Shown here in pieces: positions 1 to 64,000 of a stretch of 64,000 bases of DNA; the stretch's first letter is position 1, and the number at the start of each line of letters is the position of its first letter. Location of the stretch: assembly GCA_964016885.1 (NCBI GenBank), contig CAXHJY010000837.1, positions 1 to 64,000 of the forward strand, written 5' to 3'. The stretch comes from Eledone cirrhosa (lineage: Eukaryota). The notes below the pieces were generated by a model. It saw nothing but the letters and a program-made list of their open reading frames with translations. It was not told the origin of the DNA and ran no database searches. The position numbers were made by a program, and so were the translations under genes.

Positions 1-80
1 ATATATATATATATATATACACATATATATATATATATATATACACATATATATATATACACATATATATATATATACAC

Positions 81-111
<31 letters not shown>

Positions 112-144
112 TATATATATATATATAAACATATATATATATAT

Positions 145-217
<73 letters not shown>

Positions 218-274
218 TATATATATATATACACATATATATATATATATATACACATATATATATATATATAT

Positions 275-353
<79 letters not shown>

Positions 354-364
354 TATATATATAT

Positions 365-432
<68 letters not shown>
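1..432. repeat. (TA)n/(TACA) microsatellite
   Basis: Direct reading. Confidence 0.99.
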
Positions 433-434
<2 letters not shown>

Positions 435-766
435 CATCATTTCATTTCATTTTACGTCCGCTTTTTCCCTGCTTGCAAGGGTGGGACGGGAACTGATTCT
501 GGCTTGATTTCTACAGCTGGATGCCCTTCCTAACACCAACCTCATTTACAGTGAGTGCTGGGTGCTTTTTTTGCCATGGCACCTCCATGACCACTTTGCA
601 GTGGAATGATATGGACCCCAGTCCCTATCATCTCATTTCTACAGCTGAGTAAACTGGAGCAATGTGAAATAAAGTGTCTTGCTCAAGGAAACAACACAAC
701 ACCCGGTCTGAGAATTGAACTCACAACATTTCGATTGCAAGGCCAATGCTCTAACCACTAAGCCAT
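433..766 (-). mobile_element. tRNA-derived SINE, family 1
   Basis: Box A TGGCTTAGTGGT, box B GAGTTCAATTC, shared body and (GAT)n-type tail. Near-identical to copies at 13692 and 30391. Confidence 0.9.
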
Positions 767-796
767 ATGTATATATATATATACATATATATATAC

Positions 797-829
<33 letters not shown>

Positions 830-964
830 CACATATATATATATATATACATATATATACACACATATATATATATATACATATATACATATATATACAT
901 ATATACATATATATACATATATATATATATATATACATATATACATATACATATATATATACAT

Positions 965-999
<35 letters not shown>

Positions 1000-1007
1000 C
1001 ATATATA
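767..1007. repeat. (TA)n microsatellite
   Basis: Direct reading. Confidence 0.98.
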
Positions 1008-3149
<2,142 letters not shown>

Positions 3150-3180
3150 CATATATATATTTATTAAAATAACAGATTAA

Positions 3181-3231
3181 AGTTTAAGCAAAGAATCGCT
3201 GCTTTCACCCTTAACGGGATCTTCTGAAACT
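3181..3231 (-). ncRNA. Type I hammerhead ribozyme-like motif (non-canonical U4A) in a Penelope-associated terminal fragment
   Basis: AGUUU-CAGAAGA-UCCCguuaaGGGU-GAAA-GCA...UGC-UU-AAACU. Stems I, II and III can form; the core differs from CUGANGA at one base. Confidence 0.55.
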
Positions 3232-3319
3232 AACAAAGTCAATCTGTAAACGCAGAACTGGATATTTCAAAAAACGTTTCAACCGGAGCAAGACAGGAAG
3301 ACGATACATATATATATAC

Positions 3320-3354
<35 letters not shown>

Positions 3355-3366
3355 CATATATATATA

Positions 3367-5826
3367 GACGAAGTCTGTGGCTGGAGCAATCCTGTAGGTA
3401 GGAGGAGAGTAACATGGTGCTGGAACAGTAAGGTGGAGGAGTCAATTAAGGCCAAAAAGCAGGCTTGGAAAGCATGGCTGGATGGGGGAAGTAGAAAAGA
3501 CTATCAAGTGGCCAGGAGGGAAGCTAGGAGACAAGTGTAATTCGCAAGAAGGGAAGCAGAGGAAAGAAAGTTCAAGCATGTTCTACAACGTGAGGACCAA
3601 AAACGTGAGGTGTTCAGGATTGCTAGGCAATGTGTCAAGGAAAACCGTGATATTGTCGGGGAGAAGTGTGTACTTAATGATGATGGCGTACTTGCTGGAA
3701 GTGTCACTACGAAAGGCTTATAAATGAGGAGAATAAATGGGAGAAAGACAGTCTCCCCCACATCGACCCAATAGAGGGACCAGCAGTGTTAGTCGAAGAT
3801 AGTATAATAAGTAAGGCAATCAAAGATATGAAGACGGGTAAGGCGGCTGGGCCTTCGGAAATAGTTGCTGAGATGCTGAAAGCCTCTGGAATGGTGGGGC
3901 ACACCATGGTCATCCAGATAGTAAACCAAGTCATACAGAATGGGGTTGTTCCGAAGGACTGGCGTAGCAGCATCATCATTAACTGTTACAAGGGTAAAGG
4001 AGATGCCCTAGATAGGAGTAACTATAGAGGCATTAAATTAATCGACCAGGTCATGAAGGTCACGGAAAAAGTAATAGCGCAACTAATCAGAGAGAGAATT
4101 GATCTAGATGAAATGCAGTTCGGGTTTGTGTCAGGCAAAAGTACCACAGACGCTCTTTTCATTGTACGACAACTACAGGAGAAGTACCTAGCTAAAAGTA
4201 AACCCCTATACTTAGCTTTTGTTGACTTGAAGAAAGCCTTCGACAGAGTCCCCCGTTCCATTATCTGGTGGGCTCTTAGAAAACTAGGTGTTGACGAATG
4301 GCTTGTGAGAGCTATACAAGCCATGTATAAAGAAACAGTCAGCAAGGTTAGAATTAACAACGAATATAGTGAAGAGTTTAGTGTAAAAGTTGGTTTTCAT
4401 CAGGGCTCTGTTCTTAGCCCCCTACTATTTATTATTGCCCTTCAGGCCATAACAGTGGAGTTCAAGACCGGCTGCCCATGGGAACTCCTATACGCAGATG
4501 ATCTAACGCTCATAGCTGAATCAATGGCCGAGCTAGAGAAGAAATTCCAAACATGGAAGCACAGCCTAGAATCAAAAGGCCTTAAAATTAACCTGGCTAA
4601 GACTAAAGTTCTAGTTTGTAGGAAAGAAAATAAGGCGCCGGTCCCTTCTGGGAAATGGCCATGCTCAGTGTGTAGGAAAGGCGTAGTTAGAAACTCCATT
4701 TTATGTCCCAAATGCAAAGTATGGGTGCATAAAAGATGTAGTGGGATGACAGGTAAGCTAACTAAGAACATAGATTTTACATGTGGCCGGTGCTCTGGTG
4801 CAATAAGTGCCCACAAAATACTAGCTCTTTCAATTGCGCAGAGGGTTCTATAGAAATAGTGGACAGCTTCCGTTACCTGGGTGACAAAATCAGCAGTGGG
4901 GGAGGGTGCTTTGAAAGTACAGTAGCTAGAGTCAGAACTAGATGGAAAAAGTTCAGAGAGCTTATACCACTATTAGCCGCTAAAGGGTTCTCCCTAAAAA
5001 TGAAAGGCAGGTTGTATGATGCCTGCATACGAACAGCAATGTTGCATGGCAGTGAGACCTGGGCATTGTGTGCAGAGGATATACGCAGACTAGAGAGGAA
5101 CGAAGCTTGCATGCTCCGCTGGATGTGTAATAGTAATATATGTGAACGGCAAAGCATAAACGAACTAAGGGAAAAATTAGAAATAAGAGGGATCAGATGT
5201 TGTTTACTCGAGAGAAGGCTACGTTGGTATGGTCACGTGATGCGCATGAAAGGTGACAGCTGTATAAAAAAGTGCAGGGCAATAAAGATAGACGGTAGCC
5301 ACGGAGTAGGCAGACCCAGAAAAACCTGGGACGACCTGATAAATTCCGACCTCACACACTTACACCTCTCCAAGACAATGTCACTGGACCGAGATCTTTG
5401 ACGGTACTCAGTAATAGAGAAGACCCGCCTGGCCTAAATACAAAGTCAACCTACTACAGACAGTAGGCATCTCTAACAAAATACGCCCGTCACACCACCC
5501 CCACCCCATCCACACCGCCCCTTTCAATGTAAAGTTACGTTGGTACCACAACATCCAGTCCGAAACAAATGAGGTTGTGTAGGTGTGACGACAAAAAAAA
5601 CACACAGCCCACGCTGTAATGTGGCCGTGTAGGTAACACGGTAAAAACCTCCCAGTCCCACACTGTAAATGTGGTTGGTGTTAGGAAGGGCATCCAGCTG
5701 TAGAAAACCCGCCAGACAGTCCTATGCGAGCAAGACAACCACTCTTGCCTCAAGTGGGAAAACTCCCGGCCAAACCCATGCAAGCGTGGAACATGGACGT
5801 TAAACGATGATGGTGATGATGATGAT
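3367..5826 (+). mobile_element. RTE-clade LINE, 5'-truncated (subfamily A), with frameshifts
   Basis: ORFs 3786-4853 and 4781-5401 with RT motifs, 3' UTR and (GAT)n tail. Confidence 0.95.
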
Positions 5827-5868
5827 ATATATATATATATATATACATATATTATTTACATATATATA

Positions 5869-7681
5869 TCATCATCATCATCGTTTAACGTCCATCTTCC
5901 ATGCTTGTATGGGTTTGGACAAGAGTTTTCCCACTTGAGGCAAGAGTGATTATCTTGCTCGCATAGGACTGTCTGACAGGTTTTCTACAGTTGGATGCCC
6001 TTCCTAACACCAACCACATTTACAGTGTGGGGCTGGGAGGTTTTTACCGTGTTGCCTACACGGCTACATTACAGCGTGGACTGTGTTTTTTTGTCGTGAC
6101 ACCTACACGATCTCATTTGTTTCGGCCTGGATGGTGTGGCACCAACATAACTTTACATAGAAGGGGGCGGTGTGGATGGGGTGGGGGTGGTGGGACGGGG
6201 GTGTATTTTGTTAGAGATGCCTACTGACTGTAGTAGGTTTTACTATGTATTTAGGTAAGGCGGGTCTTCTCTATTACTGAGTACCGCCAAAGGTCTCGGT
6301 CCAGTGACATTGTCTTGGAGAGGTGTAAGTGTGTGAGGTCGGAGTTTATCAGCTCGTCCCAGGTTTTTCTAGGTCTGCCTGTTCCGTGGCTACCGTCTAT
6401 CTTTATTGCCCTGCACTTTGTTATACAGCTATCGTCTTTCATGCGCATCACGTGTCCATACCAACGTAGCCTTCTCTCGAGTAAACAACATCTGATCCCT
6501 CTTATTTCTAATTTTTCCCTTAGTTCGTTTATGTTTTGCCGTTCACATATATTACTATTACACATCCAGCGGAGCATGCAAGCTTCGTTCCTCTCTAGTC
6601 TGCGTATATCCTCTGCACACAATGCCCAGGTCTCACTGCCATGCAACATTGCTGTTCGTATGCAGGCATCATACAACCTGCCTTTCATTTTTAGGGAGAA
6701 CCCTTTAGCGGCTAATACTGGTATAAGCTCTCTGAACTTTTTCCATCCAGTTCTGACTCTAGCTACTGTACTTTCAGAGTACCCTCCCCCACTGCTGATT
6801 TTGTCACCCAGGTAACGGAAGCTGTCCACTATTTCTATAGAACCATCTGCGCAGTTGAAAGAGCTAGTATTTTGTGGGCACTTGCTGCTACTTATTGCAC
6901 CAGAGCACCGGCCACATGTGAAATCTATGTTCTTAGTTAGCTTACCTGTCATCCCACTACATCTTTTATGCACCCATACTTTGCATTTCTGACACAAAAT
7001 GGAGTTTCTACCTACGCCTTTCCTACACACTGAGCATGGCCACTTCCCGGAAGGGACCGCCGCCTTATTTTCTTTCCTACAAACTAGAACTTTGGTCTTA
7101 GCCAGGTTAATTTTAAGGCCTTTTGATTCTAGGCCGTGCTTCCATGTTTGGAATTTCTTCTCTAGCTCAGCCATTGATTCAACTATGAGTGTTAGGTCGT
7201 CTGCGTATAGGAGTTCCCATGGGCAGCCGGTCTTGAACTCCTCTGTCATAGCCTGAAGGGCAATAATAAATAGTAGGGGGCTGAGAACAGAGCCCTGATG
7301 GACGCCAACTTTTACGCTAAACTCTTCACTATATTCGTTGTTAATTCTAACCTTGGTGACTGTTTCTTTATACATGGCTTGTATAGCTCTCACAAGCCAT
7401 TCGTCGACACCTAGTTTTCTAAGAGCCCACCAGATAATGGAACGGGGGACTCTGTCGAAGGCTTTCTCCAAGTCGACAAAAGCTAAGTATAGGGGTTTAC
7501 TTTTAGCTAGGTACTTCTCCTGTAGTTGTCGTACAATGAAAAGAGCGTCTGTGGTACTTTTGCCTGACACAAACCCGAACTGCATTTCATCTAGATCAAT
7601 TCTCTCTCTGATTAGTTGCGGTATTACTTTTTCCGTGACTTTCATGACCTGGTCGATTAATTTAATGCCTCTATAGTTACT
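5869..7681 (-). mobile_element. RTE-clade LINE, 5'-truncated (subfamily A)
   Basis: ORF 6251-7645 with YADD; 3' UTR and tail. Followed at 7681-7740 by a plus-strand RTE 3' terminus. Confidence 0.95.
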
Positions 7682-7739
7682 CCAAACCCATACAAGCGTG
7701 GAACACGGACGTTAAACGTTGATGATGATGATGATGATG

Positions 7740-7854
<115 letters not shown>

Positions 7855-8605
7855 AAGTTTGGGATTTTGCTGGAAGGGAGGAAGGGATTGGATGGGAGCT
7901 CAGCAAAGGGTGTAGGAGATGGATTTATGTTGGTCTTGGTCTTCCATGTCTGAAATAAAGAGGAGCGCTTGCATGCTCGCCCCGAGACGGGAGGTGAATT
8001 TATCTTTGTCATTGTGAGTGTTCAGGTTCTCCAACTATCATAGCAAACAACACCTAGATCTAAGCTTAAGAAGTAGCGGCCTTGCGACAGAGATTATTAG
8101 AAACCTTACTATAAAACCGCTGAGTTTTGATTGGACCAAATAACTATAGTAGTGAGTGGGGTGGGCGGGAGGGAAAAGGGTGACTTCCGGAAGGCAAACA
8201 TACGTAGCCAACATGGGAGAGACTGGAAAAATATAAACAACAGGCAAACATAATGGATTTTTTAATGAGAAGACTTAATTCTAGAATCAACTGGCTAAAT
8301 GGATGGAGAGGTAGGAGTGAATACTGAAAGTTCTACATTACGGAATCCACCACAGTGTAAGAAAACCAGGTAGAATCCACTTCGGTTACACAACTGAAGT
8401 ATACTCTACATCAGCGTTCAGAAGGAGGAGGGGGGACAATGTCATGGCGATGAACATGTAATAACCAACGTGAGAGAATGAAAAAACAAAAACAATGATG
8501 GCGAACTTAACAGATTTTATAATGAGAAAACTTAAACATATTGGTTCACAATCACTACTTGCCCCAGAATACCAGAAAATGTTGGGAAGTAACGCATTGT
8601 ATTAC

Positions 8606-8672
8606 CTGATAATTGATTGCAGCAGACAAACTCTCAGCATCTTCATCTTGTTCAAAACTTTTCTCATCAAGT
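8606..8672 (-). CDS. ZCRB1: ZCRB1 coding exon 5
   Basis: Acceptor tttcctcag, (E)LDEKSFEQDEDAESLSAAINYQ, donor GTAAT. Phase matches exon 4 and resembles vertebrate 'DSLSQAIAFQ'. No terminal exon found in the window. Confidence 0.88.
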
Positions 8673-9368
8673 CTGAGGAAATTACATAATTACATTACAA
8701 AGTTAAAATCTAAGTGATGTTTGTATTATTTCTACAACAACAGCAATGACATTTTATAAACTTCATTATCAATGTTATTGTCGTTTCTTACTTTAAATCA
8801 CAGATGAAAATTTCAATTGAACTTACCCAGACTTTTTAACTTTCAAAACTGTTTTTATCCATAAGATTATAATTGTATTGTATTTAACTTTGGTCTTCCT
8901 ATACCACTTTTTAATTGAAATTAATCACATAACTCTTTCATTACCATATTTCTAATGAAATATACTGCCTATGAATTTCAATTAATTTTGAAAATAACAA
9001 AAACAATTTGGAGGCACTTAATAAAACAACTAAGATTTTCATTAGTAAGCTGATATTTGGAGCATTACTTAGCAAAAATTTATAAGATAAAGTTACAACG
9101 AAAGGTTTAAATATATATTTAAATAATTTAAAATGAGTCATTTTTATCATAAATTCAGGACAGTTTCAGGCAGTTTGAAATCAAAAGGGCTTAAAAATTA
9201 CAAAAATAAATTCTAGAGTCAATGCTTAGCTTCAGTTTCACGGCTTTTCCAAACTATAAGAATTCACAATCAGTTAGCAGATCATCCAGTTTAACCTGAA
9301 CAATGTATTCCTCCCAAACAACAATAGTGATGGAATCAGATGTAATTAAAAATTAAACAATGTCTTAC

Positions 9369-9475
9369 TCATCATCATCATCCTCTTCAGAAAATTTCTT
9401 CCGCTTTTTCTTTGCAGGTTGTTCTCTATCACCCAGGAGGTTGCTTGGACATTTGTAACTCAAGTGACCCTCCTC
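9369..9475 (-). CDS. ZCRB1: ZCRB1 coding exon 4 (rest of CCHC knuckle, Lys-rich and acidic tracts)
   Basis: Acceptor ttttaccag, [35 protein letters not shown], donor GTAAG. Completes [14 protein letters not shown]. Confidence 0.95.
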
Positions 9476-10180
9476 CTGGTAAAACAAACAAAACATGTGC
9501 CGATATTAATGTGTGTGTTTATGTATATTAGGCAGCACAAGTGTATACACTCAATTCCATATACATAACTGTCAAAGTATGTAGAGGCAGCAAATTAGAA
9601 CGTCGTACTACTTTGCATTATTCGTTCTAGCTCACTGTGTTCAAAATTCACAAGATCAACTTTGCTTTTCATCTTTTCAAGGTTGATAAAAGAAATACCA
9701 GCCCAGTCCTGGGGTCAATTCTTCCTCTATATCTCCTTCTCACTGTCACTCTCTTTCTCTCTCCATCCTTGGAATAAATCAGCTGTGTTCAGACCTGAAG
9801 AAGGATGAGTTTTGCCAGGTTTTAAAATGCACAAGACATGTATGTCACTACGATGTTCCAACAACTCTATTAGATGTTACAGATTCATACATTCAATGTT
9901 TGTAAAGAAAATCAAAAAGATAATTAAAGACATAGATCCTGAAACACAACAATAACACTAGATATAAAACACAACACACTGACAACTTTCAATCAATACA
10001 TGGTAGATATAACAACTATACATTGGTGATTTCTACTTTATATTATCATCATCCTTTTATGTCTGTTTTTTCACACTTGCATGGGTTGGATGGGTCTTTT
10101 CAAGCATACCTCCACCTATTGCATTCTTTTCTCATTCCCTCTGAGAGGGAATTTTGAAATCCGCTCTCACCACCACATCA

Positions 10181-10340
10181 TATATAGCTGATAAAGTTAA
10201 ACATAATACATTGGCAATTTCCACTTATATAGTAGACAAGGTTAAACATAATAGATTAGCAATTTCCACTTATATGGCAGACAAAGCTAAATGCAACACA
10301 CTTCATTGCAACTTCCACCTGATATATGATAGACAAAGCT
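10181..10340. repeat. Degenerate ~45 bp tandem repeat (~3.5 copies)
   Basis: Repeating tatatagtagacaaggttaaacataata...gcaatttccact. Confidence 0.75.
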
Positions 10341-10432
10341 ACAAGGCATGAAATGGCCATTTTAAATCTGGGAGAGCCCATTCTTCTCCAGGTTTCAACA
10401 TAGTCAATTTCTTCCAGAAAGCTGTTGCTTAG

Positions 10433-11682
10433 GGGGTGGTAAAGAAGGGAAGGTGAGGTGCAAAAGACAGGGAGTAAACAAAGTATCAAATTACACTTTA
10501 TTTACCAATCTTGGTCAGGGACATGCAGCAGCCACGAATCAGATGACACAATAGCTAAAAGTAAAATAAAAGGGGAATCAGTGCCGAATGAGTCTCAACA
10601 CGTTTCTTTGTGTCACTACTCCGAAAACCAACAACAAAAAAATGTCTGCTGAATATTTCAAAAATAAGTGCCAGGCTCTTCAGGAAGAACTCAATGTAAG
10701 TAATGTTCCATTTACCAGGCTATAATTATTGTGGTCCTTTCAGTGATACAAAAAAAGAATCCTGTAAATGATTTAGATGCTGCATGTCAAAAACACAATT
10801 TATAAGCTTACAAGGATACATGTGCGCCTGTAACTCAGCTTTAGTCATCGAAGCATGCAAGTCTTCATAAGGTATCTGCATGCATCTGTGTTGTATCTTC
10901 AAATTTGTGTATGTCGCGTTAGCTGGATTTATAATGTAAGTCGCCATGTCTATTGTCGTATCAAATGCATCTAAGTAATGAAAAAGCGTCCTACAAAATC
11001 GCTTAGTCACTCGGATTGTTGACTCCCACCGACGGAGGACTGTCCAATGTTATTGTCACTCCTGCTTACCGCAGGTCCTACATGAGGTTCCTCCACGGTT
11101 ATCTGTTCGTTGTCTTCGTCTGCTATCTCGCTGTGCTCTATCTTCGATCCTCTAGCTTCTCTAGCTCGTTTTCTAGTTGTTTGTGGCATTCGTAGAAGTC
11201 TGTCTAAAATGTTATTAGTAAATTTGTTGAAGTATGTCTTTCCTTTTATAATGTAATGAACTACTTTAGATGGTATTTATGTTTTCGATGTCTTGTAGCA
11301 GTTGATTGTTTGCATCTAATGTTGTATGTTCGGCTCAACATATAAATTGTGTTTTTGACATGCATCTAAAACATTTACAAAATTTTTTTTGTATCACTGA
11401 AAGGACCACAATAATTATAGCCTGGTAAATGGAACATTACTTACATTGAATTTTTCCTGAAGAACCTGGCACTTATTTTTGAAATATCCAGCAGACATTT
11501 TTTTTTGTTGTTGGTTTTCGAAGTGGTGACACAAAGAAACGTGTTGAGACTCATTCCCCTTTTAGCTATTGTGTCATCTGATTCGTGGCTGCTGCGTGTC
11601 TCTAGATTGGTAAATAAAGTGTAATTTGATACTTTGTTTACTCCCTATCTTTTGCACCTCACCTTCCCTTCTTTACCACCCC
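10433..11682 (-). other. Candidate endogenous parvovirus/densovirus VP (PLA2 plus capsid) relic with long inverted arms
   Basis: Inverted arms at 10433-10804 and 11341-11682. Each carries MFHLPGYNYCGPF...; the left arm continues PVNDLDAACQKH and the right arm has the variant FVNVLDACQKH. The minus strand continues DANNQLLQDI, MPQTTRKRAR...GQSSVGG, KRFCRTLFHYL, QIPYEDLHASMTKAELQ with frameshifts and stops. Confidence 0.65.
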
Positions 11683-11842
11683 ACAACCTGCTGTAAGACT
11701 CTGGAGATAGAAAAACATTGTCTCTCTTGGGTGGCTCGAGTAGAGTCTACAAAGTAAATGGTTATGTGTTTTCCACCACAAGAATCATGATGATTGAGAA
11801 GAAAGAAGAGAACAACAACACTAAGAAATGTCTAATACATAC

Positions 11843-11950
11843 CCCACATTCATAGCAATGACTTTTATCCTTATAAATCTTTCTTCGTATGAATTCAGGA
11901 GTGCGTCCATTGTCTTTAGCAATGTTACAAGAAAGTGTTCGACCAAACAT
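11843..11950 (-). CDS. ZCRB1: ZCRB1 coding exon 3 (end of RRM, start of CCHC knuckle)
   Basis: Acceptor ccttccgcag, MFGRTLSCNIAKDNGRTPEFIRRKIYKDKSHCYECG (108 nt), donor GTATGT. Confidence 0.96.
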
Positions 11951-12014
11951 CTGCGGAAGGAATACATTTTCAGCATTTTGGTAACTATTTTCACAGATGA
12001 AAATGATATTTAAA

Positions 12015-13691
12015 AATATGAGGAAAATGTATGAGAAGAAGATAGCCTCCCCCAGTTGGACCCTACAGAGGGACCAGTGGTACAAGTTAGTAGCAGTGTA
12101 GTAAGTAAAGCAATTAAAGACATGAAAACAGGCAAAGCAGCGGGGCCATCGGGAATAGTTGCTGAGAGGCTGAAAGCATCTGGGATGGTAGGACACACTA
12201 TAACCACTTAAATTGTTAACCAAGTAATACAAAATGGTGCTATACCCAATGACTGGCATAGCATCATCATCAACAACTGCTACAAGGACAAAGGTGATAC
12301 ACTAGACAGTGGAACTATTGTGGTATCAAACTAATGGACCAGGTCATGAAAGTTACAGAGAGAGTCATTGTACAACTGATTAGGGAACAAATTAACTTAG
12401 ATGTGATGCAGTTCAGATTTGTGCTAGGAAAAAATATCACAGATGCCAGCTTCCTTGTGAGGCAACTGCAGAAGTATTTAGCTAAAAGCAAATCATTCTA
12501 TTTTGTCGACCTAGAGAAAGCTTTTGACAGAGTTCCCCATTCTGTAATCTGGTGGGCACTTAGAAAACTAGTAGAAGAGTGGCTAGTGAGAGCAGCAGTA
12601 CAAGCCATGTACAGAGATGCTGTCAATAAGGTTAAAGTTAACAATGACTATAGTGAAGAGTTTAGTGTGCAAGTTGGGGTGCACCAAGATTCAGTCCTTA
12701 GCCCTCTCCTGTTTATTATCATCCTCCAGGCTATAACAGAAGAGTTTAAAACATGATGCCCTAGGGAATTCCTGTCTGATGATGATCTAACTCTAATAGC
12801 AGAATCTGTGACAGAATTAGAGAAAAAATTCCTGACCTGGAAGCAAAACGTCTTAAAGTCAACTTGCCAAAGACCCTAGTTCTAGTAAGTAATAATGAAA
12901 GCAAAGTCCTGATCCCTTCTGAGAAATGGCCCTGCTCAATGTGAGAGAAAGGAGTGGATAGAAATTCCATCCTCTGTCCAAATGCAAGCTATGGGTACAC
13001 AAGAGATGTAGTGGGATCTCAGGTTGGTTAGCTAAGAATGTAGGTTTTACTTGTGGTCATTGCACAGGAGCAGTAAATAACAAACACTGTTAGATGGTAG
13101 TGAGACTTGGGCATGTGTGCAAAGGATCTGCGTAGATTGGAAAGAAATGTAGCTTGAATGCTTCGATGGATATGTAATAGTAATATAAATTAAAGGAAAA
13201 GCATAACTGAACTGAGAGAGAAACCTGGCATAAGAGGGATTAGATGCAGTGTCGCAGGAGAAGAGATTGCGTTGGTATGGACATGTGTTGCATATGCTGG
13301 ATGACAGCTGTATAAAAAGATGCAGGGCGCTCAAGGTTGATGGAAGCTATGGAGTAGGAAGACTTGGGATGAAGTGATAAAAGCCGATCTTGCACAATTA
13401 CACCTCTCAAGGGCGATGACACAGGATCAAAATCTATGGCATTATGCAGTAATACAGAAAACCCACCTCATGTGCACGGGTTGAAGCATACGTCTAATAT
13501 GCACTACTCTCTCTTACAATATAACTCCAACGTTTAAACAACCCTCACCTGACAAGTGCTCCACCCTAGATCTATCGCTCTAATCCCCATGTACCTCCCC
13601 CACCCAGCCTACACTATAAAGTGGTCGAGTAGGTGCCATGACAAAAAGCACCCAGTCCACACTGTAAATGTGGTTGGCATTAGGACGAGCA
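12015..13691 (+). mobile_element. Decayed RTE LINE in ZCRB1 intron 2 (3' UTR resumes at ~14030-14163)
   Basis: ORF 12334-12756 ([22 protein letters not shown]) with multiple stops and indels. Confidence 0.9.
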
Positions 13692-14028
13692 TAATGGAGG
13701 CACATGGCTTAGTGGTTAGAGCATTGGCCTTGCAATCGAAAGGTTGTGAGTTCAATTCTCAGACCGGGTGATGTGTTGTTTCCTTGAGCAAGACACTTTA
13801 TTTCACATTGCTCCAGTTTACTCAGCTGTAGAAATTAGATGATAGGGACTGGGGTCAATATCATTCCACTGCAAAGTGGTCCTGGAGGTGCCAAAAAAGC
13901 ACCCAGCACTCACTGTAAATGAGGTTGGTGTTAGGAAGGGCATCCAGCTGTAGAAATCAAGCCAGAATCGGTTCCCGTCCCACCCTTGCAAGCAGGGAAA
14001 AGCGGACGTAAGATGATGATGATGATGA
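13692..14028 (+). mobile_element. tRNA-derived SINE, family 1, nested in an RTE 3' UTR
   Basis: Full head-body-tail copy matching 433-766 and 30391-30728. Confidence 0.9.
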
Positions 14029-14921
14029 TACAGCCGTAGAAACCAAGCCCAAATTGGGCCAGTGTGAGCAAGACATGGTCATTTGATCTGGCTTGGCTCA
14101 CATCTGGACAACTCATCTAATCCATGCTAGCATAGAAAAATGGATGTTAAACGGTGATGATGAATATTTATCATATATACTTGTGAATAGGTCACACATT
14201 TTCCCATGGGAATACACTATACAACTTATCTACTTCTACTGGATTTACAAAACATCATCTGAAAGTATATGGTACATTGTAAATACATATAAAAGGGAGG
14301 TGCGATTTATACACGAACACATAAGGTAATCTACTAATATATAATGCTCTTGTGTTTTTGTACGTCACGCCAAGGGAGGTAACTCATCTATGTTTCTGTA
14401 TGTAAATATAAATACATACATAAACATATACAAAATAATTGTTTCTACTTTTGGTACAAGGCCAGCAATTATCCCAGTGTATTACTGGTACTTTATTTTA
14501 TCGACCTCGTAAGGATGAAAGGCAATAATGATTATACACACACATCTATGTGATGAGTGTGGAAGGAAGGGGGCTGTGACAAACTATAGAAAAGAGAGAA
14601 CAGCGTTCGCTACACCAGTGTTACTCATACATATAAATCTATACTTATGCACACACACTCGCATATAATAATTATTATCTCTGAGTCTGTATGTTTGAGT
14701 AGATGTGTGTCTATGTAACAATTATTTTTAACTAGCGTTCTTAGATTGGCTACACTTGTGAGTGTATGTGTTGATCAAGGAGCCTAGTCCCTAGCAATAT
14801 CGAAATAAATTAGAATCAACAAGAATATAGAACGACCGCAATTGAAAGGTATATACAAATACACATCTACCCTTTAGCCGTCATTTTTGACGGCACGGGG
14901 CCAGCTAGTTTTAACTATAAT

Positions 14922-15093
14922 AATTTTCTACTTTTGGCACAAGGCCAGCAATTATCACAGTGCATTACTGGTACTTTATTTTATCGACCGCAAGGCAAAG
15001 TTAACTTTAGCGGGATTTGAAATCAGAACGTAAAGAACCGTAACTCTATGCCTCAAAGCACGTTGTTCGACGCCCTACCGATACTGTCAATCC
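14922..15093 (-). mobile_element. tRNA-derived SINE, family 2
   Basis: Reverse complement of the family at 38808 and 40343; ACTATAA flanks both sides. Partial copies at ~14437-14525, ~25395-25540 and ~9590-9720. Confidence 0.8.
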
Positions 15094-15237
15094 ACTATAA
15101 AGAACAAATAATATACTGTGTTAAATTCAACCGCAACAACGTGTATGAGAAACAGCAACACGAAATATTTTATATACAACACATACATTCAAAACAATAC
15201 AAACAATTGCGTTCAAATGAAAATAAAACATATATAC

Positions 15238-15346
15238 CTGTATGTTATTGAGTGCTTTCACGGCCTTGTGGGCAGATTCACGTTCCAAAAACAAGATAAA
15301 AGCAACTCCCTTACTTTTGCGTTTAGAATCTTTCATAACTGTCACT
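15238..15346 (-). CDS. ZCRB1: ZCRB1 coding exon 2 (RRM, RNP1 KGVAFILF)
   Basis: Acceptor ttttctag, then [36 protein letters not shown], donor GTAT. Phase matches exon 1. Confidence 0.96.
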
Positions 15347-15628
15347 CTAGAAAAGAATATAACAAGGATTAACGAGACACAACGGAAGGGTGCGACATAT
15401 TTCAATTAACTTCAGTATGTCACTGAGTACATCTCTAAAAGATGATTGTTGTGATAAAGACTACAGAAATATGGGAGCCACCACCACTACCATCATTTTA
15501 CATTTTCTTTCCAAGCTGACATGGATTGAACGACGCATTTCAATCGAAATGAGTTCTACCTTCTTAAATGGATAGGGGGAAAAGGCATTTCTCGATTATA
15601 CGTTCTATTTTTCAACATGGTTTCTACG

Positions 15629-15740
15629 GCTGGATCCCCTTCCTGACACTGACCATATTGCAGCTGGCTGGATCCCCTTCCTGACACTGACCATATTGCA
15701 GCTGGCTGGATACCCTTCCTAATATCGACTATATTACAGA
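15629..15740. repeat. 38 bp tandem repeat (~3 copies) within a decayed SINE/RTE 3' body
   Basis: gctggatccccttcctgacactgaccatattgcagctg repeated. Confidence 0.85.
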
Positions 15741-16327
15741 ATATACTGAGTATATTTTATTGTGACACCAGCACTAGAGAGATTGTCATGATCTTGACAT
15801 GACTGAAAGGTTTTGTTTCTCCTATGTACTCACAGAGTCATCCATCGCTTATTTTACTTTCACCTCATGTGTAAAATAAACGATGGAACCCGCGGTGTGC
15901 AAGAGGAACTGGCGGTATATAGAAGTACGGGAGCAAGGATTGTAGCTGGTTGAAGCAGTTGTGACTGGGGTATAGTGAAACAATGTGCTATGTTGTTGAC
16001 GATGAGTTGTTGATTGTTATATTACGATGTTAATTTTATGGGTCCCAAATGGACAAAAGGCGAAGCTAACGAGAATTACAAGGGTACATGTGTCCGCGGA
16101 ATGATACTCAGACTTACACATTAATTTCACAAATAGGGATTTAGTTGATCGAACAACTAAATGATCATCGTCGAGACCAACGGAGGGTCTATTCACCGTG
16201 ATGTTAATGAGTTTACAGAGGAAATAACGGAACCCAAACCTGATGAGATAAGACTGAAAATAATGAATGGCTTCCAGTCTAAGTTAGCACAATAACATAG
16301 AAAGAAGCTAATAAAACGGTATCTTAC

Positions 16328-16440
16328 TTGACAACTTTTCCGTATTTATCAAATATTTTGTGAAGATCATTATTGGTTAATGAAAAAGGTAAATTACTGA
16401 CGTAAATTGTACTTTTACTCGGAGCAAGACCTCCACTCAT
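16328..16440 (-). CDS. ZCRB1: ZCRB1 (U11/U12 snRNP 31K) coding exon 1
   Basis: Translates [37 protein letters not shown](K), nearly identical to the recalled vertebrate ZCRB1 N-terminus. ATG at 16440, donor GTAAG after 16328 (phase 2). Confidence 0.96.
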
Positions 16441-16705
16441 CTTTACTCTTTGGGGTAACACCGGCGGTAAACGCTAAAATAAATCCCCGTTATTAAATTT
16501 AGTTTTCTTTCTGGTAAGCAACGATTATTTTCCTAAAAGTTGGATATAATATATTGTGGTATATTACTGGTAATTATTTAATCGAGCCGAATCAGGAGGA
16601 ATGGGAAGTGAGACGGAGTTCAGAAGGTTGATGTCTTAAAAAAAAAATGTCTTATTGAAGGGCAGACAAGCTTTTAAAACATATTTGTAATGTTATTTAT
16701 ATATA

Positions 16706-17182
16706 CTAGCAGAAAAACCACCCGAGAGTGGTTTTTCTGCTAGCATGTGTAGTGTGCATATTGATATTATACGCAAGTATATATGCATGTAGATATGATA
16801 CATCAAATAAAATCGTAATTGACAATATCCACAGAAATTGAACGAAGTTACACTGTCTTATGTAATCAGTAATCATGATACATTAAAAAAAGACTATATT
16901 ATATATAAACTGCATTAGGAGAAAATTAGTGACGGAAATATATAAATGTTTATTTAAGCAATCGCTAACCGGAAGTGTTGACATTTGAAAATTTTAAAGA
17001 AGTGAATCTTAAAATAAACAACAAAATTATTTCTATTTAATCAAGAATAACGAAATTTAGTAGATAAATTATGTAATATTCATTCATTATTTATTCAAAG
17101 TAATCCAACTTATTTTACAAACGGGATAAAAAAAACATATTCTGGACGCAGTCCTGCACTCCTTACTTTATTATAGTTTAGA
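16706..17182 (-). mobile_element. Non-autonomous Helitron-like element
   Basis: Minus strand begins A|TC and ends CTAG|T, with a 15 bp-stem terminal hairpin (ctagcagaaaaacca...tggtttttctgctag) and no TSD. Paralogous to 39842-40616. Confidence 0.75.
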
Positions 17183-17299
17183 TATTTAAAACATATTTGT
17201 TATGTAAAGGAAGGGGTGAACAACCAAGCCAACGCCAGAGCAAAAGAAAGACAGCAGCATCGCGAGGAGTACCGGGCAACATCTCTAATGATTTTTGAG

Positions 17300-17405
17300 G
17301 CAAGCCAGCACCTCTCTTCATTGGTGGCTCACCCAATAGAGGTAACTGGCGAATCTCGGGAGGGCGCTTGGTTGTTCCAGCACATTAGCCTCGCCATCAG
17401 CTTTT
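17300..17405 (+). mobile_element. Possible CRE-clade non-LTR C-terminal fragment
   Basis: VTGESREGAWLFQHISLAI resembles the TGDxRExxxLFQRISxAI terminus of CRE elements. Short. Confidence 0.45.
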
Positions 17406-17873
17406 AAAATACTAAATGAGTTCGATAAAGTACAGTACACTCGGTGTCCCATCTGTGGCAATGCACCGTTCAGAGAGGCATTCAGCAGGAATTCAAATCC
17501 ATCCAAGGTTAATTTTGTCTTTCCTCCTTTCAGCGTGTTTATAACATAAACTATTAGTCCATAATAGTGGATTGGATGCTCCTATCTCCTCAAATTAATT
17601 TGTTTTATTTTTCTTCTATATTATAGGTTTTATTGTGAAAAAATGTGTCTTTTGTGATTAAGTAAACGGAAAAGGAAGGAAAAGGCAAGGGGTCCTAGAA
17701 GCATGGGAGGGTGAGGGGCTCTAAGCCTAGGGCGTCTCTCTTTTTCATGCATACTCTTAGCATCTCCTTTCCAGTGGTAAGAAACTCCTAGGAGAGCTGG
17801 ACAGCAGACAGTCTTCAAAGAAGAAACCCCACTCAAGCGAGTGTTTCAGCCCTTAATTTATCACGCTCTAAGG

Positions 17874-18220
17874 CAGAGGCTCTCAAACTTTTTAGGCCAC
17901 CGCCTTCTCACTCACGGCCACATAATACCCTCACTTCTCCCACCCTTATTTCCAGAGAGACCTACCTACACGCAAATTGTTATTAATATATAATAAATAC
18001 TATGTGTAAATAAATATATATTTTTTATTTTACTATCATCATCATCATCATCGTCATCGTTTAAGATCTATCTCCCACGCTAGCATGGGTTTAGACGGTT
18101 ATATTTATATATATGTATTATTTGATATTTAATATACTATTATATCATCTGTACCACCCCCTGGACTTTCTCAACGACACCTAGGGGGAGGGGATGTAGC
18201 GCCCACTTTGAGAATCTCTG
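17874..18220. mobile_element. hAT (Charlie-like) MITE
   Basis: TIRs cagaggctctcaaa / tttgagaatctctg; 8 bp TSD ctctaagg / ctctaagc. Contains a short RTE tail insert. Confidence 0.75.
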
Positions 18221-18505
18221 CTCTAAGCGGACCAAGCCGCATCCAGGTCATGACTCCTGGGTGCACTTTTGCTGACATTTAGCCATCCGGAAATTGGAAA
18301 CTTGCAGTGTATTTAAACAGTATGGAGATTTTGTTGATAGGATCTAGCTGGAACTTCTTTCCGTTGTCTCTGCTTTCAAACTTATATTTAAACGTTTTCT
18401 TGAATTGGAAAAATAACGTTGGTAGTCATGGTAGCAGTGAGAACACTACAAACTACAGCGAACTCAGAGTCCTTAGCATGCATTAAAATAAAAACCCGCT
18501 TCCTC

Positions 18506-18860
18506 TCACATAGTATAGAGGACGTTTTTGTTCCTCCTCAACCAGATCCAGTCAAAACTCATTTTAGCTGTCTCAGATATTGCCTTAAAGGCTCTGGTCC
18601 TTGTCTTCCCAGAAACTGAGAGTTGTTTCATGAGATTGTAGGCAGAGTGGCACACAAAGCCTCTGGCTCCAGCTTCTGTGATGTGAACTTTGACTCGGAA
18701 GCTGGCTTCCCTCAGGCTATTGGCCAAACTGACATATTTTTCGGTCTTGAATATTTGTGTTTCTTTTAATCTACTTTCAATTTACGCGGTAAGTTCAACC
18801 AAAATCAGCTGTTTTGATGAACTGGAATGAAGTATGATATTCAACCTCAAACCACTTTTA
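18506..18860 (-). mobile_element. Restriction-like endonuclease C-terminus of a HERO/R2-type non-LTR element, decayed
   Basis: KQLILVELT...KTEKY...EAGARGFVCHS...SETAKMSFDWIWLRR pattern. Confidence 0.65.
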
Positions 18861-20084
18861 GTAATATAAACTTTGGTTGTAATGTAACAGAAAGGCATTC
18901 AACAGAGATTCATAATGGTACAATTCATAAAGGTAGCAATTCAATGTAGGACTGATATGTTAGTAGTGATTACTACTTCAGGAAAACGTAGATGTAATAA
19001 TCATGTTCATATTCCATGATAGTGGAAAAGATCAGAAGGCATAGTTAAACATAATAAAGGTTTAATTTTGCTTGATGTGAACGCATGTACAAAGGGTATG
19101 AAGTGGTACAGAGATTTTGTGTAACAAAGCTGACATGTAATGGCAAATCTCTTAAAGGCAAGTAGTTTGGAACCAAGTTGTCAATTACAGTAAATCTCCT
19201 AAAAGACGTATAATTAAGCTACTCTCATTGTTAGAGAGCAAAGTCACAGTAGTAGGGAAGTCATTACAAGCTGCTGGTGTTGACGAAATGCAAAGCGCAA
19301 CTGCTAGGTAGTTTTGAAAGATGGTGCCTCGACTGGGAACACCATTTGTGAGGTGCTGGTGTTGACGAGTCCAAAATGCAATTGCTAGCTAGAACTGAAA
19401 AAAAGTCGTGAAGCAACTGCGGGGCAGAAGCCATCTTTTGTATTCATACGCCACCAACCCTAAGTGGATTTTTAAACCTTAAGATTACAAATTCACATTA
19501 TACACAAGGACTAGCTTGATACATAAGCTATTACAGACATTGTAATATATATATATATACATGGAATTACTTTTGCATCATCTTCTAGTGCTTATTATAT
19601 ATGGAATATATTTTCCCTGAGATTTTTTCAGTAGCATTAGTGTGTGACTATAGACTAATAAATACTCTAAACAGATACTTAAATCTTTTCCTGTCATCAC
19701 TCAGTAACACAGATTATAAGTAATTCCATAAAACATTAATTCTATGATACTTTTCATTACAGTCATTCCTATTTCATGCTACATTTGCTTTATCTACACA
19801 TTCAGAACCTAATTCTTCATTCTAAACATTGTGGGGCATTTGGTTATCTTGTAATATTTGATAGTTTTAGAATTTGACATAAAGTATTTCAACTTTAATT
19901 ACTGAACTAAAACAAATAGAAAAACATTACTGTATCTATGAACTAAAAAGGTAACCTGAGAAAATGGATTTTTCATTCTTTCTTTAATAAAGAATACATT
20001 CTTCAGGAATTCAGATTTTGGTAGTGTTTTAACCCTTTTGATACCAATGCTCCTGAAACTGTCCTTGGTTTTGTTATACAAAAC

Positions 20085-21850
20085 TCTCCCGCACATGACA
20101 GTTTATCCCTCTTATATACAGTTTCACTCTCAACTCGTCTATGCTTGGTTGTTCACGCACATTGACATTACACATCCATCGAAGCATGCTTGCTTCATTT
20201 CTCTCCAGCTGTTGCATATCCTCTGCAGTTGCTGCCCATCTCTCACTACCATGCAGCATCGCACATCTCACACAGGCATCATATAACCGGCCTTTCGTAC
20301 AGAGGGAGAAACCCTTCTTTGTCAACAGAGGAAGCAGCTCCCTAAACTTCTTCCAACTCATCCTTATTCTAGATACTATGGTCTTGGAGCACCCACCTCC
20401 TTTGCTAATCTGATCTCCTAGGTATTGGACGCTATCAACCACCTCTATAGATCCCCTACCTGCATTTGAAAAATGTGTCTATCACTGCGACTTCTACTGT
20501 AAAATTTCCCTAAACATCTACTGCATATGTAGTTTTCCCTACCTGTTAGTTTGCCTGCTATCCCACTACATCTCTTGTGTATCCAAGATCTGCCTTGTGT
20601 ACATTCTATAGAGTTTATGCCAACTCCTTTTCTACATATCGAACTTGGCCATTTCCCTGATGGAATCAGAGTTTTGTCCTCTTTCCTACTTATCAATACT
20701 TTAGTCTTTGCTATGTTCACTCTCAGTCCCCTTGATTCCAACTGCTGTTTCCATATCTGGAATTTATTCTCTAGCTTCTCCACTGATTCTGCTATAAGTA
20801 CCAGATCGTCAGCATAGAGAAGTTCCCATGGGTAGCCAGTCTTAAACTCCTCTGTTAAGGCTTGGAGAACTATAATGAATAAAAGTGGGCTGAGGACCAA
20901 ACCTTGATGAACTCCTACTTGTATCTGGAATTCCTCACTAAACTCTATTCCTACTCTGACTTTACTGACAATTCCTCTGTACATAGTTTGCACTATCCTC
21001 ACAAGCCATTCCTCTACATCTAGTTTTCTTAGGGGCCACCAGATAATAGATCGGGGTACCCTATCAAAGGCCTTCTCTAGGTCAATAAAAGCTAAGTATA
21101 GTGGCTTATTCTTCTCTAAGAACCTCTCTTGTAATTGTTTCACTAAGAAGAGGGCATTTGTTGTACTTTTCCGAGGCACAAAACCAAACTGCATCTCATC
21201 TAGTTTGACCCTTTCTCTAATTAGTTGTGCTAGCACTCTTTCTGTCATTTTCATAACCCGATCCATCAGTTTCATGCCCCTATAATTGCTCCTTTCCAGA
21301 ACATCCCCTTTACCTTTGTAGCAATTTATAAGAATACTGCTGCACCAGTCCTTGAGTATGACCCCGCCATATATAACTTGATTGACTATGCGTGCAACTA
21401 GTTTAGTTCCTTCTTCTGCTGATGCCTTCAGCATCCCTGAGGGTCCGACTATCCCTGATGGTCCAGTGGCCTTTCCACTTTTCATTTCCTTAATTGCCTC
21501 TTTAACCCCATACTCGTCAATCTCAATAGCTGGTCCCTCTGTTGGGTCTACTGGGGGTAGTTTCTCTCTCTCCCATTCATTCTCAACATTCATCAGTCTC
21601 TCATAATGACATTGCCAGGCCTCCTTTTTCTGAGCATCAGTGACGTTAAGCGCACCAACATCATTTTGGACACATTTATCTCCAACAACATCCTGATTTA
21701 CACTGACACACTGCCTTGCAATGTGGAACACCTCACGTCTCTGATCCTCTCATTGCAGAACATTCGCAAACCTACTCTCAGCTTCCCTGCATGCTAAGTA
21801 CACCTCTCTTCTAGCCTCTCTTTTAGCAGCTGAGTATCGGTCTCTACTCT
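20085..21850 (-). mobile_element. RTE LINE internal fragment (subfamily B)
   Basis: ORFs 20445-21731 and 20074-20442 with RT motifs. Confidence 0.93.
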
Positions 21851-21996
21851 TCTCAGATAATGACTGATAGTGATGACTGATGATGATTGGAACTTATATT
21901 TGAAATATATTTTAAGAAATGTTTTAATAAATGTAAAGGTTAAAACATATCACACAACAGTATGGTTTTATATGGATAACTAAAAGAATTAAAAAC

Positions 21997-22837
21997 AAAA
22001 TCAGCAGTGGTGGAGGGTGTTCTGAAAGTACAGTAGCCAGAGTCAGAACGGGATGGAAAAAGTTCAGAGAGCTAAAGGTTTCTCTCTAAAAATGAAAGGC
22101 AGATTGTATGATGCCTGTATATGAACAGCAATGCTACATGGCAGTGAGACAAGGGCATTACGTGCAGAGGACCTGCATAGACTGGAAAGGAACGAAGCTT
22201 GCATGCTCCGTTGGATGTGTAATAGTAATATACGTGAACGGCAAAGCATAAATGAACTAAGTGAGAAATCAGATGCTGTTTACTTGAGAGAATACTACGT
22301 TGGTATGGTCACGTGATGCGCATCAAAATTGATGGTAGCTATGGAGTAGGTAGACCCAGAAAAACCTGGGATGATGATAAATTCCAACCTCACACACTTA
22401 CATCTCTCTAAGACAATGTCTCTGGACCGAGATCTTTGGCGCTACGCAGTAATACAGAAGACCCCCCTTGCCAATGTACAAAGCGAAACCTACAGTCAGT
22501 AGGCACCTCTTAACCAAATATATACCCCAATCCACTACCCTATCCTCCCACTCCCATCAAAAGCACGAGAAAATGAGATCAAGATCGTGTAGGTGTCACA
22601 ACAAAAAACACACAGTCCACGCTGTAATGTGGCCGTGTAGGTAACACGGTAAAAAGTTCCCAGTTCCACACTGTAAATGTGGTTGGTGTTAGGGAGGGCA
22701 TCCAGCCGTAGAAAACCTGCCAGATAGTCCTATATGAGCGAGACATAGTCACCCGATCAGCCTTGCCTCAAGTGGGACAACTCCCGTCTAACCCATGCTA
22801 GCGTGGAAAATGGACGTTAAACGAAGATGATGATGAT
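21997..22837 (+). mobile_element. RTE 3' fragment with deletions and tail
   Basis: MLHGSET...[12 protein letters not shown], 3' UTR and (GAT)n. Confidence 0.9.
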
Positions 22838-23206
22838 GTAGATATGATACGTCAAATGAAATGTAAATTGAGAATATGCACAGAAATTGAAGAGAGACTC
22901 TTCTGTAATCAGTAAAGTAATCCATGATACATTAAAAAAAGATGATATATATAAACTGCATTACAGCAAAATGTTATGGAAATAAAAAAGGATAAAATGA
23001 GATTAGCAACAGAAATATAAACGCTATGATAGAACGATGGAAATATAGCATACCGCAAAGTGTTATGATATAACGGACTCTACTCATGATATTGTTATCT
23101 TTTGTTCTGGTAGCGGTTCGTTTATCCACCACCTTTCACTTGCCTTTTGTTGTATGTGGTCCCAGATGTATGTATTCTCAATTTACATTTCATTTGACGT
23201 ATCATA

Positions 23207-24268
23207 TCATCATCATCATCATCGTTTAACGTCCATATTCCACGCTTGCATGGGTTTGGACGGGAGTTTTCCCACTTGAAGCAAGAGTGGTTGTCTTGCT
23301 CGCATAGGACTGTCTGGCGGGTTTTCTATGGCTGGATGCCCTTCCTAACACCAACCACATTTACATTGTGGAACTGGGAGGTTTTTACCGTGTTACCTAC
23401 ACGGCCACATTACAGCATGGACTGTGTGTTTTTTGTCGTGACACCTACACGACCTCATTTGTTTCGGGCTGGATGTTGTGGTACCAACATAACTTTACAT
23501 TGAAAGGGGTGGTGTAGATGGGGTGGGGGTAGTGGGACGGGGTGTATTTTGTTAGAGGTGCCTACTGACTGTAGTAGGTTTCACTTTGTACTTAGGTAAG
23601 GCGGGTCTTCTCTATTACTGTGTAGTGCCAAAGATCTCGGTCCAGTGACATTGTCTTGGAGAGGTGTAAGTGTGTGAGGTCGGAATTTATCAAGTCATCC
23701 CAGGTTTTTCTGGGTCTGCCTACTCCGTGGCTACCGTCTATTTTTATTGCCCTGCACTTTTTTATACAGCTGTCGTCTTTCATGCGCATCAAGTGACCAT
23801 ACCAACGTAGTCTTCTCTCGAGTAAACAACATCTGATCCCTCTTATTTCTAATGTTTCCCTTAGTTCGTTTATGCTTTGCCGTTCACGTATATTACTATT
23901 AGACATCCAGCGGAGCATGCAAGCTTCGTTCCTCTCTAGTCTGTGTATATCCTCTGCACACAATGCCCAGGTCTCACTGCCATGCAACATTGCTGTTCGT
24001 ATGCAGGCATCATACAGCCTGCCTTTCATTTTTAGGGAGAACCCTTTAGCAGCTAATAGTGGTATAAGCTCTCTGAACTTTTTCCATCCAGTTCTGACTC
24101 TAGCTACTGTACTTTCAGAGCACCCTCCCCCACTGCTGATTTTGTCACCAGGTAACGAAAGCTGTCCACTATTTCTATAGAACTATCTGTGCAATGGAAT
24201 GAGCTAGTATTCTGTGGGCACTTGCTGCTACTTATTGCACCAGAGCACCGGCCACATATAAAATCTAT
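23207..24268 (-). mobile_element. RTE subfamily A 3' fragment inserted in a Helitron-like copy
   Basis: ORF 23592-24029 plus 3' UTR and tail. The Helitron hairpin end lies at ~24270-24345. Confidence 0.92.
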
Positions 24269-24966
24269 ATGTATTTTCATATAATATCAGTATGCACACT
24301 ACACATGCTAGCAGAAAACCGCCTGGAGGGTGGTTTTTCTGCTACTATTATTAATATTTTGTTAGTTTGCAAGCAAACAGCCTTATAGACACCATGTGTG
24401 TTTTCTAGATGAACAACTTCATCCTTTTGTTCCAGCAACAAACTTGCTTGCAAACAAACCGAATATTAATAATATTATGATATTATCATAATATTAATAA
24501 TATTATGATATTATCATAATATTAATAATATTATCATAATATTATTATTATTCACTGACAAATACATTTAGGTATCCACGATGTTAAGAGCGAAAACAGA
24601 TTTTGTTTTTAATTCTTTTAGTTATCCATATAAAACCATACTGTTGTGTGATATGTTTTAACCTTTACATTTATTAAAACATTTCTTAGAATATATTTCA
24701 AATATAAGTTCCAATCATCATCAGTCATCGTTATCAGCCATTATCTGCCCATTGTAAAGAGAAGGCCTTCCCAAGCAAGTAACAATTGTTCTTATCCTAT
24801 GTTGCTCTCAACCATGTAACACCCATAAACGTGTCAATCTCATCTCTCCATCTCATCCTCTGACTTCATTGACTACTGAACCTGACACCTCCTTTTCCAT
24901 TCTCTACATTGCTTTGTATATCTCTTTATTTCTTCATTCCAATACTTCTTTTATGTATATTTCTAG

Positions 24967-25265
24967 TTTCCTGGAAGGATCTCTCCGCTGGCTTTTTTGC
25001 CAATGAGAAAGTCATTAGAATAGCAACAAAACAAAATAATATAGACTTTGATAACACGTGGAGAATCACTTCAAAAGAGATTATGTCATCTGAAGTCACC
25101 AAGAATAAATACAATTATGAGTGTAGAACCATGGAAAAAGAATTCATCCAGAAAACTCAACAAACAGAAAGACTTAGATGAAAACACATCAAAGTTTGTC
25201 CAACTATTAACTATTTTTAAAACACCACATCTGAGGAAAATTACTCTTGCTATTAGCATATTCTG
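24967..25265 (+). pseudogene. SLC22-like organic cation/anion transporter exon (TM6-TM7 cytoplasmic loop), frameshifted
   Basis: Acceptor tttctag, FLEGSLRWLF (PESPRWL-like), frameshift, ANEKVIRIATKQNNIDF..., frameshift, LLTIFKTPHLRKITLAISIFW, donor GTGAGT. Length 299 nt is not a multiple of 3. Confidence 0.75.
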
Positions 25266-26249
25266 GTGAGTTTATATAAATTATTATTAATATTTCAGTA
25301 GCCATATTTTAATTACTTTAACTGCACAACAGAGTTCAGCTTTGTGTAACTTGGGTATGTGCAATGTTTTGTTTTTATTATTTTCTTTTGCATTGAGTTA
25401 AAATCCCGCCAAGGTTAACTTTGCCTTTCATCCTTACAGGGTCGATAAAATGAAGCACCAGTAATGTACTGGGGCAATTTAATCGATTTTCCCCTCTTCT
25501 TCAAATTGCTGGCCTTGTGCCTAAACTAGAAACAATTATTTTCTATTGCATTGTACATAATATTTGTGCAGTGGCTGGGAATCAGAGATGCTGAAAATTT
25601 TTTCTCTATAGTACAAAAAACTTTGTTTAAAAAGTACCAAAATATACAAAAATGTACCAAATCCAATTACCCACTTCCATACACCTCCCACATCCTAACT
25701 CCCCATGCTTCATCTACGTCCTAACACTCCACCCACCACCAGTGAAGTGCCTCATCCTAGACCAATCTCCCCAATCCCTACATACATGCATCTCCCCCAT
25801 CCCAGCACCCAGTTCACACTGTAAAGTAGTCATGTTGGTGTCATGACACAAAACGCCCAGCCCACACTGTAAAGTATTCATTTTGGTGCCACAGTAAGAA
25901 GCACCTAGTATACACTGTAAATGTGGTTGGCATTAGGAATGGCATCCAGTCATAGAATCCAAGCCAGAAACAGTTCTGTATGAGCAAGATATGGTCATCT
26001 GATCTGACTTGTCTTACAATGGGACAACTCATCTAACCCATGCTAACATGGAAAAATAGATGTTAAACAAATGTTAAAAAAAGAAAAGGTTTTAAATTTG
26101 CATTATGTATTTTAATTAAAAATAAATGTCTTCTTTTACACTTTTCTTGCTGTACCAGTTTTTTATTTGCAATTTGAGACAAAGTTGCTGTTGTGGATGC
26201 CACTTAGTGCAGTCAACATGTTGCAGAAGAGACTTTGATCTTAGCAAGA

Positions 26250-26600
26250 CGTTAAATGTTGATGTTTTTAAAGCATTGCAATTTTTGGTTTTCTATCGCT
26301 GCTGAAGAATGTGGCAATGAAAGAAGTTGTATCATGAACTTAGATAGTAATGGGTAGCGATATATGTCACCACATTTTTCTTGAGAAACAAGAAACCAGT
26401 ATTTCAAAGATTCATTTGGTGCATTAAGACATACATCTTGCAGAGTCAATTCCCTCTATTCTCTATTTATTTGTTGATATCGGTCGTCATACACAAGCTT
26501 GGAAAATTTCATTGCCAATGATGTGATCAATTTTGGTTTACCATCATAACATTGGTTAAGTCTAAAGATACTAGAACAAGTTGCTTGTTGGTAGAAATAT
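26250..26600 (-). mobile_element. Decayed hAT-type transposase C-terminal fragment
   Basis: YPLLSKFMIQLLSLPHSSAAIE resembles the hAT dimerization motif. Confidence 0.55.
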
Positions 26601-26899
26601 CCATTGTTTCAGCTTCTATAAGGCTGAAGGTGTGGAGTTTAAAAGAAGCAACAGAGAGGTAGAATCTAAGAGAGAAACTGAGTATGGTGGGAGATAACAT
26701 GCATGAACTAGAGAGAGCTTGAAAATCTCTGAAAGAGGGTGCATTAGGAACTGTTGGTGATAAGTGTGGATGGACAAAAGAACCACCAAAAGACTTGGAA
26801 ACAGGGTAATGCTACCAGACAAGGCAGTTATTCAGGGTTATAAAGCAGCCAAGGGGGGGGGGGGGCGCAAAGAAAGAAGTCATAAGAGCACTGGAGGCA

Positions 26900-28215
26900 C
26901 ACAGAAAAATGTTTAGAGAATAAATGGATTCAGATTAGGGTCAAAGAGAAGTGTTTATGACTGCAAGTCAATTAATGAGAGAAAGATAAGATGTGACAGG
27001 GGTGAACTGCTTGAAGAACAAAAGGGGAGAATTGTTGTAAATTCAGATGGAATTAAGGAAAGGTGAAGGAGATATAAGGAGAGATTGTTGAATGGGAGTA
27101 TTGAATGGGATGGTAACATAGGGAGCAATCCAGTTCTTAGACTGATGGAGCTAACAGCAGTTGTAGGAGACATACTAAAGGGAGTGGTAAGTTGGGTGTG
27201 AAGGGGATAACAAAGGTTGGTAGGTTGGTGGGGAAAGAAGACCGTATTCCAGCAGATTGGGAGTTAAGTACTCCCATCCGTTTGTACAAGGGGAAGGTGA
27301 TCTGTTAGATTGTAGCTCATATAGAGCAATCAAGCTATTGCATCATGGAATGAAGGTGTTAGAAAGAGTATTAAAGAAGAAGATAAGGAAAAATATGAAG
27401 ATTGATGAAATGAAGTTTAAATTTGTGCCAGAAAATGAATGACATGCATATTTTTATTGTGGAACAGTTACAGGAAACGTACAGAGATTATGAAAAAAAA
27501 TTTTGGGGAGGTTTCTTGATCTGGAGAAAACTTTCAATAGGGTTCTATGTAAAGTAATGACATGGGCATTGTGAGATTGAAGAGTGGAGGAATGGTTGAT
27601 TGGAGTAGTAATGACAATGCATGAGAAAGTGAGCAGTCATAATGATAGAGGATGGAAATAGCAACAAGCTTAAAGTGAAGGTTGGGGTGTATTAAGGCTG
27701 GAGTGTATTAAAGCTGGAGTGTATTATGTTGTGATGGAGATACTGAAGTATAAAAGTAGATTTACTGTGGAGGTCTGGTGTTAATAGCAGAAAGTATGAA
27801 AGGAATGAAGAAGATGAATTGGTGGAAGAAATGTACAGAGGCAAAAGGTATGAAGGTGAATATTGGAATGACAAATGTGATGGCAAGAGGTAAAGCATGT
27901 GGTGAGATGGAAAGAATAAGTAGGTGACTGCATGCAGTGTGCAGGAAAGTTTGAGTGAAGTCCATTAAATGTATAATATGCACAGGTTGGGTACATCGAA
28001 AATGTAGTGATGTGAAGGAATTATTAAACAATGTGGTAACTAGATGTATGGTAAAATATGTTTGAAGGGAGTTACAGATGGAGAGGATGTTGAGCTGGAT
28101 TTGGGGAATAGTGTGAAGACAAAGGTGTGAAAATGTTTTGCTACCTTGGAAGCATTTTCAATAGATCAGACACATTGATATATGCTTAGAAGAAGTTCCA
28201 GGAATTAAGTGGTGA
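26900..28215 (+). mobile_element. Old, highly decayed RTE LINE
   Basis: GEGDLLDCSSYRAIKLLHHGMKVLERV, IDEMKF, DLEKTF and a remnant Cys/His finger. Confidence 0.8.
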
Positions 28216-29188
28216 GTTAATGAGGATTTATAACAAAGTGTTGTAGTTTGCTAGAAGCATTGTGGCATAAGAAATACAAATATAACTGGAAAATAAGTTT
28301 AATTATTAGGATGCCTGACAATGCGTGTGAGATTATAAGTGCCAAGGTAATAAGAATTAGAGAAAATAGAACAAAAGAACTGAGAAAAGAGTGAGAACAG
28401 TAGAATTTTACCTTAGCAATTTTAATGATCACAAATATTTTCAAATTTACCATCCATTATGATGGGGTGCCGTGGGGGTGTTAGAGGGCAATCTAGTTGT
28501 TGATGGCTGGTCGATATAATTTGAATGGATATAAAAACCCCATTAAAGTTTAAATGCTTTGCATGTGTGTGTAGGAAAAAACATGTGTGAATATGTGTAT
28601 GATATATGTATGTGTGTACATGGGTGTAAGTGTGTATGTGTAGTGAGGAATGTAGATTTCAGGGTAAGGGAGCAAAAGGTATGTGTGTGTAGTTGAACTG
28701 CAACATTTCTTTATCTATTTATCTGCTAGATGACTACCAAAAGGTAGTAAGGACTGTGCCTGGTGCTAGTATTGGCCATATCAAACTCGATGACCATTTG
28801 CAGTTATTGAGAAATTTTCATGCTGTTAGCATTAGTTGTGTTGACCCAGGCCAAGGATCGGACGTTCGTTAGAGTAGGCAGCTGGGATGTTGGAATGATG
28901 GCGTAATTAGGTTGGACAAGTTAAATTAGCCATTCTGGCACACTTATTTCCATTCTATTATTGATGGTGAGTTTTAGTCACTTGATCTCAGCATGCCTAT
29001 ACTGCGTTCGGTAACCAAAACGGTGGTGGTTATTTTATTGTCCAGTTTTCCGCATTTGATGATGTATTTGCAGAAGGAAGAGAAGTTGGTGTTAATATGT
29101 TCTTTAATTCAGAGATGTAATAGTGCTGCCGTAGAATTGGTTGCACTTGTCATTCTAACCTATGATATTTATGTTTGTTTCCCCATAG

Positions 29189-29323
29189 GATATTTGATAT
29201 AACAGCATTCACTAGTATTTACATGATACCAGAAACTTTTATTGGAAGTGATTATCAAAACTACTGCGCATTGACTATCACAGAAGTACTAGCCTTGGGA
29301 TTATATATGTTGTTTGTGAAGAG
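29189..29323 (+). CDS. SLC22-like transporter exon (TM7-TM8), open frame
   Basis: Acceptor ccccatag, (W)IFDITAFTSIYMIPETFIGSDYQNYCALTITEVLALGLYMLFVK(R), donor GTTAGT. 135 nt and phase-compatible with the preceding exon (TG|G = Trp). Confidence 0.7.
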
Positions 29324-29451
29324 GTTAGTGTCCATTTTTTTAAAAACATAAATATGTTGTTTTACTGTTTGATCTGGGAGTGGAGGGCAGCATCAACAAC
29401 ACGTCTCCCTATTCCCTCCATAACTCATTGGAGGGAGGAAGCTATGTTTAA

Positions 29452-29659
29452 CCCTTTAGCATTTAAACCGGCTGTATCCGACTAGAATTCTCTTACCTCT
29501 TTCTGCTCAAACTGGCTGTAACTGCTCCTTCATACAGATGTTAAGGTATTGTTCTCAAAATAACTTATATCAAAATCTCATAGATTCGATATTATGTGAG
29601 ATAAAGCCTTTACCACAAAAATACAATAGTAACTATAGAGTAATGTAAATGATAAAGGG
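29452..29659. mobile_element. piggyBac-like MITE
   Basis: TTAA|ccctttagcattt ... aaatgataaaggg|TTAA. Confidence 0.7.
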
Positions 29660-30000
29660 TTAAACCAGATATCTGACACAAATGCTTGCAACAGAGTGGA
29701 TTCCACTAAAGGTACTCAATGAATAGGTTAGGTGATGGATTAAATCTACCATCCAAGTAGGTCACAGCAGGATTTGAATCCAGAATACAAAGAACTGGAA
29801 CAAAAACCACTAATTAATATCTGGTGCTCTAAGTATTCTGATACTCCTCTGCCTTGGACAGTTATTTTATCAACCTCTTATGGATGGAAGACAAAGTTAA
29901 CCTCAATATTGGTTTTAAATCCATAACACACAGAGCTAGAACAAATATCACAATAATTTTGATGCACTCTCTAATGACTCTGTTACTTGCCATATTAACT

Positions 30001-33000
30001 AATAATAATAATAATAATAATAATGGTTTCTTTATTGGCCACAAGGGCTAACATGAAGAAAAACATTACAGATGGCACAGAACGGTACAGGACGATAGAA
30101 AGTGGGTTTTGTGCGTGTAAAAAAGGTTATAACAAGAAGATAGAAATATCAAAAAAATTCAAACAACAACAATTCTCCAATAGGGGGGAAACTTCCGAAG
30201 GTCACTCATGGCGAAAACCACACAAAAGACCACGGCCTCCCTGACCACCAGGGCATGCGCCCTCTCTGTTTTCCACTCCTCAGTCTACAGGCGCATACTC
30301 AGAACGGGCCCGTTCACTCGGACCAGACTCGCCACTTTCACCCACCTTTCAACAAACCTACTAGAAGACAGCATTTGTCTCTCCACCCTGGAGGCACATG
30401 GCTTAGTGATTAGAGCATTGGCCTTGCAATCGAAAGGTTGTGAGTTCAATTCTCAGACCGGGTGATGTGTTGTTTCCTTGAGCAAGACACTTTAATTCAC
30501 ATTGCTCCAGTTTACTCAGCTGTAGAAATGAGATGATAGGGACTGGGGTTCCTATCATTCCACTGCAAAGTGGTTGTGGAGGTGCCACGGCAAAAAAGCA
30601 CCCAGCACTCACTGTAAATGAGGTTGGTGTTAGGAAGGGCATCCAGCTGTAGAAATCAAGCCAGAATCAGTTCCCGTCCCACCCTTGCAAGCAGGGAAAA
30701 GTGGACGTAAAATGATGATATGATGATGACCCTGATTTTCCTCTTCAAGTGAAATTTGAAAAAGTTAATCAGGGATTCGCCGAAGAGGAAAGTGTCCGTC
30801 TTCAATCCTTTCAACCATGTCCACCATACAATCTATTTCGCCATGGCCACCAGGCAGATTAAAACTGCCAGCCCTTCCTCCTTCTTGAAGGAGGACGGCG
30901 GGGCTATCTGCACAATGGACTCAGTCGATAACCGGATCCGTCCTACACGTGACAGCAAATGTTCGACATAGCTCCACAAGTCAGCAATGCTCGGACACTG
31001 AACGAGTGCGTGCACAATGGTTTCGTCGCTCTGTGCGCATCTCAGACAGGTCCGGCTGACGGCACTTCCGTGCCTGTTGAGCTATCTCTAACCGGCAACA
31101 CTCCCCGGTAGCACTGCCAAGCCAGGGATTTCTGGAAGTTGTCCATAGGTCCCGCTCTGAAAGTTCTCTTGAAGAGAGTGAACAGCTGATCGTCTTCGAC
31201 ACCCAGGTTGTCCCCGAGAACGTCGTCACTCTTCCCTTCCACTAGTCCTCTATAGAACGCCGATACTAGATACTATAGAACCACCGATGCTAGTGCCCAG
31301 CTGGTAGAAGGCTGTGAGCGCTTGGAAACATTCCAGCTTCCAAGCGCTATCCCTCGGTCTTTTCCTGATCCAGGACCTCAGCTCCATTAATGAGATGAGC
31401 TGGGGAAAAACACGTCTGGCAAACGGTGACCACACCTGTTCACCGTCAAGGAAGCGCCAGAGATGTCGCAGCCTCAGCACGTGTTTGCGCATCATCAGCC
31501 ACGGCATGCCCAGCCCTCCATGCAACGACTGTTGACAGCAGATGGATCGTCTGACCATGGAAGCACGTCCTTCCATAAAAAGCGGAAGAGGAGGCGCTCC
31601 ATTTTTGTCAGAGTTGGGCCGGGGAAAGGCACAACAGTTAGGCGGTAGCAGATGACAGATGCGATGAACACATTCGCCACAGGGACAGCTTCCTCTCGGC
31701 CCATTTCTGGCTGAGAGAGGCCACCCTGTTCGTCACCTCGCTCCAGTTTTTCTGCAGCTGGAGGTCTGGACCGAACCATACCCGAGCTATTTAACCGGTC
31801 CTTCCGTCCAGCGCCCCACGATGTTGTCGGGCGGCATGGACTTGCCTCTCCAGGTGCCGAGGTGCAAGCTCACTGACTTTTCCTGGTTTAACTTTGCTTC
31901 TGTCACTGCTTCATATTCTTTGAGAGCGCTGCCGAGCATCTGGACATGTCCGGCGCTTGACACCACAACGGTGACGTCGTTGGCATAAGCCGATATGGAT
32001 CTCCCACATCCCAGTTCACGTGGGACGTCTATCATCGCCTCCAATTTGTGCAGTAACGGCTCTAGGGCCAATACGTACAAGAGTGACGAAAGGGGACAAC
32101 CTTGACGGACCGAGCGCGTGATGCTGAACGGCTGTGACAGATAACCGTTCACCTTCATACTGAGCAGATGTCGCTGTGCATCGGAGCCATCCAACCCCTG
32201 AAAATGGGCCCGAAACCAGCTGCCTCGAGGACCGCTGCCAGGTACTGATGGTCGACCCTATCAAATGCCTTAGATTGATCTAAGTTGATCAGGCCCCACC
32301 CTTGCCAGGTTCGTTAACCACCCTCTCTATGATGTATCGCATGAGGTGGAGGTTGTCATGGATGGATCTGTCTGGAATAGCATATGTCTGTGCCTCTCCC
32401 ACCAGATCTCTGACGACAAGCGCCAATCTCGTTGCTAACACCTTGGCCAAAATCTTGAAATGTGTTTAACAGTGTTATGGGCCTGAAGTTGTCTATAACG
32501 TCCCCTTTGTTCGGGTCTTTTCTCAACAGCGCCACCACTCCCCAGCTCACAAAACTGGGAATGTTCCTGTTCTGCTGCCAGTTGCAGTAGACGTCTGCCA
32601 AGAGGTCACCGAACAATTCTGGCATGTACGCATAAAGCTCGTAGGGCAGACCATCCAAACCTGGTGATTTACCCCTCAGGCAGGCAGACATTGCTTCTCG
32701 TATTTCACCTGCTGTTATCGGCTTTTCGCAATACTGCACTGCGGTCGTCGAGAGCTGCGGCAGTCGCTCGAGGTATGCACTGAAGTTCATACTCCAATCT
32801 AGCCGGCCGCCGCTCCCAAACTGTTGAGCAAAGTGCTGCTGAAAAGCCTCACACATCTGCTTGGGTTCGAGTAACATGTGCTTGTTTTGGTCAGGCAAGA
32901 ATTGAATTGTGGCTTTGTTGACACATTGTGCCTCCACTACCCAGGCCCATTGGACAGCTTTTGTCCCTTCTTGTCTCAGAGCACGTGCTCTAGCTCTGAC

Positions 33001-36000
33001 AACGCAGCCTTTGTATTAAAGAATTCCAATCTTGCTGCAAGCACGTCGGTTGTGATGCCTGTCCTAAACGCCTCTTCTAGCTTTCTAACTAGCTCTCCCT
33101 CTACTCTATTTTCCTCTATCTTTACTCCTTTGCTAAACCTTATTGATTCTACTCTAATTGCCCTTTTCAGGGTAAACCACCACTTGTTGACGATCGCACC
33201 CGTCAATACACGCTTATCTAATTCGCTTATCCGGTTTCTGTAAGCTTTGCGCGCTGTGAAAGACGCGTTCAGCTTCCAGTAACCGGGTCCTTGCCTATGA
33301 AGTCTATCTAAGTCGACTTCACAGATCACAAATTTGTGGTCCGAGTAGTAGACTACTTTAAATTGTGGACAACCTATGCTAGCCTTATCTGTTTCCCTAC
33401 ACAATACCCTATCTAGATACAATCTGGATGATCCGATGCGGTTTGCCCATCTCCACATTGGCACATTCGGATAATCCAGTATATCTGTCAGACAGTTGAA
33501 ACGTCTGAGCAGGTTGGTGAGGCTTTTACATCCTCTTCCCTTATTTACTAGCCCCACATAATCCCAGTGTGCATCTAGGATACCGTTCCAGTCACCCACT
33601 AAGACTAAAGAGCGGGATGTTCCAAGAAAGGTCTCTAGACATCTGAAGAAATCTGCTGTCCTGCCCCTATTGGGGCGTAGACGGCTACTAGTCTGAAAGC
33701 ATTGCCTTCACAACTTGTCATGTCCAGTACCACCAACTTACCTTCTGGGTCCAGGAAGATGGCCCGTATGGCGAGATCCAAGCCTCTCCAAAAAAGCACA
33801 GCAACTCCACTCCCTGCTCCTGAATGGCTGGGAGATGCGTATACAACCTAGCCGCCGAAGATCAGTGCAAAGTTTCGTGCTTCGGAGATTCTGGTCTCGC
33901 TGATGGTCACCACATCTATGTTTAGTGACCTGAGATCGTTAAGTAGGTGGCCCTGCTTCCAAGATGACCCCAGGCCACGTACATTTATACTGCCTATTCT
34001 AAGTAAGGCCATGTTGGGTAAGGAATGGAGTAAGTGAGAAGGGATCACCTACCCTGATCGTGTGGGAAAGGGACAGTTGAACCGTCCCTTTGGCTGGTCA
34101 TGGCTGTCTCAGAGAAGATGTCGGTGTATATCCTCTTGGTAACCGATCCTCTGAAGTCTCCAACTGCATTGGGGAATTTTTATTTTAAATGTTTATAATG
34201 TTCTATTTTAATTTTAATAATGTTTATATTTTTCGGGAAAGTTCTTGGTGTTGGTGGGGTGTAGTAATTTTTGTCCTTAATGTCTGTGTGCCTCTTTATA
34301 TATTCTAAGAGTTCTTTATTTGCCAAGTTTATGGCTGTGTAATGTTTTTTGGGGGGTTTGGTTTTGTTGCTGTTTTCTTGTTGCTGCTGTTGGGTATGTT
34401 TGTCTTGTGTTCGCGATGTTGATGTTTATGGTGATGGTGTGGTGGTTGTTGGTGGTGGTGGTGGTGTGGTGGTTGTTGGTGGTGTGGTGGTTGTTGGTGG
34501 TGATGGGGGTGATGGGGGTGGCGTTGCTGTGAGTCACCTTGCAGCCTTTACTACTTTTTGTTTGCCTTCGCTTTTGGAGGGTGAAGCTAAGGGGATTTTT
34601 GATTTGTTTTTTGTGGCAGACCGTTTGCCACTTCACTCCCGCCTCAGACTCCATGTCAGATTCCATGGCGTCTCGGAGGGGTATGTGCTCCATGGCTGTT
34701 GGTGGTGGTAGTGGAGCCCTCTCCGGCGATTTTGTTGCTGGTGCAGTTACTGCAAATGTAGCTACTGCTGTTGCCGCCACTGCTGCTGCTGTTTTAGTTG
34801 TCCGTGGCCTTGGTATGGGTGCCACGGACGTTGCCCTCCTACTCACCGTGGAAGGGTCTTCTGCCTTTGTTGCCTGCCCTGCTCTTGGTAGCAGTGGACA
34901 AGGCATTGGAAGGAGGGGGGGGGGGGGCCTTCACTGTTTTCTGCAGGCAAAAGGCCCTGAGGTGACCCTTTGACCCACAGAGATAACATTTTGGGCGTCT
35001 TCCTTCCACGCTTATATGGATTTGGAGTCCTTCCTTGAGGTCTATGATATCGGGGATAGCCTCAATACACTCCTGGTCAGTTTGTATAAGCATTTGCATG
35101 CCTATACCTGACCAGTTCTCTCTCCCTATTTTCTCTACTTGCAGCATGGTTGTCCTGTCCTCGATTCCAGCAAGGACAGACACGGCCAGCCAAGGTATGG
35201 GCACGTTGGGTGGGACCTGGGTCACTTTGACCCTCACAATTTTCTGCCCACAGTAGGAGGGCACCAAGACTATCTCCTCACTCTTTAGGGTTTCCAAAGA
35301 GTGAGACTTCGCCTCCTGGGGGTGGCAAAAGGTACGTCTATTGTGGCATAATTTCTGCCTCGGGTGATGTGGGTTTTGCGCGCCCAGACACATGCCAATG
35401 CCTTTTGGATTTGAGCCTCTGTGGCTCTCTCCACCTGATGTGATATTTTACTTTGAGTATGGTAAGTCTCCGTCCGTAACTGCTGGTCCTTAAAAACTGG
35501 GTGGAGGTGTCAGGGAAACTCGATTGGCATTTCTTGTCACCATGGCCCTTGCAACTGCCATCTCCTCCTCCGTGACTAACACTGTTTCGATATTTCAGGC
35601 CACACATGCAAAAGAAGTGGCCCCTTTTTCAGCAGCACCACTATTGCTGCCGCTACTGGTCTTACTGGTGGTGCTGAGATGGCTGTTACTGGTATTGATG
35701 TCATTGTTGTTGTTTTCGTTGGTACTGTTGTTGCTGTTGTTTCCGTTGATATTGTTGTTGTTGTTACTGTTATTGTGGCTGTTGTTATTGTCATTGTCTT
35801 TCTCGACCTTACTGCTGTTATTTTTGTTGTTGCTGTTATTGATGGTGTTGTTGTTGGTGTTATTGTTGGTGTTGTTTGTGTTAGAAATATTTGGTAATTT
35901 TAAATCTGTAACAATATCATTAAAAATGATATTGTTCCTCTTTTCCTTCCTAATATTTTCTTTTATATTTACCTTCGGTAGAATGCTGCCTTGTTAACAT

Positions 36001-36048
36001 GTTGACAAAGTCCTTCTCTCTCCGAGTTGTCTGACAGCGCTCCCTCTC
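30001..36048 (-). mobile_element. Near full-length L1/Tx1-clade LINE (ORF1 CCHC; ORF2 APE-RT-zinc finger), decayed
   Basis: ORF1 CYLCGSKGHLRAFC with an Asn/Thr-rich N-terminus. ORF2 LRIGSINVRG, GDWN, SDH, KSPGLDGLP, FRPITLLN, SVRQGCPLS, AYANDV, C-x2-C...ETIVHALVQC. (TTA)n tail at ~30001-30022. Confidence 0.92.
30391..30728 (+). mobile_element. tRNA-derived SINE, family 1, nested in the Tx1 element
   Basis: Full copy with TSD ACCCTG at 30385-30390 and 30729-30734. Confidence 0.92.
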
Positions 36049-36279
36049 TTTTTTGTGTTATACATGTTGAAAGAAATTTTTTAAAAAATAATTTTTTACA
36101 TAATATGACACCCCATAAAGGGGTACCGTATTATTTACGAGTAAACTCCTGTATTAGGTGAGTCATTTCTTCTAAACTTTTATCAAATTTAAAACTTGAA
36201 TAAAAGGTTAAGAACGGTTGAAAACGAGGTATACTGTTGAAAAAAACTGGGCCGATAAGAAGCGTGGCTTCACCTTCAA

Positions 36280-37378
36280 TAATAATAATAATAATAATGA
36301 AATTATTGTGTACAGTGCTCAGGTGCACTACAACTCATCAAAGGTGCATGTATGGTACATAGAATAATATACAAATGTCAGTGAAGTGAATAGTGTATGA
36401 GTCATGATATACATGTGTGCGTGTGTATGGAGGTGTATTAAGTGTAGTATTGGCGAATCTCAGGAAGCATTGAGGTTTTAAAGGGTGCAGTGTCTCGACA
36501 GCTAATAACTGATGCAGGGAGTTTGTTCCATGGAGGTTTTAAAGGATGCAGTGTCTCGACAGCTAACAACTGATACAGGTAGTTTGTTCCATGCTTCAGC
36601 AACTCTGAGCGTGAAAAAACGTTTCCGAAAGTCATGGGAGCTGTGCTGTTTTCTGACTTTGTTGGCATGCCCACGTGTGTTAGGCACATGAAAATCAAAA
36701 AGGTACTCAGGGTTGTTGTTGGCAAGATGGTTTATAATTTTGTGGGTGTTTACCAAGTCAGTTGCCAGATGTCAGAGCTTCAATGTATCCATACTCAGGG
36801 AAGCAAGGCGTTCAGAGTATGATAGATGCCTGATGGAGGGCATTCGCTTGGTTGCACGTCTCAGAACAGTTTGCAGGCGGTCAGTGTTCTGAGCAAGATA
36901 GGGGTTCCAGACTGGTGATGCAAATTCTAAGTGTGGCTGCACCATAGCTATATACAGCTTTAAATAGATAGCTAGAGAGCAGCTGACAAAGGTCTTGCTG
37001 AGTGATGCTAAGACACCGTCAGCCTTCTTGACAATTTTAGAGACGTGCTTCGTCCAACGCAAATCGCTGCTGACAGTAATGCCCAGGTCACGTTCACAAG
37101 AAGACTTCTTGATATTAGTGTTGTGGAGGGAGTATGTGGGCGTTGGGTTTTTACTCCCAAAATGCATGATGGTACACTTGTCCACAGCCAGCTTGAGTTG
37201 CCAGTCTGTGATCCATTGTTGCATTGTGTCCAGGTCAGATTGCAGGCAAGATCTATAGTGTTCAGGATGTTCTTTTTATCTCAAAGTACAGCTTGATGTC
37301 ATCTGCATATTTCACTACTGTGGCATTCTTTAAGTTGGCATCTATGTCATTAATATATGCCACAAACAAAAGGGGCCT
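36280..37378 (-). mobile_element. CR1-type LINE 3' fragment
   Basis: ERDLGI, PHLEFASPVWNPY, RGHANK...FFTLRVAEAWNKLP; (ATT)n tail; ~60 bp internal duplication near the 3' end. Confidence 0.88.
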
Positions 37379-38542
37379 CCTTTTTCTGATCATGAGTGAA
37401 ACTAAGTACACCAGATCATTCCGGACACACTTATCTCCAACAACATCCTAATTTTCACTGACACACTGCCTTGCAATGCGGAACACCGCACGTCTCTGAT
37501 CTTCCTGTCACAGAACATTGGCAAACCTCCTACTCTCAGCCTCCCTGCATGCTAAGTTCACCTGACGCCTAGCTTCTCTCTTAACGACTGTGTATCGGTC
37601 TCTACTCCCACCATTTTTCGAAGCATTCGATGCTAGTCTTTTATCTCTAATGGCCCTATCTACCATGCTGTTCCACCACCAGGTCACTCTCTGTCTGGTC
37701 GAAACCCTGCTCCAGCCACAAGTTTCTTCAGTAGCTTGCAGTAAATTGTTACATAAGAAATTCCAGTTATCATCTATGTCATACGATTCTAAATCGTCTT
37801 CTTTTGCGTCATACACATCTTGAAGGGCTTTCCTAAATTTGTATTTTAGTGAAAGGACTTTTAGCTTCCAGACCTTCCTTTTCCACACCTTCTTGTATGT
37901 CTCATTTTGTCTCTTGCTTATTGAGATGTCACCAACAACTAGCCTAATCTGTGGGGTACATTCTTCCCCGGGATATGCCTTAGTATTTGAAACCATCTAT
38001 CTGTCTCATTGCCTAACTAGCAGGAAGTCAATCTGGCTTATGTGCTCGCCTGATTTTTAAGTTATTAGGTGATTGGTAGGCTTCTTGAAGTTAGTGTTGC
38101 AAATGGTTTGTTCACTTGCATCACAAAATTCAAGAAGCCTCACTCCTTCTTTGTTTCTTGAGACATAACCGTGCCCACCATGTACCCCAGTGTATCCATC
38201 CTGGAGCTGTCCAGCATGACCATTGAAGTCCCCTGCTAGCATAACGATGTCTCTGTCCTCTGTCATTGTGGCTGTGTCTAAAAGTTGCTCATAAAAGCAG
38301 TCTTTCTCCTCTCTACCTAGGCCCGCTTTGGGAGCATAGGTAGAGATGATTGTCAGTAGTCTCTTGCCTACAAATAATCTAATCTTAAGTATTCTATTAC
38401 TGACTCTAACTACCTCTATTGTCTTATCGACCCATCTCTCAGCCAGTAAAATGCTTACCCCACCATCATTACCTACCCACAAAGGTTATAACTAAGATGT
38501 TTGTCAGTGATTAGTCTTGCAGAGGCACCTCTCCATCTCACC
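37379..38542 (-). mobile_element. RTE subfamily B endonuclease-region fragment
   Basis: ORFs 38057-38482 (AGDFNGH) and 37508-37996 (TWWWN). Fused directly to the CR1 fragment. Confidence 0.9.
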
Positions 38543-38592
38543 TTTACGTCCGTTACTCCACGCTAGCATGGGTTTATATATATATATATATA

Positions 38593-39700
38593 TATTAAAA
38601 TAACAGATTAAAGTTTAAGCAAAGAATCGCTGCTTTCACCCTTACTTTGAGGCTTTCAAGTCTATCTAAAAACGAGCATATTTTCACCGACCATTCCACA
38701 TATTAAAATGAAGCTCTTGCTCGGAGTGGATTTGTTGATAAGGTAGCATATACTAAGTATGAGCATCTACCAAGGAAAAATAGATCATGGCGCATTATAT
38801 GGTATAAGGCGGTGGATTGGCAGTATCAGTGGAGGGTCGTACGCCATGCTTTCCAGCATAGTTACGTCCCTTTACGATCTGAGTTCAAATCCCGCCGAGG
38901 TTGACTTTGCCTTTCATCCTTACGAGGTCGATAAAATAAAGTACCAGTAATGCACTGAGTAATTGCTGGCCTTGTGCCCAAAGTAGAAACAATTATATGG
39001 TATAACCCACCATATAATATGGAGGTGGCCACACCATTAGCTAAGATCTTTCTCTCCCTTATTATGAAGCATTTCACCTCAGCACATAAATATAATAAAA
39101 TTTTAAATAGAAATAACATTAACATATCTTATTCTACGACTCCTAAGTTTGCACATAACATCACTGCTTCAAATTTAGCTAAATTACCTAGCCGTAGGAA
39201 CACGTGCAACCCTGTAGCTAGTACTAACTGTAATTGTAGGAATTGGGTTGACTGCCCTCTATCCGGGAAATGCCTCTCCAGTAACATTGTCTACAAATGT
39301 AAGGTCGAAACACCCATATCTAGTAGGGCCTACATAGGGTTAACCGCCAATAGATTCAAGCAGCGTCTTTACATGCACACCCATTCTTTTCTTAACCCTT
39401 TAAGAAGGAATATGACGTCACTTTCAGTTTATATCTGGAGTCTAAAAGACAACCACACCCAATATATGGGTTACACTGGGAGATCCTAGCTAAAGCTAGA
39501 TCGTATAACGGTAATAAAAGACCATGCGATCTTTGCGCCGCTGAAGCCCTGGAAATACTCTACGCCAATGACCACATCTTAAATAAAAAATCTGAGGCGA
39601 TTTCGGCTTGTAAACACAAATTGCATAAATCTTTCCTGTATTACAGCCCCACATTATACCCTAACAGATACTACGAACAATACGCGGATAATTTACGTCT
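38593..39700 (+). mobile_element. Penelope-like element 3' fragment (GIY-YIG endonuclease) with a short terminal piece at its 5' junction
   Basis: IIWYNPPY, CNCR...CPLSGKC, IVYKC...YIGLT...FKQRLYMH, CDLC. 38593-38643 matches 3162-3212. Confidence 0.9.
38808..38991 (+). mobile_element. tRNA-derived SINE, family 2, nested in Penelope
   Basis: Box B GAGTTCAAATCC; 14 bp TSD ATTATATGGTATAA. Removing it restores RIIWYNPPY. Confidence 0.92.
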
Positions 39701-39841
39701 TGATGTGGTAGCTAAATATATTCTATATTATTTTATGTTTATACCATTACTTATTTGTGTAGGTAAGTATACCATACCTGTATGTTTTCTGGAGGTACGT
39801 ATATATGCTTGTATTTGTTATAGGTGTATATATTATATATA

Positions 39842-40616
39842 TTAGCAGAAAAACCACGCTACGGATGGTTTTCTGCTAGCATGTGTAGTGTGTATATTGA
39901 TATTATACACAAATATATATGCATGTAAATATGATACATCAAATAAAATCCTAATTGACAATATACACAGAAATTCAATAAAGTCTATGTTACACAGTCT
40001 TCCGTAATCAGTAATCCATGATATATAAAAAAAAGACGATATTATATATAAACTTATGGGATCGATAAAATAAAATACCAGTAATACACTGGGTAATTAC
40101 TGGCCTTGTGCCAAAAGTAGAAACAATTATATATAAACTACATTAGGAGAAAATTAGTGACGGAAATATATGCGATTATAAGTGTTATAATATAACGGCC
40201 ACTAGCCGGAAGTGTTGACATTTGATAATTTTAAAGAAGTGAATTTAAAGATCTTTAAATAAGCTATAAAATATATTTAATCAACAGCCACGAAATTTAG
40301 CACAAATTATGTAATATTCATTCATTATTTATTCAAAGTAATAGGCCGTGGATTGGCAGTATCGGTAGAGAGTCGGACACCATGCTTTGACGCATAGAGT
40401 TACGTCCCTTAATGAGTTCAAATCCCGCCGAGGTTAACTTTTCCTTTCATCCTTACGGGGTCGATAAAATAAAGTACCAGTAATACACTGGTTAATTGCT
40501 GGCCTTGTGCCAAAAGTAGAAACAATTATTTATTCAAAGTAATCCAACTTATTTTACAAACGGAGTAAAAAAATATATTCTGGACGCAGTCCCGCACTCC
40601 TTTCTTATAGTTAAGA
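39842..40616 (-). mobile_element. Non-autonomous Helitron-like element with two nested SINEs
   Basis: A|TC ... hairpin-CTAA|T. Colinear with 16706-17182 apart from the SINE inserts. Confidence 0.75.
40343..40524 (+). mobile_element. tRNA-derived SINE, family 2
   Basis: 19 bp TSD ATTATTTATTCAAAGTAAT. A 5'-truncated copy at ~40055-40125 has TSD ATTATATATAAACT. Confidence 0.92.
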
Positions 40617-58511: not shown

Positions 58512-61500
58512 TTGTTTCGACCGCGGACGGCTAACATAACCCCATCGCCCCCCGCCCACCACCGCCCCCAACCCCCAAACGCAATCCAAAACTTCAGAGT
58601 TGGTACCATAAATGTAGGCACCCTAAAGGGTCGCGCTAACGAGGTTGTAGAAATGCTTGAACGTAAGGAGGTCGATGTTTGTTGTATTCAAGAGACCAGG
58701 TGGAGGGGTGGGTCTGCTAGGTTCATTGAGGGTAAAAAACGATGTTATAAGCTTTTCTGGGTGGGAAACGACGATGGGCTGGGTGGAGTAGGAATCATGG
58801 TAGCAGAAAAGTGGGCAGATAAGATAATAGACGTAAATAGAGTGAACGACAGAATAATTAAAATACGACTTGTCCTCAATAGAACTACGGTGACAGTAAT
58901 ATCTGCGTACGCACCCCAATCCGGACTGCCCGGCACTATAAAAGACAGATTCTATGAGACACTGATGCTAACTACCTCCCAAATATCCGACAGTGACTAT
59001 ATAATTATTGCAGGCGACCTAAATGGTCACGTTGGACAACATTGTGACGGCTACGACGAAATCCATGGAGGCTATGGGTTTGGTACTAGAAATGACGAAG
59101 GCTCCAGAATCCTGGAATTCTGTGATGCAAATAACCTAACTATCTGTAACACTAACTTCAAAAAACGTGACAATCACCTGATCACCTATAGATCCGGGGA
59201 ACACACGAGCCAGGTAGATTATATCCTTACCAGAAGACGTGACAGAGTGTCTGTTGTAAACACTAAATCCCTCCCCCATGAAGAATGCACCTCCCAACAT
59301 AGACTGATAATTAGCGACCTCATAGTCAGGACGAGACGTACTAGACAGCAGAAGAGGACTATCCTCAGGAGAAAAATATGGAAGCTAAAGGACCCCACAG
59401 CCAGGAATAAATTTCAAAGCATATTACTTGATGCTTTCGACAGTAAGGAAGAACATTTAGAGTCGGACAATATAGAGGGAGAGTGGGAATTTCTGAAAGC
59501 AAACCTGCTGTTGGCGACATACGAAGTCTGTGGCTGGAGCAGGCCTGTAGGCAGGAGGAGAGTAACATGGTGGTGGAACAGTAAGGTGGAGGGGTCAATT
59601 AAGGCCAAAAAGCAGGCTTGGAAAGTATGGCGGGATGGGGGAAGTAGAGAAGACTATCAAGTGGCCAGGAGGGAAGCTAGGAGACAAGTGTACTTAGCAA
59701 GAAGGGAAGCTGAGGAAAGAAAGTTCAAGCATGTTCTACAACGCGATGACCAAAAACGTGAGGTGTTCAGGATTGCTAGGCAATGCGTCAAGGAAAACCG
59801 TGATATTGTCGGGGAGAAGTGTGTACTAAACGACGATGGCACACTTGCCATCACCGATGCTGATAAGAAGGTAGCTTGGAAGTGTCACTATGAAAGGCTA
59901 CTAAATGAGGAGAATAATTGGGAGAAAGGCAGTCTCCCCCATATCGACCCAATAGAGGGACCAGCAGTGTTAGTCGAGGGGAGTATAATAAGTAAGGCAA
60001 TCAAGGATATGAAGACGGGTAAGGCGGCTGGGCCTTCGGAAATAGTTGCTGAGATGCTGAAGGCATCTGGCACGGTGGGACACACCATGGTCACCCGCAT
60101 AGTTAACCAAGTCGTACAGAATGGGGTTGTTCCGAAGGACTGGCATAGCAGCATCATCATTAACTGTTATAAGGGTAAAGGAGACGCCCTAGATAGGAGT
60201 AACTATAGAGGCATTAAATTAATCGACCAGGTCATGAAGGTCACGGAAAAAGTAATAGCGCAACTAATCAGAGAGAGAATTGACCTAGATGAAATGCAGT
60301 TCGGGTTTGTGTCAGGCAAAAGTACCACAGACGCTCTTTTCATAGTACGACAACTACAGGAGAAGTACCTAGCTAAAGGTAAACCCCTCTACTTAGCTTT
60401 TGTCGACTTGGAGAAAGCCTTCGACAGAGTCCCCCGCTCCATTATCTGGTGGGCTCTTAGAAAACTAGGCGTTGACGAATGGCTTGTGAGGGCTATACAA
60501 GCCATGTATAAAGAAACAATCAGCAAGGTTAGAATTAACAACGAATATAGTGAAGAGTTTAGCGTAAAAGTTGGCGTCCATCAGGGCTCTGTTCTCAGCC
60601 CCCTACTATTTATTATTGCCCTTCAGGCTATAACAGAGGAGTTCAAGACAGGCTGCCCATGGGAACTCCTATAAGCAGACGACCTGACACTCATAGCGGA
60701 ATCAATGGCCGAGCTAGAGAAGAAATTCCAAACATTGAAGCACGGCCTAGAGTCAAAAGGACTTAAAATTAACCTGGCTAAGACCAAAGTTCTAGTTTGT
60801 AGGAAAGAAAACAAGGCGGCGATCCCTTCTGGGAAATGGTCGTGCTCGGTGTGTAGGAAAGGCGTAGGTAGAAACTCCATTTTATGTCCTAAATGCAAAG
60901 TATGGGTGCATAAAAGATGTAGTGGGATCACAGGTAAGCTAACTAAGAACATAGATTTTACATGTGGCCGGTGTTCTGGTGCAATAAGTAGCAGCAAGTG
61001 CACACAAAATACTAGCTCTTTCAATTGCGCAGAGGGTTCTATAGTAATAGTGGACAGCTTCCGTTACCTGGGCGATAAAATCAGCAGTGGGGGAGGGTGC
61101 TCTGAAAGTACTGTAGCTAGAGTCAGAACTGGTTGGAAAAAGTTCAGAGAGCTTATACCACTATTAGCTGCTAAAGGGTTCTCCCTAAAAATGAAAGGCA
61201 GGTTGTACGATGCCTGCATACGAACAGCAATGCTGCATGGCAGTGAGACCTGGGCATTGTGTGCAGAGGATATACGCAGACTAGAGAGGAACGAAGCTTG
61301 CATGCTCCGCTGGATGTGTAACAGTAATATACGTGAACGGCAAAGCATAAACGAACTAAGGAAAAAATTAGAGATAAGAGGGATCAGATGTTGTTTACTC
61401 GAGAGAAGGCTACGTTGGTATGGACACGTGATGCGCATGAAAGTCGATAGCTGTATAACAAAGTGCAGGGCAATAAAGATAGACGGTAGTCACGGAATAG

Positions 61501-62020
61501 GCAGACCTAGAAAAACCTGGGACGAGCTGATAAACTCCGACATCACACACTTACACCTCACCAAGACAATGTCACTGGACCGAGACCTTTGGCGGTACTC
61601 AGTAACAGAGAAGACCCGCCTTACCTAAATATATAGTAAAACCTACTCCAGCCAGTAGGCATCTCTAACAAAATACACCCCGTCCCACCACCACCACCCC
61701 ATCCACACCACCCCGTTCTATGTAAAGTTATGTTGGTGCCGCGCCATCCAGGCCGAAACAAATGAGATCGTGTAGGTGTCACGACAAAAAAACACACAGT
61801 CCACGCTGTAATGTGGCCGTGTAGGCAACACGGTAAAAACCTCCCAGACCCACACTGTAAATGTGGTTGGTGTTAGGAAGGGCATCCAACTGTAGAAAAC
61901 CTGCCAGACAGTCCTAGGCGAGCAAGACAATCACTCTTGCCTCAAGTGGGACTACCCCCGCCCAAACCCATGCAAGCGTGGAACACGGACGCTAAACGTT
62001 GATGATGATGATGATGATGA
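58512..62020 (+). mobile_element. RTE subfamily A LINE, complete ORF2 with a single nonsense mutation
   Basis: ORFs 58512-60674 and 60705-61628 are in frame; TAA at 60672 replaces Tyr of YADD. 3' UTR and tail; flanked by (TA)n. Confidence 0.96.
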
Positions 62021-63138
<1,118 letters not shown>

Positions 63139-64000
63139 TTGGCGGCAATAAAGGAAATCAAGCATAATTCAGCAGTAGGTCCCGATAGGTTCTCTGCTTG
63201 TGTCTTGAAGGCGTGTCAACACCAACTTGCATCTCCTCTTGCCAATCTGTGGCGGAACTCACTGGATGCTGGATATGTGCCAGAAAACCTATCCCAGTCT
63301 GTTGTCCCAGTTTTCAAAAAGGGAAACAAATCCCTTGCCGTGAATTACCGTCCAATCTCACTTACCTCTCATATCATTAAGGTATTTGAGCGAGTGGTGA
63401 GATCGCGAATGACCCACTTCCTTGAGAGTAACAATATGCTGAACTCCAACCAGCATGGATTCCGTAATGGAAGGGATTGCCTGACGCAGCTACTGCATCA
63501 CTTTGATGACATTTTGAGAGCCTTGGGAGAGGGTTCCAACACTGATGTTATCTACCTTGATTTCAGCAAGGCCTTTGACAGGGTTGATCATAACATTCTA
63601 CTGAGAAAGCTGTCCAATATTGGTGTCACTGGAAAGCTGCTGCAGTGGATCAAGAGCTTCCTGTCAAACAGAACCCAACATGTTGTAGTTGAGGGAGTCA
63701 AATCAAGCCCAGCCAAAGTCAGTAGTGGGGTCCCACAAGGCACTGTGTTGGGCCCACTTCTCTTCATCATCTATATTAATGACATCACTGACATCATCAA
63801 ACACAGCAACATTAAAATTTTCGCTGATGATTCCAAGCTCCAAAAGGTCATCAATGGCGTGGATGACCGGATAAGCCTTCAGTCAGACCTACTGGCTGTT
63901 ACCCAATGGGCAGAAAAGAACAACATGTTACTGAACGAAGTCAAATTCGAACTGATCCACTTTGGAAAAGAGGATGCTCTGAAACTCCCGTACTCCCTTC
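63139..64000 (+). mobile_element. CR1-type LINE RT region (same family as 47650-48651), runs off the window
   Basis: [43 protein letters not shown]. Nucleotide match to the 48450-48650 reverse complement. Confidence 0.93.

Follow-up and report, generated by a model that had tools for sequence, protein, structure and literature searches.

A decayed fold-back fragment of a parvoviral VP1 gene in an intron of Eledone cirrhosa

The DNA analysed here is a stretch of 64,000 nt from Eledone cirrhosa (assembly GCA_964016885.1, contig CAXHJY010000837.1, positions 1 to 64,000 of the forward strand), referred to below as the window. Four coding exons of a gene with RRM and zinc-knuckle domains were found on its minus strand, and one intron of this gene holds a fold-back of about 1.25 kb at 10433-11682, in which two inverted arms flank a unique loop of 536 bp. 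The first-pass annotation had placed the element in an intron of ZCRB1; the exons and their RRM_1 matches bear out a GT-AG intron of an RRM and zinc-knuckle gene, which is probably ZCRB1 or a ZCRB1-like gene. The features are as follows.

9370..9475, minus strand: host coding exon following the intron, with the second half of the zinc knuckle (lower end approximate)
9476..11842, minus strand: GT-AG host intron after the third coding exon found; the element lies 160 nt from the donor
10433..10804, plus strand: left arm (372 bp), an inverted copy of the upstream 270 nt and the first ~34 VP1 codons (PLA2 region)
10433..10702, plus strand: outer 270 nt, mirrored at 11438-11682; CpG-poor
10703..10799, plus strand: second PLA2 copy, in the left arm, with the same A-run frame loss and the same catalytic-pair change as the right arm; a stop follows directly
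10797..10812, no strand: fold-back junction between 10804 and 10805, overlapped by an 8-bp palindrome (10803-10810); crossed by an X1 contig
10805..11340, minus strand: unique loop (536 bp) with the remaining VP1-unique region, a basic/acidic linker and the first capsid strands
10807..11013, minus strand: jelly-roll capsid start, by sequence, sharing 36 of 65 positions with P0001 (residues 165-229); cut off by the fold-back junction
11052..11328, minus strand: VP1-unique helices and basic segment in two frame pieces, 11328-11272 (weak) and 11270-11052 (E 5e-10, 14-relative profile)
11328..11437, minus strand: VP1 start and PLA2 remnant of the right arm, out of frame at an A-run near 11385-11390; catalytic pair not intact
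11341..11682, minus strand: right arm (342 bp), continuous with the loop
11843..11950, minus strand: host coding exon with the RRM end and the first half of the zinc knuckle
15238..15347, minus strand: host coding exon 2 (RRM_1 E 2.5e-7; ends approximate)
16328..16440, minus strand: first host coding exon (RRM_1 E 3.1e-6; ends approximate)

High-copy host repeat fragments lie in the same intron at about 9600-9850, 10050-10110 and 10360-10420, the last of which ends beside the left end of the element with no continuation on the right. A 45-bp minisatellite of 2.5 copies (TRF; 10181-10291) has single-copy depth and lies 140 nt to the left of the element, and an Rfam search over 9000-12500 gave no match. 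The window is rich in TA microsatellites and RTE LINEs, as is usual in octopus genomes. Elsewhere in it, a 3.7-kb near-palindrome (4015-7683, 94.5%) consists of two RTE-like LINE pieces that face opposite ways; its identity resembles that of other copies of the family, so two independent insertions are possible. The stretches at about 30800-35450 and 38950-39850 hold a decayed LINE, with matches to reverse transcriptase, endonuclease and zf-RVT and a zinc-knuckle frame upstream, and, past it, a frame that had no Pfam match and presumably resembles Penelope-type elements.

Local alignment of 10433-10804 with 11341-11682 gave 328 identical columns out of 374, with 34 gap columns (E 7e-135). The arms of 372 and 342 bp agree with the earlier description of a 1.25-kb unit with inverted arms of ~372 and ~342 bp, and six-frame translation recovered both the ATG assigned to each arm (10703 plus, 11437 minus) and every peptide quoted in the first-pass annotation. 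Aligned globally, the arms differ over 340 aligned columns by 12 substitutions (11 transitions and 1 transversion; K2P 0.0365) and 6 indel events, 5 of which are bases absent from the right arm; non-triplet indels number 4 over 2 x 340 arm columns. The symmetry stops flush at the ends of the arms, and inverted similarity in the flanks is at chance level (80 of 300 shuffles score as high). There was no target-site duplication, the best direct repeat being a 4-mer at shifted ends, and no inverted repeat of at least 14 nt within either element end; the ends could have lost sequence by trimming, or could be something other than termini. The flush arm ends are G-rich. An imperfect 22-nt tandem repeat occupies 11642-11684 at the element end, and since it overruns the right arm by 2 nt, the true right end may sit slightly outside 11682. 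No second copy of the element was found within the 64-kb window.

Read on the minus strand, the element carries a parvoviral VP1 gene broken by frame into at least five pieces, which run from a PLA2 domain through a linker to the start of the jelly roll. A profile of 14 natural relatives matched it in five colinear pieces from 11434 to the junction, with changing frames and with two of the pieces weak; the left arm repeats the first two, and the PLA2 pieces of the two arms scored E 5e-8 and 1e-7. The PLA2-like Pfam family PF08398 matched 10703-10771 at E 6.4e-5 (23.6 bits, just below the cut-off of 23.9) and 10704-10802 at E 0.02. Judged from these matches, the PLA2 domain proposed earlier is present as a remnant, with a catalytic pair that is broken in both arms: the residue following the catalytic His is altered in each, versus 39 of 39 motif-bearing relatives that keep it (105 proteins examined). 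Both arms lose frame at the same A-run.

For the capsid part, the loop frame at 10726-11049 (minus) had one protein match, the Octopus vulgaris 'capsid' CAI9722213.1 (P0001; E 5.9e-15), to whose residues 165-229 the stretch 10807-11007 (minus) is identical at 36 of 65 positions. P0001 adds a weak sixth piece, in which residues 145-161 align with 11062-11012 in another frame (9/17 identical). The Gly/Ser patch described in the first-pass annotation is present as a peptide and, because these residues align elsewhere, is probably partly out of frame. The fold-back junction cuts the VP1 gene at about residue 229 of the 536 of P0001 (~43% of its length); an extension of the capsid match by BLAST beyond 10804/5 was rejected, as it needs a gap and runs across the reversed arm. 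Coding decay comprises at least four frame changes, stops and the truncation, with 3-4 frame changes in the loop alone. By its sequence the capsid piece falls within the jelly-roll capsids, the fold being predicted from the model of P0001 and not from one of the element itself. We regard a parvoviral origin of the element as near certain, and the earlier reading of an integrated, decayed parvoviral VP gene holds in the light of the PLA2 and capsid homology, the frameshifts and the intronic location; in the profile check for PLA2 and parvovirus capsid, PF08398 fell just below its cut-off and the capsid homology came through P0001. Weak Pfam matches to RabGAP-TBC and phytochelatin synthase, and a VP1_protrusion match at 18404-18616 (E 0.009), were judged to be due to chance.

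To look for other viral genes, 167 of about 415 complex open frames of at least 50 aa in the window were scanned with Pfam; the selection left aside those lying in evident LINE copies and short ones at a distance. No match to NS1 (HUH nuclease, SF3 helicase) was found in the 167 scanned frames, from which decayed copies could escape; the element itself is too short to contain NS1, and the earlier remark that no NS1 is visible agrees with this. Polinton-type Pfam families likewise had no match among these frames. The first-pass annotation had allowed for a Polinton or adintovirus PLA2X gene; this reading fails because a parvoviral capsid follows the PLA2 and is colinear with it. A PLA2 motif alone is not diagnostic, since three unrelated viral contigs carry one: a profile scan found three IMG/VR loci that share the PLA2 motif only, two on RNA-virus-like contigs and one on a large-DNA-virus-like contig, and these were set aside as relatives. 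By reading, L001 (657-1778) and L002 (2796-5246) lie on RNA-virus-like contigs with a polymerase-like frame upstream and have capsid-like frames with a PLA2-like motif near the N-terminus, while L003 (2-997) is a frame resembling a large-DNA-virus major capsid with a C-terminal PLA2-like extension, adjoining a second capsid-like gene that has no such extension.

With P0001 as query, 83 matches at E <=0.001 were found among 1.84 billion representatives, and among 20 relatives looked up, a Lamellibrachia satsuma protein was the only named one. Seven relatives (P0006, P0009, P0024, P0031, P0045, P0054 and P0075) lie on contigs of ~3.6-4.4 kb, which is the size of a parvovirus genome; others lie on long contigs (177 Mb in O. 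vulgaris, 218 kb in Lamellibrachia satsuma, and several of 0.1-1.1 Mb). Among the O. vulgaris records CAI9722210-15 (P0001-P0005, P0007), five near-identical capsid entries with consecutive accession numbers sit on a single chromosome of 177 Mb, an arrangement that suggests a recent tandem integration by the same lineage of virus; two of them, P0001 and P0005, hold a full frame of 536 aa. The cluster of P0008 likewise has 6 such members on a contig of 1.1 Mb. Like the element, P0001 and its neighbours CAI9722210, -12, -14 and -15 have an N-terminal PLA2 and the linker motifs, besides the identity at the capsid start, and are chromosomal; they differ in being five near-identical members on one chromosome, whereas the element is single, truncated, frameshifted and folded back. 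Searches for usable close-relative genomes found none among viral contigs (with the element piece, profiles A3 and A4, P0009 and P0031 as queries) or among metagenome contigs (with P0006).

In P0001, the PF08398 PLA2 domain scores E 4.5e-13 and IHHNV_capsid matches weakly (E 0.003); by sequence, P0001 matches the AAV VP1 PLA2 and the PmMDV and PstDNV capsids in the PDB. Its structure model (pLDDT 68, pTM 0.56) had PstDNV 3n7x (E 1.5e-9) and the Syngnathus chapparvovirus 9nek (E 3.3e-9) as its top two Foldseek matches in the PDB, and its top matches in the viral library were unclassified Parvoviridae from birds. The VIA comparison gave a Z of 16.5 with the chapparvovirus capsid (rmsd 4.5, 268 aligned), tied in Z with AAV2 and PARV4; because of this tie the model fixes the family, not the subfamily, and any closer affinity is drawn from sequence. 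A profile of the seven closest relatives matched only three solved structures, PmMDV 6wh3 (1.4e-10), chapparvovirus 9nek (7.4e-7) and PstDNV 3n7x (1.6e-4), two of these matches covering mostly residues just past the truncation of the element; it matched no densovirus capsid of the Densovirinae type among solved structures. Denso_VP4 had no match in P0001 or in 12 relatives, and in the first look-alike cluster of the Atlas it was present on 25% of members. A tree of the 67-residue capsid piece and 18 relatives (6 of the 24 chosen were dropped for having no match to the piece) was largely unresolved, with 2 of 16 branches starred, and was not used for placement.

In sequence, the capsid core comes nearest to capsids of the metallo-, chapha- and penstyl- types and not to those of Densovirinae, and the label 'densovirus' in the first-pass annotation is not supported. 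PmMDV and IHHNV/PstDNV lack a PLA2, as stated in PMC11357303, and a VP-borne PLA2 is described as limited to Parvovirinae and Densovirinae in PMC13426907. The element lineage shares its core by sequence with the PmMDV, Syngnathus scovelli chapparvovirus and Penaeus stylirostris densovirus capsids and differs from PmMDV and PstDNV in having a PLA2: PF08398 stands at the VP N-terminus in five relatives (P0001, P0006, P0008, P0014 and P0025), whereas capsids of Metallovirinae, Hamavirinae and Penbrevirinae are reported to go without a VP-borne PLA2. The lineage of P0001 and the element, with a VP1 PLA2 joined to a core like that of the PLA2-less subfamilies by sequence, fits neither published description of PLA2 distribution.

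The outer 270 nt may stem from a non-coding end of the viral genome, from the tail of a viral gene lying upstream or from the host. It holds 4 CpG versus 10.4 expected, whereas the loop holds 21 versus 21.6 expected; at a CpG ratio of 0.33, the host intron is similar to the outer 270 nt and unlike the loop. No Pfam match at E 0.01 and no Rfam match was found in it. An origin as an NS1 tail is unsupported, as the open frames are within chance (129/1000 and 147/1000 shuffles), and the outward-facing AATAAA at 10502/11613 is, by estimate, also within chance for the base composition. A 27-codon frame (10642-10725 plus, 11415-11498 minus) overlaps the VP1 start, has an A-rich start context and is open in both arms, and a donor-like GTAAGT lies just upstream of the VP1 ATG; this could mark a leader exon or the last part of a gene lying upstream.

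The copy-number check proposed in the first-pass annotation was made by read depth, at 82% likeness. The reads comprised three runs of one sample, holding 85-90% of the window's words, and three reduced-representation runs from other samples under the same species label. In X1 the loop has a depth of 6.05, equal to that of the unique flanks (5-8), versus 10^2-10^4 for the host repeats of the intron, and the element is single-copy. Three X1 contigs, at 10073-10462, 10727-11413 and 11653-12000, span the left end, the fold-back junction and the right end respectively and show 0 differences; as X1 may be the sample from which the window was assembled, they are not independent. The element is joined to host chromosomal DNA, lying in a GT-AG intron with X1 contigs over both of its ends. 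In X4, X5 and X6, which come from another study, a few reads each fall in bins 10725-10898 (about 2, 5 and 2 reads, estimated from bin depths); five molecules of X5 begin at 10857, a GCATGC site, and the X4-X6 reads (10797-10857) fit ends at position 10797, an AATT site that lies ~8 nt beyond the fold-back junction. The inner part was thus found in three of three other samples, or four of four with X1, and the junction weakly, with the outer junctions covered in X1 only. The element is inherited and common to several individuals, the other samples covering its inner segment and not the insertion site. None of the 15 joints (of 54) and 8 pieces (of 7364) that were viewed skips the element.

At a rate of 0.0036 substitutions per site per My for O. 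bimaculoides, as quoted second-hand in PMC13282606, the divergence of the arms corresponds to 5.1 My (2.5-8.6 by Poisson limits), provided that the arms were identical at insertion, that no gene conversion occurred and that the rate of another species applies. The arm indel rate predicts ~3 frame changes in the loop, where 3-4 are seen, and because of this match the decay looks neutral and uniform in age. A near-perfect long stem of ~340 bp is predicted for the pre-mRNA strand (-645.6 kcal/mol, a value that stands without a shuffle control at such length). Mismatches in the stem comprise 7 G-U and 4 A-C (p 0.55), and selection for stem pairing was not detected by this comparison. The element likely has no function today.

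We consider it probable, with considerable room for doubt, that the fold-back VP1 fragment is a defective snap-back piece of a viral genome that break repair brought into the germline ~5 My ago and that has decayed since without function. A parvovirus of an unclassified marine-invertebrate lineage would have replicated in germline cells, and a piece of ~880 nt, made up of 270 nt upstream and the first ~630 nt of VP1, would have been joined to, or copied back along, the opposite strand; a partial genome strand treated in either way would account for a flush-ended stem with an unequal loop. The product would have a flush-ended stem of 372 bp and a loop of 536 nt and would resemble the asymmetric snap-back genomes of AAV. 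Its duplex form may then have been taken up where a double-strand break had opened the intron, with no transposase or integrase involved, which would explain the missing target-site duplication, and the two arms would have drifted apart after capture. The host would tolerate the element, in spite of the predicted hairpin in its pre-mRNA, because the element leaves the transcript with the intron at splicing. Among AAV subgenomes, asymmetric snap-back forms whose loop is single-stranded have been described as one class, and they keep an ITR (PMC8235507); AAV snap-back genomes are attributed to end-joining of broken genomes after DNA breaks (PMC9463555). The element matches this class in geometry, with self-complementary arms and a loop formed from one partial genome with strands of unequal length, and differs in that the AAV forms are packaged particles keeping the ITR, whereas the element is chromosomal and decayed, with no ITR hairpin seen. 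Several observations count against a ready-made snap-back: no hairpin telomere is visible at the element ends, the outer 270 nt is CpG-poor like the host intron and unlike the loop, and the two arms have the catalytic-pair change and the A-run frame loss in common.

These observations leave some place, if a doubtful one, for a different order of events, in which a linear VP fragment integrated first and the fold-back arose later on the chromosome by fork stalling and template switching, so that the outer 270 nt may be host intron. The CpG content of that segment, its lack of Pfam (E 0.01) and Rfam matches and its longest open frame, which is within chance (129/1000 shuffles), all agree with this. 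So do the catalytic-pair change common to both arms, at a residue kept in 39 of 39 relatives, and the loss of frame of both arms at one A-run, which fit damage before duplication or gene conversion. On the other hand, A-runs slip repeatedly and the run length differs between the arms; the density of frame breaks in the loop matches the arm indel rate, with no sign of a long decay before duplication; the symmetry stops flush, with no trace in the flanks; and the 27-codon frame over the VP1 start is open in both arms, as in compact viral genomes. That the element was instead kept as a hairpin-RNA locus, whose ~340-bp viral dsRNA from host transcription feeds small-RNA or editing pathways against the virus, is very unlikely in our estimation. 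The near-perfect predicted stem (-645.6 kcal/mol, without a shuffle control), the presence of the inner part in 4/4 samples and the relatives with open reading frames in O. vulgaris, through which the lineage may still circulate, speak for it, but any intronic inverted repeat folds likewise, drift fixation accounts for the presence in several samples, and the 6 indels and 12 substitutions between the arms show no significant bias towards keeping pairs (7 G-U, 4 A-C, p 0.55).

Long terminal inverted repeats with flush, G-rich ends are also what a non-autonomous DNA transposon of MITE, MULE or Foldback type would present, had its terminal repeats taken up a viral fragment; the single-copy depth at 82% likeness, the one copy in the window, the missing target-site duplication and the VP1 start held within the arms themselves largely refute this already and make it highly improbable. 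Almost no weight is given to an assembly artefact, a contaminating virus or a Polinton/adintovirus PLA2X gene in place of a parvovirus. PLA2-like motifs do occur in unrelated viruses, as in the three IMG/VR loci by reading, but here a parvoviral capsid follows the PLA2; contigs bridge three junctions and other samples hold the inner part, and with 12 substitutions and 6 indels between its arms the element is not a read fold-back chimera.

Host genomes commonly contain endogenous parvoviral elements, and cephalopod examples are already on record, which makes the basic finding an ordinary one; the new parts are the fold-back form and the unclassified lineage, cephalopod parvoviral sequences being known since 2016. 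The available text of Francois et al. 2016 (PMC5013282) reports parvoviral sequences in O. bimaculoides (genomic NS with an adjacent transposable element), an O. vulgaris VP transcript (JR446908) and further sequences from Sepia, Euprymna and Lamellibrachia, with the mollusc sequences branching outside known genera. These sequences are, like the element, related to parvoviruses, and may belong to the same lineage; they differ in being mostly NS fragments, with no fold-back form described in that text. This paper was the only directly relevant one found in the octopus and cephalopod parvovirus literature, in a search that lay largely outside subscription papers; a narrow search for endogenous snap-back elements found none, and the main text of a bioRxiv invertebrate-virome preprint, as far as available, had 0 mentions of parvovirus.

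The fold-back provides an internal clock, as the LTRs of retroelements do, which gives about 5 My (2.5-8.6) if the arms began identical, and the element would preserve a genome shape so far described from AAV preparations. Together with its 83 database relatives it outlines a mostly unnamed lineage spread over genome-sized contigs and octopus and tubeworm chromosomes, and the pairing of a PLA2 with a core that is by sequence nearest to PLA2-less subfamilies runs against the published limit of VP-borne PLA2 to two subfamilies. The furthest-reaching proposal, in which a fixed snap-back fossil of a mollusc/annelid parvovirus lineage (VP1 PLA2 with a metallo/hama-type core) yields, from the intron of a housekeeping gene, a constitutive ~340-bp dsRNA as a source of antiviral small RNA in octopus, is one that we think very unlikely to hold. 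The locus is nevertheless suited to testing the small-RNA output or the editing of a viral hairpin in a cephalopod intron.
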